From: Candidatus Poribacteria bacterium
GTDB lineage: Bacteria > Poribacteria > WGA-4E > PCPOR2b
DNA length: 64,000 nucleotides
Assembly (NCBI GenBank): GCA_965215015.1
Contig: OZ244042.1
Span: forward strand, 64,001-128,000
Direction: 5' to 3'
Below, in pieces: positions 1-64,000 of the stretch. The position numbers and the translations under genes were made by a program. Below the pieces are notes generated by a model. The model was not told the origin of the DNA, searched no databases, and saw only the letters and a program-made list of their open reading frames with translations. The stretch's first letter is position 1. Every line of letters begins with the position of its first letter.

Positions 1-1
1 T

Positions 2-289
2 GCTGGTAAGACCGTCATTGCTGTTCATCACGACTTGCAGACAGTGGCGGATTACTTCGATTCCGTAACGCTGCTAAACGTGCGTCGAGTTGCTAGTGGT
101 CCAGTGAAGGAAGTATTTACAGAGCAGAATCTCCGACTGGCGTACGGTGGTCGCGTCGCTTTTCTCAGTCGAAATGATCAGGCTGATGGGACCACAGGAC
201 AACCTGATGCAACATTATCTCAACCTGTTGGCGAAACCACAACTGTACAGGTTGACAAACCGATGGACACCTCGCTCCGTCTATCTTAG
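2..289 (+). CDS. Mn/Zn ABC transporter ATP-binding subunit (TroB/MntA-like), 3' part; gene starts before the window
   Basis: The frame from position 2 reads AGKTVIAVHHDLQTVADYFDSVTLLN...GPVKEVFTEQNLRLAYGG, the typical C-terminus (H-loop) of metal ABC ATPases. Two ABC-3 permeases follow downstream. Confidence 0.9.
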   Translation, partial: AGKTVIAVHHDLQTVADYFDSVTLLNVRRVASGPVKEVFTEQNLRLAYGGRVAFLSRNDQADGTTGQPDATLSQPVGETTTVQVDKPMDTSLRLS

Positions 290-320
290 AGTAAACTTAC
301 CTTAGGAGGTTATTTTTTTA

Positions 321-2990
321 ATGACACGAAAACTGTTGGTTGTTACTGCTACACTTTTGATTATCTTTTCTCTAAAGGTTCAAGCCAAATCTGGTGATGC
401 ACCGTATCAAAAGCTACAGGTAAACACGGCACAAGCAGTTACCTTTGAATCAACATCTACTGATGTTGGAAATCTAGTGGTTATCAACGGTAACGAGCAT
501 ATCGTCCAGCCGAAGAACGCTTTCGATTTAGCGGGACACGGTTTACGTTTCACGCCTAATGACCCGGACGGATACGATGTATCTATGCCAGAAGAGATTG
601 AGTTTGTTAAAGCCTTTGGGGATGTATTGAATCTGAATGATGACGACAGTAAGAAGATCGATATCGGGTTTAATTTTCCATTTTTTGGTGAGGAACATAC
701 GGAGGTTTTTGTCAATTCAGACGGAAATTTAACATTCGGCAAAGGGGATGCCGCTTCGCAGGCGCGGGACTTGCAACGATTTTTGGGAGAGGCCCCTCGC
801 ATCGGTGTGTTGTACACTGATCTGAATCCGTTCTCCGGCGCAACTGTTGAGGTAAAGCAATCCTCTAGACAAGTTACCGTCACTTGGTTCAATGTTGAGG
901 CCTTCAGCGAATACCTCTTTAGTGGAGAGGCCATTACAATGCAGGTTGTCCTGTTCAATACAGGCATCATTGACATCGTTTTTGAAAAGTCTGATATAAG
1001 AACAGGTATTGTTGGAATATCCCCCGGCGGACTCAATGATGCCTTTCAAGTGACTTTAGTGGACTACTCCGACAATTTGCCACTTGAAGGGACAATGGGG
1101 GCTATCGCAGAAGTCTTCGTAGAGCTACCAACCGTCAACCTACAGAATGTTGCTCGCGAGTTTTACCGGACCCATGGCGACGATTTTGATAGTTTAGTTC
1201 TCTTCACTAATTTTGAATCGAACCTAGACCAGGTCGGGGTTCTAGCATTTGCTATTTCCGTCCAGAATGATGTGTTAGGCATTGGCAACCCAAACAGAGG
1301 CGAAATCTTTCCACAATTTGATGACACCGCCGCTTATGGCAGCCAGGGCAAACTAAGAACCTTCCTCGGTATGAAAAACTTGAAGGTGTGGGAGGACGAT
1401 CCCTTGGAGAATACTTTTGGTCCAGCGACATCCACGCTGAGTGTACTCGCGCACGAATTTGGGCATCGGTGGATCGCTTACATCGATCCACCCGATTTAT
1501 TAGGTCGGGATTTTGCACATTGGAGTTTTTTCCTGCATACCAGTGGGTCTGTTATGGGCGGCAATGATATCCAAGATAACAGGGATGGCACTTTTACTAC
1601 CCTGGCACCAAAAGATCTTTATAGCCCGCTCGATTTATATTTGATGGGGTTGCTAAAGCCAGAAGAGGTTCCCCCTACCTTCTTGGTGGCCAACGCCTAT
1701 GATTTGGACATCCCACCTCCTTATGATGAACAGTCTATCTTTTCAAATGATTTACGATACTTGAATCCCTTGGGAGACGTTAGTTTTCGGGGGGAAAAAC
1801 AAGAGATAAAAATTGAAGATATTATTTCGATAAACGGAGAGCGAATCCCCGATGCTGAATCCTCTCAGAAGGACTTTCGGACTGCGTTTATCCTGCTTGC
1901 CATGGGTGAGGAGGGACCCACTCCTGACGAGATCGACAAGGTGGAGGCTGTCAGACTGTACTGGCCCCCTTTCTTCCATCGCGCCACGAACAACTTGGCA
2001 ACGATGGTGAGCACCCTCGATGGTTCACCTGAAAACGTTAGGTTGCCCAGTGGAGATGAACACGAGGAGCGCATTTTTAATTTTACACTGCATCTAAATA
2101 ACGGGTTAAATATCATTTCACCGCCGCTACGCCCACCAACGCCGCTGACAGCGCGCAGCTTTATGGAAATGGTCGGATCGACGGTTATTATCGCTGCCTT
2201 GGAAAATGGAGAGTTCATATCTCATACCAACGCAACACCCGGGGATGGATTTCCGATTGAAGGTGGACGGGGGTATATTGTCAACACGCCGGAAGGAGGG
2301 ACGGTCACATTCACAGGAGAACCCTGGGACGATTCCGATTCGACCCAAGCTGCTGAATCGGCGAGTGCCCCACCTGTCAACGGAACGCTTTGGGCGTTCG
2401 TCATTGATGGGGTTCTGGGCAGAGAAGGGTTCCAAGAATCTTACCAAATTACCGTTGATAATCTCAGGATAGGTAGTCGATTGACGGAAGGATTAGCAGA
2501 AGCAGGGGGCAGATTTACTTTAGGCTATGCCGATTTGAGTCGAACCCCAATCGTCCAAGTTGGCGATACTTTGCGTTTGACGCTTACCGATATCACTTTA
2601 GGTAAACCTATCGGCAAGACAGACTATACCATCACAGCCAATGATATTCGGAAGGCATATACAACACTTCACCTAACCTTCGATAGCATTGCCCCGATGC
2701 ACACCCAGCTGCTTCAGAATTACCCAAATCCATTCAATCCTGAGACGTGGATTCCATATCAACTCGCCTCTGATGCGGATGTGTCTATCATCATCTACAC
2801 CCCATCAGGTGAACAGATACGCACAATCTCGTTAGGTAGTCAAGCTGCTGGCTCATATCTTACCAAAGGACGCGCAGCTTATTGGGACGGGCGCAACGGA
2901 CGTGGTGAGCTAGTCAGTAGTGGCCTCTATTTTTACCATCTACAGGCTAGTGACTTTACGGATGTCAAACGGATGATCATCCTAAAATAA
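321..2990 (+). CDS. Secreted multidomain protein: NIDO/nidogen-like region, HEXXH zinc-metallopeptidase-like domain, C-terminal FlgD-Ig/T9SS-like sorting domain
   Basis: 889 aa with AGGAGG RBS and signal peptide. Motifs: LNDDDS..IDIGFNFPFFG...VFVNSDGNLTFG (NIDO-like), AHEFGHRW, and LLQNYPNPFNPETWIPYQL...YWDGRNGRGELVSSGLYFY. Confidence 0.8.
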   Translation: MTRKLLVVTATLLIIFSLKVQAKSGDAPYQKLQVNTAQAVTFESTSTDVGNLVVINGNEHIVQPKNAFDLAGHGLRFTPNDPDGYDVSMPEEIEFVKAFGDVLNLNDDDSKKIDIGFNFPFFGEEHTEVFVNSDGNLTFGKGDAASQARDLQRFLGEAPRIGVLYTDLNPFSGATVEVKQSSRQVTVTWFNVEAFSEYLFSGEAITMQVVLFNTGIIDIVFEKSDIRTGIVGISPGGLNDAFQVTLVDYSDNLPLEGTMGAIAEVFVELPTVNLQNVAREFYRTHGDDFDSLVLFTNFESNLDQVGVLAFAISVQNDVLGIGNPNRGEIFPQFDDTAAYGSQGKLRTFLGMKNLKVWEDDPLENTFGPATSTLSVLAHEFGHRWIAYIDPPDLLGRDFAHWSFFLHTSGSVMGGNDIQDNRDGTFTTLAPKDLYSPLDLYLMGLLKPEEVPPTFLVANAYDLDIPPPYDEQSIFSNDLRYLNPLGDVSFRGEKQEIKIEDIISINGERIPDAESSQKDFRTAFILLAMGEEGPTPDEIDKVEAVRLYWPPFFHRATNNLATMVSTLDGSPENVRLPSGDEHEERIFNFTLHLNNGLNIISPPLRPPTPLTARSFMEMVGSTVIIAALENGEFISHTNATPGDGFPIEGGRGYIVNTPEGGTVTFTGEPWDDSDSTQAAESASAPPVNGTLWAFVIDGVLGREGFQESYQITVDNLRIGSRLTEGLAEAGGRFTLGYADLSRTPIVQVGDTLRLTLTDITLGKPIGKTDYTITANDIRKAYTTLHLTFDSIAPMHTQLLQNYPNPFNPETWIPYQLASDADVSIIIYTPSGEQIRTISLGSQAAGSYLTKGRAAYWDGRNGRGELVSSGLYFYHLQASDFTDVKRMIILK

Positions 2991-3069
2991 CGCAAGTTGC
3001 CACTTAAAGCCCAAATGCCCGGTGGGTTGGCCGCCAATTCTTGGCTCATTGAGCCTAGAACAGTTTAGT

Positions 3070-3312
3070 GAGGGGTGCTCATAAAGGAGTCGGCACGCCC
3101 AGCGTGCCGTAAGCCCCACAATCGTTATAGTATATGGCTTGGCTAACACGCAACTGTCATTGAACTCCCAACATAATTTGAAGAACAAAGTACCTCCAAC
3201 CCCGTAGGTGGGGCATCTTGCCCTATCTCCCACCTGGGGCCCATATCTGTATCCGTGCAATCTGCTGCATCTGCTAAATTCGAGATTCAGACAATTATTA
3301 TGAGCACGCCTC
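3070..3312. mobile_element. MITE with 15-bp terminal inverted repeats and 8-bp target-site duplication
   Basis: Ends GAGGGGTGCTCATAA ... TTATGAGCACGCCTC, flanked by AGTTTAGT at 3062-3069 and 3313-3320. Internal REP-like hairpins. Confidence 0.8.
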
Positions 3313-3483
3313 AGTTTAGTGAGTGTTCGGGTATTTGCGATAAACGCACCAGATTCGTTATAGGCCCAACGGGCCAACAGGGACCAAATCGAAAAAGAGG
3401 AAACGAGGGCTTTTGTCTTTGCTCCCTTTCTCACCCTTTCACTTGCTTCCTTTCATTAATAGGTAGCCACAATAGGTCAGCGA

Positions 3484-4605
3484 ATGGAATTGCTACATAA
3501 TCTCTTCTTTGATTACACCCTACGTACAGTCGCACAAGGCTCCGCCACCCTTGGAATTGTCAGCGGTGCCTTAGGGACATACGCCGTCCTGCGGAAGCAG
3601 AGCTTGTTAGGAGACGCAATTTCCCATGCAGCATGGCCCGGTATTGCCCTAGCATTTCTGTTGACAGGCAGCAAAGCCCCCCTTGTATTGGTGTTGGGTG
3701 CCGCTGCTGCCGGTTGGATAGGTACACTCGTTGTGATGGGCATTGTCAATACGACCCGCATCAAAGATGATAGTGCATTGGGGTTGGTGCTCTCCGTGTT
3801 TTTTGGTTTCGGCCTTGTCCTGCTGACAGCGTTCATTCAGAAGATGCCCAACGCGAATCAGGCCGGACTTGACAAATTCCTCTTTGGTCAGGCGGCGGCA
3901 CTGGTAGAAAGAGACGTTAACACGATGGCGTCGCTGGGTATCATTGCACTGCTGATAATGATGGTTTTCTGGAAGGAGTTCAAACTTCTCAGTTTTGACC
4001 CCGATTTCGGAGCCAGCCTCGGTTTTCCCATGCGCTGGCTCGACGTTTTGCTGACGACACTTATTGTGATTGCTATCGTACTGGGATTGCAAACTGTCGG
4101 TGTGGTGCTGATGAGTGCTATGATTGTCGCACCGGCGGCGGCGGCCCGGCAGTGGACAGACCGTCTGGGCGTGATGGTTGCCCTATCTGCTCTGTTTGGT
4201 GCAGTTGCCGGCGTGAGCGGTGCACTCATTAGTAGTAGCATGGCCCGGATTCCCACCGGTCCAACCATCGTACTCTGTATCAGCGCAATCGTTGTAATAT
4301 CAATGACTCTCGCACCGAATCGAGGGTTGGTCTGGAATTGGATGCGACATCAACGCAACCGTCGTCAACTCCGCGTCGAAATGGTTCTGGATGACCTCTA
4401 CGCACTGACGTTGCAGCATGAAGATTTAGAACATCGGCATTCTGTAACCGTCTTAAATGCGATGAGTGCCGGGCGCGGCGGTGTTAAGCGTAGCCTCGAA
4501 GAACTAGAGACTCGTGGCTGGGCACAGCGAGACAGCACAGAATGGGCACTAACCCCGAAGGGATTGGCGGAAGCAGAACGCTTGGCGGAAAGGCGGGGAA
4601 ATTAG
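3484..4605 (+). CDS. Mn/Zn ABC permease (TroC-like, ABC-3 family) with C-terminal winged-helix-like extension
   Basis: Motif VLRKQSLLGDAISHAAWPG, multiple TM segments, hydrophilic tail ending WALTPKGLAEAERL. Confidence 0.9.
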   Translation: MELLHNLFFDYTLRTVAQGSATLGIVSGALGTYAVLRKQSLLGDAISHAAWPGIALAFLLTGSKAPLVLVLGAAAAGWIGTLVVMGIVNTTRIKDDSALGLVLSVFFGFGLVLLTAFIQKMPNANQAGLDKFLFGQAAALVERDVNTMASLGIIALLIMMVFWKEFKLLSFDPDFGASLGFPMRWLDVLLTTLIVIAIVLGLQTVGVVLMSAMIVAPAAAARQWTDRLGVMVALSALFGAVAGVSGALISSSMARIPTGPTIVLCISAIVVISMTLAPNRGLVWNWMRHQRNRRQLRVEMVLDDLYALTLQHEDLEHRHSVTVLNAMSAGRGGVKRSLEELETRGWAQRDSTEWALTPKGLAEAERLAERRGN

Positions 4606-5772
4606 ATGGACCTATCACCACAGGTAGAAATTCAAATTATCGCTGCAGTTGTTGCTGTTGCATGTGCTTTGCCGGGTGTCTTTCTGGTACTCCGCCGTAT
4701 GGCATTGATGAGCGATGCCATCAGCCATGCAATCCTTTTGGGCATTGTTTTAGCGTTTTTCGTTATTGAGGACCTCGCATCGCCACTCCTTATTGTCGCA
4801 GCCGCAATCACCGGCGTGATTACGGTCGCGCTCGTGGAGCTCTTGCACGGTACCGGACTTGTGCGTGAGGATGCCGCCATTGGAATTGTGTTTCCGGCAC
4901 TATTTAGTGGAGGTGTGATTCTCATCTCTCGCTACGCAGGGAATGTCCATCTAGATACTCATGCTGTGCTGCTGGGGGAGTTGGCCTTTGCTTGGATGGA
5001 GCGATCGACCGTTTTCGGATACGACCTACCCAAATCGCTTTGGGTGATGGGGGGTATCCTGCTAATCAACCTCATTTTCATTACACTGTTCTACAAAGAA
5101 CTGAAACTGGCAACCTTTGACGCCGGACTCGCCGCCGCGCTCGGATTTTCACCTGTCCTCGTCCACTACGGTTTGATGACGTTGGTTTCGATCACAGCCG
5201 TTGGAGCATTTGACGCGGTAGGGTCCATTTTAGTTGTTGCGCTGATGATTGCCCCCCCAGCGACCGCTTACCTGCTGACCGATCGACTATCCTATCTGCT
5301 TGGATTGAGTGGGTTGAATGGTATAGCGAGCGCTATCACAGGCTACTGGTTGGCGCGTTGGCTGGATGCGTCTATCGCCGGGTCTATGGCAACGATGAGT
5401 GGTGTCTTCTTCCTTTTAACCTTTCTTCTTGCACCAACCCGCGGCATCATCGCTATCGCCCGGCGACGCGTGCGGCAGCGATGGCAATTCGCTCAGACAA
5501 TGCTCACCATTCACCTGCTGAATCATGAGGGGTCTCCTGAAGCCCAACGAGAACGGCGGATTGAGCATCTAGATGAGCATCTGCGCTGGAACCCTTCTTT
5601 CGCGGGGCAGGTTGTGAGATATGCAGAGAAACACGGCACCATCCGGGCCGATGCAGGTAATCTAATGTTGACCAAGCGTGGACGACAGATTGCCCGCGAA
5701 GGTTTAAGTATGTCTGAGGCAAACCCCGATCAGAAATTGGAATTCGCGGTTTCGCCGGGTTTCAGAGATTGA
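4606..5772 (+). CDS. Mn/Zn ABC permease (TroD-like, ABC-3 family) with C-terminal winged-helix-like extension
   Basis: Motifs LVLRRMALMSDAISHAILLG and NVHLDTHAVLLGE. Tail LMLTKRGRQIARE. Abuts the previous gene. Confidence 0.9.
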   Translation: MDLSPQVEIQIIAAVVAVACALPGVFLVLRRMALMSDAISHAILLGIVLAFFVIEDLASPLLIVAAAITGVITVALVELLHGTGLVREDAAIGIVFPALFSGGVILISRYAGNVHLDTHAVLLGELAFAWMERSTVFGYDLPKSLWVMGGILLINLIFITLFYKELKLATFDAGLAAALGFSPVLVHYGLMTLVSITAVGAFDAVGSILVVALMIAPPATAYLLTDRLSYLLGLSGLNGIASAITGYWLARWLDASIAGSMATMSGVFFLLTFLLAPTRGIIAIARRRVRQRWQFAQTMLTIHLLNHEGSPEAQRERRIEHLDEHLRWNPSFAGQVVRYAEKHGTIRADAGNLMLTKRGRQIAREGLSMSEANPDQKLEFAVSPGFRD

Positions 5773-5805
5773 GACTATCGAAACCGAAATTTTATACCTC
5801 TATAA

Positions 5806-7278
5806 GTGGATCGGCATGTGGACTTCTCTCCCAATCCTCCAAATCACTCTCCAAAGCGAATTATCTCATTCCTCAATCTTATTCCAATCCAATGCCTCTG
5901 TATTGCCCTTTTCTTCCTAATTTACCACAAGCTCCTTGCCCACTGGATGCGGACGGCTTCTGTTAATCTGGGAGCGGTCAAATTTCATCGCCATGTGGTT
6001 CCCCTCTACGCACTACCGCAAATCGATCTGAGCATCTGGCTGCTTCCTGCATTGGTTGTTTTGGTAGTGTTCCTGCTCCTTTGCCACAAGATTCTGATCC
6101 AGCGATCTGTGCCATCTACTTGGCTCTTTCTAATCTCGGCTGGGTTCTTTCTTGCCATTAGTATTAGCGTTGCGATGATTGATGGCTACCAAGAGGTAAG
6201 TGGAAGGCAGTTGCCTGCATTCCAAGAACCGTATACGCGGACAAGATATGAATATTACAATGATGTGCCAAAGGTAGATCGGGCCGGTCTCTTGTCATTC
6301 ATACGAGATTACGCCAAACCGGAGTTGTTCTCAACGTTATCGGGACATGCACAAACCCATCCGCCCGGCGGTATACTGTTCCTGTGGATTGTCAGCAAAC
6401 TCTTCGGATATAATCTGTTGGCTGCATCACTTGGGTCAATTGTCTTCACGAGCTTAACGGTGATACCAATCTACCTGCTTGCGAGAGAACTGTATGGTGA
6501 ATTGACCGCACGATATACCCTGGTGCTGTTCCTAATTACTCCCAATTTCGTCATGTTTACGGGAACATCAATGGATGGACCGTTCAGTGTTTTTCCAATC
6601 TTAAGTCTCTACCTCTTTTACGAGCGGAGGGGCTCGGAGAGGGCGATACTCTACGGATTCTTGACGGGAATTTCGCTTAGTTGTGGAATGCTGATGACGT
6701 ACTCGACAGTGTTCATCGGTTTATTTTTTGGTGTCGTCATGCTGCTTATCTTAATTGTCGACCGAAGGAGATTCAGACATACACTGACCCTATTACTGAC
6801 TATCGGCGTTACCTTCACCGCATTTTATCTGCTGATATTTCTATTTACAGGGTTTAATCTGCTGGAGGCTTTGCAGGCGTCGATAAGGAAAGACAGGGAG
6901 GGACTAGGAACAGGATATGAAACGATTGGGCTATACTTAAACTTGAGTATTGGCAATCTGTTTGCCTTTCTTATTGGGGTCGGAATACCGATGACAACTG
7001 TGTGGATTCGGCAGGTTGTGCGAACGATTCAAAACGGCCAGCGTGGTGAACCAATCGACATCTACGTCATTAGCTATCTAATCTCGTTGTTGGTGATTGC
7101 CTTTTCTGCACTTTTCACAATGGAGGTTGAACGAATCTGGATCTTTATGGCTCCTTTTGTTATTATTCCTGTGGCGAAATATCTGAGCCAGCGAGGGATA
7201 GCCGATTTTTATTGGGTCACCGGGTTGTTGTGCCTGCAATTGGTTTTGTTTGAGGTGACGCTGTATACTTACTGGTAA
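5806..7278 (+). CDS. GT-C fold membrane glycosyltransferase (PMT/ArnT-like)
   Basis: Polytopic membrane protein with HAQTHPPG, SMDG and EVERIW motifs. Start codon uncertain. Confidence 0.7.
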   Translation: MDRHVDFSPNPPNHSPKRIISFLNLIPIQCLCIALFFLIYHKLLAHWMRTASVNLGAVKFHRHVVPLYALPQIDLSIWLLPALVVLVVFLLLCHKILIQRSVPSTWLFLISAGFFLAISISVAMIDGYQEVSGRQLPAFQEPYTRTRYEYYNDVPKVDRAGLLSFIRDYAKPELFSTLSGHAQTHPPGGILFLWIVSKLFGYNLLAASLGSIVFTSLTVIPIYLLARELYGELTARYTLVLFLITPNFVMFTGTSMDGPFSVFPILSLYLFYERRGSERAILYGFLTGISLSCGMLMTYSTVFIGLFFGVVMLLILIVDRRRFRHTLTLLLTIGVTFTAFYLLIFLFTGFNLLEALQASIRKDREGLGTGYETIGLYLNLSIGNLFAFLIGVGIPMTTVWIRQVVRTIQNGQRGEPIDIYVISYLISLLVIAFSALFTMEVERIWIFMAPFVIIPVAKYLSQRGIADFYWVTGLLCLQLVLFEVTLYTYW

Positions 7279-7434
7279 CCATAGCAATCACACCCACTTA
7301 AAAAAGTCAAGTAGACAGCTTCAATGACGACTGACCTTGCAATAGCTTAGCAAAACGGGTAAAATATGCCAACCACGTAATAGTACAATGAAAAATGTCC
7401 CGATCAGATCGGGATTAGACGAAGGAGAGATGCC

Positions 7435-8448
7435 ATGTCAGACAAAGTTGGAGTCGGGCTTATCGGCTGCGGTGGGATGGGAGCACATCATGCACGGAAT
7501 CTCGCTGAAATTGAAGGCGCACATTTACGCGGATTCGCCGATGTCCGCAGTGAAGCCGCCCAACGATTGCAGACCGAAGTCGGCTGTGACTATTGCACAA
7601 CCAATCCACAAGATATCTTCAACGACGACCTGGTTGATGTTGTGTTAATCTGTACCCACCACGACCTGCATGTACCCCTCGCGATTGCAGCTGCAGCCGC
7701 TGGTAAACAAATCTTTGTCGAAAAGCCGTTAGCACTGACGATTGAAGGATGCGAACAGATTGAGGCAGCGGTAGAACATACAGGCGTCAAATTGATGGCT
7801 GGATTTCAAGCGCGATTCTCGCCATTCATCACCAAACTCAAAGAGGTAATCCCAGTGCCGCTGGTGATTGTCGGGCAACTCGTGGATCCGCGCTGGGGCG
7901 ATGATAACTGGGCGAACGATCCGGTCGAAGGGGGCGGCAACGTTCTTTCTCAAGGCTGTCATCTATTCGACGCAATGTGTTGGCTGGCTGGAGCCGAACC
8001 TATCACCATTTATGCAGAAGGCGGTAACTTGACCCATCCAAAGATTCCCGAAATCACCGACAGTGTTGTTGCCACGATTCGATTTGCCAACGGCTGCGTG
8101 GCAAGCGCAATCAATGGGGACTTTGGTTCGCCTGCATTGGCTGGGAAAGCGTTCTACGAATTGTTTAGCGGAGCGAAGACAGCAACGCTCTACGGTTATT
8201 ACGGTGAACCCGCAATCAAGTTTTGGGGTGTAGAGCCTGCCGATTTCACGATGGAAGATTTACCACCCGATTATCGCAACGGTAGTGCGGCTCACGGATA
8301 TGTCGATGAGATGCAGGCGTTAATTGATTGGGTAGGGAAAGATGTCGATCCCGTGAACGCAGCAAAGGTGAAGGACGGGCTGCGAGCAACGAAAATTGGG
8401 GTCAAGGCAATCGAGTCGATTCAGACAGGTCAGCCGCAGCGTTTATAA
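7435..8448 (+). CDS. Gfo/Idh/MocA family oxidoreductase
   Basis: GLIGCGGMG Rossmann motif and FVEKPLA motif. Confidence 0.9.
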   Translation: MSDKVGVGLIGCGGMGAHHARNLAEIEGAHLRGFADVRSEAAQRLQTEVGCDYCTTNPQDIFNDDLVDVVLICTHHDLHVPLAIAAAAAGKQIFVEKPLALTIEGCEQIEAAVEHTGVKLMAGFQARFSPFITKLKEVIPVPLVIVGQLVDPRWGDDNWANDPVEGGGNVLSQGCHLFDAMCWLAGAEPITIYAEGGNLTHPKIPEITDSVVATIRFANGCVASAINGDFGSPALAGKAFYELFSGAKTATLYGYYGEPAIKFWGVEPADFTMEDLPPDYRNGSAAHGYVDEMQALIDWVGKDVDPVNAAKVKDGLRATKIGVKAIESIQTGQPQRL

Positions 8449-8459
8449 GGGGCAACAGC

Positions 8460-9647
8460 ATGAAAATTACAAACATTGAAACATTTATCGTGGATGCCGG
8501 CTGGCGTCCATGGACATTTGTCAAAGTTGAGACCGATGAGGGCATCACCGGTTACGGCGAGTGTAGCGACGGCAGATCCCCTCACGGAATCGTCGGGACA
8601 ATCAAGGACTTAGAACGGGTGCTTATCGGTACAGATCCAAGAGCTTTCGAGATGCGATTTTGGGACATGATTCGGGGCACGCGCCAAAGCCCCGGCGGCA
8701 TCGCTGCCAAAGCCATCGCCGGAATTGAGTGCGCCCTTATAGACATCAAGGCGAAAGCACTCGGTATCTCTGTTGTTGAATTATTCGGTGGACCAACGCG
8801 GGATAAAGTTCGACTGTACTGGTCTCATTGCGGAACAAGCCGCGCCAGACATCATGAGCTAATAGGTGTACCACCCATCAAAACGATGGACGACATTGCC
8901 GCATTGGGACGGGAAGTGGTGGAGCGCGGCTTCACTGCACTCAAGACCAACATCGTGATTCCCGGTGAACCGGCGGCTGTGTACTTCAGTGGGTTCGGCG
9001 GCGGTTCCGGCACCACAGATCAGGTGGTCACGCCCGCGCTGTTGAGACACATTGAGATGCTGATAGGGACGTTCCGGGAGGCGATTGGGCCCGATGTGGG
9101 ACTCTGTCTAGACCTCAACTTCAACTTCAAAACGGAAGCGTGCCTACGGATTGCTCAGGTATTAGAACCCTTCAATCTCCAGTGGCTCGAAATTGATATG
9201 TACGACCCAGAAGCAATCTTGCAAATCAAACAATCCACGACCACCCGCATCTGTACGGGCGAAAATCTGTTCTACATGCGGGAGTTTATCCCCTATTTTG
9301 AACTGCACGCCGCAGACGTGATGATGATTGATGTGGCATGGAATGGGTTCACGCAATCCAAGAAGATCGGAGACCTGGCAGAGGTATACCAGACCAATAT
9401 TGCGCCCCACAACTACTACAGCCACTTAGCGACATATATGAGCGCGAGCCTATGCGCCGTTCTGCCCAATGTCCGCATTATGGAAATCGACATTGACGAT
9501 GTACCATGGAAAGATGACCTCGTCACCGACCCACCGGAGATCATTGAGGGCTACATGACAATTCCCACGAAGCCGGGGTGGGGGACTGATCTGAATGAGG
9601 CGGAAGTCGAAAAACATCTATGGGAGAACCGGTCTGTGAATTGGTAA
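8460..9647 (+). CDS. Mandelate racemase/muconate lactonizing enzyme family (galactonate dehydratase-like)
   Basis: MKITNIETF...FVKVETDEGITGYGE, ALKTN, CTGEN and APHN motifs. ATG at 8460 preferred over the ORF-track start at 8328. Confidence 0.88.
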   Translation: MKITNIETFIVDAGWRPWTFVKVETDEGITGYGECSDGRSPHGIVGTIKDLERVLIGTDPRAFEMRFWDMIRGTRQSPGGIAAKAIAGIECALIDIKAKALGISVVELFGGPTRDKVRLYWSHCGTSRARHHELIGVPPIKTMDDIAALGREVVERGFTALKTNIVIPGEPAAVYFSGFGGGSGTTDQVVTPALLRHIEMLIGTFREAIGPDVGLCLDLNFNFKTEACLRIAQVLEPFNLQWLEIDMYDPEAILQIKQSTTTRICTGENLFYMREFIPYFELHAADVMMIDVAWNGFTQSKKIGDLAEVYQTNIAPHNYYSHLATYMSASLCAVLPNVRIMEIDIDDVPWKDDLVTDPPEIIEGYMTIPTKPGWGTDLNEAEVEKHLWENRSVNW

Positions 9648-9668
9648 ACAACTGTCTCTATGAATAGA

Positions 9669-9889
9669 TAGGAGTTACGCACTTGGGTTTGTAATATCGC
9701 AATTCAACCCACGTCTTTAAGGGAGTCGGCATACGGCTTATACCGATTCCCCCCTTCCCCCTGCTTGCGGGGGGACTGAGGGGGGCGAGGATACCATGAC
9801 TATGGCGCCATAATCCTGGCTCAACCAACCATAACCATGGCGCGACCTTTTTTGGTGTTGGCTTTGAACGTTCAACTGCGTAAATCCTA
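9669..9889. mobile_element. MITE of the TAGGACTTACGCA (IS701-like) end family carrying REP hairpins
   Basis: Ends TAGGAGTTACGCA ... TGCGTAAATCCTA, flanked by direct repeat AATAGA at 9663-9668 and 9890-9895. Confidence 0.7.
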
Positions 9890-9902
9890 AATAGAAATAA
9901 TT

Positions 9903-10580
9903 ATGCGGTCAATAAATGAATGCAAGGCTATCATTTTTGATATGGATGGGTTGATGATCGACACCGAAAGGCTTGCGCTCAGAGCATGGCAGCTGGCGGG
10001 AGCTGATTTCGGATTTCCCATTAGCGATGATATTTTTATTACTATAGTAGGTCGAAATCGCAGAGATTCGGACCGCACCCTAGTTGAAATTTTTGGAACC
10101 GATTTCCCAGTTGAGGCTATGCGAAACAGGTATCGCACGTACCTCGATAGCTGGATTGACGAAGGCAAGTTATCTATTAAGCCTGGACTTCTGGAGTTGT
10201 TAGGCTTCCTAGACAGGATTTCAATGCCAAAGGCGGTAGCGACCTCTACAGAATATAAGCGAGCGATTCACAAATTATCACTCACAAATCTGTTAGACCA
10301 TTTCCCTATAGTGATTGCTGGTGATCAAGTGCAAAAGGGTAAACCCGCACCGGATATTTTTCTCATCACCGCGGCGCGACTAGAGGTTCTCCCGGAGAAT
10401 TGTCTGGTCCTGGAAGACTCAGACGCCGGCATTCAGGCAGCCCACGAGGCAAGAATGACACCTGTTATGATTCCAGACATGAAGCCCCCCTCAGAGAAAA
10501 GCCTCGCTTTTGCCTACAGAATTTTTGGAGGGTTAAGGGAGTTTCACGATTACTTTCGAGAAAGTTTAAGGTTGGTGTAA
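9903..10580 (+). CDS. HAD-superfamily phosphatase (beta-PGM/CbbY-like)
   Basis: IFDMDGLMIDTE, GKPAPDIF and LEDSDAG motifs. Confidence 0.92.
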   Translation: MRSINECKAIIFDMDGLMIDTERLALRAWQLAGADFGFPISDDIFITIVGRNRRDSDRTLVEIFGTDFPVEAMRNRYRTYLDSWIDEGKLSIKPGLLELLGFLDRISMPKAVATSTEYKRAIHKLSLTNLLDHFPIVIAGDQVQKGKPAPDIFLITAARLEVLPENCLVLEDSDAGIQAAHEARMTPVMIPDMKPPSEKSLAFAYRIFGGLREFHDYFRESLRLV

Positions 10581-10610
10581 CCGCGTTCTGCTAATCTAAA
10601 TCGCAATGAG

Positions 10611-11005
10611 TAGATAGGGGCTTTTCTCTGAATTTAACGCAAAGACGCAGCGTCGCAAGTCCCGATTCCGTTGCCCTCCAATCGGAACGCCACCCCGTTT
10701 ACCCCCTAACCCCCTCCCAAGTGGGGAGAGGAAGGAAATGCTTACCGCATCATGGATTCACAGTTTCATCGGGAGAAGAACCAAGAAACGAACCCCCCTT
10801 CCCTGACGAAGAGGAAAACGGGAAGCCGCTTCCCTCGCTTTCTCATTTCCTTTTTTTCCGTTTCCCTTCCCCCTGCTAAATACCCGGTGGGTTGTCCGTC
10901 AGTTCCTGGCTCATTGAGCCTAGAACAGTCTGATACCGTGTGGGTATTCGGGACTGAGGGGGGGCGTCCAAGCGTTTTATTAAAAGCCAGTAACGACTTA
11001 TCCCC
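10611..11005 (+). repeat. Dispersed non-coding repeat family A, copy with internal REP and mini-element insertions
   Basis: Runs TAGATAGGGGCTTTTCTCTGAATTTAACGCAAAG ... AAAAGCCAGTAACGACTTATCCCC. Inverted homologues at 62061-62346 and 23595-23792. Confidence 0.8.
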
Positions 11006-11040
11006 ATTTAAATAATAATGGACTTAAAAAGGAGGACCAA

Positions 11041-11469
11041 ATGCCTATACACACATCTGATCCAATTTATGACATGTTCGTTCAATACAAAACAATCGCG
11101 GTAGTTGGGCTTTCTGCGAAGCTCGATCGCCCCAGCTATCGTGTTGCGAAGTTTTTACAAGAACAGGGCTACCGGATTATTCCCGTAACCCCGACCTACG
11201 ACGAGGTACTCGGCGAAAAAGCATATCCAAGCCTGCTTGACGTGCCGAAAAGTCAACCTATCGAAATTGTCGATATTTTTCGTCGTACCGAATATGTGCC
11301 AGAGATTGTTGATCAAGCTATCGAAATCGGAGCAAGGGTTGTCTGGATGCAACTGGGAATTATCCACGAAAACGCCGCAGCCAAAGCACGCTCACACGGT
11401 TTGCAAGTCGTGATGGATAAATGTACAAAGCCCGAATTTACAAACCGTTTTCTGTCGCCCCAGGTATAA
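11041..11469 (+). CDS. CoA-binding protein (YccU-like)
   Basis: TIAVVGLSAKLDRPSY, IVDIFRR and VWMQLGI motifs. AGGAGG RBS. Confidence 0.92.
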   Translation: MPIHTSDPIYDMFVQYKTIAVVGLSAKLDRPSYRVAKFLQEQGYRIIPVTPTYDEVLGEKAYPSLLDVPKSQPIEIVDIFRRTEYVPEIVDQAIEIGARVVWMQLGIIHENAAAKARSHGLQVVMDKCTKPEFTNRFLSPQV

Positions 11470-11607
11470 TAGTGAGGAACGCATTCGCACCCCAGAAATA
11501 ACAGAAGAGACCACGGACACTACGGCAGCACACCGAAGGCAGGTTCAGTGCCATGGGACTCGCAACCGGCTTGAACACCTTTTCTTATATCATATTGGGT
11601 CATTGTT

Positions 11608-12189
11608 ATGCCAGACACATATATTTTATTTCGGCCGCTCAAAATTCTGTGGAAACGGATGCTCCCTCCGCTGAAGTATGCAACAACACGGTGGATTCTC
11701 ATCCCCAAGCTGAAGTCGGATTCTGCGGAAATGCGATCCTATGCCACGCAAGCGTTGGAATCAATGGGAGACGAACAAGCAGTGCTGCCGCTCATTAATG
11801 CTTTGCAGGATGCGGATAGCACTGTGCGACGTTTTGCAATCTCCTCCTTAGGCGCACTGCGGGATAGCCGGGCGGTTGAACCTTTAATTCCTTTTCTGAA
11901 GGATGCAGAGCCAGATATGCGTTGCTCCGCTGCCGTTGCGCTAGGCGATTTGAGAGCTGCTCACTCGGTTGAACCGTTGATCGCAGCGTTAAATGATCCA
12001 GATCGATCCGTCTGTTCAGCAACAATTATTGCTCTGGGCAAAATTGGGTCTCGGCGAGCTATTGAGCCACTTAATGAGTTATCAAGAACGACGGACAGCG
12101 AGTGGCTGCGCCGCTATGTGAGTGAAACACTGCATCAGATTGAGGAACATGAAACTAAAAATGACAGTTATAACGAGGTGTTATATTGA
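11608..12189 (+). CDS. HEAT/PBS-lyase repeat protein
   Basis: Four repeats of the type AV.PLI.AL.D.D..VR..A..ALG.L. Confidence 0.85.
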   Translation: MPDTYILFRPLKILWKRMLPPLKYATTRWILIPKLKSDSAEMRSYATQALESMGDEQAVLPLINALQDADSTVRRFAISSLGALRDSRAVEPLIPFLKDAEPDMRCSAAVALGDLRAAHSVEPLIAALNDPDRSVCSATIIALGKIGSRRAIEPLNELSRTTDSEWLRRYVSETLHQIEEHETKNDSYNEVLY

Positions 12190-13034
12190 ATCGAATTGAA
12201 GCAAAGTTTGAACAGTTACGTGCAGAGGGCCGTAGCGCGTTTATGCCGTACATCTGTGCCGGAGATCCAACCCAAGAAATCAGTCGAAAGCTGCTCTTAA
12301 CGCTCGAAGAAGCGGGCGCAGATCTCATTGAACTGGGTGTGCCGTTTTCCGATCCCATTGCAGATGGGCCTTCCGTCCAGAAGGCGAGTGAACGGGCATT
12401 GGCGGATAAAATCTCACTGCAAGGGGTTCTCGAGATGGTTGAGGCACTTCGTCAGGAGACACAGATTCCGATTACATTGATGACCTACTACAATCCAATT
12501 TTTCGGATGGGGGAAGCGGAGTTTTGCACTGCGGCACACAAGGCGGGCGTGGATGGGGTAATTATTCCAGACCTACCACCAGAGGAAGCCTCTGCACTAC
12601 TAGAAGTTGCCCCAGCATATAACCTGGCTACAATCTTTCTCGCCGCGCCCACAAGTTCGCCCGAACGAATGCGTTTCATCGCGGCGGTCAGCACAGGCTT
12701 TATCTATTGCGTTTCGGTTACCGGCGTCACAGGAGCGCGTGCGTCCCTTTCGGAGGAGATGCAGCCAATGATCGTTGACCTGAAGAAACAGACCCTAAAA
12801 CCGGTTTGTGTTGGATTTGGAGTCTCAACCAGTGAGCAAGCCAATACAGTCGCACGCCTTGCAGATGGTGTCATTGTTGGCAGCGCAATCGTTAACGTTA
12901 TAGAGGCACATTTGGGAAACGAAGCAGCAATCTTGTCGAACGTGAAGGAGTTTGCCGAGGAATTGGCAGCGGGAGTACGGGGAGAGATTCTGATAAAAAC
13001 CCCGATCCGACCGGGGCTACGGAACCGATCATGA
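12186..13034 (+). CDS. trpA: Tryptophan synthase alpha chain
   Basis: IELGVPFSDPIADGP, LMTYYNP, YCVSVTGVTGAR and DGVIVGSA motifs. TTG start overlaps the upstream stop. Confidence 0.97.
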   Translation: MNRIEAKFEQLRAEGRSAFMPYICAGDPTQEISRKLLLTLEEAGADLIELGVPFSDPIADGPSVQKASERALADKISLQGVLEMVEALRQETQIPITLMTYYNPIFRMGEAEFCTAAHKAGVDGVIIPDLPPEEASALLEVAPAYNLATIFLAAPTSSPERMRFIAAVSTGFIYCVSVTGVTGARASLSEEMQPMIVDLKKQTLKPVCVGFGVSTSEQANTVARLADGVIVGSAIVNVIEAHLGNEAAILSNVKEFAEELAAGVRGEILIKTPIRPGLRNRS

Positions 13035-13754
13035 AACTACATCCAATAGGGATGGTAGCGAGATTGCAACCCAACGCGATGAGGTTTCTCCTTAGGGTGA
13101 ATGCTATAAGCAAATTGGTCACAGATTTGTGACAGATTGTCTATAAAATCTGACCAATTGTATGTTGTATCCTTACGAGCTTGCCCGTCAGCAAGAAGTA
13201 GGGCGAGCTCATAAAAATTTTGGCTATTCCTTTGAGAGTCTTGACTTTTCATCATGCCGATTTCCTTTCTGCTTGATTTTTTGGCAATTAAGTTACTGAA
13301 CTGAACGAATTTTCTACAATTTTGGTATTCCACGACTCTAAACAGTAGAAAAGCCAGTGAGGACACTGGCTTCCCTCAAGGAGGCAAATCGATTGATTTT
13401 TAAGATGCAATAATAATGCCAATATTTGGCTTAATCCTTTGAGGGTATTAAATCTAACGCAGCATATACGGACACCTTGATCTCAGCTAACCTTTGACCC
13501 ATCGAACGAGTTTTAGTAACCATAAGTTAGGGAACAAATCGGGCAGCTGCGCGACTGTCTATGACCCATTTCGTGCAACATCAGGGCTTTAATAATCCCC
13601 CACAACTTTACAAAACGTTTTCTGTCTCCCTCCGGTTACTTAAAAAGATCCGAGTTGCTTCTGTACGAAGACCGTAAGGGTCAAATCGGTGTCTCGCAAT
13701 CGTAACAACATGTATCAAAAGTAGCACGATAAACCTATACATAAAGGAGTAAAC

Positions 13755-15224
13755 ATGACAATGGCAACGGACCAACCTATTCGAGTTCGCTTTGCGCCCT
13801 CGCCGACAGGATTTCTTCATATCGGAGGCGCACGCACAGCACTGTTTAATTGGCTGTTCGCAAGACATCATCGCGGAACATTCATCCTTCGGATTGACGA
13901 TACCGATGCAGCCAGATCCACGGAGGAATCGATGCAGGGTATCTACGATTCGATGGAATGGCTCGGACTCGATTGGGACGAAGGACCGAGGGTTGGAGGA
14001 CCCCACGTACCTTATATCCAAACGGAACGCAGCAATCTCTATCACAAATATGTGCAGCAACTGCTTGACACAGGTAACGCATATCGCTGTTACTGCACCC
14101 CTGAGGAATTGGACCAGATGCGGACGCGTGCCCGTGTGGAAAAACGCTCACAAGGATACCTCGGAAAGTGCAGACCTCTGACAGAAGCGGATCGGCAGAA
14201 ACTTGAGGCGGAAGGACGCAAATCAACGATTCGGCTTAAAATTCCAGAAGGTGCAATCATGGTACGAGATCTTGTACTTGGTGTAGTCAAATTTGAAGCC
14301 GACACGCTTGACGACTTTATTATTGTCAGATCCAACGGTTCACCCCTCTACAATTTCACTTCGATCATTGATGATATTGAGATGAGAATAACGCATATTA
14401 TCAGGGGAGCAGACCACCTTTCCAACACGCCAAAACAGATTTTAATCTGTCAAGCACTCGGCATTGACCCACCGCAGTGCGCGCATTTGCCGATGGTGCT
14501 GGGCAGCAGCAAAGGGGAGAGGCTGAGTAAACGGCACGGTGCCACCTCCGTCGGCCAGTATCGTGAGGACGGGTATCTGCCGGAGGCATTGATCAATTTC
14601 CTCGTGCGGCTCGGTTGGTCCTACGACGACAAGGAGGAAATCTTTTCCGTCGACCAACTAATTGAGAAATTCGACTTTGAGCGGGTGGGAAAAAGCGGCA
14701 GTGTGTTTGATATCAAAAAACTCCAGTGGCTAAACGGGCACTACATCACACAGTTAGACCTATCTGCACGCACCAATGCAGTCATCCCCTTCTTGCAAAA
14801 AGGGGGGCTTCTAGAAAAAGAAAAAAGCCAGACGTGGTTGGAGCAATTTGTTTCAGCGGTTGGAGATCGACTGGAAACGCTGGCAGATATTACCGACTAC
14901 AGTTACCTTTTCACCGACGATTTTGACTATGACCCCAAAGCAGTTAAGAAGTGGTGGAAAGGCGATCCCGCTGGAATTTTACAGGGACTCCGCGATGTGC
15001 TAGCGGCGGTTGAAGTATTTGAAACAGAGCAGATTGAAACAGCAATCTGGGCACACATCGAAGCGAAGAAGGTCAGTCGGATCAAGGCAATGCAGCCGTT
15101 ACGAGTTGCACTGAGCGGCGAAGCGGGGGGGCCCGGCTTATTTGATATTATCGTCCTACTCGGTAGAGAAAAGGTGCTTGAGCGGTTGGACAGGGCTATC
15201 TGCCATATTGAGGGGTGCTCATAA
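13755..15224 (+). CDS. gltX: Glutamate--tRNA ligase
   Basis: RVRFAPSPTGFLHIGG (HIGH), LRIDDTD, RCYC and RLSKRHG (KMSKS-like) motifs. Confidence 0.97.
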   Translation: MTMATDQPIRVRFAPSPTGFLHIGGARTALFNWLFARHHRGTFILRIDDTDAARSTEESMQGIYDSMEWLGLDWDEGPRVGGPHVPYIQTERSNLYHKYVQQLLDTGNAYRCYCTPEELDQMRTRARVEKRSQGYLGKCRPLTEADRQKLEAEGRKSTIRLKIPEGAIMVRDLVLGVVKFEADTLDDFIIVRSNGSPLYNFTSIIDDIEMRITHIIRGADHLSNTPKQILICQALGIDPPQCAHLPMVLGSSKGERLSKRHGATSVGQYREDGYLPEALINFLVRLGWSYDDKEEIFSVDQLIEKFDFERVGKSGSVFDIKKLQWLNGHYITQLDLSARTNAVIPFLQKGGLLEKEKSQTWLEQFVSAVGDRLETLADITDYSYLFTDDFDYDPKAVKKWWKGDPAGILQGLRDVLAAVEVFETEQIETAIWAHIEAKKVSRIKAMQPLRVALSGEAGGPGLFDIIVLLGREKVLERLDRAICHIEGCS

Positions 15225-15286
15225 TTGTTATCTGAATCGCGAATTTAGAACCGATTGAACTTGGGGGAGAAATCTATCGAAATTCG

Positions 15287-15489
15287 TAGGACTTACGCAG
15301 TTGACTCCTCGAAGCCTTGTAGGTTGAGATTCATATCTCGACCAAATACCCTACCCTATAGCCGACAAACAGTAGAGCAACCACAATGCCCCTACAGGAA
15401 TCAACCTAATGTAGGGACAGGCCTTGTACCTGCCCCTAACACCCTCGGAAAGGAGATTGGTTCAATTTGTCAAATGTCAACAGAACCTA
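15287..15489. repeat. Composite intergenic repeat: TAGGACTTACGCA end, GTAG-type REP hairpins, AATGTCAACAGAACCTA end
   Basis: Modules recur at 53856, 18950 and 55822-55867. Lies between convergent gltX and glnS. Confidence 0.6.
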
Positions 15490-15558
15490 AGCAAATATTC
15501 GACAGTCAATTCGGTGGAAATTTGTTTGCCAATCTTTCTGCAGGATTTACAATTCTCC

Positions 15559-17283
15559 TTACTGGCGCTGCTGCGCCCTTTGAATCTTTGCCCACGTGTC
15601 TCGCAGGGTCACCGCTCGATTGAATACCAGTTTTTCATCAGAGGAATCGGGATCTACACAGAAATAGCCCGTTCTTAGGAATTGGTACTGAGTGCCCGGG
15701 GCCGCACCGGTGAGACTGGATTCGACCCGGCACGACTGCAACACCTCCAACGAGTTTGGATTCAAGTTCGTCTTGAAATTATCATCTGTGAGAGCGTTGG
15801 GATTCAGTTCACTGAAGAGGTGATCGAACAGGCGGACTTCCGCTTCCAGCGCGTGGGGGGCGGAAACCCAGTGCAACGTTCCTCTTACCCTGCGCCCATC
15901 TTCCGACCACCCCCCTCGTGTCTCCGGATCGTAAGTGCAGTGTAACTCAGTAACTTCTCCCGTCTGCTCATCCTTAACCACATCAACACATGTAATATAA
16001 TAGGCGTGTTTGAGTCGCACCTCACGCCCGGGGGCCAGACGGAAGTATTTCCGCGGTGGGGCTTCCATAAAATCTTCCTGTTCAATATAAATCTCGCGCG
16101 AAAACGGAATCTTCCGATACCCCATGCTCTCATCCTCCGGATTGTTCTCGGCATCTAAATCTTCTACCTTGCCTTCCGGATAGTTGTCAATAACCACCTT
16201 GAGTGGACGCAATACAGCCATCACGCGCGGGGCACGTATATTCAAATCCTGGCGGAGGCAGTATTCAAGCAGCGCAATATCGACTAAATTATCGCTTTTT
16301 GCCACGCCGATACGATTACAAAAGTCTCGGATGGCCTCCGCTGTGTAGCCACGTCGCCGGAAACCAGATAGTGTCGGCATACGCGGATCATCCCACCCCT
16401 TGACATACCCCGACTCTACCAGTTGGACGAGCCAGCGTTTGCTTAATATCGTATAGCTGAGATTGAGTCGAGCGAACTCAATCTGCTGCGGGTGATAAAT
16501 TTCCAATTCGTCAAGATACCAATCATACAAGGGGCGATGGTCCTCATATTCGAGTGAACATAACGAGTGGGTAATACCCTCTATAGAATCGTTTTGACCA
16601 TGCGTAAAGTCGTACATCGGATAGATACACCACTTGTCGCCCTGCCTATAATGCGTTGCCCGCCGAATGCGATACATGACCGGATCCCGCATGTTCAAAT
16701 TGGGAGATGCCATATCAATTTTGGCGCGAAGTGTACGCTCACCGTCCGAAAATTCGCCCCCTCTCATGCACTCGAAAAGGTCAAGATTTTCCTCAACCGT
16801 ACGGTTGCGGTACGGGCTATCCACCCCCGGCTCCGTCAACGTGCCGCGGTACTCCCGGATTTCATCGGGGTTCAGGTCGCAGACGTACGCCCTCCCTTTC
16901 TTGATCAGTTTCACGGCATATTCATAGAGTTGTTCAAAATAGTCCGAAGCATAGAACTCCCGGTCCTCCCAATCAAATCCGAGCCATCGAATATCCTCCT
17001 TCTGCGCTTCCACATATTCAATGCTTTCCTTGGTTGGATTGGTATCATCAAATCGCAAATTGCAAATCCCACCGAAATCGTCCGCCACACCAAAGTTAAT
17101 ACAGAGGGCTTTGGTGTGGCCAATATGCAGATAACCGTTTGGCTCGGGTGGAAACCGCGTATGCACACGCCCGCCAAATCTATTTGTTCGCAAATCTTCC
17201 TGAATCGCCTGCCGAATAAAGTCCGTAGCGGGAGTCGAATCGCTCGTAGAGTTCTTCGCTGTTTCAATTGTCGCATCTTTCAT
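15559..17283 (-). CDS. glnS: Glutamine--tRNA ligase
   Basis: [37 protein letters not shown] and QFLRTGYF motifs. Confidence 0.97.
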
Positions 17284-17981
17284 GGTTTTTCCCTCGATTT
17301 ATTGAAATAGTAATATAACGCAAGCTGCTAGTAGTAGGCATACGCCGTATGCCGTAACTTCTGTCTCATGAACTCATTCAATTTAAGAGTTCATTAGTTC
17401 AAAAGTTCGCTAATTGCGCCGATGAACTAACATCGCTCCAATTGCTTTGAATCCCGAAAATACCAATAACATCACGCGATAGCTCTAGGCTTAATTCACC
17501 AGGCATCGTAGCTCAACACACCGGGGGTTTTCGGGGCGGTATGTGCATCAGAACACACCCCACCTGTAGGTCAGGCACCTTGCTCGCCCCATAGCCCCAG
17601 AGGAGCAACATGTGTGTTGCATTGGGGTGATGCGCGATGAAGTGATAAAAACATTCCCCCTCACTTAGTAACCCCGATAAATAGTCTTAGGTAAATTTGG
17701 TCATTTCTGATAGTCTCAAGTATGGAAACTCGACCCACAGGCTGCTGAGTAACTCGAGCTAATATACAATCAGGTGTTCTCTCCAGCGTCAATAAGAGGT
17801 TCAGAAATTATAGGAAAGATCTTCATGGTTGTCAACCTGATTTCTACAACGAGGAGGGGCTTTTAATTCTCCTGTAGACTGAAAGCTCTCGGAACGGAGA
17901 GAGATCTCCGAATCCCAACTTCCTACTCAAACCAAGGAGAACATCGAAAAATAAATAGCCTGCTGCCTTTACTAAAAAATA

Positions 17982-18011
17982 TTGACTTTTAACCTGACTT
18001 TGTGATAAGAT
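17982..18011 (+). promoter_or_regulatory. Candidate sigma70 promoter upstream of the 18079 pseudogene
   Basis: TTGACT, 18-nt spacer, TAAGAT with an upstream TG (extended -10). Confidence 0.4.
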
Positions 18012-18078
18012 CGGCAGCAGCCGTAGAAGCCTGATTCATTGCGCGACGACTTACCTTAACCGTAAGGGAAGTAAACCT

Positions 18079-18687
18079 ATGAAAAAACCACTTCTTTGTT
18101 TTAGCTTGTATGCGTTAATAGTCTATCTCACTAGCCCCACACTCAACCGCGCCGTTGCCGCTACCCAACCCTCCGCGGGAGATGGGACGCATTTTTGCAG
18201 CGGCGTAGTTGATTCGCCTCCCCAATTTCATCGAGATTCACAGCAACCAGACAACCGTCGTTATACCCAAACTTTTGCAGCGAATTTGAACCTCGGTGAA
18301 CCGTACGTGCGATTAATTCACTTCCTCCCAAGCGACCGTGCACTCCACCAGAGATCGACACAAAGATAGATGCGTTGATAAAGGATGTACAGCAGCTTTA
18401 TGCTAGAGGTATGGAACGTCACGGGCTCAACAGAAAAACCTTTACCTTTGAAACGGACACTTTTTACAAAATCCGTAAAGAAATCCCCCGCTAGCGGGAA
18501 GAAAAGGGGAGCAGCGATAACGTTGCAACCGGGGCCGAACCTCGTGGGGATGCCGTTGAGAGATTCACGAATAGCCCGGGTGAGCACCCTGTTGACGCTC
18601 GCGGGGATTGAGGGCAAGGTTTCAGCGGTTATGGTTTCGGGTAACACAAGATTCAAGACAGCAGGAGCTACACACCTAAGTTTGTAG
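18079..18687 (+). pseudogene. Frameshifted, internally deleted remnant of a large secreted protein
   Basis: Signal peptide, then VRLIHFLPSDR, a frameshift to PEIDTKIDALIKDVQQLYARGMERHGLNRKTFTFETD, then a second frame change to ITLQPGPNLVGMPLRDSRIARVS. Ends at a REP cluster. Confidence 0.65.
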
Positions 18688-18962
18688 TCGCGCGTTCATT
18701 GCGCCTCTTTAAGGGAGTCGGCATACGGCGTATGTCGACTCCCCCCTTCTCCCCGCTAAATACCCGGTGGGGTGTCCGTCAATTCCTGGCACAATGGGCC
18801 TGTCTCCCCTCGCTTGTGGGGGACTGAGGGGATTCTTAGGGGGCAGCTACTTACGACTATGGGATGATGTAGTTGTCCGATTCGTCGGGCACCGTGAACC
18901 GTATGGCCCGATGATGGGGACCCGACCTACGAGGGTTTGAACCTTCAACTGCGTAAGTCCTA
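18684..18962. repeat. REP/MITE mosaic
   Basis: GTAG hairpins, GGGAGTCGGCATACGGCGTATGTCGACTCCC palindrome (also at 9721), truncated AAATACCCGGTGGG element and TGCGTAAGTCCTA end. Confidence 0.7.
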
Positions 18963-18994
18963 TACATAAACAACAATTCTATAACGAGGAGATT

Positions 18995-20119
18995 ATGAAA
19001 CGTAAATTACTTTTTTGTTTAATCTTTGTGGTCACTGTTTTTAGTTTTACCGCTTTTGGCGACTCCGGCGACGCGGACACCCCTCACGGTTTAGAAGGTT
19101 GGATCGAATCCAAGATTGGAAGCCTCCACACAATTTGGCTCTTTGTCATCATCGCAATTACCCTTTATCTCCTTGGAAAAGGCGCTGACATACTAGTCGA
19201 CGAAGCGGTTGCCCTCTCAACCCGATGGGGTATCCCGCAGACGCTGATCGGCGCCACAATTGTGAGTCTTGGGACAACGACACCTGAAGCCGCGGTTTCG
19301 GTGTTCGCCGCCGTTCAGGGGGATCCAGACATCGCCCTTGGGAATGCGGTAGGGTCAATTATCTGTGACACCGGACTCATCCTCGGTACTGCCGCGCTGA
19401 TTGCTCCTCTACCGCTCAACCGAAAAATTGTCAATCGCCAAGGTTGGCTGCAACTAGGATCGGGATTTCTGCTGGTGATTGCCTGCCTGCCTTTCGGTTC
19501 GTTAGGAACAACCTTTGCACAAGGAGGGCACCTCCCGCGAGTGATGGGCTTTGTTTTCCTCGGCCTGCTTGCCGCTTATATGTGGCAGTCGATCCGCTGG
19601 TCGCGCGACGCTGACAGCATAATGGAAACGGATCAGATTCACGAAGATTCCGCTAATACGGTGCTTGTCGTTGTCAAGTTGCTATTCGGCATTTTATTAG
19701 TGGTTGCCTCCTCATCGGTGTTAATTCCAGCAGTTAAGATTGTCGCTGAAAGAGTGAAAGTTCCTGAAAGCATCATTGCTGCTACATTGGTAGCCTTTGG
19801 AACCTCTTTGCCCGAATTTGTAACCGCAGTAACTGCTGCAAGAAGAGGACATGGCGCACTCGCGGTCGGAAACGTTATCGGTGCCGATATTCTTAACGTA
19901 CTTTTTGTCGCTGGCGCATCTGCCGCTGTAACGGGCGGCGGGTTAGAAGCACCGACGCACTTTTTCCGCCTGCTTTTCCCGTTGATGTTATTTATCCTGG
20001 TCGTTTTTCGTGTCGGTATATTTGTTTCGGGCGATAGGTTAAAGCGTCCTTTTGGTGTCGTACTTATCGGTGCATATCTGCTTGTGACGATTCTGAGTTA
20101 CAAGGTTACGGGAGGTTGA
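18995..20119 (+). CDS. Calcium/sodium antiporter (CaCA, YrbG-like)
   Basis: Alpha repeats GTTTPE...GNAVGS and GTSLPE...GNVIGAD. Confidence 0.92.
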   Translation: MKRKLLFCLIFVVTVFSFTAFGDSGDADTPHGLEGWIESKIGSLHTIWLFVIIAITLYLLGKGADILVDEAVALSTRWGIPQTLIGATIVSLGTTTPEAAVSVFAAVQGDPDIALGNAVGSIICDTGLILGTAALIAPLPLNRKIVNRQGWLQLGSGFLLVIACLPFGSLGTTFAQGGHLPRVMGFVFLGLLAAYMWQSIRWSRDADSIMETDQIHEDSANTVLVVVKLLFGILLVVASSSVLIPAVKIVAERVKVPESIIAATLVAFGTSLPEFVTAVTAARRGHGALAVGNVIGADILNVLFVAGASAAVTGGGLEAPTHFFRLLFPLMLFILVVFRVGIFVSGDRLKRPFGVVLIGAYLLVTILSYKVTGG

Positions 20120-20163
20120 AACCCTAGTTGTGGTTTCAGAGATAGCTTAACAAGGGGACAAAA

Positions 20164-21318
20164 ATGAAAACATACCGTGTCAATATCTTAGGATGTCGAG
20201 GACGGGGGACAGCAGCAGCCAGAGCGTATCATGCACATCCGCGGACGGAGATTGTTGCGCTTTGTGACCTAGTCGAAGAGCGGTTGAACACGCTTGGAGA
20301 TGAGGTTGGCGTGTCCGCGCGTTTCACCGACCTCGACGAAATGATTCGCCAAACGGAGCCGGACATCGTTGCAATCCCAACAGGGACGGAATTTCACTAT
20401 GACCTGTGCATGCGTGTCCTAGAACACGGCGTCAACATTGAGGTCGAAAAACCGATGTGCGTTGATTTAATCCAAGCCGATGCCGTTATTGCGCGGGCAC
20501 AGGAGAAAGGTGTGCACACTGCTGTGCATCATCAGGGGCGGGTTGGCGCATCAATGCAAGCGATTGGGCGGGCGTTCAAAGAAGGAAAAATCGGGGAACT
20601 CCGATATATCTATGGTAGTGGCAAGGGGTACTATGGCGGTTACGGTCTGATGAACATCGGCACCCATATGATTAACAACATGCTCAGATTTGGCGGGTGC
20701 CCCCGTAGTGTCGTCACCCAAGCGACAACAGACGGGCATCCAATCACCCCGGACGATATTGTGCCATCACCGAGCGGGATGGGGACCATCGCCTGTGAAC
20801 ATATTACAGCGTCATTGCAATTTGATAACAACGTGACGGCGACACTCCTCCAGCATCGCTTCGATAAGATGGACTCTTCTGCTTATGCGATGGAATTGTA
20901 CGGCAGTGAGGGACGACTGATGTGGAGAGGCGACCAAGCATGGTGGCTGCCTCAACCCCACTTTATCCCGGATGGAGAGCATGACCAATGGGAAACACTT
21001 GAATCAATCTATCCCAAAAGCTACCAACCGGACAGCAGCGCAGCGGAGGCAGACTACTGGTTTGTCGAGGAATATATCCGCGCCTTGGACGAAGGACGGG
21101 AGCATGAATGCAGCGGGTTGGAGGGAAGGCGTGTGTTGGAAGTCTTGATGGGGGTGCTCGAGTCTGCGGCTCACGGGACACGCGTAGATCTCCCGCAAGA
21201 GAACCGGGAGCATCCGTTACGCCGCTGGCGAAGCGAAGCCGCGTTAGAGCCGCCCTCTGAAATGCCACGTCCCTATTGGGATTGGCTCTCAACCGAGTTT
21301 GAACGTTTAGGTAGATGA
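20164..21318 (+). CDS. Gfo/Idh/MocA family oxidoreductase
   Basis: ILGCRGRG, EVEKPM and LMNIGTH motifs. Confidence 0.87.
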   Translation: MKTYRVNILGCRGRGTAAARAYHAHPRTEIVALCDLVEERLNTLGDEVGVSARFTDLDEMIRQTEPDIVAIPTGTEFHYDLCMRVLEHGVNIEVEKPMCVDLIQADAVIARAQEKGVHTAVHHQGRVGASMQAIGRAFKEGKIGELRYIYGSGKGYYGGYGLMNIGTHMINNMLRFGGCPRSVVTQATTDGHPITPDDIVPSPSGMGTIACEHITASLQFDNNVTATLLQHRFDKMDSSAYAMELYGSEGRLMWRGDQAWWLPQPHFIPDGEHDQWETLESIYPKSYQPDSSAAEADYWFVEEYIRALDEGREHECSGLEGRRVLEVLMGVLESAAHGTRVDLPQENREHPLRRWRSEAALEPPSEMPRPYWDWLSTEFERLGR

Positions 21319-21361
21319 TTTACGGCTGCCCTACTAATTCTTGACTGCTCGCCGATATATT

Positions 21362-22558
21362 TCAAAGCGGTTTCAGCCACTCCTCCGGCACCTGAAGCCC
21401 GAACCCGGGGCCCGAGGGCAAACCTAGCTTGCCATCAATTGGCATCAGTGTACCCGGTGGAGTTCGATAACAGGACCGTCCTGACTCCGAAGGCGATCCC
21501 AAGTAACACTCATCCAATGGAATGCCCGGTGCTGAAGCTTGAAAAAGTTCAATCAACGGCGTGTTAGGCATGGCGGCGGTCCAATGTTGTCCATACGGAT
21601 TGTTGGCACCGGTGTGCAGACACATTGGAATGCCGACTGCATCTGCAAAGTGAGCCAGTTTCATCGCCTCTGTAAAACCACCGATCCAGTGGAGGTCTGC
21701 CTGAACAAGGTCTATTAGGCTTTCCTCCACCGCCCGCATCCCGGGCCAGCGCGTTGCCCAATGCTCTCCAGTGGCAAGAGTTTGCCATGGAACGCGCTCG
21801 CGTACGGCTTTTAACCCCTTCCAATCGTGCGGAACCAACATCTCTTCCATCCACCGCATCCGGTAAGGGCGTAGGGCTTCACACATCTGCACGGCGTAAT
21901 CGGCGTCATAGGCCATCCAACAATCAAGCATCAAATCCGCCTCGGGACCAATCTGCTCGCGGGTTTTTGCGATTAATTCCACGGTGCCATCAATGCCCGC
22001 CTGACCGTCATAGACCCCATACGGTCGCGCCAGTTTGAACTTTTTGAACCCGAGCTCTATACTCCAGTCCACATCATTGCCGGTTACATACACATCCATT
22101 GAACGGCGCGCAGGACCTCCGGCGAGCCGATAGACCGGCTGATCTAGGGTTTTGCCCCACAAATCCCACAACGCCAGATCCACGCCAGCTACGGCGCGTG
22201 CTGTCAAGCCTTCATTGCCAAAGGAGAGCGTTCCGCGCCACATTAGATCATTACAAAGGTCAATCGCACCCACCTCTTGCCCAACAACCAGCGGTGCGAG
22301 GCATTCGTTGATAAGTATCGTTGCTACGTGGCCCGTGTCAGCGAGGCCCAAGCCCCAAGTTCCGTCATCAGCGATAACCTTAACCCACACCAATCCACCC
22401 GGAGACCGTCGCTGGACCGGCTGGTCGAATCTATCCAAGGGGGTTGCCTCCACAAATGTCTGCCCCCAAGGCGGACGGCGGGCCGGTGTCCCTTCTTCGC
22501 TCGGCGGTGGCGGTTGCAATTCACACACCTGTATATCAACTATCTTATTCGCAGCCAT
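21362..22558 (-). CDS. Enolase superfamily, L-rhamnonate dehydratase-like
   Basis: DLALWDLWGK, KFKLARPYG, LMLDCWM, RWMEE and ATGEH motifs. Confidence 0.85.
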   Translation of the reverse strand: MAANKIVDIQVCELQPPPPSEEGTPARRPPWGQTFVEATPLDRFDQPVQRRSPGGLVWVKVIADDGTWGLGLADTGHVATILINECLAPLVVGQEVGAIDLCNDLMWRGTLSFGNEGLTARAVAGVDLALWDLWGKTLDQPVYRLAGGPARRSMDVYVTGNDVDWSIELGFKKFKLARPYGVYDGQAGIDGTVELIAKTREQIGPEADLMLDCWMAYDADYAVQMCEALRPYRMRWMEEMLVPHDWKGLKAVRERVPWQTLATGEHWATRWPGMRAVEESLIDLVQADLHWIGGFTEAMKLAHFADAVGIPMCLHTGANNPYGQHWTAAMPNTPLIELFQASAPGIPLDECYLGSPSESGRSCYRTPPGTLMPIDGKLGLPSGPGFGLQVPEEWLKPL

Positions 22559-22641
22559 TCAAATATTCCTTGTGTAATGTAGACCAATTTTCCAAAATCA
22601 ATTCAGAGACACTGGTGAATCCCGATTGACGATTTCTGGAA

Positions 22642-23544
22642 TTATTGGGTTGTTAATCCATCGGCTTGTGCGCGGTTCAGCCAACCCGGCAGCTTAACTT
22701 TAGCCGACAACTCCCAAGCCGTCAGGTAGAGTGCAGCCGTAAAACGTGTCGCTTCACGAGCCCGCTCAGTCGCAAAATCAACGACTTCAGGAACGCGCTC
22801 CCAGTCTTTGTTTCCAAAAGAAGGCAGGTCAGCCCCCAGTTCATACACCCGGTTGAGCAGGGCAAAGCCCGCATGAAATTCCTCCACAATACCAGCCATC
22901 AGATCATCTAGAGGCTCGATCTCCTGATCCTTTGCCAGCATCGATGGATCGAGAGCCAAATATTCGATAAGCGCGTCCACTTTCTCATGAATCCCTTTAT
23001 GCAAGACAGAACCATCCGACTGTTTCCAACCGTCGAAATGAATTGTCAGATGCAAGGGTTGACACATATCCTGCGCGTAGTGAGCAACGAATCCGGCATA
23101 AACTAGGCATTTACTCTGAATATGGGGATTGTTGGGCCATTTTCGGTGCTCGGCAAATGCCACGGCAAGGCGCTCTGTCCATTCAGCAAGGGCATAAGGC
23201 ACGAACCCCACCTTGTCGGGTTTAATCCCCAACTCAGTGCACAACTGAGTAAACTCATACCGGGTTTTCGGGAGTGGCTTGCCCTGTAAAAGCTCCAAAT
23301 CGAGGTAGTGCTCTGGATGTTCCGCCGCGCTGACATGGGGCGTACCATGATTTTTTGATATATCCGGCTCGTACGCACAGTGGGCAATCATTCCTTCCCC
23401 TGCTTGGAAAAACGCAGGCACCTCATCGGGCAATGCTCGAACCGCTGCTCGCGTTAGGATGCCATGTCCGCCCGACCACCACCCCCACGCAGCACCTTCG
23501 GCGACAAATAAACTCACACATACAGTCAATAAGAAACGTCTCAT
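22642..23544 (-). CDS. Secreted S1/P1 nuclease or zinc-dependent phospholipase C fold protein
   Basis: Signal peptide followed by W..GGH, HYLD, HYAQDMCQPLH and GIHEKVD zinc-ligand pattern. Confidence 0.8.
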   Translation of the reverse strand: MRRFLLTVCVSLFVAEGAAWGWWSGGHGILTRAAVRALPDEVPAFFQAGEGMIAHCAYEPDISKNHGTPHVSAAEHPEHYLDLELLQGKPLPKTRYEFTQLCTELGIKPDKVGFVPYALAEWTERLAVAFAEHRKWPNNPHIQSKCLVYAGFVAHYAQDMCQPLHLTIHFDGWKQSDGSVLHKGIHEKVDALIEYLALDPSMLAKDQEIEPLDDLMAGIVEEFHAGFALLNRVYELGADLPSFGNKDWERVPEVVDFATERAREATRFTAALYLTAWELSAKVKLPGWLNRAQADGLTTQ

Positions 23545-23594
23545 TTTTGCACTTGACTCCTTATCAGAAATGGAATATGCTACATTTTAAAAAT

Positions 23595-23792
23595 AGGAAA
23601 TAAGTAGTTACTGGCTTTTAATAAAATGCAAGGGAACCAGGGGGCTAAGACGCAAAAAAAAGAAAGCGAGAGAACCGGCTTCCCATTTTCCGCTTCATCA
23701 GGGAAGGGGGTCTTTTCTTGGTTCTTCTCCCGATGAAACCGTGAATCCATGATACAGTAAGCATTCCCTTGGGAGGCAACCGAATCAGGACT
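23595..23792 (-). repeat. Dispersed repeat family A copy that runs into the tandem array
   Basis: AGGAAATAAGTAGTTACTGGCTTTTAATAAAA...TTCTCCCGATGAAACCGTGAATCCATGAT matches 62061-62270 and the reverse complement of 10650-11005. Confidence 0.8.
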
Positions 23793-25308
23793 GGTGCCTC
23801 CTCTCCCCGCTTGCGCCCTTCCCCCCGCTTGCGGGGGGACTGAGGGGGGTAAGTTAAATTTCGTAGTTCGGTGATTCATTGCCGAACAATATCACTGCTG
23901 GTGCCCGATGAATCGGGCGACTACAGTAAATCCATAGGTTTGTAGTTGGGCGATTTATCGCCCGTCCGAACGCAGGTTGAATTACGCTACTACAAGTTGG
24001 AGCAAGTTGGAGCGCGTAAGTCCGAAATATTTCAAAACGAGGTCGTTTCTTGGTTCTTCTCCCGATGAAACCGTGAATCCATGATACAGTAAGCATTCCC
24101 TTGGGAGGGCAGCCGAATCGGGACTAGTGCCTCCTCTCCCCGCTGGCGCCCTTCCCCCCGCTTGCGGGGGGACTGAGGGGGGTAAGTTAAATTTCGTAGT
24201 TGGGCGATTTATCGCCCGTCCGAACGCAGGTTGAATTACGCTACTACAAGTTGGAGCAAGTTGGAGCGCGTAAGTCCGAAATATTTCAAAACGAGGTCGT
24301 TTCTTGGTTCTTCTCCCGATGAAACCGTGAATCCATGATACAGTAAGCATTCCCTTGGGAGGGCAGCCGAATCGGGACTGGTGCCTCCTCTCCCCGCTGG
24401 CACCCTTCCCCCCGCTTGCGGGGGGACTGAGGGGGGTAAGTTAAATTTCGTAGTTGGGCGATTTATCGCCCGTCCGAACGCAGGTTGAATTACGCTACTA
24501 CAAGTTGGAGCAAGTTGGAGCGCGTAAGTCCGAAATATTTCAAAACGGGGTCGTTTCTTGGTTCTTCTCCCGATGAAACCGTGAATCCATGATACAGTAA
24601 GCATTCCCTTGGGAGGGCAACCGAATCAGGACTGGTGCCTCCTCTCCCCGCTGGCGCCCTTCCCCCCGCTTGCGGGGGGACTGAGGGGGGTAAGTTAAAT
24701 TTCGTAGTTGGGCGATTTATCGCCCGTCCGAACGCAGGTTGAATTACGCTACTACAAGTTGGAGCAAGTTGGAGCGCGTAAGTCCGAAATATTTCAAAAC
24801 GAGGTCGTTTCTTGGTTCTTCTCCCGATGAAACCGTGAATCCATGATACAGTAAGCATTCCCTTGGGAGGGCAGCCGAATCGGGACTGGTGCCTCCTCTC
24901 CCCGCTTGCGCCCTTCCCCCCGCTTGCGGGGGGACTGAGGGGGGTAAGTTAAATTTCGTAGTTGGGCGATTTATCGCCCGTCCGAACGCAGGTTGAATTA
25001 CGCTACTACAAGTTGGAGCAAGTTGGAGCGCGTAAGTCCGAAATATTTCAAAACGGGGTCGTTTCTTGGTTCTTCTCCCAATGAAACCGTGAATCCATGA
25101 TACAGTAAGCATTCCCTTGGGAGGGCAACGGCATCGGGACTGGTGCCTCCTCTCCCCGCTTGCGCCCTTCCCCCCGCTTGCGGGGGGACTGAGGGGGGTA
25201 AGTTAAATTTCGTAGTTGGGCGATTTATCGCCCGTCCGAACGCAGGTTGAATTACGCTACTACAAGTTGGAGCAAGTTGGAGCGCGTAAGTCCGAAATAT
25301 TTCAAAAC
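23714..25308. repeat. Tandem array of 254-bp near-identical units (5 full units plus partial units at both ends)
   Basis: GTAGTTGGGCGATTTATCGCCC recurs at 23942, 24196, 24450, 24704, 24958 and 25212 (period 254). Only a few substitutions between units. Confidence 0.97.
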
Positions 25309-25397
25309 TCTGCAAAGTTTAATCCGCATTATAGCACTGATCGAGGTTTTGGGCAACAACAATCCTACAGCTAAAGCAGAATGTAAGCGAGGACGTT

Positions 25398-26405
25398 ATG
25401 ACAGGCGAAGTAAAACAAAATATACGTTGGGGGATTCTGAGTACGGCAAGGATCGCAACAAAGGTAGCACGAGCCATCAACTTGGCAGACGGTGCCGAGT
25501 TGACGACAATCGCGAGTCGAAAGGAAGAGCGAGCCAAAATGTGGGCGTCTGAACACGACGTTGGAATAGCCTACGGAAACTATGAGGCACTCCTCGAAGA
25601 CCCGGAAATTGATGCCATTTACAACCCATTGCCACCCTCAATGCACGCCGAGTGGACTATCAAAGCGGCGCAACAGGGTAAACATGTGCTGTGCGAAAAA
25701 CCGTTGGAGGCAAACACAGAAAAAGCGATAGCGATGGCAGATGCCTGTCAGCAGCACAATGTGCAACTGATGGATGGCGTCATGTGGGTGCATCACGTGC
25801 GTACTCCTAGGATGAAACAGGTCATTGATGATGGGACTTTAGGACAATTGCGTCGGGTGACGGCGGCATTTACCACAGGTTGGGACAAAATTCCAGAAGA
25901 CAACATCCGGGTCAAAAAGGAACTTGCCGGCGGCTGCCTCGGAGATCTCGGTTACTATTGTGTTCGCTGCATTCTCTGGGCATTCGGCGATTTACCAACG
26001 CAGGTCTTTGCTACCGCACGCTATTATCGTGATGTAGAACTCAACCTGTCAGGCACCCTCTGGTTTGAAGACGAACGGATAGCCGCATTTGATTGTGGCT
26101 ATGATACCGCCAGCCGCAGGTGGTTTGAGGTTGCTGGCACCCAAGCTTCTATTGTATGCGATGATTTCGTAGTACCCCGGCAAGAAGACTCGACCCGTTT
26201 CTGGATACACGGTGCACAGGGACGGAACGAAGAACATAAAAGCGGAGGCTGTATCCAAGAGGTACGCATGATTGAACGGTTTTCAAACATTGTTCGGATC
26301 GGGCAGCTTGAGCCGCACTGGCAAACCGAAGCAATCAATACAATGCGTGTCTGCGACGCGTTGAGTGAATCTGCACGACTCGCACAGGTTATCCAAATCA
26401 GTTAG
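25398..26405 (+). CDS. Gfo/Idh/MocA family oxidoreductase (D-xylose dehydrogenase-like)
   Basis: RWGILSTARIA, HVLCEKP and GGCLGDLGYY motifs. Confidence 0.9.
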   Translation: MTGEVKQNIRWGILSTARIATKVARAINLADGAELTTIASRKEERAKMWASEHDVGIAYGNYEALLEDPEIDAIYNPLPPSMHAEWTIKAAQQGKHVLCEKPLEANTEKAIAMADACQQHNVQLMDGVMWVHHVRTPRMKQVIDDGTLGQLRRVTAAFTTGWDKIPEDNIRVKKELAGGCLGDLGYYCVRCILWAFGDLPTQVFATARYYRDVELNLSGTLWFEDERIAAFDCGYDTASRRWFEVAGTQASIVCDDFVVPRQEDSTRFWIHGAQGRNEEHKSGGCIQEVRMIERFSNIVRIGQLEPHWQTEAINTMRVCDALSESARLAQVIQIS

Positions 26406-26418
26406 AAAGTGGGATTCG

Positions 26419-27219
26419 CTATCCCATCGACACACCGCCATCGACATGGATGGTCTGTCCGGTGATGTTTCGAGACTCCTCGGACGACAGAAAGACGACA
26501 AGGTTGCCGATATCCTCCGGCGTCTGCTCCCGCTGCAGCGGTGTGTTTTGTTTGACCCATTGCTCAAACAGGGCACGCGGTTCAAGATTTGCATAAGTCG
26601 GGTCGTTCTCGGCGATTAACGGTGCAAGCCTGTGCCAAAACCCGGTCCAGAGCATCCCCGGACAGATCGCATTGACATTGACGTTATGGGGGCCAAGGTC
26701 TTTAGCCACCAGTCGTGTCAAATTCAACAGGGCATTCTTGGCCGCAGCATAAGCCGGCGCAATCTGCGGGTCTCGCTTTGCTGCAATTGACGAGATATTG
26801 ATAATCTTCCCAAACTTCCGGTCCACCATGTGAGAGGCAACGGCTTTACAGAGGAAGAAGGGACCCTTGACGTGGACAGCTAAGTTATCATCCCAGTCTG
26901 CCTCTGTTTGGTTGGTGAACGGCAGCCCAAGGTTCTTACCGAAATGCCCAGCGTTGTTGACCAGAATATCTACCTGTCCGAACGTTTTAAGTGTTTCCTC
27001 CACCAGAGCGGTGCAATCTCCCTCCTTCGTTACGTCTGACTGAATCGCCAACCCGCTTTGGCCCGTCTCCTCAATCCTTTCAACGCAACCCTGTGCTGCC
27101 TCAAGATTCACATCCGACACGACTATGTTCGCACCTTCCCTAGCAAGACATAGACTGATACCCGTTCCCATCCCACCACCGCCACCCGTGACGATAGCAA
27201 CTCGATCTTTCAAACGCAT
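26419..27219 (-). CDS. Short-chain dehydrogenase/reductase
   Basis: TGGGGGMG, NNAG, YAAAK and ITGQTIHVDGG motifs. Confidence 0.95.
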   Translation of the reverse strand: MRLKDRVAIVTGGGGGMGTGISLCLAREGANIVVSDVNLEAAQGCVERIEETGQSGLAIQSDVTKEGDCTALVEETLKTFGQVDILVNNAGHFGKNLGLPFTNQTEADWDDNLAVHVKGPFFLCKAVASHMVDRKFGKIINISSIAAKRDPQIAPAYAAAKNALLNLTRLVAKDLGPHNVNVNAICPGMLWTGFWHRLAPLIAENDPTYANLEPRALFEQWVKQNTPLQREQTPEDIGNLVVFLSSEESRNITGQTIHVDGGVSMG

Positions 27220-27326
27220 AGAAATCTCCTTTGACTTATGTTAAGAAATCGTGCAACGGAGTTGAGGCTTCCTAGCCCGACTGTACCAATGAACTAATGA
27301 ACCAATAAACAGATTATTTTCACGTT

Positions 27327-28115
27327 TCATGCATCTTTTACCCGCTGCCATTTCAACACCTTTTGGGCATGAGGAGGCAGGCTCTCCCAGAGTTCCCTAG
27401 GGAAGTGCTTTTCGGTGTACTCATGCAGCCATTGGCTGAACAACCATGGGACGCTGAATGCCATACACAACTCATCGCGCGGGTGGCCCGATCTATTTGG
27501 TGTACCACGGTGGAAGGCGCGTGGGTCTTGCACCCAGAGAGAGCCCTTCTTCAGATTAAGGCGGACGGGGTGGTAATTGCCGCGACGGTTGAGGCCCTCG
27601 CCAAAAACGTCGTTCAAATTGGTGGGCAAGCCCTCATCGCCCACATATTGCGTCCCCGGAATGACCTCAAAACTCCCATTTTCCTCGCTTGTGTCAACGA
27701 GCGGAAATTTGACACCAACGGAGTACGCTGGCGTCTTAATTCCCGGAAAAAGAGAGGCACGGCCGTCCCGGTGCCACCTCTGATAATCTGCTCCCGGCAG
27801 TGGTATGTTCGAGTCGAAGTGTGTCCACACGTAATCAGGTCCTAACACACACCCCAGAAATGCAACTAGAGCGGGATGCTCGAAGATCTCCGCATCCACA
27901 AAAGGTCGCTCGAAAGGGACGCGCACGTTATAGCGATGATAGCCGCGGGGTGGATGCTTCCCTTGCCGCTTGATGTCGCGGTCCCGAATCGGTATCCACG
28001 CCTCAAGGATACGGTCAACTGTTTCTACCGGTATCAAATCCTCGAACACGACGAAGCCATTAATCCGCCACTCCTCCATCATCTGATCAATGTCATACTT
28101 TGTGTCCAAACCCAT
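27327..28115 (-). CDS. Phytanoyl-CoA dioxygenase (PhyH) family Fe(II)/2OG enzyme
   Basis: QRWHRD, ENGSFEVIPGT and FHRGTPNRS motifs. Confidence 0.88.
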   Translation of the reverse strand: MGLDTKYDIDQMMEEWRINGFVVFEDLIPVETVDRILEAWIPIRDRDIKRQGKHPPRGYHRYNVRVPFERPFVDAEIFEHPALVAFLGCVLGPDYVWTHFDSNIPLPGADYQRWHRDGRASLFPGIKTPAYSVGVKFPLVDTSEENGSFEVIPGTQYVGDEGLPTNLNDVFGEGLNRRGNYHPVRLNLKKGSLWVQDPRAFHRGTPNRSGHPRDELCMAFSVPWLFSQWLHEYTEKHFPRELWESLPPHAQKVLKWQRVKDA

Positions 28116-28323
28116 GATGTCCCCTCCCTCCTAATTGATTGGGCTGAAAATTGCCAAGGGGGTAAATATCGCAGTTCATCTAAAAAGTAAAGTGCAAAGC
28201 GCGAAGAGAAACCGAGTCTTTTTCTCGATCTCGGGATCCTCTCGGACCTGAAAACTCAGTTTCTGTTGCCGTTTTTTTAATATGAGCCAATTTCGTTTGA
28301 CGGGCTTCAACATTCGGATTTAT

Positions 28324-28941
28324 TTAGCCGGCTGCTCCTTCTTCCAACTCCAGCTCAAATGCCTGTTTAAGCACCGAGTAAGGTTGTGCACCAACAACCA
28401 TATATTTCCCAATGATAAATGTTGGGACGCCGGTGATACCATACCCTCTTGCTTCCTGTATCTGTAAATCAACGCAGGCCCTCATCGTACGTTCAGAGAG
28501 ACATTCAGCCGCTGCCTCTCTGGCAAGCCCGACTTCCTCAGCTACCCCTAAAAGCACGGCTTCATCCCCCATGTCCCGTATTTGCTGGAAGTAAGTGTCA
28601 AATAGTGCCGCTCGGAACGCTTCGCCCTTTCCGTATTGATCGGCAAATTCACCCAACTCTAACGCAAGTCGAGAATTGGAATAAATGACATGGTCGCCGA
28701 GTTGCAAACCGGCACCTGCCGCCAACTGTTGGGCGTTTTCGGAAATCCGTTTGAGATGCGGATGGTTCTGATAAAACATTGACGATGGGATGCCGCCCGC
28801 CGGTGCTTCCGGATGAAGTTCAAAGCTCTTCCAGGCAAGCGGCGGATCGTACTCCTGTTGCAGTTGCTGTACTCGCGCTGCACCGATGTAGCAGTATGGA
28901 CAAACATAGTCTGAGTAGACTGTCACATTGATTGTTTTCAT
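28324..28941 (-). CDS. DsbA/FrnE family thiol-disulfide oxidoreductase
   Basis: YSDYVCPYCYIG and GITGVPTF...VGAQP motifs. ATG at 28941 preferred. Confidence 0.9.
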   Translation of the reverse strand: MKTINVTVYSDYVCPYCYIGAARVQQLQQEYDPPLAWKSFELHPEAPAGGIPSSMFYQNHPHLKRISENAQQLAAGAGLQLGDHVIYSNSRLALELGEFADQYGKGEAFRAALFDTYFQQIRDMGDEAVLLGVAEEVGLAREAAAECLSERTMRACVDLQIQEARGYGITGVPTFIIGKYMVVGAQPYSVLKQAFELELEEGAAG

Positions 28942-29057
28942 GGGAATTATTATACCATCAACGACAAAAAATTTCGATGAATATCTGGAAAGTAGAAAAT
29001 TGCAGGTGAGAAATCTTTTCGGTTGGACGCCATCCAAAGGCTTGCGGATTTCTGCTA

Positions 29058-29087
29058 TTGACAATAATTGTCCAAGAAGAATATAAT
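29058..29087 (+). promoter_or_regulatory. Candidate sigma70 promoter upstream of htrA
   Basis: TTGACA, 18-nt spacer, TATAAT. Confidence 0.5.
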
Positions 29088-29451
29088 AACCCAAATTGCT
29101 AGTAATAGGCTACTCCGTATGCCGTAACCTGCACACATAGCCCCAGTTGCGTTACAATAAACCCAACCCCAAATTTTTCCGTCGGTTAAATGGCTAGATA
29201 TGAGGATATTTAGCACCATTGAAATTTTGAGCAAACCTCAAAATCCCCGGAAAGATGGGAAACGTATCTATTTTTAAATGTCAAACCATGATAAGGCCGC
29301 TCCCATGTCGGCAGCGTCGAGGAGCAAACAGCAGATGATTCACAATCGGAAAATGCCCCGCCCTGTTTGGCAATATGTGCGTTTATTCATGCAAAGCATA
29401 ATACTCTATCCACATCACGTTTTACAACCCGTCCCGATTCGCCGGGGTCTC

Positions 29452-30837
29452 ATGTTTTACATTTTGATTCTCTGTTGGTTGATCGTGGCTCCCCAAATGG
29501 GGAGGGCACAATCGAAGGCAGAGCGGCAAGCGGATATATCAATTTCTCGACGGAACGCCATTGTCAACGCGGTTGAGTACGCGAGCCCTGCGGTCGTTAA
29601 TATCAGCACAACGCGGACAGCAACACAGATGGTAAATGTATCTCCATTTTTTGATGATTTTTGGGCACCATTTTTCGACCTTCCCTTCCAAGTCCCACAA
29701 CGGCGCACTCTACACGGGCTTGGATCCGGAGTGATTTTTGACCGAAAAGGCTATGTAATCACCAATCAGCACGTTATCGCGGGGGCAGACTCGACAACGG
29801 TACTCCTTTCTGATGGGCGTGAAGCGAGTGCCGAAATCGTCGGGGAGGATTTCCTCACGGATCTTGCTGTCTTAAAAATTGATATACCAGAACTAAAAGC
29901 GGTTGAATTAGGCAATGCCGAAGATCTGATGATTGGAGAATGGGCAATTGCAATTGGACATCCCTTTGCTACTATGGTTGAGGATGCGAGTCCTACTGTC
30001 ACTGTCGGCGTAGTGAGCGCAACGGGCCGCGTCCTGAAGACAGAGGACCGGCTATACCGCAATCTTATCCAAACAGATGCATCAATTAACCCGGGCAATA
30101 GCGGCGGGGCACTGGTCAACTTATACGGACAGCTAATCGGTATCAACACGGCAATCTATTCGACGAGCGGCGGTTCACAAGGGATCGGTTTTGCCATTCC
30201 AGTTAATATCGCCCAAAAGATTGTCGATCAATTGGTTACATATGGGGCTGTTGTACCACCGGAAATTGGCATTGCCCCCCAAGATTTAACGCCGAGATTG
30301 GCGGAAGCCCTCGATTTGGAAGAGGGTATCGGCGTGTTGGTCGCGGCGGTAAAAAAGGGAACCCCGGCGGAAGCAGCAGGCCTCCGGCGTCGCGATGTCA
30401 TCGAGGCGGTAAACCAGAAACCGATATCCAATTCAGAGACATTCTTGGCAATCACTCGTCTTTTCCGTGAAAATCAGTTACTGACCGTCCGAATACTCCG
30501 CGATGGGAAACCCAGGAACCTGCGTGTGAAAATTCGAGAGCTCCAATGGAATTATGCCGTACCCGGCTGGGGTATTACAATTGAACAGTTAAATCGACAA
30601 CAGGCAGAGAAATACACGCAGCGTGGTGTCCTTGTTACAAAGGTTCAACCGAGAGGTACATTAGCGCAACAGGGATTGAAACGAGGCGATCTTATTTCCC
30701 ACATTAATAGTATCAAGGTTAATTCGCTTGAAGATTTCAAACGTATCATAAACCAGTTACAGTCCCCTCAACGGATTAGTCTTTACTTTGAGCGGAACGG
30801 TAGGCAGGGGGAATTGTCCGATTTAGTCATTCGCTGA
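29452..30837 (+). CDS. htrA: HtrA/DegP serine protease with two PDZ domains
   Basis: TNQHV, TDLAVLK and QTDASINPGNSGG motifs. The signal peptide fits an ATG at 29452; the ORF is open from 29278. Confidence 0.92.
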   Translation: MFYILILCWLIVAPQMGRAQSKAERQADISISRRNAIVNAVEYASPAVVNISTTRTATQMVNVSPFFDDFWAPFFDLPFQVPQRRTLHGLGSGVIFDRKGYVITNQHVIAGADSTTVLLSDGREASAEIVGEDFLTDLAVLKIDIPELKAVELGNAEDLMIGEWAIAIGHPFATMVEDASPTVTVGVVSATGRVLKTEDRLYRNLIQTDASINPGNSGGALVNLYGQLIGINTAIYSTSGGSQGIGFAIPVNIAQKIVDQLVTYGAVVPPEIGIAPQDLTPRLAEALDLEEGIGVLVAAVKKGTPAEAAGLRRRDVIEAVNQKPISNSETFLAITRLFRENQLLTVRILRDGKPRNLRVKIRELQWNYAVPGWGITIEQLNRQQAEKYTQRGVLVTKVQPRGTLAQQGLKRGDLISHINSIKVNSLEDFKRIINQLQSPQRISLYFERNGRQGELSDLVIR

Positions 30838-30955
30838 ACCCAGTCGAATCGCAACTTCAGCTGTTACCAGGTGTTTATAATTAGGATTTTGTCGATTTTT
30901 ATTAACAACATAACCGATTGGGATGTATCATTCTAAAGACAAGAGGTGAGGAAAC

Positions 30956-31732
30956 ATGCGTTTACAATTGCCAACAATCATATTCCTTTGTCTCTCTCTA
31001 GTTGTAGTTGTTCCACTTATCTACTATATGCAGACAGACGATCAGATGGCAGCTCGGGAAGCCATTAATTTGGAAGGACAGGAATTTAAGAGTTTGCGTG
31101 AACAAGCTGCAGTCGCTCATAACGCAAAAAGACATACCGCGGCTATCCAGATTTATCAAGAGGCACTAAAGATGCGCCCGGACAACGCCGAAGTCCATAA
31201 CGATTTGGGAGCAACCTGCTACGAATATGGACTTGACTACGCCGGACCGAATTGGCCCTCTTGGAAAACTGACTTGGCAAGCCAAACACCGGCCGAAGCT
31301 GTCCGGGAGTTGGAGACAGCAGTGGCAGAAGTCGGCTCCGGTTATATTGTCATGACATCAGATAAACCAGATGTCACTGGAGCCATCAACAAAAAAGCCC
31401 AAGAGGTTGAGGCATATATCTATATCCAACAATTCGGCGAAAATGTAACGATGAACATAGTCATCGGCAAAACCAAGGAATTATTCCTGAAAGCGCGGGA
31501 CCACTACCTTCGAGCAATTGATATCAAACCGACTTACCCTCGCCCCTACTTTAACCTCGGAGCACTGTACATGAAAATCGGTCAACATGATACCGCGGTC
31601 GATTATCTGGATAAGTCGTACCAATTGGATCCTCGAGATAAAGAACTTGAGGCATATCTCAATGAACTGAGGTCGGACAATCGTGGATACATATCAATTC
31701 CAGCCGATGCAATTCCAGCCGATGGGCGTTAG
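30956..31732 (+). CDS. Membrane-anchored tetratricopeptide repeat protein
   Basis: N-terminal TM segment. TPR motifs YQEALKMRPDNAEVHNDLG and PYFNLGALYMKIG. Confidence 0.8.
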   Translation: MRLQLPTIIFLCLSLVVVVPLIYYMQTDDQMAAREAINLEGQEFKSLREQAAVAHNAKRHTAAIQIYQEALKMRPDNAEVHNDLGATCYEYGLDYAGPNWPSWKTDLASQTPAEAVRELETAVAEVGSGYIVMTSDKPDVTGAINKKAQEVEAYIYIQQFGENVTMNIVIGKTKELFLKARDHYLRAIDIKPTYPRPYFNLGALYMKIGQHDTAVDYLDKSYQLDPRDKELEAYLNELRSDNRGYISIPADAIPADGR

Positions 31733-32480
31733 GCAGATCTTCTTCCATGCGCTACGCTACTATCGAGTGAACTTTCTGAAGTTAGTTGGAATTGCTGCAC
31801 CCGGCACTCTGATTGGAGGATTGGCGTTTCAATCCATTTGGATCTACGGATATGCTAAGATTGTTGGACCGCAAGTGTTGGCGGCGGCATTGCCATATAC
31901 GGCGATTGTCGTTTTCCAATCTTTGATTGTGACGGCAGCTGGAACATTCGCAATTTCACAGCATCTACTCGGAAGGTCAATAAGCGTTGGCGAAGCGTAC
32001 TCACAGGTTTTAGCTTCCCTCTTTCCGTTACTCGGGGTGCTCCTTATTTTTATGCTTGGATCGCTCATTCTTTCGACGATTGCTGCTGGTATTGGTCTGA
32101 TGGTTTTGATACCGGGAATCGTCGTTTACATCTGGTTCTGCCTGGCTGCCCCCGTTGTTATAATTGAAAAAGAAGGTGGATTGGGGGCACTCAAGCGAAG
32201 TCGCGTGCTCGTCAAAGGATTTTTTGACAAAGCGTTCCTCCTTGTTGTATGGTTGACACTCGCGGAAGCATTTGTGGTCATCCTTATACTCTCCCTCCCA
32301 TTTCTCGTTGGCAGCTTCCCCGGTTTTCCTTCCGTTCTCTCTTTCCTCTCGATCTGTGTTTCACTACTCATTGACGCATTTAGGGTTATATCAACGACAA
32401 TATTTTATTACGACCTTCGCATCCGTAAGGAAGGTTATGACCTTCAGGTCTTGGCGCAGGAACTTGCTACTCCACTGTGA
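31683..32480 (+). CDS. Integral membrane protein (GDPD membrane-domain-like)
   Basis: QPM..., ALKRSRVLVKG and YYDLRIRKEGYDL motifs. Paralogue at 61148-62041. Start uncertain (31683, 31707 or 31722). Confidence 0.8.
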   Translation: MDTYQFQPMQFQPMGVRQIFFHALRYYRVNFLKLVGIAAPGTLIGGLAFQSIWIYGYAKIVGPQVLAAALPYTAIVVFQSLIVTAAGTFAISQHLLGRSISVGEAYSQVLASLFPLLGVLLIFMLGSLILSTIAAGIGLMVLIPGIVVYIWFCLAAPVVIIEKEGGLGALKRSRVLVKGFFDKAFLLVVWLTLAEAFVVILILSLPFLVGSFPGFPSVLSFLSICVSLLIDAFRVISTTIFYYDLRIRKEGYDLQVLAQELATPL

Positions 32481-32570
32481 AGCATCAAAACCAGTCAGAA
32501 TTAAGGGGTTTAGGAATCTGCGTCCTCGGTGCTCAGGCAATCAGCAATCAACTATATGATGGAGGTTCAC

Positions 32571-33434
32571 ATGAGACTCGGAATTGTCGGCATGTTGCCG
32601 GGGAACTTTCGCACATTTACAAAGGAACAGATGGAAGCAATTAGGACACTGGAGTTCACAGGATTCGGATTCCATTTTAGTAGCGACGATGTCTTCGATG
32701 TAACAACGGAGGATTGTAAAAAGTACAATCAATTTATGGCGGAGGAAGGGCTCGATCTGGTTCAATTCGCTCTTACCTACAGCGAGTGCCTCTTCGATCC
32801 GGATCCGGTTGTTAGGGAGTCAACCATCAAAAGGATTAATCGAGGCGCAGAGATAGCACGGCAGATCAACGCACATAGCTACCTCATCCGTCCCGGAAGC
32901 CTGAATCCTGACGGAGCATGGACATCGCACCGGGATAACTACCTGCCTGAGAGTATGAAACGTTTGATCGAGACACTAACGCCAATTGCCCGAAAGGCGG
33001 ATGCAGAAGGAGTGACCATTATTGTCGAAACCCATGCCGTCTCAATAATGGACTCGCCCGAAACATGCAAGGCGGTTGTTGATGCTGTCGGTTTGGATAG
33101 CCTGTGCATCGTTATGGATTTTGTCAACCATTTTCAGACACTTCAGCAGGTTTATAATAGCACCGACCGGTTGAACCATATCTTTGATATAATGGGACCA
33201 ATCGCCCCTGTGGCGCACGTCAAAGACATCAAGGTGGAAAATGGCTTGGTTCTCCATATTAATGAGGAGATGCCCGGCGAAGGCGAGTTAGATCTCGCAC
33301 AGGCACTCAGAAGATTTGACGGGTTCTATCCGGATGGATACGGACTGATTGAGCATCTACCGATGGAAAAAATTCCCCGTGCCAACGCGAATGTGCGCCG
33401 AATCGCTGCGGAAAATGGGATTGATATCCACTGA
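32571..33434 (+). CDS. Sugar phosphate isomerase/epimerase (xylose isomerase-like TIM barrel)
   Basis: GGAGG RBS before the ATG at 32571. IVETH, MDFVN, AHVKD, PGEGELD and LIEH motifs. Confidence 0.85.
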   Translation: MRLGIVGMLPGNFRTFTKEQMEAIRTLEFTGFGFHFSSDDVFDVTTEDCKKYNQFMAEEGLDLVQFALTYSECLFDPDPVVRESTIKRINRGAEIARQINAHSYLIRPGSLNPDGAWTSHRDNYLPESMKRLIETLTPIARKADAEGVTIIVETHAVSIMDSPETCKAVVDAVGLDSLCIVMDFVNHFQTLQQVYNSTDRLNHIFDIMGPIAPVAHVKDIKVENGLVLHINEEMPGEGELDLAQALRRFDGFYPDGYGLIEHLPMEKIPRANANVRRIAAENGIDIH

Positions 33435-33542
33435 TATAACTGAGAGGTGCTCATAACGGAAGCCAATCCAAACCAGCAAACTGTAAGCTAACCTTCTCAT
33501 TATTAATTTATTCTTTGCTATTGTGCTGTGTGAGACGATTTT

Positions 33543-35003
33543 TCATTTTACACGTTCGTTTGTACAAGGGAGTGATTTTTCCATACCTATAGGGAGGCCG
33601 ACACGAAGCATCTCGCGGACCCGATCGGGACGATTTCTCACCCAGGTACGTAGAGTTTCGACCTTGGCATCGTAATCGTCGTCCTGTTGTGCACGCTTTA
33701 CTTGCGCGCTGTAGCGATCAATGCTCCCTAGGAGGGCCGCCTCGTCCCACACCTCGTTGAGCAACCTTTTAAGCTCATTTTCCATGCGAGTGGCCATCGC
33801 TGGGATGCGGGACAGACGCCGGGGCAGATCGGCTGTCAGATATTGAACTAGACTAAAATCACCAAGAAATGTTTTGTCAGCCCCCCAGGGTATGAAAACG
33901 GCGCGGCCAGCATCCGTCGGATCAAAATAGACGTAGAAATTATTGCGGTCGGCACCGTAGCCATCAACGTGGCTCACAAATACCTCAAGTGCCCAAAAGG
34001 TAATATAACGATCAATGTTCAGCACATAAGACAGTGCATCGACAAGCTCCTCGTCGGGCTTCTGTAGGGCTTGGGCAACACCTACCAGCGGTGCATAACT
34101 GGTGTCGGTATCGTCGGTTTTACATTCCCAGCGCGGCAACCACGCTTCGACAAAGTCGGTGTGCGTACCCTCATAGAGGGACCCGGCGTCGTCACCGAAA
34201 GCTCGGCGAAGAAAACGCTTCTTGATGGCTTCGACATGCACGTAGGGCCCTTTTGGCTGACCGTTGACTATCACATTTGCCATGTTGGACCGGGGCGCAG
34301 GGTAGCCAGCTGCGGCAAAAACTTCGTAGGTCAGACAGGTTGCCATGCGGGGTATAATTCCACCATTGTTATTGAGCGTGATTCGCTCGGTCTCGCCAAG
34401 GAATTGATCTTTCACGTATTTATCAGTCTTGATTTTCAAAGCTGGCACCGGCGAGTACTGGGAGCCAACAAAGCCCTTCCTACGAATTCCTACCTCTGAT
34501 AGGCTCACACCGTCGACCTCGATATCTGCCTGATACCAGTTATACGCTGAGGGCCAGGGTTGCGAACAATCCGGCCATATTTGCTCGAAGCCATTTCCAG
34601 CACTATCAAAGCGGGTTTCCTTGGCCAACAACTCGAAATCATGTGGATCCATTGTCACTTTAATGCACACCAGATGGTTGGAATCGAATGAGACGCCATC
34701 GGTTGGATCTATGCCATCTAGTACGTTTGGCAAACAGGGTAGACCATTTATTGCTGGTACTTTCCAGTCTGTGTCGTCTTTGCCCTTCCCGGTTTTCGCA
34801 CCTTTCATCTTCCCAGCCGCTTTTTGGTACTTGGCAAATGCTTCTTCTTCGGTCATTTCACCACTGGCGACAGCCACCTTCAATTGGTCACCCAACGCTT
34901 CCATGTCAGCCTCTGCGGCTCCGTCTTGCGCGTGAGTCGCATGGAACGAGGTCAACGCCGTAACTAAGATGAGTATTAGAATTGGTATGACTATGCGTTT
35001 CAT
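33543..35003 (-). CDS. Secreted CotH kinase family protein
   Basis: Signal peptide. VGIRRKG, ALKIK, YPAPRSN..V.VNG, HVDGY...NNFYVY and FIPWGAD motifs. Confidence 0.85.
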   Translation of the reverse strand: MKRIVIPILILILVTALTSFHATHAQDGAAEADMEALGDQLKVAVASGEMTEEEAFAKYQKAAGKMKGAKTGKGKDDTDWKVPAINGLPCLPNVLDGIDPTDGVSFDSNHLVCIKVTMDPHDFELLAKETRFDSAGNGFEQIWPDCSQPWPSAYNWYQADIEVDGVSLSEVGIRRKGFVGSQYSPVPALKIKTDKYVKDQFLGETERITLNNNGGIIPRMATCLTYEVFAAAGYPAPRSNMANVIVNGQPKGPYVHVEAIKKRFLRRAFGDDAGSLYEGTHTDFVEAWLPRWECKTDDTDTSYAPLVGVAQALQKPDEELVDALSYVLNIDRYITFWALEVFVSHVDGYGADRNNFYVYFDPTDAGRAVFIPWGADKTFLGDFSLVQYLTADLPRRLSRIPAMATRMENELKRLLNEVWDEAALLGSIDRYSAQVKRAQQDDDYDAKVETLRTWVRNRPDRVREMLRVGLPIGMEKSLPCTNERVK

Positions 35004-35128
35004 AAGCAAATCTCCTTTTTGTTATTCGTGATTGTGATGTTGTCGAGCCCGTTGACAGAATACGGAATCTCCGAAAAAGTAACATATCCAATCGCATTTT
35101 TCCCTACTCTGTGCGGACAATGCTACTT

Positions 35129-35540
35129 TTACTCGCGCCTTAACGCATCAACAGGAGTTATCCGCGCTGCCGCTGTTTGTTGGCGAAGGGGTGGGCACCA
35201 TGAATTAGATAGCTGGAATGGAAGGCAACGCTGCCAGCTTTGGCGGTGACCGGCGTTGTTCAGCTAACTCTTCACACTCTCGAAGGTCCGCCAAACCTAT
35301 TCCACCGGCACAGCCCCCGTGACAATCGTATATCGACTCTAGCTGTTTGTGTGAACCACGACAGACTAGTATGGCCCCACCGTCCTCATCAATATCGTGC
35401 ACGATAATCCCAGAAAGCAGATAGTTATACCGCAGCAGCGGCTCTTCATCAATCTTACACCCAAGCAGCACACCTGTTTCCTCATCTCGTTTCTCACGGA
35501 ACGCATATTGGTCAACGTTAGAGCGATTATATAGGTTCAA
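35129..35540 (-). pseudogene. Chimeric remnant: partial duplicate of the adjacent PhyH gene joined to a permease-like C-terminus
   Basis: 35161-35433 is a diverged, frameshifted copy of about 36001-36273. 35129-35170 encodes AARITPVDALRRE followed by a stop. Confidence 0.75.
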
Positions 35541-35757
35541 GACTTGGAAATACCATGTGAGTGCCCACTGGCTGTATGGATTTCGTTTCGTAAGCCGAAA
35601 ATCGAGACTGTGGTCAGGGGATAGCCGTTCTGAATATGTCGATCCAAACTGTCCATCACACGCGATGCCACACCCCGGATGCGAAACTAGCGTGTGTCAA
35701 CGGTGCTGTCGGTGCACCGGTATGAAAACGCCAATAAACTGTCCATCGACCATCTTG

Positions 35758-36735
35758 TCACACTGCCATGGCATTCCGATAGGGTGCTATATCGATGCCG
35801 GGGTAGGCATTAGCGAGGCGTTGAAGTGCTTCTGCGGTGTAATAGGAATCGCCCGGATTGGGCCAGCCAAGTAAGTGACGGGTACGGGGTGTGGTCTTGG
35901 CTACGAAACTCACAAATTCAGGTGTTGTCCAGCCGGGAACGGGACGCGTGGTGTGGCACCAGTCAGCATTGTCTGCACGGTGGAAGTGAAACCCCATCCA
36001 TCCGCGCTGCCGTTGTTTGTTAGCAAAAGGTTGGGCAGCATGAACGAGATAGCTAGAACGGAAGGCAACACTGCCGGCCTTGGCGGTGACCGGCGTTGGT
36101 TCAGCCAATTCCTCACACTCCCGAAGGTCCGCCAAACCCATTCCACCGGCACAGCCCCCGTGACGCTCATATATTGACGCCAGCTGTTTGTGTGAACCGC
36201 GACAGACCAGCATGGGGGCACCATCTTCATCAATATCGTGCAGGATAATCCCAGAAAGCAGATAGTTATACCGCTCCCAATCGGGGTGTGGGGGCAGTTG
36301 TGAATTAGTGCCGTTGTCGATATGATAGCCCTCCCAAGGGTGCTCGCTGTAGCGAGTATCGGTCAACCCATCTCGGAAGAAAATTTGCCCATAGCCAAGC
36401 CGTATCTCGTTAGTCCCTAGCAACTGACAGGCACAGTCAATATAATCATCATGCTCCAGCAGCTTATCAACCGCCGGCAAGCCGGTGGGAAAATGGACAG
36501 CTCTCCCCATTGGACCCGCCAATCGTTGCATGGGTGAAGTCTGTTCGTAAAGTTGTTGAATCTCCGTTGGACTTTCCTCCCATTTTGCCCGGTATTCGGC
36601 ATAAGTCAGCCCCCCATAGGCATTGCGCTCGACGGCCTCTAACGCTGGAGCAAAACGCTCCGGGGGAAAGACGTTGGGCACAACTATGCTGCCATCGCGC
36701 TTCCAAGTTGCTAGTTGTTCATCGGTTAATTGCAT
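35758..36735 (-). CDS. Phytanoyl-CoA dioxygenase (PhyH) family protein
   Basis: MQLTDEQLATWKRDG, YHIDN, VCRGSH and KAGSVAF...VHAA motifs. Confidence 0.85.
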   Translation of the reverse strand: MQLTDEQLATWKRDGSIVVPNVFPPERFAPALEAVERNAYGGLTYAEYRAKWEESPTEIQQLYEQTSPMQRLAGPMGRAVHFPTGLPAVDKLLEHDDYIDCACQLLGTNEIRLGYGQIFFRDGLTDTRYSEHPWEGYHIDNGTNSQLPPHPDWERYNYLLSGIILHDIDEDGAPMLVCRGSHKQLASIYERHGGCAGGMGLADLRECEELAEPTPVTAKAGSVAFRSSYLVHAAQPFANKQRQRGWMGFHFHRADNADWCHTTRPVPGWTTPEFVSFVAKTTPRTRHLLGWPNPGDSYYTAEALQRLANAYPGIDIAPYRNAMAV

Positions 36736-36806
36736 AGTGTCCTCCTCGTAATTTGTGCTTTACGTGCTGTGCGAATTAACAAACCTACACAACCTTGTAT
36801 CCGATA

Positions 36807-37868
36807 TCAGGGATGATAGACAATCTGAAAGACCTTAATGTTATTCGCGGCGACATCGCTCACGAAGACGAGATCATTTTTGAAAACCGCGATGCCAACC
36901 GGTTCGACAAGTGATTCATCACCAAATGTCATCACAACCTCCCCATCCTTTGTGAAAACTTGAACCCGCTGATTTCCCCGGTCTGTTACATAAAGATACC
37001 CCCAACGGTCGATGTCGATATGACGCGGGTCGTGAAATTGCCCCGGTGCCTTCCCTTCAGTGCCCCATATCTGGACTAGGTTGCCGCTGAAATCATATTT
37101 CTTAATCCGATGATTGCCGGAATCGACGATGTAGATGTTCCCATGTGCGTCTGCTACAAGATCTGTTGGATCACGAAACTGTCGTCTCGCCCCCCCAAAG
37201 CTCCCCCGCATCAACACGCGAATGCTGTCCGTGTTAAACAGGATAAATCGGTGGTTTCCCGTATCAACGACACAAACCTCCCCGTTTCGTCCGACGCTGA
37301 CCCCACCCGGCAAGTCAAACTCAATTTTAGTATTTACGTTGTTCTCCTCGTGGCTGCCGCCCAATCTACTACCCGCCATAATATAGAAAATGCGATCTAC
37401 CAAGTTGCAGTATTGGATTCGGTGATTATCTGTATCAGCGACATAAAGGAGTTCAGTGCGCTGGAAATTGATGGCAACATCAGTTGGGTTATCGAATTCC
37501 CCTGTCCGCCAGCCGCGCACACCATATTCCGATACGAAGTTGCCTTCACTATCGACAACTTGGACACGGTTGTTTCCCGAATCTGCGACGTAGAGCAACC
37601 CCCGATGGTCAAGGTCGAGACCTGCTGGCTTCAGAAATTGCCCTGCCCCCTGACCGGAACGTCCCAGAGCGTTGATATAGTTCACACCGAGTATGGGGGG
37701 AGCGGGACGATTGTGGATGGAGGGCACAATCTGGGGCGGTGTCATTGTCTTCGTCAGGGAGGATTTCAAATCGGCTTTAGTCTCCCTATCCACCGGCGGA
37801 TTGGGGACAGCGCAACTCAAATAGAGGGGAAGGAACACCAGAGGGAGCAGGAAAGTCCATTTGCTCAT
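36807..37868 (-). CDS. NHL-repeat beta-propeller lipoprotein
   Basis: Lipobox LSC. Six GQF..P.G...D..G.LYVADSGNNRVQ-type repeats. Confidence 0.88.
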   Translation of the reverse strand: MSKWTFLLPLVFLPLYLSCAVPNPPVDRETKADLKSSLTKTMTPPQIVPSIHNRPAPPILGVNYINALGRSGQGAGQFLKPAGLDLDHRGLLYVADSGNNRVQVVDSEGNFVSEYGVRGWRTGEFDNPTDVAINFQRTELLYVADTDNHRIQYCNLVDRIFYIMAGSRLGGSHEENNVNTKIEFDLPGGVSVGRNGEVCVVDTGNHRFILFNTDSIRVLMRGSFGGARRQFRDPTDLVADAHGNIYIVDSGNHRIKKYDFSGNLVQIWGTEGKAPGQFHDPRHIDIDRWGYLYVTDRGNQRVQVFTKDGEVVMTFGDESLVEPVGIAVFKNDLVFVSDVAANNIKVFQIVYHP

Positions 37869-38021
37869 TTGTTTAGAGCGTGTGTGAGATATCGGGGAAA
37901 CCTTCGGAAGAGGCACTTAATGTTGGAAATAGTCAGCAAACCAATAACTTAACCCCAAAATCGCGGGTTACTTAGCAGGATTCCATCCAAAGATTAGTAT
38001 TTGGCGACTCTTCACACCCGC

Positions 38022-38639
38022 TTAGCCTCTTTGGACCTCGAACTTAAACACAAACGTAGTTTCTGTGTCGGTAAATTCGCTGTGGACTTTGGGAACAATA
38101 ATCCTTAAATTTGAGGACTTAATACTACGCTTGTGAAAATACAGGAAGAACCGCACCCGACGTTTCGGCATAATAGTCGTTTTTTCTACGTCTTCGCGCG
38201 GCAAAGGCACCAAATCACCCATTGAGCGCAGGACGCGGCTTTCCCGAAAATCTTCTCGGAATTCCGGGGGCATCTTCGGTGTGAAATTCTTTCCGAGATA
38301 AAATGTATGCTGGGACCTATGGATGGGCTTGTAAACCTTACCTGATTGATCAAGCATCGAACAATCATCCTGTCGCACAGAGATCCAATGATCCGTGCTG
38401 TTGAAAACGATAATTCCAAAGGCATCCACCGCTTTGACATCGTTCAAGGGAATTGCCATCGCTGTGATGCCATTTTTGACATACGCGACGGTCCCTGATC
38501 TCGGGAGGATGGTCGCCTCCGGATCGAAAATGGGAACAATACGTTCAGTTTGAAACGCAGTTTGAAGCGTTGCACAACCCAGATTCGCGAGGAATAGTAT
38601 AGCAAGCAATGGTAGGCTCGATAATCTCTTTTTTTTCAT
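38022..38639 (-). CDS. Hypothetical lipoprotein
   Basis: MKKKRLSS...ANLGC lipobox. Co-directional with its neighbours. Confidence 0.7.
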   Translation of the reverse strand: MKKKRLSSLPLLAILFLANLGCATLQTAFQTERIVPIFDPEATILPRSGTVAYVKNGITAMAIPLNDVKAVDAFGIIVFNSTDHWISVRQDDCSMLDQSGKVYKPIHRSQHTFYLGKNFTPKMPPEFREDFRESRVLRSMGDLVPLPREDVEKTTIMPKRRVRFFLYFHKRSIKSSNLRIIVPKVHSEFTDTETTFVFKFEVQRG

Positions 38640-38692
38640 TTTTCCTATCTGAAACGTGAGGCATGAAATGTAATGCGTCAAACGTAAGAAGC

Positions 38693-39547
38693 TTATTTAA
38701 TAAAAAAAGAAAGTAATTTACCCAGTCTTGTTGGTAGATCCTGACGCTGAACATAGTAATCTATACTTACGTCGGGTTGCACATAGCTAGATGGTGAGGC
38801 TGTCGCTTGAAAAGTTTCTCCAAGCGATGAACGGGGACGTCTGTCAGGTGCATTTCCAGACATACGATTCTGTTCCGCAAGTACAAGGTCGCCCAATGGA
38901 AACTGTGTTAAGAAGCCCGTCCGACGGTCTTGATCCGTGAGAATTGTAATCTGTGGAAGACGGGCTTGAGACAAATTGTCCATTTCAATAGTCAGGTATG
39001 TAATTTCAGCAGACGACAATCCCACCTGTTCCGGTGGATCTGCCCTCCTCCGAGAAAGTGCATCACTTGGATACACAGTGATAAGTGGCAGTTTTTTTTC
39101 TAGTGCAGCACGAATCGCAACCAGCAGTGTTATGAAATGGAGCCTTTGTGGAATAGCGTAAGGGGCAACAACGGCAAGAACGGCCGGACAGCTTGAGATT
39201 GTACCTTCGCCTGCGGCAGTCAACCATTGAGATCCATCTGGGAATCTGTTTTGATAAACTATATCTGTCATGCCAACGGTCTCTAATGATTGCTTGTCAA
39301 TTGAAGCCGGGTGGAGATTAAATATTGCTTCTGAGTCAAATAAATAGCGAAGACGACTATCAGCAGGCATCGGAGAATAGTAATCACAATTTGGACAAGT
39401 ATAGAAGTTGCGTTCTAGTGCCTGCTTGAATACAAGTTCTCCACAGTTTGTACATTTATTCCACAGATCACTATGCCTATTTTTGTTTAGTGCCACAGTG
39501 CTCGCATTCCCTCTTTTGTGCAATGTCATCAGTCCCAATAAAGGCAA
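38693..39547 (-). CDS. AccD-like protein (acetyl-CoA carboxyltransferase beta paralogue) with degenerate catalytic motifs
   Basis: LWNKCTNC...YTCPNCDYY zinc ribbon. RAALEKKLPLI, RLPQITILTD and LGDLVLAE align to AccD, but GGSMG and SGGARMQE are absent. Start uncertain. Confidence 0.75.
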   Translation of the reverse strand: MPLLGLMTLHKRGNASTVALNKNRHSDLWNKCTNCGELVFKQALERNFYTCPNCDYYSPMPADSRLRYLFDSEAIFNLHPASIDKQSLETVGMTDIVYQNRFPDGSQWLTAAGEGTISSCPAVLAVVAPYAIPQRLHFITLLVAIRAALEKKLPLITVYPSDALSRRRADPPEQVGLSSAEITYLTIEMDNLSQARLPQITILTDQDRRTGFLTQFPLGDLVLAEQNRMSGNAPDRRPRSSLGETFQATASPSSYVQPDVSIDYYVQRQDLPTRLGKLLSFFIK

Positions 39548-39709
39548 CTCGTCTGTAAATCTGATAAGTGATCACACTCATCACTCATCGGGATGGACGA
39601 TGAATCCCCTAGCTACGAACTCGCTTGGGTGATTCACCAGCCCATCACATTAAAAAATATGCCGTAGATGTGTCAATCCATGGCAAACAGTGCTCCCCCC
39701 CAAAGGACG

Positions 39710-40066
39710 TTAGTTGTTGGACTTGTAAAAGCTGGCGATAGCCTCGTCTTCGTCCTCATATCGATCGAAGATAGTGACTAGCTTTGCCATGACAATTAAG
39801 CTCCTGATGTTGCCACCGGGATGCAGTAGAGCAATACGCCCCCCTTTTTTTTGGACGGCCGTATATGAGGCGACGATGATGCCAAGACCAGAGCTATCCA
39901 CCATACGTACATCTGCGAGATTCAGCAGGATTCTAGCGTCCCCTTCTTCAGCAGCATCAAGCTGTTCGTCAATGATATTCTTGAGGGCTAAACTATCGGA
40001 GCCAATAATTCTTCCCTCAATATCTAGAATTGTGATACCTTCTTGTTTACGAATATCTACTGTCAT
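39710..40066 (-). CDS. STAS-domain anti-sigma factor antagonist (RsbV/SpoIIAA-like)
   Basis: LLNLADVRMVDSSGLG motif. Confidence 0.92.
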   Translation of the reverse strand: MTVDIRKQEGITILDIEGRIIGSDSLALKNIIDEQLDAAEEGDARILLNLADVRMVDSSGLGIIVASYTAVQKKGGRIALLHPGGNIRSLIVMAKLVTIFDRYEDEDEAIASFYKSNN

Positions 40067-40149
40067 TTAATGATCTCCTTGAATTTGAAGTGACGGCAGC
40101 CCATGGGGCTGCACTGTTTTTTTAAACCTAATCCAAGTTGCATCAACTC

Positions 40150-40581
40150 TCATTTCTGTTCAGTCAACGATTTATGCTTAACCATTTCCACCATTGTACC
40201 TGATTTTTTATAAATAACGGAATCCATGCACGTTTCCATCAGAAAAATGCCTCTGCCACTACTTTTTAAGAGGTTTGCTGGATCTAACGGGTCCGCAACT
40301 GCCTCCCGCCTGAACCCTTTTCCTTCATCTTGAACGACAACCGTGAATTTGTCAGGTTGGACAATGAACTCAAAATGGGCGCGTTTATTCAAATCTTCTT
40401 TATTTCCATGCTTAATTGCATTTGTACCGGCTTCGATGACAGCTAAACTTACCTGCTCAGTGGTTTCCTCATCAAATTCCATCTCTTTGAGGATTTCAAG
40501 GACGATTGTATCTAACAGATAAACGTGTTGTATTGAGCTCGGAAGATCAAGACGAATAACTTGATCGGTTGTCGGTACCAC
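40150..40581 (-). CDS. Anti-sigma factor Ser/Thr kinase (RsbW/SpoIIAB-like)
   Basis: LAVIEAGTNAIKHG, VQDEGKGF and SGRGIFLM motifs. Confidence 0.92.
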   Translation of the reverse strand: MVPTTDQVIRLDLPSSIQHVYLLDTIVLEILKEMEFDEETTEQVSLAVIEAGTNAIKHGNKEDLNKRAHFEFIVQPDKFTVVVQDEGKGFRREAVADPLDPANLLKSSGRGIFLMETCMDSVIYKKSGTMVEMVKHKSLTEQK

Positions 40582-40585
40582 GCAG

Positions 40586-41767
40586 CTACTCCTTTCCGTC
40601 TTTTACTCTTATAACGACAATGGTGACATCATCGTCCCGATGATTGGTGCCGCTAAAGTCAAGGAGCGCAGTCTCAATGGTTTGGCAAAATGTTTCAGCG
40701 GATTGGCCACTGTTTGATTGAAAGATCACAGCAAGTCTTTCTTCACCGTAAAGGGTTTCATCGGACTTCCGCTCGGCTTCGGTGACTCCGTCTGTATAGA
40801 GAAGGAGTCCATCACCCGGGGCAAGGGAAATTGTTTCTGATTCAAAGGCCGCATAATCGAAGGTCCCTAATATCATCCCTCCTACTTTGAGTTCGTCCAC
40901 CTCTGTCCCCCCATTTTTCAGATGCAGCGGATAACAGTGTCCTGCGCTTGAATAGGTAAAGGTCATCGCTGCCGAATCTAAAATCCCATAGACCATTGTT
41001 GCAAACAGATCCGGATCTGTGTCAATTGCTAGAAGGTCATTGATTCGCTTGAGGGCAGCTGCAGGCGAAGTCTCTTCACGGCAAATCAGCCGGAGAGTTG
41101 TCCGAATCATGACCATCAGCAAAGCAGCAGGAATCCCTTTTCCGCGAACATCAGCGATTGCTATGCCGAGACGATTGTCGTCTAACGGAATGAAGTCGTA
41201 AAAATCACCGGACACTGTCATTGAGCTTCGCAGGAAGCCAGCGATATCAAATTCGGGCAGATCCGGGGCTTTTTGGGGTATCAGATTCTGCTGTATCACC
41301 GCGGCGGTTTCAAGATGCGAGGCGAGTTGTTCAACGCCCTCTTCAGTAAACCAGTCGCCCATCGTGCTAATAAGTGGATTGATATATTTGGTCGGGAGGG
41401 TGCGTCCAAGTACGGCTTCAATTCGTGCTGTCAACTCATCAAGGTCAAAAGGTTTTGTAACATAGTCATCTGCCCCCGCATTTAGTCCCTGAACCCTCTC
41501 ATGCGTCTGCGCTCGCGCTGTGAGCATGATGACAGGAATGGCACGGGTTTGAGCCTCCGCTCGCAATTTATCTATTACCTCAAACCCATCCATCACCGGC
41601 ATCATCAGATCGAGGAGGATGAGATCCGGTGAATAGGCTTTGGCTTTTTCTAACGCACCCATTCCATCGTTTGCCGTGATAACATCGAATCCCTCGGCAG
41701 TCAGACTCATCTGAATCAGCTCAAGAATATCGATATCATCATCTACAGCGAGGATTGTCTCAGCCAT
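40586..41767 (-). CDS. Response-regulator receiver fused to a PP2C phosphatase (RsbU/SpoIIE-like)
   Basis: REC: VDDD, LLDLMMP, VTKPF. PP2C: SGDFYD, IADVRGKG, YTDGVTE, DDVT. Confidence 0.93.
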   Translation of the reverse strand: MAETILAVDDDIDILELIQMSLTAEGFDVITANDGMGALEKAKAYSPDLILLDLMMPVMDGFEVIDKLRAEAQTRAIPVIMLTARAQTHERVQGLNAGADDYVTKPFDLDELTARIEAVLGRTLPTKYINPLISTMGDWFTEEGVEQLASHLETAAVIQQNLIPQKAPDLPEFDIAGFLRSSMTVSGDFYDFIPLDDNRLGIAIADVRGKGIPAALLMVMIRTTLRLICREETSPAAALKRINDLLAIDTDPDLFATMVYGILDSAAMTFTYSSAGHCYPLHLKNGGTEVDELKVGGMILGTFDYAAFESETISLAPGDGLLLYTDGVTEAERKSDETLYGEERLAVIFQSNSGQSAETFCQTIETALLDFSGTNHRDDDVTIVVIRVKDGKE

Positions 41768-41782
41768 TATTTCAACGCTCCC

Positions 41783-44098
41783 TTACTCTTTACGTTTTAC
41801 ATTATCGTCTTCTCTAACGAGCGGTAACACAAACTGAAAATTGCTCCCTTTGCCTTGATTTCCATCGTCAATCCACAATTTCCCGCCGTGCGCCTCAACA
41901 ATACTTTTGGTAATTGGTAGTCCCAAGCCGGTGCCGCCTTGCTGGCGTGTGCTAATATCGCTGAGCTGGTAAAACTTGTCGAACACCTTTTGGCGTTCCT
42001 CGGCGGGAATACCAGGGCCCGTATCAATGATTTCAACATGCAGGAGGTTTCCATCGACTTTAAGTTTGACGTTCACTTCACCCTTATTCGGTGTGAACTT
42101 GATAGCATTGCCAATCAGGTTTGTAAACACTTGGCCCAGGCGCGCTTCATCGCCGCGAATCTCAGGGACCGATTCAGGAGCGGTCAGATCTAGCTGAATT
42201 GATTTTTCGTCGGCTTGGGGGCGAATCTCCTCAATCCGCTGCGTCACAATCTCCAAAAGCGAAACCGGTTCCTGTTCCATCTGTATCCGACCAGACTCAA
42301 TTCGGGAAATATCGAGCAAATCGTTGATGAGTGCGGCGAGTCGTTTCGATTGCCGTTGGACGCGAGCGAGACTGTTTCGCTGTCTATCGTTAATTGCCCC
42401 CGCTTTGCCATCTAAAATGAACGAAACAAAACCGATGATTGAGGTCAGTGGCGTACGCAACTCGTGAGAGACAAGTGAGATGAAATCGGATTTCATCTGA
42501 TCAATCTCTTTTTCACGGGTAATATCATCAAAAAGGTAGACCGTCCCAAGGGTCAGGCCGTTTTCGTCAAGGAAGGGACTGGCAATGATACGGAGCACTA
42601 GCCTCTCATCATGGCGAACCAACGTAATTTCAGAGATGAGACTTGTCTCCTCGTTCTTTGATGAAATTTGCTCCACAGGTTTATTCAGAGAAATTTGGCG
42701 TTGGTCCTCTTTGAAAATGTGAATCAGCTCATCGTTTTGGATAATCTCGGTGAAATCCTTATCAACGTCATCAGCACTGAGATTGAGGAGGCGTTCGGCG
42801 GCGGGATTGATGTGAAGCACTCGGGCACTTGAATCCACAAGGATTAAGCTTTCGGCAATACTATTGACGATTGCGGTCATCTTCTTTTCTTCGTCGGTCA
42901 ACTGTTTGACCGCACTTTTGAGATTCCACCGCATCGAATTAAATTCTTCCGCCAGAATGCCGACTTCATCCTTACTGGTGACCTGAATTTCCTGATCGAA
43001 CTCTCCGCGACCAATCGCGCGTGCTGCCCCTGTGACTTGCCGAATCGGCGTCACAATGCGTTGGGAAACGAGGAGAGCAATTGCGATGACAACCAAACAG
43101 GAAATCAACGTGAACGACAAGATTCGCTTGGTGAATTCTGTCACTCTGTAGAAAGCTGATGAGGTAGGTAGCGAAACCAACACCATCCAATTTGTAAAAT
43201 TTTGTCCATCATTGGTAAATGCAAAGTTTCGTCTATCATCTATTTCTTGCCATAGTTGGGGAGGTGTACGCGCCCAGCCATAGACTCGTTGTTCTCCTTG
43301 TGCATCTGTTTCACCATCCATGTTGTATCCCTGATATTCATCGCTTTTGCTAATTGAAGTAAGTATTGCCTCCATTGCAGCGTCGCTCATTTCAACATGA
43401 TCCGAGAAATGGTATCCGCTGCCCGGAGTCGCACAAATAACCCGTCCGAACGCATCAACGAGGCAAATTTCCATCTCCTCTTTTTCAAGATCGACCGCCT
43501 CTGAGAGTTTAGGAAGCGGGGCGACAACTCTCAAGACGCCGACCACTTTCGATTCGGGAGGGGGGGACGGAATAGGTAAAGTCTTTGACACATAGTGTTG
43601 CTGCGCTTCGGCGTCATATTGGATATCGCTAATCAATTCATGACCGAGCCCGTTATTATAAGCCTTGTACCACCACGGTTCATCTATCTTATGAAAGAGT
43701 AGCCGGTTATCGGTTGTGAAAATGACCTGCTGATGCCAGTTGGTAATAATAATTTCGCTATTTTCGCCGAAGTGCCTTTCAAGCTGCGCGACGTTGTTCG
43801 ACAACGCTTTGTGTGCCTCTTGGAGTGTTGATAGCCGGTTATCATCGTTGGTAGATGAAACTTTCTCGCTTATGTTTCGCCATCGAGGAGACCGCAGGCG
43901 ATTGATAATCGTATGGTTTGCTTGAACTATTGTGTCTCCTGCCACTCGTTCGAGTCCATTACCGATTTCGTTTTTCAACGCACTTTTCCCGTCCCGGTGC
44001 GCTAAAAAAGCGACAACAAGCAAGGGAATAAGCGATACTAGCAGAAAGAGCAGAACGAGTTGCCCCCGCAATCCCATTCTAAGACGTAGACGTTTCAT
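41783..44098 (-). CDS. Membrane sensor histidine kinase (Cache-like, HAMP, PAS, HisKA, HATPase)
   Basis: Two TM segments, DEVGILAEEFNSM (HAMP), SHELRTPLTSI, NLIGNAIKF, DTGPGI and GGTGLGL. Confidence 0.93.
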   Translation of the reverse strand: MKRLRLRMGLRGQLVLLFLLVSLIPLLVVAFLAHRDGKSALKNEIGNGLERVAGDTIVQANHTIINRLRSPRWRNISEKVSSTNDDNRLSTLQEAHKALSNNVAQLERHFGENSEIIITNWHQQVIFTTDNRLLFHKIDEPWWYKAYNNGLGHELISDIQYDAEAQQHYVSKTLPIPSPPPESKVVGVLRVVAPLPKLSEAVDLEKEEMEICLVDAFGRVICATPGSGYHFSDHVEMSDAAMEAILTSISKSDEYQGYNMDGETDAQGEQRVYGWARTPPQLWQEIDDRRNFAFTNDGQNFTNWMVLVSLPTSSAFYRVTEFTKRILSFTLISCLVVIAIALLVSQRIVTPIRQVTGAARAIGRGEFDQEIQVTSKDEVGILAEEFNSMRWNLKSAVKQLTDEEKKMTAIVNSIAESLILVDSSARVLHINPAAERLLNLSADDVDKDFTEIIQNDELIHIFKEDQRQISLNKPVEQISSKNEETSLISEITLVRHDERLVLRIIASPFLDENGLTLGTVYLFDDITREKEIDQMKSDFISLVSHELRTPLTSIIGFVSFILDGKAGAINDRQRNSLARVQRQSKRLAALINDLLDISRIESGRIQMEQEPVSLLEIVTQRIEEIRPQADEKSIQLDLTAPESVPEIRGDEARLGQVFTNLIGNAIKFTPNKGEVNVKLKVDGNLLHVEIIDTGPGIPAEERQKVFDKFYQLSDISTRQQGGTGLGLPITKSIVEAHGGKLWIDDGNQGKGSNFQFVLPLVREDDNVKRKE

Positions 44099-44110
44099 GA
44101 TAGATTCCTG

Positions 44111-44449
44111 CTATGAACCAAATGCGCCCGTTGCCGATTCTTCATCTGAATAAACTTCGAGAATCGTGTTGAGGCGAGTGACCTGCAAGACATTGAGGAC
44201 AGTGTGTTGTGGATTGAGCAGGACCAGTTTTGCATCCATCTTCTTGAGGAACTGCAAGGTCGCGATAATTATTCCCAGTGCCGTACTATCTAACAGAGGA
44301 ACCTTCGCCATGTCCAAGACCAGACCGCCTCCACCCTGCTCAATCTGTTTATCCATTTCACGTTTGAGCGCGTTGGCCGCGCCACCTATGATTTTTCCAT
44401 CAATTCGGATAACTGGAACATTATTATGACTGATCGATGTTTCAAACAT
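44111..44449 (-). CDS. Second STAS-domain anti-sigma factor antagonist
   Basis: LVLDMAKVPLLDSTALG motif. Start overlaps the end of rsmG. Confidence 0.88.
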   Translation of the reverse strand: MFETSISHNNVPVIRIDGKIIGGAANALKREMDKQIEQGGGGLVLDMAKVPLLDSTALGIIIATLQFLKKMDAKLVLLNPQHTVLNVLQVTRLNTILEVYSDEESATGAFGS

Positions 44450-45149
44450 CTAAGAAGCTCCTTCGTCGTATAGCAACGTAAGTCCGATTTAGCTTAGGGA
44501 TGGGACTACTAACAATAGATGGATCCCTACCCCCCAGCGATTGTAATTTAGGGGTTGCCTGCTGAATTTCACGCTGCATCTCAGGGGACTTATAAGCAAC
44601 CCATGTTCCATTTGACTTCAATAGCGGAAGACAGTAAGCCACCGAAACCTCTAGAGAAGCAACGTAACGGGTCAAGACCCAATCGTAAGCAGTTATGTGC
44701 GGACTGTTTGTTGCACATTCTTCAGCTCGTTGGGCGATGATACGAGGGGGTTCCCACGAGCCCGAGGTTTCTGTTTGGCGGTTCCGGCTCAGTTGAGAGA
44801 TGAGAAACCGCAGAAAACTTGCCTTCTTCAATGAGGGTTCAACTAGAACTAATTTAATGTCAGGCATATAAATTTTAATCGGCAGTCCCGGAAAACCTGC
44901 CCCCGTCCCGATATCAATCACCGAATCTCCGGGGTTAATGTCAAAACATTGTAGCACACTTAGCGAATCGAGAAAATGCTTTACAATAATTTCTTGATCT
45001 CCCCGAATCGAGGTCAAGTTCATCCGCGAATTCCAACGTTTGAGCTCACGCCAATAAATGACGAACTGATTAAGTTGCACAGGTTCCAATGGAAAACCGT
45101 ACTGAAGAAGTATCTGTTCTAATTCTGCTCGAAATTGGCTGGACATCAC
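44442..45149 (-). CDS. rsmG: 16S rRNA m7G527 methyltransferase
   Basis: WNSRMNLTS, KHFLDSL and DIGTGAGFPG motifs. Follows mnmG. Confidence 0.95.
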   Translation of the reverse strand: MMSSQFRAELEQILLQYGFPLEPVQLNQFVIYWRELKRWNSRMNLTSIRGDQEIIVKHFLDSLSVLQCFDINPGDSVIDIGTGAGFPGLPIKIYMPDIKLVLVEPSLKKASFLRFLISQLSRNRQTETSGSWEPPRIIAQRAEECATNSPHITAYDWVLTRYVASLEVSVAYCLPLLKSNGTWVAYKSPEMQREIQQATPKLQSLGGRDPSIVSSPIPKLNRTYVAIRRRSFLDV

Positions 45150-45273
45150 GTCTCAAACTTGTTGCGCGGTATGCCAGACTAATGGATAACGGATTGTAGC
45201 GAACTTGCGTTGCGTAATTACATGGCAACCGCGTCTTCCCACTTCCACACTTGATAAGAATATCACAAACGCA

Positions 45274-47163
45274 TCACGCCTGTGGTTGCATCTGTCGTTT
45301 GTATTGCTCAACCCAGACCATAAGTATTGAAATGTCCGCAGGTGAAACACCGGGGATACGCGATGCTTGCCCAACAGAGATTGGACGAATCTTTGCGAGT
45401 TGTTCACACGCCTCTGTTTTTAGACTATGCACGGAGGTATAATCAAAATCGTCCGGAATCCGAAAGTGCTCCATCTTTTTGAACTGTTGAATTTGCGTAG
45501 TTTGACGATGAATGTATCCTTCGTACTTGATCTGAATTTCGACCTGTTCCTCCACAACTTCGGGCAACGGTTGGGGATTTGGGGCGAGCCGCTTGATTTG
45601 CTCATAATGAACTTCTGGACGCTTGAGCAATTCCGCCAATGAAGTGGGTTGACCGATTTCACCAATTCCAACAGATTTCAAAAGGGTTTGTGTGTCGAGT
45701 GATGGTTTCAACCGTGCCTGTTCTAAGCGATTCTTTTCCACCTCCACCAATTTCCGCTTTATTTGGAAACGCTCGTAGGCATCAACCGTCACCAGATTAA
45801 TCTGACGTCCCATCTCCGTCAATCGTAGGTCCGCGTTATCCTCGCGTAACGCTAGCCGATACTCTGCGCGCGAGGTAAACATCCGATACGGTTCACGGAT
45901 ATCCTTGGTTACGAGGTCGTCGATTAGAACGCCGATGTACGCTTGGGAACGATCGAGAATAAGTGGCTCTTCAGCCCGCACCTTCAAGGCAGCATTAATC
46001 CCCGCCATTAATCCTTGTGCGGCAGCTTCCTCATAGCCGGTGGTGCCGTTGAGCTGACCAGCGAAGTATAGGTGCTCTACCCACTTGGTTTCAAGGGTTG
46101 GGTAGAGCTGAGTCGCCGGGGCGAAATCGTACTCTACCGCATAGGCGAAGCGCATAATCTCAGCGTTTTCCAAGCCTGTGATGCTATGCACCATATCCAC
46201 CTGAACATCCTCCGGCAAACTTGCGGAAATTCCATTGAGGTAGATTTCATCTGTATCCCTGCCCTCCGGTTCAACGAAGACCTGATGGCGATCTTTGTCA
46301 GCAAAGCGTACAACCTTGTCCTCAATTGACGGACAATACCGGGGACCAATCCCGGTGATTCTACCACTGTACATAGCGGACCGATGGAGGTTATCGCGGA
46401 TAATCTGATGCGTTTTTTCGTTCGTGTACGTTAAGTGACACGGCATCTGAGACTGAGTGATTTTTTCCGTTGAGAACGAAAAGGGGCGAGGCTGTGCATC
46501 GCCAGGTTGAATCTCCATCACATCAAAATTCACGGTATGTGCATTGACACGCGGCGGCGTTCCGGTTTTCAGACGACCGATTTCAAATCCAAGGTTCAGA
46601 AAATTCTCCGATAGCTTTTCAGCCGACGATTCTCCTGCCCGCCCAGCACTGTAGGATACATCGCCAAGATGCACTAAGCCCTTGAGGAATGTACCCGTCG
46701 TCAAAATAACCGTCTTAGCAAGGTAGGCGGTTTGGGTGTTGCCCAATATGCCAATACATCTACCATTTTCGGTCAACAGCTCATCAACCAACATCTGCTT
46801 AATATCGAGGTGCGGTTGCCGCTCTAGGACGCGTTTCATCTCGGACTGATACGCGTGTTTGTCTGCCTGGGCGCGGCTTGAACGAACAGCCGGACCCTTC
46901 TTTGTATTCAATTGACGAAATTGGATGCCCGTTTTGTCGATATTCTTCGCCATCTCGCCGCCGAGTGCGTCAATCTCCTTAACGAGGTGCCCCTTTGCAA
47001 GCCCACCGATTGCCGGGTTACAGGACATCTTCGCAATGGTGTCAAGGTTGATTGTGACAATCAACGTCTCGCAGCCCATTCGGGCCGAGGCAAGGGCAGC
47101 CTCACAACCCGCATGACCCGCGCCAACAACAAGAACATCATATTGTTTGTGATAGGTGTTCAT
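45274..47163 (-). CDS. mnmG: tRNA uridine-5-carboxymethylaminomethyl modification enzyme
   Basis: VVGAGHAGCEAA, MSCNPAIGG, GPRYCPSIEDK and AGQLNGTTGYEEAAAQG motifs. Confidence 0.98.
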   Translation of the reverse strand: MNTYHKQYDVLVVGAGHAGCEAALASARMGCETLIVTINLDTIAKMSCNPAIGGLAKGHLVKEIDALGGEMAKNIDKTGIQFRQLNTKKGPAVRSSRAQADKHAYQSEMKRVLERQPHLDIKQMLVDELLTENGRCIGILGNTQTAYLAKTVILTTGTFLKGLVHLGDVSYSAGRAGESSAEKLSENFLNLGFEIGRLKTGTPPRVNAHTVNFDVMEIQPGDAQPRPFSFSTEKITQSQMPCHLTYTNEKTHQIIRDNLHRSAMYSGRITGIGPRYCPSIEDKVVRFADKDRHQVFVEPEGRDTDEIYLNGISASLPEDVQVDMVHSITGLENAEIMRFAYAVEYDFAPATQLYPTLETKWVEHLYFAGQLNGTTGYEEAAAQGLMAGINAALKVRAEEPLILDRSQAYIGVLIDDLVTKDIREPYRMFTSRAEYRLALREDNADLRLTEMGRQINLVTVDAYERFQIKRKLVEVEKNRLEQARLKPSLDTQTLLKSVGIGEIGQPTSLAELLKRPEVHYEQIKRLAPNPQPLPEVVEEQVEIQIKYEGYIHRQTTQIQQFKKMEHFRIPDDFDYTSVHSLKTEACEQLAKIRPISVGQASRIPGVSPADISILMVWVEQYKRQMQPQA

Positions 47164-47165
47164 CC

Positions 47166-47573
47166 TTAACTATGTCCCAAATAACTGAGGGTGCAGCATA
47201 ATTCAAGGCGTGCCCTCGCTGGATTGGCACAGGATTGCCTGAGGACATTGTACGGCGTGTGTTTCCGCTTGCCTCGGTGATGAAACGCCGGCACTATGTG
47301 CTCATATGGAATACCTGCCTCCAGAAGTTCATCGGTAATACCGGTTTCTGTACCGTCATGCTGAATCCACACCTTGCCATCGCGGATGTCCACATGAAGT
47401 ATCGCACCATGGATGCGATGGTAGCCGTCCCATCCTGCGTAAACCATTTCATAGTGCCCCTGTGCATCGTCAAAAATTGTTTCTACCACAATGTCACCGC
47501 AAGGGGGCTTAATTGCCGCGTATTCTCAAATAATCCGCTTAACTATTTCTGCAAATCTTGCTACGTCAGCCAT
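47166..47573 (-). pseudogene. xisI: XisI-like protein with an in-frame stop
   Basis: MADVARFAEIVKRII-TGA(47526-47528)-EYAA...HVDIRDGKVWIQHDGTETGI..ELLEAGIP. Confidence 0.8.
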
Positions 47574-47995
47574 TGTTGAATCACCTCTTGATCGGGGTCA
47601 AAGACAATCACTTCCAATGGATAATCCTATCTGACAACACACCCTAACTCTGCGCTGAAAACGCCGTGAAAAGCGTCCCTCGGCACAGCGAGATACAATG
47701 TGCGCTCTGGATGCCGCCGTTACATCAGGCTACGGTAAAGGAGATACTGGCCGAGAGCGTTTTCCAAGTCATCCACTTCTGAATGTCCCACAAAACTCTT
47801 GACTTCTATGGCAATCTGTTGCCCTTCTTTCTCGGCAGGAAGCATCTGCTCTGCGCCGAAACCCACATACAAGTTATGCAATCCGAATGGAAGAACAAAT
47901 GGATCGGGCGTAATCCACCACCCATCTTTGACGAGGACATTCTTCACAACGTCATGGTAAATGTCACGTCGGGGCAAGGGAGATTCCCTCGTCAT
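47561..47995 (-). pseudogene. xisH: XisH-like protein with two in-frame stops
   Basis: RDIYHDVVKNVLVKDGWWITPDP...AIEVKSF...ALGQYLLY, TAA(47720-47722), PERTLYLAVP, TAG(47627-47629), VFDPDQEVIQQW. Confidence 0.85.
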
Positions 47996-48004
47996 AAGGT
48001 CAGG

Positions 48005-48973
48005 TTACAATCCCGAATAAATGATGTCTAGCACCAATCGCCCGACAATCTCCAAGCTTTCTGCGCTACATTTGTCAGGGGTATCCTCCACTGTGTGCCA
48101 GTACGGATAATCGAAGTCAATAATATCAATTGTCGGGACGCCTGATTGGATGAGGGGCAAGTGATCATCCATGATTGCAAGTCCCAATCGGCGTTGAAAC
48201 GCCGGTAACCCCAATTCTGCAGCCCGCTGCCAGACTGCCTCCGTCAAATCTCGCGCGGCATTCCACGAATACCGTTCCATCGGTAACTCTAGCACCCGGT
48301 CGCCAACCATGTCTAACAGGATACCAAAATCTGCCTCCCATCTACCCATGTTCTCGGCGAAGTATGTTGAGCCCAGGAACATATTGGAAAGCGTTCTGCC
48401 GTAATCTTCGCCATCAAACAGAACAATGATAACTTGGATCGGAGGCGGTTTAGATTTCAGAACTCGTGCGATTTCCAACAGAACTGCCACGCCCGAAGCA
48501 CCATCGTTCGCACCGAGGATTGGCGTGTCCCGGTTGGCTGGACTCGGATCCCGATCGGCAAATGGACGCGTGTCCCAGTGTGCTGCGAGGAGCATCGTGC
48601 CACCCGAATCTTCCCCGAAACGCGCCAAGATATTATTCATCTGAATCGTTTTGTCTTGGTCCCGAAATTCAAAAGGTTGAAACACAACCTCATCGGCATA
48701 TTTCTCGAGTTCTGCGAATAGATATACCCCTGTTTCCTGATGAGCGGTCGTCCCCGGCACACGCGGACCGAACTCACACTGCTTTTCTAAGTAGGCAAAG
48801 GCACGTTTGGCGTTAAAAGTGCCATCGCTAGAGGTTGCCTCTGCTAACGTCGACGGAGACGAATCAGCGTCGGATTCAGCATAAACCAAGACTCCATCCA
48901 AACCGAAGCGCACTATGCCCAGTACACTCCACAGGAAGACCCAAAACTTCAGTTTACAAGATAATCGGTTCAT
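48005..48973 (-). CDS. M28 family peptidase / glutaminyl cyclase-like exported protein
   Basis: FGPRVPG, AHWDTRP, GANDGASG, FDGED, DDHLP and YWHT motifs. Confidence 0.9.
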   Translation of the reverse strand: MNRLSCKLKFWVFLWSVLGIVRFGLDGVLVYAESDADSSPSTLAEATSSDGTFNAKRAFAYLEKQCEFGPRVPGTTAHQETGVYLFAELEKYADEVVFQPFEFRDQDKTIQMNNILARFGEDSGGTMLLAAHWDTRPFADRDPSPANRDTPILGANDGASGVAVLLEIARVLKSKPPPIQVIIVLFDGEDYGRTLSNMFLGSTYFAENMGRWEADFGILLDMVGDRVLELPMERYSWNAARDLTEAVWQRAAELGLPAFQRRLGLAIMDDHLPLIQSGVPTIDIIDFDYPYWHTVEDTPDKCSAESLEIVGRLVLDIIYSGL

Positions 48974-48987
48974 CGTTTATTTTAGGC

Positions 48988-49587
48988 TTAAATGCGCCGG
49001 CGCCCTTCTAAAGCTTTAGCAAGTGTCACCGCGTCTATATACTCAAGATCACCGCCGACCGGAATCCCATAAGCAATTCGGGTGGTGGTAATCTCAAGAT
49101 GTTCGAGTTGTTTTGTCAAGTAGAGAGCGGTCGCCTGACCTTCAGTGGTGTAATTTGTTGCGAGGATGACCTCTTTGATGGCTTCACTGTGAATCCGCTG
49201 AAAGAGTTGGTCAATCCTGAGATCTTTCGGTCCCACACCGTCCAACGGCGATAAAACACCCATGAGCGCGTGGTATAAACCTTTATATTCCTGCGTACGC
49301 TCAATTGCCAAGAGATCATCTGGCTCTTCAATGACACAAATTGTTTGGCGATCTCGCCTCGTATCTGTACAGATATAACAGGGCTGCTGATCTGTGATAT
49401 TTCCGCAGACCGTGCAGTAATCTAGATGAGTCTTTACCTCGGAGAGTGCTCGCGCCAGTTGAGCCGTGTCAGATTCGGGCATTTTTAACATAAAAAATGC
49501 TAAACGTTGCGCCGTTTTGGCACCGATTGTAGGGAGCTTTTGCAACTCGTTGATAAGACGTGCTAGCGGTTCAGGATAATGGAGCAT
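48988..49587 (-). CDS. recR: Recombination mediator RecR
   Basis: LPTIGAKTAQRLAF, C4 zinc finger, Toprim domain with TEGQATA and GIPVGGDLEY. Confidence 0.97.
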   Translation of the reverse strand: MLHYPEPLARLINELQKLPTIGAKTAQRLAFFMLKMPESDTAQLARALSEVKTHLDYCTVCGNITDQQPCYICTDTRRDRQTICVIEEPDDLLAIERTQEYKGLYHALMGVLSPLDGVGPKDLRIDQLFQRIHSEAIKEVILATNYTTEGQATALYLTKQLEHLEITTTRIAYGIPVGGDLEYIDAVTLAKALEGRRRI

Positions 49588-49699
49588 GCTGAGTTTTTGT
49601 CCGGTACGCTGCGCCAGAGAAGTCTAGCCCTTATAGCCTTTGTGCTAGTTGGTGAGGATATCCAGGTTACTGGTTCATTAGTTCATTAATGGACCAATT

Positions 49700-50008
49700 T
49701 TACATCAGCCCCGGAATTTTAACGCCTCCAGTCAATTTGCTCATCTCTTGCGTCATTAATTCTTGCGCTTGATGCCGCGCTTCATTGACTGCAGCAATGA
49801 TAAGATCTTCGAGCATTTCGATATCATCTGGATCAACAACCTCCGGTGAGATTGTGAGCGACATGAGTTCCTGCTGGCCATTGACAACAGCTGTTACCAT
49901 ACCGCCGCCAACGGTTGCTTCAACAGTGCGAGTGGCAAGCTCCTCTTGAATGTCAAGCATGCGCTTTTGCATCTGTTGCGCTTGTTTCATCAGATTATTC
50001 ATATTCAT
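49700..50008 (-). CDS. ybaB: YbaB/EbfC nucleoid-associated protein
   Basis: MKQAQQMQ, VGGGMVT and DIEMLEDLIIAAVN motifs. dnaX-ybaB-recR synteny. Confidence 0.96.
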   Translation of the reverse strand: MNMNNLMKQAQQMQKRMLDIQEELATRTVEATVGGGMVTAVVNGQQELMSLTISPEVVDPDDIEMLEDLIIAAVNEARHQAQELMTQEMSKLTGGVKIPGLM

Positions 50009-50135
50009 TTGAATGACCTCTTGTAGATCCTGTTAAATAGTTATAGTCTGAGATTCTATCATTAAGTACGCAGTACACTTTGTCCACTTGGGAGTTCATT
50101 CTCAAAGTGAGAGTATACATCTCCTCCAACAAAGG

Positions 50136-52004
50136 CTATTTGGGTTCAATTTTAAGAATCTTCGCCTCAAATAGCTTAAGCACCGGCGCGACCTCCGAGT
50201 CTCGTTCGGCTTGGTGCTGGAGCATCATTGGTGTTATCTCTTGAGACCTCCGAGAAGGCGGCAGCGTCGCGTTGACATGGGGGTTCGCGCTTGAAGCAAC
50301 GAAGCTAATTTGAACGGGTGCCCTAAGGAGATCGGCAAGCATCTCCTTGAGTAACCTCTTTTCGCCATCATTAATTGCCTCTGTATAGATTGGCGGACAA
50401 GCTACTTTCAACTCTAGCCCGTTACCTGACAGGGCTGCCCCCCCCGCGTTACTTGGCTGCGGCTTTGCGCTTTTCAAGTATCCATGCAATAACATCTTGC
50501 CTTTGTCTTGCAGCCTTACCAACAGTTCTTCCCAAATCTTTGCCAATTCATTTGAATCAGACATCACGTGCTGTACATCGTCAGGAATAGATTTGATATG
50601 GGGTTGGCCCGCACCGTCTCTATCCATATAAGTATCGGTAGAAACTGGCCTCGGCTCAATCTGAGTTTCTGAAGATGATTGTGCTCTATATTTTGAGGCT
50701 TGGGGGCCCGCTATTTCTCCATCTGTGCTGGGTTCTAAAACTGGTGCAAGGGCAGAATTTCTTGGCGCAGGTCCACCAGTTGATTCGGGAGCTGTTGGCG
50801 GTACATAGGTTCTACCTGGAGACCCCCTCCGATCAATCTTGTCCTCAATTTCTGATAGCCGCTTCAAAATCTTGGTCAGCTGGATGCCCTCTTGGATTGA
50901 GCAAGCATCAATTAGTGCAGATTCAAGATGGATTTGTGCATAGCCATGCTGCTTAATTTCACTGCTTGTTCGCATCAGAATTTTGATAATCCGTGAGAGG
51001 CGTTCTGGAGAAGCTAGATGCGCTTTCTCCTTCATTAGCTCCAGTTCTGACTTGGAAACCTGAATTATATCTTCTAAGTTCGATCCAATAGCTAAGAGCC
51101 TCAAATTTCTGAAGCTGGTAATCTGTTGATGGAGGCATTGGGTCAAATCCGTCCCATTCTTCACCAATTTATCGAGGGCTTGGAGTGCCGCTGGCAAGTC
51201 ACTTCCCAAGATTGCATCAATCAGCTTATTTATCAAATAACTTGAACCGAACCCCAGTATCTGGTTGATCTGATCCACATCAAGATCTTTACCGATTGAT
51301 GCGGTCAGTCGCTCTAACAAATTTTCGGCGTCCCTCAGACAGCCCTCCGATTGCAGAGAAATCAGCGATAGGCCTTGTGTATCAATATGGACACCCTCCG
51401 CTTCACAGAGGACTTGCAGCCGTCCCATGATCTGATCTTGCTCCATGTAGCGAAAGTCAAAATCTTGGCAGCGGGATACAATTGTCTTCGGAATTCTGTG
51501 GTGTTCGGTTGTTGCAAGGATAAAGATGACGTGCGGCGGGGGCTCTTCAAGCGTTTTCAGCAGGGCATTAAACGCTTCTTGCGTGAGCATATGTGCTTCG
51601 TCAATGATGTAGATTTTATAACGGCAGGCAGCGGGAGCCAGCTTAGTATTCTCGCGTAGCTCGCGGATGGGGTCAATACCTCGATTGGAGGCGGCGTCCA
51701 TCTCAACGACATCGAATGAACGTCCCTGAGAGATTTCCGAGCAGAACTGGCAATTATTGCAAGGTTCAGCTGTAAGCTCTTGACTAAACTCGGTCTCTTG
51801 CTGACGATTGGGGCAATTTACCGCTTTCGCGAGAATACGAGCGACCGTTGTTTTTCCGGTTCCCCTCGGGCCCCAGAACAGATAGGCATGTCCAATCCGA
51901 TCCGATAGGATTTGATTTTTTAGGGTTGTTATCACATGCGTCTGACCAACCACATCTTGAAATGATTGGGGACGCCATTTCTGAGCTAAAACCTCGTAAG
52001 ACAT
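50136..52004 (-). CDS. dnaX: DNA polymerase III subunit gamma/tau
   Basis: MSYEVLAQKWRP, GPRGTGKT, DAASNRG, IIDEAHML and SRCQ motifs. ATG at 52004. Confidence 0.97.
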   Translation of the reverse strand: MSYEVLAQKWRPQSFQDVVGQTHVITTLKNQILSDRIGHAYLFWGPRGTGKTTVARILAKAVNCPNRQQETEFSQELTAEPCNNCQFCSEISQGRSFDVVEMDAASNRGIDPIRELRENTKLAPAACRYKIYIIDEAHMLTQEAFNALLKTLEEPPPHVIFILATTEHHRIPKTIVSRCQDFDFRYMEQDQIMGRLQVLCEAEGVHIDTQGLSLISLQSEGCLRDAENLLERLTASIGKDLDVDQINQILGFGSSYLINKLIDAILGSDLPAALQALDKLVKNGTDLTQCLHQQITSFRNLRLLAIGSNLEDIIQVSKSELELMKEKAHLASPERLSRIIKILMRTSSEIKQHGYAQIHLESALIDACSIQEGIQLTKILKRLSEIEDKIDRRGSPGRTYVPPTAPESTGGPAPRNSALAPVLEPSTDGEIAGPQASKYRAQSSSETQIEPRPVSTDTYMDRDGAGQPHIKSIPDDVQHVMSDSNELAKIWEELLVRLQDKGKMLLHGYLKSAKPQPSNAGGAALSGNGLELKVACPPIYTEAINDGEKRLLKEMLADLLRAPVQISFVASSANPHVNATLPPSRRSQEITPMMLQHQAERDSEVAPVLKLFEAKILKIEPK

Positions 52005-52087
52005 AATTACCCCCATCAGGCGAAGCGGGGTTGACCCAAGGGATTCTATCTGACGAAAGCAAAAGGGGAAGGGGATAAAAAAATCCT

Positions 52088-52358
52088 GGCCATGCACCTA
52101 AAGCTTGACGAGTTCCCCCAAGCGTTACCCAAGCAGTTAGCTCCGACTAGGCTTCCCTGCGTCACACCCCCAGATTATCTACCGCTGCTTCCTTCCGGAC
52201 CTGACGGGGTTTGATAATTGTGAGTTGCTCAGGACCCAATCTTCATCACCACTTACATGGGGCAGTCCTCAAAAGAAGTTCGCCGCACAATAGGAATTCA
52301 GCCCTGCTATAGCGGATTGCAGGTTCAGGGCACCGCTACCTCCCCGCTTAGCATAGCC
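52088..52358 (-). ncRNA. ffs: Large bacterial SRP RNA (with Alu domain)
   Basis: Minus strand contains GGGGAGGTAGCGGTGCCCTG..CCTGCAATCCGCTATAGCAGGG (Alu) and CAGGTCCGGAAGGAAGCAGC (helix 8). Termini are complementary. Lies upstream of dnaX. Confidence 0.93.
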
Positions 52359-52379
52359 AAGTCTCGACAAAGGTGATAA

Positions 52380-52470
52380 TGGCGGAGAGAGTGGGATTCG
52401 AACCCACGGTACAGTTACCTGCACACATGATTTCCAGTCATGCCAGTTCAACCAACTCCTGCATCTCTCC
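52380..52470 (-). tRNA. tRNA-Ser(GGA)
   Basis: Anticodon arm CATGA-CTGGAAA-TCATG, long variable arm, GTTCGAATC, encoded CCA. Confidence 0.95.
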
Positions 52471-52575
52471 GAAAATCTTGAGCAGCACCTGATTTCCAGC
52501 TAGCGTTCTATAGCAGAAAACCTGTCCCATGCTGTCCAAAAGTTTGTTCCAATCATTAACGATTGGCAAAATCTA

Positions 52576-52648
52576 TGGAGCAGACGGGATTTGAACCCGT
52601 GACCTCATCCGTGCGAGGGATGCGCTCTCCCAACTGAGCCACTGCCCC
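52576..52648 (-). tRNA. tRNA-Ala(CGC)
   Basis: Anticodon arm CATCC-CTCGCAC-GGATG, G3:U70 pair, CCA not encoded. Confidence 0.95.
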
Positions 52649-52654
52649 AAAAGG

Positions 52655-52743
52655 CGGAGAGAGTGGGATTCGAACCCACGGTGACGATAACGCCACAACA
52701 GTTTTCGAGACTGTCCTGTTCAACCGGGCTCCAGCATCTCTCC
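52655..52743 (-). tRNA. tRNA-Ser(CGA)
   Basis: Anticodon arm ACAGT-CTCGAAA-ACTGT, long variable arm, G73. Confidence 0.95.
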
Positions 52744-52749
52744 AAAAAT

Positions 52750-53199
52750 TTAGGTTCGCCGACCTCGAAAAAAAGATTTGAGCAGCTGGCTGCTCTCTTC
52801 TGCTAAAACCCCCTGCGTGATATCCACTTGGTGATTAAGCCGGTTGTCTTGTAATAGGTTAAACAGTGTTCCTGCAGCACCCGACTTTGGATCTGAGGCG
52901 GCGTAAACAACCCGCGGAATGCGAGCCAAGACGATTGCCCCACAACACATCGGACACGGTTCCAAAGTTACATAAAGCGTCGTATCCGTTAAACGCCAAT
53001 CACCGACAGATGAAGCAGCCAATCGAATCGCAATCAGTTCTGCGTGAGCGGTTGGATCCTTTGCCCCTTCCCGCTGATTGTGCGAGCAAGCGAGGACAAT
53101 TCCGTCCTTGACGATAATCGCACCAACGGGCACTTCACCGAACGAGGCACCCTGACGTGCAACAGCGAGAGCTTCACGCATCCAGAACTGATCCGACAT
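52750..53199 (-). CDS. tadA: tRNA adenosine(34) deaminase
   Basis: EVPVGA, DPTAHAE and TLEPCPMC motifs. ATG at 53199. Confidence 0.95.
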   Translation of the reverse strand: MSDQFWMREALAVARQGASFGEVPVGAIIVKDGIVLACSHNQREGAKDPTAHAELIAIRLAASSVGDWRLTDTTLYVTLEPCPMCCGAIVLARIPRVVYAASDPKSGAAGTLFNLLQDNRLNHQVDITQGVLAEESSQLLKSFFRGRRT

Positions 53200-53509
53200 T
53201 GCAAAAGATCGAGGCGGGACGATTGCCCCAATTCGCCCTTTCGGCCCCGCAGCCGGAACCACGGAACCGAAAACACATATTCTCGAATTACACAGCCCCT
53301 ATTTTCGGGGCTAGCTATTGTTTAAAAATGAAGAACAGGGGCCACAGATGTAGCCATACGATATAGAGTAATTACAATTACATTCACAAGAGGTTACATT
53401 TTTAGTGTGAAGTTTTGAACATCTACCCGGGCCTTGCGACGATCATTCTCTAGGCAACGATCTAGAGCGTCTTGTGCATCTCTTAATTTCTCGTTGGTTT
53501 TATCTAACT

Positions 53510-53748
53510 GAGGAGTGCTCATAAATAGGGCCTGATGTATATCCCCCTCAACGGGCGTTGGACAATGAGCACCTCTTAAATAAACCCTGTTCGTAGTAGT
53601 GCAATTCATTGCCCGTTTGTCCCTATCCGCGGCCTCCGCTAAAGCCGAGATCCAACACTTTTTCCCGAACGTTCAGGCGTTTCTCAAGCCGTGTCCTCTG
53701 AGTCATCTATTTAATCCGTGATTCAGACAATTATTATGAGCACCCCTC
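53510..53748. mobile_element. MITE of the same family as 3070-3312
   Basis: Ends GAGGAGTGCTCATAA ... TTATGAGCACCCCTC, flanks ATCTAACT and ATCTACCT (7 of 8 match). Shares the subterminal GATTCAGACAATTA. Confidence 0.8.
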
Positions 53749-53855
53749 ATCTACCTTGAATTCTTCTGCATCTACGTCTTGCGCTGCCAAACGAGCATTA
53801 CGTTCTGCCTGTGCCACAAGCTAGTCGAACCCCTCAAAAAGGAATTTCATATTAT

Positions 53856-54168
53856 TAGGACTTACGCAAAATCAATAGACATAATGGTTGAAAAAGAATA
53901 GAAGGGACAGCATAGAGGTGAATATGAGCTAACTGACTCGATTCCTGTCAGTATTTGCTCAGCAGCTCTACCAACTATACCTTAATTCATTGCCAAAGGG
54001 GGCATTAATTGTTCGGAATCATATCGATTGTGCAATGTTGGTTCGGGTGCGACTCAAGCAAGGGACGTATCAGACAGCATTTATCAAGTCAAACACAGTT
54101 TATCCTCTAAATACCTACGACACCAATTGGAATCGCCTGCTATTCAGATGCAACTTGCGTAAGTCCTA
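53856..54168 (+). mobile_element. Internally deleted IS701-like insertion sequence
   Basis: Perfect TIR TAGGACTTACGCAA / TTGCGTAAGTCCTA with flanking ATATTAT repeat. Transposase remnants CQYLLSSSTNYTL (N-term) and RNHIDCAMLVRVRLKQ...KYLRHQLESPAIQMQLA-stop (C-term). Confidence 0.75.
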
Positions 54169-54177
54169 ATATTATTA

Positions 54178-54251
54178 AGCGCCCGAGAGGATTTGAACCC
54201 CCGACCTTCTGATCCGTAGTCAGATGCTCTGATCCACTGAGCTACAGGCGC
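54178..54251 (-). tRNA. tRNA-Arg(ACG)
   Basis: Anticodon arm TCTGA-CTACGGA-TCAGA with A20 present. CCA not encoded; the discriminator reads U. Confidence 0.94.
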
Positions 54252-54260
54252 ATAAGAAAC

Positions 54261-54350
54261 TGGCGGAGGAGGTGGGATTCGAACCCACGATGGCGGTTAA
54301 GCCATAACTGCTTAGCAGGCAGCCCAGTTCAACCACTCCTGCACCCCTCC
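54261..54350 (-). tRNA. tRNA-Ser(GCT)
   Basis: Anticodon loop CTGCTAA, long variable arm, encoded CCA. Confidence 0.95.
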
Positions 54351-54361
54351 ATTTGGAATCA

Positions 54362-54449
54362 TGGCGGTGGGAGTAGGATTCGAACCCACGGTGACTTGCG
54401 CCACAACGGTTTTCAAGACCGCCGCTTTCGACCTCTCAGCCATCCCACC
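54362..54449 (-). tRNA. tRNA-Ser(TGA)
   Basis: Anticodon loop CTTGAAA, long variable arm, encoded CCA. Confidence 0.95.
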
Positions 54450-54463
54450 AAAAAAGCGTTTCT

Positions 54464-54492
54464 ATTGTAACAAAAAAAACAAGCTTTGTCAA
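54464..54492 (-). promoter_or_regulatory. Strong sigma70-type promoter of the tRNA cluster
   Basis: Minus strand TTGACA, 17-nt spacer, TACAAT with extended TG, 14 nt upstream of tRNA-Ser(TGA). Confidence 0.8.
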
Positions 54493-54963
54493 GAATCATT
54501 GAACGCTTTAGGGGCATTTAATTCTCCTGTAGGTCAAAGACTCTCGGAACGGAGTTGAAAACTCTCCCGGAATGGAAAGGGATCCCCGAATCCCGATACC
54601 TCACTGTATTGCTCCGTCCCGAGAGTTTTCAGCTTGCATCCCGATTTATCGGGGAGCAACTTCCCAATCGCGACTTATCCCATAGAACCAACAGAAAATT
54701 GAGTGCAGCGAAATCCCAATCTTATCGGGGCAGGGCGACATGTGCAGTTTGCGTTAAAACAGTCCAAAAATTTCAGAATAATTTTTCGAGGACCTTCTTG
54801 TGCAAAACGGTCAGGAATAAGTCATAGCGTAAGTTCTGCCCCTTTTTGTTCTATCAAAATTCTCCGGTTTACTCTGAAACTTTCGAGTGCTGCTCAACAG
54901 TGTTGTTCGACTAGCAGCTTCGGTTACACTTATATTGATTACAAAACCTGTGATTTACCGATA

Positions 54964-55003
54964 GGGGCTTTAGCCCCGTAAAGCCCAAGCATTTATGCTT
55001 GGG
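54964..55003. mobile_element. IS200/IS605-type left-end hairpins
   Basis: GGGGCT-TT-AGCCCC and CCCAAGCAT-TT-ATGCTTGGG palindromes upstream of the tnpB remnant. Confidence 0.55.
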
Positions 55004-55139
55004 ACGCTTTTTTTTATTGAAATCGCAGACAAAATGGAGTATACTTATTTTGTCTTTCGTGGGAGATTTTCACCCCTATCGCACGATAGGGTCTCCCACA
55101 CCCTCGTGAAATAGGTACGAAAGATAGAAAGACTCTCCG

Positions 55140-55751
55140 ATGAAAACCTACAAGCTCAAGATGTATAGCCATCACGGCAACCGTGAATTGCAACAAACGA
55201 TTGATGCCTACGCTGAGGCCTGGAATTACTTTGTTGCCTTGTGTCGCAGATACTATGCTATCTACAGCAAATATCCGGGCAAGAAGGCACTGATGCGACA
55301 CTTGACAAAGTTAAAGCAGTTCCCTCGCTTTGCACGCTGGAATCTTCTACCGAGTCAGTCCAAGCAAGACGCTATACAGCGGATAGACAATGGCTACCAG
55401 AAAATGTTTGCTGACCGGAGGCAGGGCAAAAAGTGCGGACGTCCTCGCTTCAAACCACCAAAAAGATACAAGTCGTTCCCCACCGCTAAGAACCCCCACC
55501 CCCCGCAAGCGGGGACGCCCCAGGTGGGCTATCCGTCAATACCTGGCTCATTGAGCCTAGAACGGTCTGATACTATATGGCTATTTGGGGTTAGGGGGCA
55601 AGCCGGTTGGAAACTGCTACAAAGCAACTCTATCCGTATCGGTCAGTGAATCTACCGATACTTCAAAAGTCGGGAAGTGAAAGGCACCCCGAAACGCTGT
55701 ACGATTAAGCGGGATAGCGTAGAAGACGTATGGCTCATCATTCTGACAGAT
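55140..55751 (+). pseudogene. tnpB: Truncated IS200/IS605 TnpB with an in-frame repeat insertion and a premature stop
   Basis: MKTYKLKMY...AWNYFVAL...SQSKQDAIQRID...GRPRFK..RYKSF, insert, QAGWKLL, TGA at 55647, YRYFKSREVKG.PK..TIKRD. No RuvC or zinc-finger part. Confidence 0.85.
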
Positions 55752-55922
55752 TATGCGGTAGGCATACTCTATTCCGATGGATTGGGATTCAAAGCAATAG
55801 ACTGTAACTGCACACAACCCCGTAGGTCGAGATTCATATCTCTACACCAAAATGTCAACAGAACCTAGCAACTTGCGCTATTCAATTCACTTTTTTTATT
55901 ATTCGTAGGAGGATAAATCAAC

Positions 55923-56759
55923 ATGGCCGAATCAAGTAGTGATAGGGTATATACGATGGGACGCAGCAAGGAGGAGACAGAACGGTTGATTCAGCAGTCA
56001 GGACTGTATGAAGATATAACAGGACGGCTTCTCAGGGAGGCAGGTCTTTTTACTGGAATGAAGGTCCTTGACATTGGCAGTGGTGCTGGGGATGTGGCGT
56101 TCGCTGCCGCAGAATTGGTTGGGAGTGAGGGGGAGGTCCTCGGTGTAGATATGAACCCGGAAATCCTCGAAACCGCCCGAACACGAGCGCAGGCAGCAGG
56201 TTTGGCAAACGTCCAGTTCGTGGCAGGAGACGCCCAAACTTTGGACCTACCGAACGACTTTGATGCCCTTATTGGACGCTTGGTCTTGATGTATCTCCCT
56301 AATCCCGTGGATACTTTGAAACAGCTCGCAACGCACCTACGCCCAGGGGGGATTGTCGCTTTTCAGGAGGTTGAGTTCTCGACCTACTCGTCAATTGCTC
56401 GTCCAGAGACCCCCATGATGAACCAGTTGGCAGAGTGGGGAGTAGAGGTGTTTCGATGCTCGGGAGCGAATGTTGGAATGGGACTTGACCTATACGGCAC
56501 TTTTGTCGATGCGGGCTTGCCAGAGCCTACTCTACAGTATGCAGCACCGGTGGGTGGTCCAGGAACGTGGATAGGTTACCAATTCATAACAAACGCCTTT
56601 CGCAGTATACTCCCGCTCTTGGAAGCATACGGGCTCGCGACAGCTGAAGAGGTCGATTTAGAAACGCTTGTCCAACGGCTTCGAGCGGAAGTTGTTGCAT
56701 CAAAACGTCCACTTGTCTTGCCGCCACATGTCACGGCTTGGGCACAACTTCCAACGTAA
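55923..56759 (+). CDS. Class I SAM-dependent methyltransferase
   Basis: VLDIGSGAGDV, GVDMN and FDALIGRLVLMY...LRPGG motifs. Confidence 0.92.
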   Translation: MAESSSDRVYTMGRSKEETERLIQQSGLYEDITGRLLREAGLFTGMKVLDIGSGAGDVAFAAAELVGSEGEVLGVDMNPEILETARTRAQAAGLANVQFVAGDAQTLDLPNDFDALIGRLVLMYLPNPVDTLKQLATHLRPGGIVAFQEVEFSTYSSIARPETPMMNQLAEWGVEVFRCSGANVGMGLDLYGTFVDAGLPEPTLQYAAPVGGPGTWIGYQFITNAFRSILPLLEAYGLATAEEVDLETLVQRLRAEVVASKRPLVLPPHVTAWAQLPT

Positions 56760-57129
56760 AGTTGCTTATTGGGTTTGGTATTCTAATTCAAGTTGCTAGT
56801 TGTCAAACCTCCTCGGCTTGTATAGACATATCCAAGCCATCTCTGTGAATACGTGATGTTTTGTCAATCCACAGCGACCAGTGATTAACTCGATTTAGCG
56901 CTCATTTTCTGGGATCGCAGTGTTTCCTATAAGTGGCAACTTGAGTTACTTTACCCTGATAGTTGACAGCGTGGGCCTCCTAGCCCGACTCTCAAAGCCC
57001 CAGCGAGACGCCATGGGCGTAACCTTGGGAGGATACGCGATAAACCTCTAGTATTTGTCAAGTACAGAAACTCAACCTACAAACTCTCTAGCAACTTGGG
57101 TTATTCTAATTGATGGCGATCGGAGTACT

Positions 57130-59223
57130 TCATATCCGATTTGCGATGAACATTTCCCCGACCGCCAACAGGAACACCCCAAGCATCAAATACCACCACA
57201 TCCCCTGATTTTTTTCAACCTCGCTGTGATACTGCGTGACCATCTCCGATGTGACAACCTCCGTGGAGGTGGCTTTTTCACCGCCAGTCAGCATGCTGTT
57301 CAATTCCTCTGAATCGCGGGTGGCAAGGTTGGATTCAATCGTGTCCGGATTGACAACGAAATAACGCGGTTGTTTGCCGGAGATATGCACGGAATAGATT
57401 CCCGGATGCTCAGTAGCGTCGTAGATAACGCCGCTGCCTTCGTTGATTTCTGTCCGGGTCTCCTCACCCACTGGGTTAAAAATGGCGACTTCTGTGCCCC
57501 ATGGCAGTTGATAGCCGCCCAATTCCACCAAATCACCGATGCGATAATCGGATTTCTCATCGGATCGTTTCAGCGCAAGGTATTTGACAGTTTCGTACAG
57601 AAACGGCAGATAAACACCGTGAATTGGAAGGTCTGTCCACTCCCGATCGATCGTTGAGGTGAAACAAAGCACACGCCCAGTCCCATAAACTTTCTCAAAG
57701 AGTGCCGGACTTCCATCATCAAAGCTTGCCAAGACCATTGAACCCTTTAGGGGCACGGTTTGGATGTACCGATAGAATCGTCCCTTTCCAAAGTCACCGT
57801 GATTTGGGTCTTTGAATGGATGGAAAATGGGGTGGTCGTAGTCGATCGTTGCGAGGACGCTGAACCGATCATGATCGAGTGCGTCGCCAACCGGCTGCAC
57901 GAAGTTGCACGGCATCAACGGTTCTTCGCCCTCACCGAGTGTACTCCGATATGCCTCCAAATCCATCCGATCTCCCGCGGTGATAATCAAACCACCCCCA
58001 GCTCCGACGAACGTCCTCAATGACTGTGGCTCCGCGCCGATCAAGCTCTCCACATTTGCCAAGATAATTACATCATATTTTGAAAGCTCCGAAGCATTTG
58101 GCAGCTGATGAGATTGTGTCAAGTCGATTGGGACAATTTGAGCCCCCGGCTGGAGTGCTGCCTCCAAAAAGAATGTCTCACTTTCATAATCGCGCCGCCC
58201 CGGCTCCCCGTTGATGCAGTGCACCTTAATTGACTTCAGGCTTTGCAGACGGAAGTACCGCCTATTGTCAATCTCTAGATGGTCGCCCGGTATGGCAGCA
58301 TAGCCGGTGTGAATCTTTTCTGTTCTGAAACGGACTGAAAATAGAGCATCCATTGTATCATTGGGCTCGATATCGAGCGTAGTCATGCCGATATTGTTAT
58401 CATCAGCAAATAGTTGCACAGGTAATCCTTCAACCGCTTGCTCTCCAAAGTTCTGAACGCGGACAACCACCTGTGCCGGTGCCTGCTCGTTCAGCACCAC
58501 CTGCGGTACACTCACGCCAGTGATTGCGAGATTAATCGGCTCTTTCGCGCTTACATCGACAAAAGCAAGCTCAATATCGGGACTGAGTTTATCGGTATCA
58601 ACAAAACTCTCCCACCCGATCCGTTGCAAATCGCTGATGAAGTAAATCTGCTTATGTCCAATCTTTGCTTCCCCAAGTATCTCATCCGCCGATTGAATTG
58701 CGTCTAGGTAATCGGTCGTGTGATTGGTCAACGGCGCGCCCATTACCGCTGTTTGGATCTGTCGGTGCTCTACATCAAGCGGTTTAATCACCTTTGCTCG
58801 ATTACTAGTAAAGATAAGGGCAGAAGTGTCATTGGGTTGAAGGTCGTCAGTGATTTCTATCGCCGCCTTTTTCGCCTGATCGAAGGTATCGAGATAACCC
58901 ATGCTATAGGAGGTATCCAGAATAATAACGATATTTCGCACCCCACCTGTCACCCCAGTGGTAGCAGGGGTATTTGCGAAAAATGGGCGTGCGAACGCTA
59001 GCCCAAGCAACGCCAAGATCAGGATGCGCATCAACAATAGGAGCAGTTGTTTCAGTCGATGTCGCTGCACATTTGCTTGATGGGACATCTTGATAAAACG
59101 GATCGTGCTGAACACAAGCCGTCTCGCACGCTCTCGGTTGAGGAGGTGGATAATTAGGGGCAGCGATGCTGCCGCCGCACCAGCGGCGAGGAATAGAGGG
59201 GTTAGGAATTGGAGTCCAAACAT
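57130..59223 (-). CDS. BatA/vWA domain membrane protein
   Basis: FLTP...PLIIHLL N-terminal BatA region, ILDTSYSM MIDAS, FISDLQ, DNRRY, glutamine amidotransferase-like DVIILANV segment, C-terminal TM. Confidence 0.88.
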   Translation of the reverse strand: MFGLQFLTPLFLAAGAAAASLPLIIHLLNRERARRLVFSTIRFIKMSHQANVQRHRLKQLLLLLMRILILALLGLAFARPFFANTPATTGVTGGVRNIVIILDTSYSMGYLDTFDQAKKAAIEITDDLQPNDTSALIFTSNRAKVIKPLDVEHRQIQTAVMGAPLTNHTTDYLDAIQSADEILGEAKIGHKQIYFISDLQRIGWESFVDTDKLSPDIELAFVDVSAKEPINLAITGVSVPQVVLNEQAPAQVVVRVQNFGEQAVEGLPVQLFADDNNIGMTTLDIEPNDTMDALFSVRFRTEKIHTGYAAIPGDHLEIDNRRYFRLQSLKSIKVHCINGEPGRRDYESETFFLEAALQPGAQIVPIDLTQSHQLPNASELSKYDVIILANVESLIGAEPQSLRTFVGAGGGLIITAGDRMDLEAYRSTLGEGEEPLMPCNFVQPVGDALDHDRFSVLATIDYDHPIFHPFKDPNHGDFGKGRFYRYIQTVPLKGSMVLASFDDGSPALFEKVYGTGRVLCFTSTIDREWTDLPIHGVYLPFLYETVKYLALKRSDEKSDYRIGDLVELGGYQLPWGTEVAIFNPVGEETRTEINEGSGVIYDATEHPGIYSVHISGKQPRYFVVNPDTIESNLATRDSEELNSMLTGGEKATSTEVVTSEMVTQYHSEVEKNQGMWWYLMLGVFLLAVGEMFIANRI

Positions 59224-59404
59224 AGAGTTGATCCTTGTTTTTGGGAGATGGTTTTCTTAAGGTGGAACTTAATCGTCTGAGGCATCTTTTGGAGACCGTT
59301 CCTTGAGTTTCTGCATCAATAAAGGGGTCTTGGCACGCATTTCGTCCTCTAAGTGGCATAGACATCGGCTAGTATAATCAAGGAGTAGTCATTGACAATC
59401 TCGT

Positions 59405-59653
59405 ATGGATTTTTGCCCATTCTATCGTGCATTATCACGATGTCTTGCACCCGAATTCAAGGAGATTTCCGAGTTTCTCGGTGTCCCTGTCAACACCGTC
59501 AAGGGCAAGTTACATCATACGCGTCAGCAAATTGGGAGGGCGTTGTCCGAACACCAGGGCAACCTTTTGAAAGCCCGGAGACAATCCTACAGCTTTAGCC
59601 GTGCGCCCAAAAGGAGATTCTTGTTGCATTCCGGACATGCAGCGCAAAAATAA
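59405..59653 (+). pseudogene. ECF sigma factor region-4 remnant
   Basis: FKEISEFLGVPVNTVKGKLHHTRQQ helix-turn-helix with no region 2. Confidence 0.65.
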
Positions 59654-59735
59654 ATAAGGATAAGGAGTAGGACACCCCGTTTTCAAACAATCATGTGTTT
59701 CTCCTTGCTGGATTGGGAGGTAGACTGAATCAGGA

Positions 59736-60914
59736 TTACTCAAAGACCTGAAACTCGCCATTTTTGACAATTAGTACAACCGGATCGTAAACCGCATCCC
59801 CGACACCATTAAAAGAAAACGCCCCCAAAACGGTGTCGAAATTTTTGGTATTTGCCAGTGCGTCCCGAATTGCGGTTGCATCGGTGGATTGGGCGTTGGC
59901 AATCGCTGCGGCGAGAATATAGACCGCGGCATACGACTGCGCGCTCCAAGGATTCGGCTCACCCCCATACATCGCTCGGTACTTCTGGATGAAGGCTTGA
60001 TTACCCGATGTGTCAACCGTACTTATCCAACCTGCAAAAGAGATTGCACCCTCGGCGGCAGTCCCCGCGTTTTCGACATCGCTTATCAGGCTACTGATAA
60101 AAGGAACCTCGGTGGATAGCCCAAGCTGGCGACCTTGGACCATAATTCCAGTCAACTCCGGTGGTAGTGCTGCGATAAAGAGGGCATCAGGATTTGCCTC
60201 CATTATCCGAACCAATTGGGTGGAAAAATCGGTATCACCACTTTGGAAGGTCTCTATAGTCAGAATCTCGACGCCGATTTCAGTAAGTGTGTCTCTGAAC
60301 TTTTCAGAGCTATCTATAGAGTAGGAATCAATTTCATCATATATGATTGCGACCCGTTGATAACCGAGTTTCGCATGTGTTGCCCTGACACCACCGGGGA
60401 GCAAGATATCCGTAGTCAACCCGGCGCGGAAGATAAAATCACCAAGCGCACTCAGACCAGAGGCATTTGACGAAGAACTAAAAGCCACAACTCCATTTTG
60501 TTGTGCGATTGGAAACGCCGCCTCGGCTTGACCTGAAGTTGTGGGGCCGAAGATAACAGGCACGCCATCCTGCTGAATCAGCTTGTTATAGGCTGCAACA
60601 GCCCCCTCAATGGTGCTCTGGTCGTCCTCGGTGATAAACTTGATTTTTACATCGCTGAGTTGCGAGCTGTTTACCTCCTCAAGCGCCAGCTCAAAACCAC
60701 GTTGTATCGGTAGAGCAAAACCAGCGAGCCGTCCCGTGACAGGGTAGACAAGGCCAATGGAAATCTTGAGCCCTTCCCTATGGGGTGGTGCAGAGACGAG
60801 AAGCTGCCCAATCTGGTCACAGGCAGAAAACCCCACAATCAGGGCAACAATCGCCGGTACAAACGCAAATGTGGTGAATCTTCTGATATTCATTTTTAAC
60901 CTCATTGGTTTCAT
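59736..60914 (-). CDS. Branched-chain amino acid-type ABC substrate-binding lipoprotein
   Basis: FSAC lipobox. IGLVYPVTG, RGFELALEEVN and GDTDFSTQL motifs. No permease genes adjacent. Confidence 0.88.
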   Translation of the reverse strand: MKPMRLKMNIRRFTTFAFVPAIVALIVGFSACDQIGQLLVSAPPHREGLKISIGLVYPVTGRLAGFALPIQRGFELALEEVNSSQLSDVKIKFITEDDQSTIEGAVAAYNKLIQQDGVPVIFGPTTSGQAEAAFPIAQQNGVVAFSSSSNASGLSALGDFIFRAGLTTDILLPGGVRATHAKLGYQRVAIIYDEIDSYSIDSSEKFRDTLTEIGVEILTIETFQSGDTDFSTQLVRIMEANPDALFIAALPPELTGIMVQGRQLGLSTEVPFISSLISDVENAGTAAEGAISFAGWISTVDTSGNQAFIQKYRAMYGGEPNPWSAQSYAAVYILAAAIANAQSTDATAIRDALANTKNFDTVLGAFSFNGVGDAVYDPVVLIVKNGEFQVFE

Positions 60915-61147
60915 CGGTGTGAAAGTCTTGGTTTACGTTCATTTTATCATAGGTAGTAACTTGACTTATTATATTTTATTTTTCTTTATAAGACAAACCT
61001 TTTTGCCAATGGCCCAGGCTTCGACTGACGATGTCCCAAGGCGTCCGTTGGGCATAGTGTATCTCAACTAACCGATCGCTGGCGGTACGATGCTTGATAG
61101 TCGTTAGACGATATGTTATACTGTCGTTTGCATATAAAAAGGAGGAT

Positions 61148-62041
61148 ATGAAAAAAATGTTAAGTCCCAACATGAGCAGTAACCAAGTTTCCACAACAGC
61201 ATCGCTTCAGCCGATGGGATTCACGGATATCTTGGACACAATATTGAGCCTCTATCGGAGCCATTACCGACTGGTTTTAGGCCTCTGCGCTGTTTATTTT
61301 ATTTTAACGTTAGGGATGAACCTCCTCACAGGTATTTCAACGCTTTTCTTTCAAAATTTCGGCGGAGGGAACATAATGATTGTAAAGAATCCCGCCGCCG
61401 ACTGGATTACCATGTTGGTAGTGCTTTTCCCCATAGGTGCACTCGTGTTTGCCAGTGCCCAAGCCTACTTGGGTGGTCACATCACCGTTGATGCTGCATT
61501 CAAACAGGTTGCACGCAGGTTTTTGCCCTACCTTGGAAGTTCTCTGCTTTTGATGTTAACTATCGGGTTATTGGCAATAACCATCATCGGTATTCCGTTC
61601 GCCATCTACTTTGGAACGCGGTGGAGTTTCTACGCACAAGCGGTCCTGATTGAGGAAACATCAGCGACAAATGCGCTGAAACGCAGCCGTGAATTGGTCA
61701 GAGGCACGTGGTGGCGTATCTTTGGTACTATATTGGCGATTTTTCTGATCGCTTTCATGATCAAAACTGTGCTTCAATTCTTTCTATTATTCGCGTTTGG
61801 TTTCACGCAAGCGATAAGTGGTGAAGAGGGTCTGCTAGAAATGTTTCGACGTATGTTTGAGCCGGAGCTGACCAGTTGGGCCGGGTTAGTTACTTACATT
61901 ATTCAGAGTTGCCTCAACCACTTTGTCGCTAGCCTGATACTGCCACTAACATCGGTCGGTATCACGCTTCTCTACTTCGACCAGCGTATTCGGAAAGAGG
62001 GATTTGGTACTGAGATACGCGTAATCAACGAAGCAGAATGA
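61148..62041 (+). CDS. Integral membrane protein, paralogue of 31683-32480
   Basis: LQPMGFTDILD, ALKRSRELVRGTWWR and LYFDQRIRKEGF motifs. GGAGG RBS. Confidence 0.82.
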   Translation: MKKMLSPNMSSNQVSTTASLQPMGFTDILDTILSLYRSHYRLVLGLCAVYFILTLGMNLLTGISTLFFQNFGGGNIMIVKNPAADWITMLVVLFPIGALVFASAQAYLGGHITVDAAFKQVARRFLPYLGSSLLLMLTIGLLAITIIGIPFAIYFGTRWSFYAQAVLIEETSATNALKRSRELVRGTWWRIFGTILAIFLIAFMIKTVLQFFLLFAFGFTQAISGEEGLLEMFRRMFEPELTSWAGLVTYIIQSCLNHFVASLILPLTSVGITLLYFDQRIRKEGFGTEIRVINEAE

Positions 62042-62060
62042 GTTTTATGGGTAAAATTTA

Positions 62061-62346
62061 AGGGAATAAGTCGTTACTGGTTTTTAATAAAACGTAGGGA
62101 CGTAAGGGGGCTAAGAGGTAAAAAAAAGAAAACAAGAAAGCGACAGAACCGGCTTCCCGTTTTCCCTTCGTAAAGGAAGGTTCCGGTTTTGTTTTTTCGT
62201 ATCTCTCCCGATGAAACCATGAATCCACGATGCGATAAGCATTCCCTTTGGAGGGCAACCGAATCGGGACTTGCGCCCCCCTGCTTGCGGGGGAGGGGGT
62301 AAGGAGGGGCGACTTTGCGTTAAATTCAGAGAAAAGCCCCTATCTA
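62061..62346 (-). repeat. Dispersed repeat family A copy
   Basis: Reverse complement of 10611-11005, with a differently placed REP insertion. Confidence 0.8.
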
Positions 62347-62505
62347 CTTATTGCGAAATTTAATGCAAAGCGCGCAGCGTTTTCTGTATTGTTCAGCGAA
62401 GTACCTTACACTTTCCGCCCCTTGATTCTTAGGACCACCCCTAAATTCGTAAATTGAAGGGATATTGTGAGAAATATCCGATTATCACATCAACAGTAAA
62501 GGAAA

Positions 62506-63576
62506 ATGACCATGTCTACGCCAAGCTTTAAGTCGATCGAGCCCTTGACAACAGACCAGATTGTGCAATTTAAACGGGACGGATTCTTAGTTCTCAACGG
62601 AGTTCTCGACCCTGAGCTCTGCCGCCAAGCACGTGACGAAATGTGGGGGGTAATTCAAGCCCACCTCCCACGTATGAAAAGGGATGATCCTGCCACATGG
62701 GGTCCTATCACTGAGGAGGAAAGTGCTCAGCTGCAGCAACGTCCCGAAGAGGGAGGCGACCCGTATTTCAGCGGCAATGGACACCGCTTCACAGTCCGTA
62801 ATGGGGCGTCAGAATTGATGCTGAACCTAGCCCCCCGCGCCCTTTGGCACGTTGCCGAACAACTTCTTGGGAAGGGGACAGTGGTGTGGCCCGCTGGGTT
62901 TGACGAGTCAGGCTATACGACCGGCCCGTGCTTTATGTGTGATGATGCTGTAGGAGGGCTTAATTCCCATGTGGGACACTTGATGGGTTGGCCCTCGGAG
63001 GGCACCTTCACGACCGAGCCTGAGCTGCGCTTACCCAAAACCGGACCGGTGTGGCTCAATGGGCAGGGAACGCGCGGATTATATTGCACCCTACCAAACA
63101 GCCAGTCTCATGCTCCCCATTACCACGGTGCCCACTCCGACGGTGCGTGCTACGGACGGTGGAGGCTGCAGATGTCAGCCTACATTTCCGATGTGCCGCC
63201 CAACTCTGGTGGATTTACCGTGTGGCCCGGGAGTCACGCTCGGATTTGGCCCGAACAGTGGAAGGCTTTCAAGGAGGGTGAGAAACACACAGACAAACAT
63301 TTAGCACTACGCAAGGCGGGCGGTTATACTGACCCGGTCATTGGGGAGATTAAAGCGGATACCCAACCGTTCGATTGCCATGGTCCCACCGGTACTGTGG
63401 TGTTGTGGCACACCAAAATTCTGCACATCGCAGGGCAGAACGCTTCTAACAACGTTATCCGCCAAGCAACAATCTACGGCTTTAAGAAAACGCCTGAGTC
63501 GCTCCCCGACGCACTCGTAGTGGACAACACAGATGGCGACATCTGGCGGGATTGGTCCGGTGAGGTGCGTACGTAA
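62506..63576 (+). CDS. Phytanoyl-CoA dioxygenase (PhyH) family protein
   Basis: LTTDQIVQFKRDGFL, AHSD, GGFTVWPGSH and GTVVLWH..LH motifs. Confidence 0.85.
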   Translation: MTMSTPSFKSIEPLTTDQIVQFKRDGFLVLNGVLDPELCRQARDEMWGVIQAHLPRMKRDDPATWGPITEEESAQLQQRPEEGGDPYFSGNGHRFTVRNGASELMLNLAPRALWHVAEQLLGKGTVVWPAGFDESGYTTGPCFMCDDAVGGLNSHVGHLMGWPSEGTFTTEPELRLPKTGPVWLNGQGTRGLYCTLPNSQSHAPHYHGAHSDGACYGRWRLQMSAYISDVPPNSGGFTVWPGSHARIWPEQWKAFKEGEKHTDKHLALRKAGGYTDPVIGEIKADTQPFDCHGPTGTVVLWHTKILHIAGQNASNNVIRQATIYGFKKTPESLPDALVVDNTDGDIWRDWSGEVRT

Positions 63577-63912
63577 CCGTTGACTTCAGTTAGGAGAATT
63601 TAGATATAGGGTAAGAGAGTATTCCTCGCCGCCCGGCCAGCCGGTTCGCAAGAATGAAGGTGTGGCGGGTTGTCCTTTCGGTAACTTGAATTATGTGCCA
63701 TGTTCAATTACTTCCCTCAACGGTGCTGTGGTAAGTATCTCCTTTCGATCGGTTCGTTCTGAAAGATTGAAGAATAGGACCTACGCAAGGATTATCAAAC
63801 CGATTTTAATAGTGAAAAGATATCCTTCAAACTGAATGACCCCAATAAGAGCTTACCCTCACCGTTTCCTGTATTTAAGTCGTGGGCAATATTTAGGGAG
63901 GAGGAACACTTC

Positions 63913-64000
63913 GATTAGCATATACAGGTGAACCCGACAGAACTATACACCTACCCAGAGGTTGTTGTTTGTAATGAACCATGCTTTGAGGAGGGGAGCT
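63913..64000 (+). pseudogene. Uma2 (DUF820) endonuclease-like fragment running off the window
   Basis: D-stop-HIQVNPTELYTYPEVVVCNEPCFE resembles the Uma2 motif DMRV.V...LYTYPDV.VVCGEP.FE. Confidence 0.5.

Follow-up and report, generated by a model that had tools for sequence, protein, structure and literature searches.

The tandem array at positions 23706-25308 of the window (the whole 64,000-nt stretch of a Candidatus Poribacteria chromosome that was analyzed) is best read as a recent, strain-specific amplification in situ of mobile-element debris, which would not have moved in as a unit and shows no sign of a functional RNA or protein; we put the probability of this reading at about 75%. 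The original prediction had described a BIME-like, non-coding satellite built from dispersed repeat modules, and this description is supported, while its interpretation of the array as a whole is partly supported.

A long leading unit is followed by five exact 254-nt units

The array is real. It covers about 1.6 kb of intergenic DNA and consists of one 332-nt leading unit, u0, followed by five exact 254-nt units:

23706..24037, plus strand: leading unit u0, founder-like form, 332 nt (254 + 79 - 1) in the unit alignment
23863..23941, plus strand: 79-nt segment found in u0 only (REP doublet 1 and spacer); 79 alignment columns are gapped in units 1-5
24038..25308, plus strand: five exact 254-nt units and one closing base (TRF, repeat search, unit alignment)

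TRF reported 23942-25308 with a period of 254, 5.4 copies, 98% matches, 0% indels and a score of 2650, and the repeat search returned five 300-nt copies spaced start to start by exactly 254, with the leading copy spaced by 332/333. The unit alignment, in which the six units are mutually 97-100% alike, agrees with both and thus with the predicted tandem array of about six units of exact period 254. The leading unit had been called partial; at 332 nt it is actually longer than the others, and as a longer variant with an extra REP doublet it is not a partial one. Its 79-nt segment is flanked by 6-nt GTAGTT direct repeats, and the array begins and ends at the same phase of the unit. That the array is non-coding was borne out, as 254 is no multiple of 3. 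On the minus strand, five ORFs overlap, of which four have 122 aa and the fifth has 105 aa, and the one tested gave no Pfam match; in annotation, these ORFs should not become gene calls. A tandem-repeat survey of the source genome (G000), to which it was confined, yielded 61 arrays with a period of at least 60, at least 2.5 copies and at least 85% match, 54 of which look non-coding.

The copy number of six is an assembly figure; short-read (Logan) contigs and their depth cannot count copies. An assembly artefact, in which a repeat was collapsed or over-expanded or mixed strains were stitched together, would be conceivable for a metagenome-type assembly with an estimated contamination of 3.89%, given that a related one-unit strain co-exists in public data. 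We nevertheless regard such an artefact as highly improbable, since the chromosome carrying the array is a single 5.94-Mb contig, the junction sequence occurs at 0 differences in short-read contigs from two studies, and the unit differences form a structured mosaic that an assembler would not invent. The short-read contigs were one of 212 nt from run X5 (study P2), which covers 24408-24619 with 0 differences and bridges the unit junction 24545/24546, and one of 67 nt from run X2, which covers 24009-24075 with 0 differences and extends 29 and 38 nt to either side of a unit junction. In JGI metagenome contigs, a unit-junction 30-mer and an array-to-flank 30-mer each gave 0 matches.

The array lies between two conserved promoter-like sites

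The array sits between two conserved promoter-like sites, which face each other, and their genes:

22642..23544, minus strand: left flanking gene, 300 aa, possible distant relative of S1/P1 nucleases (ORF; conserved neighbor within the genus)
23553..23581, plus strand: promoter-like TTGACT-17-TATGCT directed towards the Gfo gene (9/12 matches; putative function)
25328..25356, minus strand: promoter-like TTGCCC-17-TATAAT directed towards the left gene (10/12 matches; putative function)
25398..26405, plus strand: right flanking gene, Gfo/Idh/MocA oxidoreductase (Pfam PF01408, 5.7e-22; PF22725, 2.3e-22)

Of the two labels previously given to the flanking genes, Gfo/Idh/MocA is supported by Pfam, while the S1/P1-nuclease label has a sub-threshold match only (S1-P1_nuclease, E 0.013, 15.8 bits, below the cut-off of 29.5); the left gene matched no Pfam family at E<=0.001 and no PDB sequence at E<=1. 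Orthologues of the left gene with 81-89% amino acid identity adjoin the Gfo gene in the loci of 16 relatives, and Gfo orthologues at 87-93% identity occur in 17 of the 19 other genomes of the genus. Both hexamers of the site at 23553..23581 are present in the spacers of 16/16 relatives. The site at 25328..25356 has a TG extension before its second hexamer, and ATTATAGCA is kept there in 15/16 relatives, with ATTATAACA in the remaining one. No promoter-like or terminator-like sites were found within the array. The suggestion that the array provides variable promoter spacing needs to be reworded: the array lies downstream of both promoter-like sites, and a change in copy number would therefore alter the length of the leaders, not the spacing of the hexamers.

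Each unit joins parts of dispersed elements to local spacer DNA

The following modules were assigned, with positions given for unit 1 and for the part of element X outside the array:

23593..23705, plus strand: left half of the dispersed element X, outside the array (BLAST coverage, alignment of 24 copies)
24038..24135, plus strand: right half of element X, unit positions 1-98, same in every unit (BLAST, copy alignment)
24154..24171, plus strand: GC hairpin CCCCCCGCTTGCGGGGGG, unit positions 117-134 (coordinates by sequence lookup)
24196..24246, plus strand: GTAG...CTAC REP doublet, REPIN-like, GTAG ends outward, unit positions 159-209, 51 nt
24247..24266, plus strand: 10-nt tandem duplication CAAGTTGGAG x2, unit positions 210-229 (sequence; one copy in the strain of run X6)
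24268..24277, plus strand: GCGTAAGTCC, right inverted-repeat end of a TIR-MITE family
24278..24291, plus strand: GAAATATTTCAAAA (+C), local ancestral spacer DNA inside every unit (from insert-free relatives)

Element X is a dispersed, lineage-specific element of about 220 nt. BLAST coverage by dispersed copies begins at about 23585-23595 and continues unbroken through 23706 (29-33 copies there), and the left edge of the array at 23706 cuts the middle of the element. The family A segment reported for the unit was recovered, with copies at 10732-10843 and 62061-62280 of the window (the X paralogue there spans 62061-62320), and so was the GC hairpin, whose exact 18-mer has 24 copies in the genome; related copies number more than 100.

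The GTAG REP that had been noted in the unit is present as a GTAG...CTAC doublet. Its first REP reads GTAGTT+GGGCGAT-TT-ATCGCCC at unit positions 159-180, a short imperfect palindrome with a terminal GTAG as in GTAG REPs, and its partner (GTAGTAGCGTAATTCAACCTGCG on the other strand) is, by direct reading, a degenerate palindrome. The two REPs are inverted with their tags outward, as in a REPIN, and the doublet aligns with those of genomes G001, G003 and G014. The exact 22-mer of the unit occurs six times in the genome, always within the array; matches to the unit were found in all 19 other genomes of the genus, those listed being mostly on the doublet, as is typical of a multi-copy, lineage-shared REP. 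The stretch of u0 that holds two doublets (23856-23995) recurs as one piece of about 130-140 nt at six other places in the genome and makes up the inside of a complete MITE, with TIRs at both ends, at L168:829-1016.

The motif GCGTAAGTCC occurs 147 times in the genome on both strands, compared to about 11 expected occurrences. It had been labeled an IS701-like end and is instead the inverted-repeat end of a MITE, in a genome without an IS701 transposase: of 17 candidates scored in G000 with the NF033540 (transpos_IS701) profile, none matched at E<=0.001. The TIR-MITE family with ends TAGGACTTACGCAGTTGAA is real, as nine close inverted pairs 95-299 bp apart occur in G000; the complete copy at L168:829-1016 has about 190 nt, and end pairs are also present in MAGs of three other phyla. 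The array unit, however, carries the right end only instead of two TIRs, and all six array copies are in plus orientation. At the outer ends, TA stood on both sides in ten of 11 pairs and TA/TG in the 11th, with TA being indistinguishable from the repeat itself. Seven longer motif pairs were examined for a transposase between them, and they enclosed none and ordinary genes only. In the searched literature, 38 papers contain a 10-mer of the inverted-repeat string, with the 15 listed ones apparently unrelated, and neither of its two 15-mers occurs in any paper listed. Two candidate sources were rejected: for an IS630-type DDE_3 transposase, G000 has three fragments, none of them bounded by the repeat, and for the motif as a right end of TnpB/IS605, the best of 19 TnpB fragments merely has a 107-nt TIR-MITE inserted downstream. 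Also GCGTAAGTCCTA was rejected as a promoter or leader motif, since no orientation rule emerged on a crude gene map, where its downstream side faced gene starts in 79 cases and gene ends in 49, and its upstream side in 80 and 48, respectively.

Every unit closes with GAAATATTTCAAAAC (the last approximately 15 nt), which is also present at that spot in insert-free relatives, where the homologous spacer position reads AAAATGTTTCAAACC / AAAATATTTCAAACC.

Comparison with relatives and unit variants point to local duplication

Both genes are present in 16 loci of the same genus. The spacer between them is 157 bp long in 12 of these, 157-160 nt in one more (L143) and 1853 nt in G000; the remaining three carry unrelated insertions of 355, 376, and 491 nt. 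The 254-nt unit as a whole has no match elsewhere in G000. The original prediction had proposed to look for similar arrays in related genomes, and in 40 relatives there was none among the matches listed, the widest of which covers unit positions 156-253 at 75%, and none of which spans the whole unit. This result fits the neutral reading that had been stated as the alternative. The unit had matches in 19/19 other genomes of the genus, and those listed mostly concerned the REP doublet (about 148-219, 82-93%) or the GC hairpin.

The single-copy state is kept in an approximately 97% similar strain, which is represented by a contig with a single unit from run X6 (study P3). In this 4454-nt contig, 23606-23992 is joined to 25273-25700, with 133 letters on the shorter side, and the joint skips 1280 nt, i.e., five units and one 10-mer (5x254 + 10). 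Such a contig could in principle result from a collapse by the assembler; the absence of the junction words argues against this, and depth in X6 was zero in three bins over 24029-24109 and 24191-24352, which contain the junctions between u0 and unit 1 and between units 1 and 2. Other joints of the leading part (23617-23851) to later units, with skips of 440, 547, 549, 874, 916, 1128, 1135, and 1189 and with unrelated letters or sides of 21-46 letters, were rejected as alleles and read as other dispersed copies.

The differences between the units comprise 12 variable columns, all within unit positions 1-111 and none within 112-254, so that the six units do not differ in their right 143 nt. Eleven of the columns fall into the part derived from element X and the 12th is position 111. 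The variants that had been described as common to non-adjacent units were found as such by sequence and alignment: full units 3 and 5 share a G at unit position 3, and u0 shares CAACCGAATCAGG with unit 3. For positions 75 and 108, each of the four possible pairings of alleles is represented, and in unit 5 three clustered changes yield CAACGGCATCGGG, the haplotype of five of the 24 aligned X paralogues. The confinement of the variable columns to positions 1-111 probably reflects conversion from X paralogues; selection or homogenization of the right 143 nt could also account for the clustering. Unequal crossover, one of the two routes that had been suggested, fits both the four-gamete mosaic of variants and the geometry of a simple duplication.

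Taken together, the following course of events is suggested. The starting point, as shown by the comparison, was an ancestral 157-bp spacer between divergent genes with two conserved promoter-like sites facing each other. Small non-autonomous elements would then have inserted between these sites, namely the approximately 220-nt element X with the GC hairpin and the right approximately 170 nt of a TIR-MITE with two GTAG REP doublets as its interior. Next, a region that begins midway through X and reaches some 15 nt into the unique spacer would have been duplicated head to tail. The founding junction joins CAAAAC to GGGGTC without microhomology, and since it offers no useful homology, illegitimate recombination or template switching is the putative mechanism of this first step. 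One copy would then have lost 79 nt between two GTAGTT repeats, and slippage or unequal crossover between homologous units may have raised the resulting 254-nt form to five copies, as the geometry and the mosaic variants suggest. Finally, gene conversion, including that from dispersed X paralogues, may have patched the X-derived part of the units.

A RAYT is an unlikely source of this array

The other suggested route was a rolling circle driven by a RAYT (REP-associated tyrosine transposase), in which a module bounded by REPs would be amplified into a BIME-type array; such a model was proposed by Nunvar et al. (2010, PMC2817692). The GTAG REP doublet of the unit is indeed genuine, and doublets of its class lie upstream of the RAYT of the sister genome G001, which scores 90 bits (cut-off 80). 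Next to hairpins with a 7-bp stem, no 4-mer is more enriched in G000 than GTAG (478 occurrences, 4.3x), which tags 559 of the 3578 hairpins, and u0 differs from the other units by exactly 79 nt, from GTAGTT to GTAGTT. In addition, tandem REP arrays with periods of 67, 106, 158, and 164 nt adjoin the RAYT gene in relatives (4/8 fetched loci: L176, L177, L179, L181), and RAYTs may therefore contribute to the formation of arrays in this lineage in general. For the array studied here, however, such an origin appears quite unlikely. Its outer ends lie inside X (23706) and inside unique spacer (25308) and not at GTAG, with the start 157 nt before the first GTAG and the end 46 nt past the last doublet, and a REP-to-REP module would give a period of 79, not 254. 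Moreover, G000 has no RAYT gene above the 80-bit cut-off of NCBIfam NF047646, as opposed to 15 of 20 genomes of the genus, and contains two relics of 30.8 and 28.3 bits, and the RAYT relic at 4711268 is adjoined by a different REP class. A search with Y1_Tnp gave just two broken IS200-like pieces in G000 and found matches in the E. coli control. A RAYT flanked by the same GTAG REP, which had been proposed as a check, is thus found in G001 and not in this genome; an ancestor of the source strain may have had one. A conserved 157-aa Y1 protein, present in 6/6 relatives' loci fetched for it and absent from G000 (tblastn), was rejected as RAYT, as it reached 29.8 bits (cut-off 80) and is of the IS200 type by NCBIfam (77 bits).

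The array most likely has no function of its own

The array most likely has no function of its own. A repeated structured RNA, as had been suggested, was not supported: no Rfam 15 match at E<=1 was obtained in 23000-26000, Rfam at the gathering score identified the SRP RNA and six tRNAs only in the window, and folding of the whole unit, also proposed as a check, gave z-scores of -0.33 and -0.57 for the two strands, no better than shuffles on either. CUGAUGA/CUGACGA-like boxes of a hammerhead ribozyme were noticed in element X; this candidate was dropped because Rfam gave no match and a helix II could not be made out by eye.

Selection of the array for a function, as a regulatory leader of variable copy number or as an array of small structured RNAs, would be in line with its position exactly between the promoter-like sites, where both predicted leaders cross it in opposite senses, and with the high similarity of the units and the invariant right 143 nt. 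High unit identity, however, is also expected from a very young duplication, and the array is absent from the approximately 97% similar strain and, among the matches listed, from the 40 relatives. In G000, non-coding arrays occur in 12 divergent as opposed to four convergent spacers (432 vs 432 genome-wide), which might indicate a regulatory use or simply reflect that such spacers are longer and more tolerant. A MITE-borne minisatellite of Porphyromonas gingivalis has bidirectional promoter activity according to the part of PMC4596501 consulted. In the present array, no promoter-like or terminator-like site occurs, and neither Rfam nor folding lends support to an RNA, so that we consider such selection unlikely.

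As a side effect, both flanking genes, if the conserved promoters still drive them, would probably be transcribed through a mutually antisense leader of about 1.75 kb. It is a rather remote prospect that the array, by turning a promoter overlap of about 37 nt into complementary leaders of about 1.73 kb, made gain and loss of units a heritable dial on both genes. If so, transcriptional interference and formation of double-stranded RNA would be tuned at the nuclease-like and the Gfo/Idh/MocA genes, and if the 11 other non-coding arrays in divergent spacers acted alike, expression variation by copy number would be general in this RAYT-less Poribacteria lineage.

Comparison with known repeat systems

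The array is an ordinary bacterial repeat of a known kind. In a literature search on Poribacteria repeats, none of the 15 papers listed names Poribacteria. On the preferred reading, that of a recent local amplification, the locus would be a clean and dated example of the birth of a bacterial intergenic satellite, with the empty site, the single-copy intermediate, and the amplified form all surviving, and with a repeated unit set by arbitrary local duplication and not by mobile-element borders. Poribacteria carry GTAG REPs with cognate RAYTs, and the source strain, without an intact RAYT, would still gain repeat copies by tandem duplication.

The comparisons below refer to the passages of the cited papers that were consulted. 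Similar to BIME-2 and atypical BIMEs of E. coli and Stenotrophomonas (PMC2817692), the array is an intergenic mosaic of REPs and inter-REP segments, which in BIMEs is strain-variable and can be hybrid in its REP content. BIMEs, however, have regularly spaced, alternating REPs and REP-delimited modules, whereas each 254 nt of the array contain a single doublet and its outer limits (23706 and 25308) fall off the REPs. It shares with the GTAG REP superfamily (Di Nocera et al., 2013, PMC3733652) the outward GTAG ends, corresponding to the HH dimer of that paper, and differs by the degenerate palindrome of its second REP. GTAG repeats have been reported there for the PVC superphylum, Chloroflexi, and Cyanobacteria, with Poribacteria unnamed in these passages. 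BrickBuilt of Porphyromonas gingivalis (Klein et al., 2015, PMC4596501) is likewise a MITE-associated intergenic tandem repeat with a possible effect on transcription of its neighbors. Its 23-nt repeat belongs to the element at each of the 19 sites, whereas that of the array has 254 nt, occurs at one site, and spans several elements and local DNA.

In Pseudomonas fluorescens SBW25, 16 tandemly repeated REPIN clusters with a largest size of more than 700 bp have been described, for which a second formation mechanism besides transposition was inferred (Bertels and Rainey, 2011, PMC3116915). The array differs from these clusters by its larger unit (254 nt), its length of 1.6 kb, its Poribacteria host without an intact RAYT, and the addition of half of an unrelated dispersed element, a GC hairpin, a MITE end, and unique spacer to the unit. 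As in the SBW25 clusters, the repeated unit is a REP doublet together with adjacent DNA, which here amounts to 157 nt on the left and 46 nt on the right of the doublet in each unit, the six units being 97-100% alike.

Structure of the array and anatomy of its unit

The array lies on a single source contig of 5.94 Mb with 49% G+C, whose bases 64001-128000 form the window. Tandem Repeats Finder reported a repeat of period 254 at 23942-25308 (5.4 copies, 98% matches, no indels, score 2650), and in a repeat search five 300-nt copies began exactly 254 nt apart, preceded by a leading copy at a spacing of 332/333. The original prediction of about six units with an exact period of 254 therefore holds for five units, but not for the leading unit, u0, which measures 332 nt; compared with a normal unit, it contains an additional 79 nt (23863-23941, with GTAGTT at both sides) and lacks one G. 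As predicted, the period is no multiple of three, and both variants described as common to non-adjacent units were seen in the aligned unit sequences. Four ORFs of 122 aa and a fifth of 105 aa overlap on the minus strand of the array; one of the five was searched and matched no Pfam family. As the contig depth gives no copy number, the count of six units rests on the assembly.

The array and its units (unit alignment, window coordinates)
23706-25308: whole array, 1603 nt
23706-24037: leading unit u0, 332 nt
from 24038: five 254-nt units

The anatomy of the unit was determined by Blast of the unit and of the whole pre-array composite against the genome.

Anatomy of the unit (unit positions)
1-98: right half of element X, a dispersed repeat
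99-158: GC-rich stretch holding CCCCCCGCTTGCGGGGGG
159-209: GTAG...CTAC REP doublet
210-229: 10-nt tandem duplication
231-240: GCGTAAGTCC
241-254: GAAATATTTCAAAA

The 18-mer CCCCCCGCTTGCGGGGGG has 24 exact genome copies and, according to Blast, more than 100 related ones. The REP doublet is the target of most listed unit matches (82-93%), and all 19 other genomes of the genus match the unit. GCGTAAGTCC occurs 147 times in the genome, as the sharply defined outer border of many different modules that carry REPs, and is found in facing pairs, 95-299 bp apart, at nine places. A complete copy of ~190 nt (L168:829-1016) consists of two REP doublets, separated by a spacer, between inverted repeats. 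As this is also the layout of the right part of u0, the predicted GTAG REP and "IS701-like end", both of which are present, are not separate modules but, together with the 79-nt extra, pieces of one TIR-MITE. The assignment to IS701 was not borne out, as no IS701 transposase was found in the genome. IS630-type DDE_3 occurred as fragments only, which were not bounded by the repeat. A ~310-nt stretch between inverted repeats of the same family as those of the array, TAGGACTTACGC ... GCGTAAGTCCTA, was observed at 53858-54168, in the midst of six tRNA genes that are clustered with the SRP RNA gene (52.1-54.4 kb).

Probable origin of the array within the divergent spacer

Orthologues of the right-hand Gfo/Idh/MocA gene (87-93% identity) are present in 17 of the 19 other genus genomes, and at 16 of these loci the left, nuclease-like gene is the divergent neighbour. 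The spacer is exactly 157 nt long in 12 of the 16 loci and 157-160 nt in L143; independent, unrelated repeat insertions account for 491, 355 and 376 nt in L135, L144 and L145, respectively, and the locus is rearranged in the relative G001. In the source genome the spacer measures 1853 nt. Insertions seem to be either tolerated at this spot or drawn to it. Insert-free relatives carry AAAATGTTTCAAACC or AAAATATTTCAAACC directly before a conserved CTC(T/C)GCAAGG, and the closing sequence of every array unit, GAAATATTTCAAAAC, resembles this part of the spacer, indicating that the unit takes in ~15 nt of local unique DNA. One insertion in L135 was observed at the same point as in the source genome, after ...GCTA(A/C)ATT.

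Element X (window coordinates)
23590-23812: copy at the array
10732-10843: paralogue
62061-62320: paralogue

Element X is ~220 nt long, and its copies start sharply near 23585-23595. Between 29 and 33 copies (24 in the multiple alignment) align unbroken across 23706, which places the array's left edge in the middle of X. Fifty matches to X were counted in the source genome, among them the copies within the array itself; identity is 72-100% overall and 72-93% for the dispersed copies. From the 19 other genomes of the genus X is essentially missing, with one marginal match of 38 nt only. In the 24-copy alignment the left part of X has two alternative forms, and GC hairpins variably follow its right end.

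The array starts and stops at the same unit phase, as expected from plain tandem duplication of one segment, and neither end lies at a GTAG. At the junction CAAAAC|G(A/G)GGTC the two breakpoints share no useful homology, suggesting that the first duplication would have been illegitimate. The part of u0 with the two doublets (23856-23995) is found again as one piece of 130-140 nt at six other genome places and also inside the complete MITE at L168, which points to u0 as the original form and to the 254-nt unit as a derivative. The latter would have arisen by a 79-nt deletion between the GTAGTT repeats. Only this indel runs in register from GTAG to GTAG, and slippage or an old excision could each account for it.

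Public sequencing runs were compared as short-read contigs only. Contigs from X1 and X2 (study P1) agree with both flanks without a single difference and end within the repeat. One contig from X5 (study P2), 212 nt long and likewise free of differences (24408-24619), bridges the junction between units 2 and 3. The strain in X6 (study P3) differs at ~3% of flank positions, and its 4454-nt contig covers 23606-23992 and then 25273-25700. The 1280 nt skipped correspond to five units and a single 10-mer copy, and the 18-nt internal duplication at 23805 is absent as well. A single unit in X6 is possible as the result of assembler collapse, but such a collapse would leave junction words behind, and the three bins that cover the first two unit junctions (24029-24109 and 24191-24352) had no depth in X6. 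We read X6 as a single-copy, pre-amplification allele. Overall, the array is real, and a young tandem amplification of local DNA and debris from mobile elements, specific to this strain, explains it well.

Variation among the six aligned units is restricted to 12 columns, all at positions 1-111 and none at 112-254. Positions 75 and 108 display all four allele combinations, and unit 5 carries three clustered changes resulting in CAACGGCATCGGG, a haplotype also present in 5 of the 24 aligned dispersed X copies. The variant pattern fits unequal exchange between units together with short conversion tracts from X paralogues; constraint on the variant-free right 143 nt could also have produced it.

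REP sequences and RAYT genes

Beside hairpins with 7-bp stems, GTAG was the top-enriched 4-mer of the source genome (478 occurrences, 4.3x the uniform share), indicating a true GTAG-REP population; GTAG-tagged hairpins numbered 559 of 3578. With NCBIfam REP_Tyr_transpos (cut-off, 80 bits), 15 of the 20 genomes of the genus gave one to several hits above the cut-off. In the RAYT survey loci of relatives (L171-L182), each RAYT gene is flanked by its own GTAG REP class, as in textbook REPtrons, and in 4 of 8 fetched loci tandem REP arrays (periods 67, 106, 158 and 164 nt) lie directly beside it. A search of the source genome for a RAYT gene flanked by the same GTAG REP had been suggested; no match exceeded 80 bits there (best, 30.8 and 28.3 bits), and Pfam Y1_Tnp identified two broken IS200-like pieces only, with a positive E. 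coli control. The upstream side of the G001 RAYT gene (90 bits) carries doublets that align with that of the array unit. The doublet is thus REPIN-type, with a transposase in the genus and not in the source genome. Amplification by a RAYT rolling circle, as originally predicted, is not supported: in addition to the missing RAYT gene, the geometry of the array does not fit the REP-delimited rolling-circle module (PMC2817692).

A 157-aa IS200-type Y1 transposase without flanking GTAG REPs was observed to be kept in six of six relatives' loci (L162-L167). It scored 77 bits with NCBIfam transpos_IS200 and 29.8 bits with RAYT, and tblastn gave no match in the source genome.

Possible effects on the flanking genes

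The suggestion of a structured RNA found no support, as the unit folded no better than shuffles (z = -0.33 on the plus and -0.57 on the minus strand) and the array matched no Rfam family. A consensus scan detected no terminator-like sites. The two promoter-like sites that it did detect fall outside the array, and their number is not significant alone (1.6 expected).

Promoter-like sites (consensus scan) and surrounding spacer parts (window coordinates)
23553-23581, plus strand: TTGACT-17-TATGCT
25356-25328, minus strand: TTGCCC-17-TATAAT with TG extension
23545-23592 and 25309-25397: spacer parts around the two sites (relatives' loci L133-L149)

Both motifs are kept in 16 of 16 relatives' spacers. 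The sites face each other, each adjoining the start of the gene that it does not serve. Within the 157-nt spacer, the predicted 5' leaders would overlap by ~37 nt in antisense, and in the source genome each would have ~1.75 kb of array to traverse, the two running in opposite directions. A possible effect of the array on its two flanking genes is the remaining point of interest.

Related arrays and known systems

Tandem Repeats Finder returned 298 rows for the whole genome. After merging, 61 arrays had a period of at least 60, at least 2.5 copies and at least 85% match; 54 of these look non-coding (40.9 kb in total), twelve being situated in divergent and four in convergent spacers. Many arrays are built on a TCTGAATCAGGAT-type repeat, and REP-doublet arrays occur elsewhere with periods of 79 (8.8 copies) and 127 (7.3 copies).

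Examples of arrays outside the window
5334832-5335526
3780946-3781877
1699739-1701443
3401892-3403009

The exact 19-mer TTCAACTGCGTAAGTCCTA was observed at window positions 18943-18961 and 15289 (loci L011-L090). It is found in at least 117 stretches from many Poribacteria chromosomes, Methanosarcina and Methanotrichaceae archaea, Cyanobacteria and Chloroflexota and, among the matches listed, also in Pyrinomonadaceae, Desulfobacteraceae, Methylomirabilis and Electronema. Perfect inverted pairs ~100 nt apart with unrelated inner sequence occur in Methanobacteriota, Desulfobacteraceae and Oscillochloris MAGs. Judged by these matches, TTCAACTGCGTAAGTCCTA looks like a MITE superfamily common to bacteria and archaea, the transposase of which was not found.

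No description of tandem REPIN arrays in Poribacteria was found in the literature searched. REPINs and their flanks are reported to be reiterated in tandem in 16 clusters of P. fluorescens SBW25 (PMC3116915), and GTAG REP clusters generally show the same tandem reiteration with flanks (PMC3733652). Like these clusters, the array repeats a doublet and its flanks in tandem; it is of an already known kind and, as far as this literature goes, new for the phylum.
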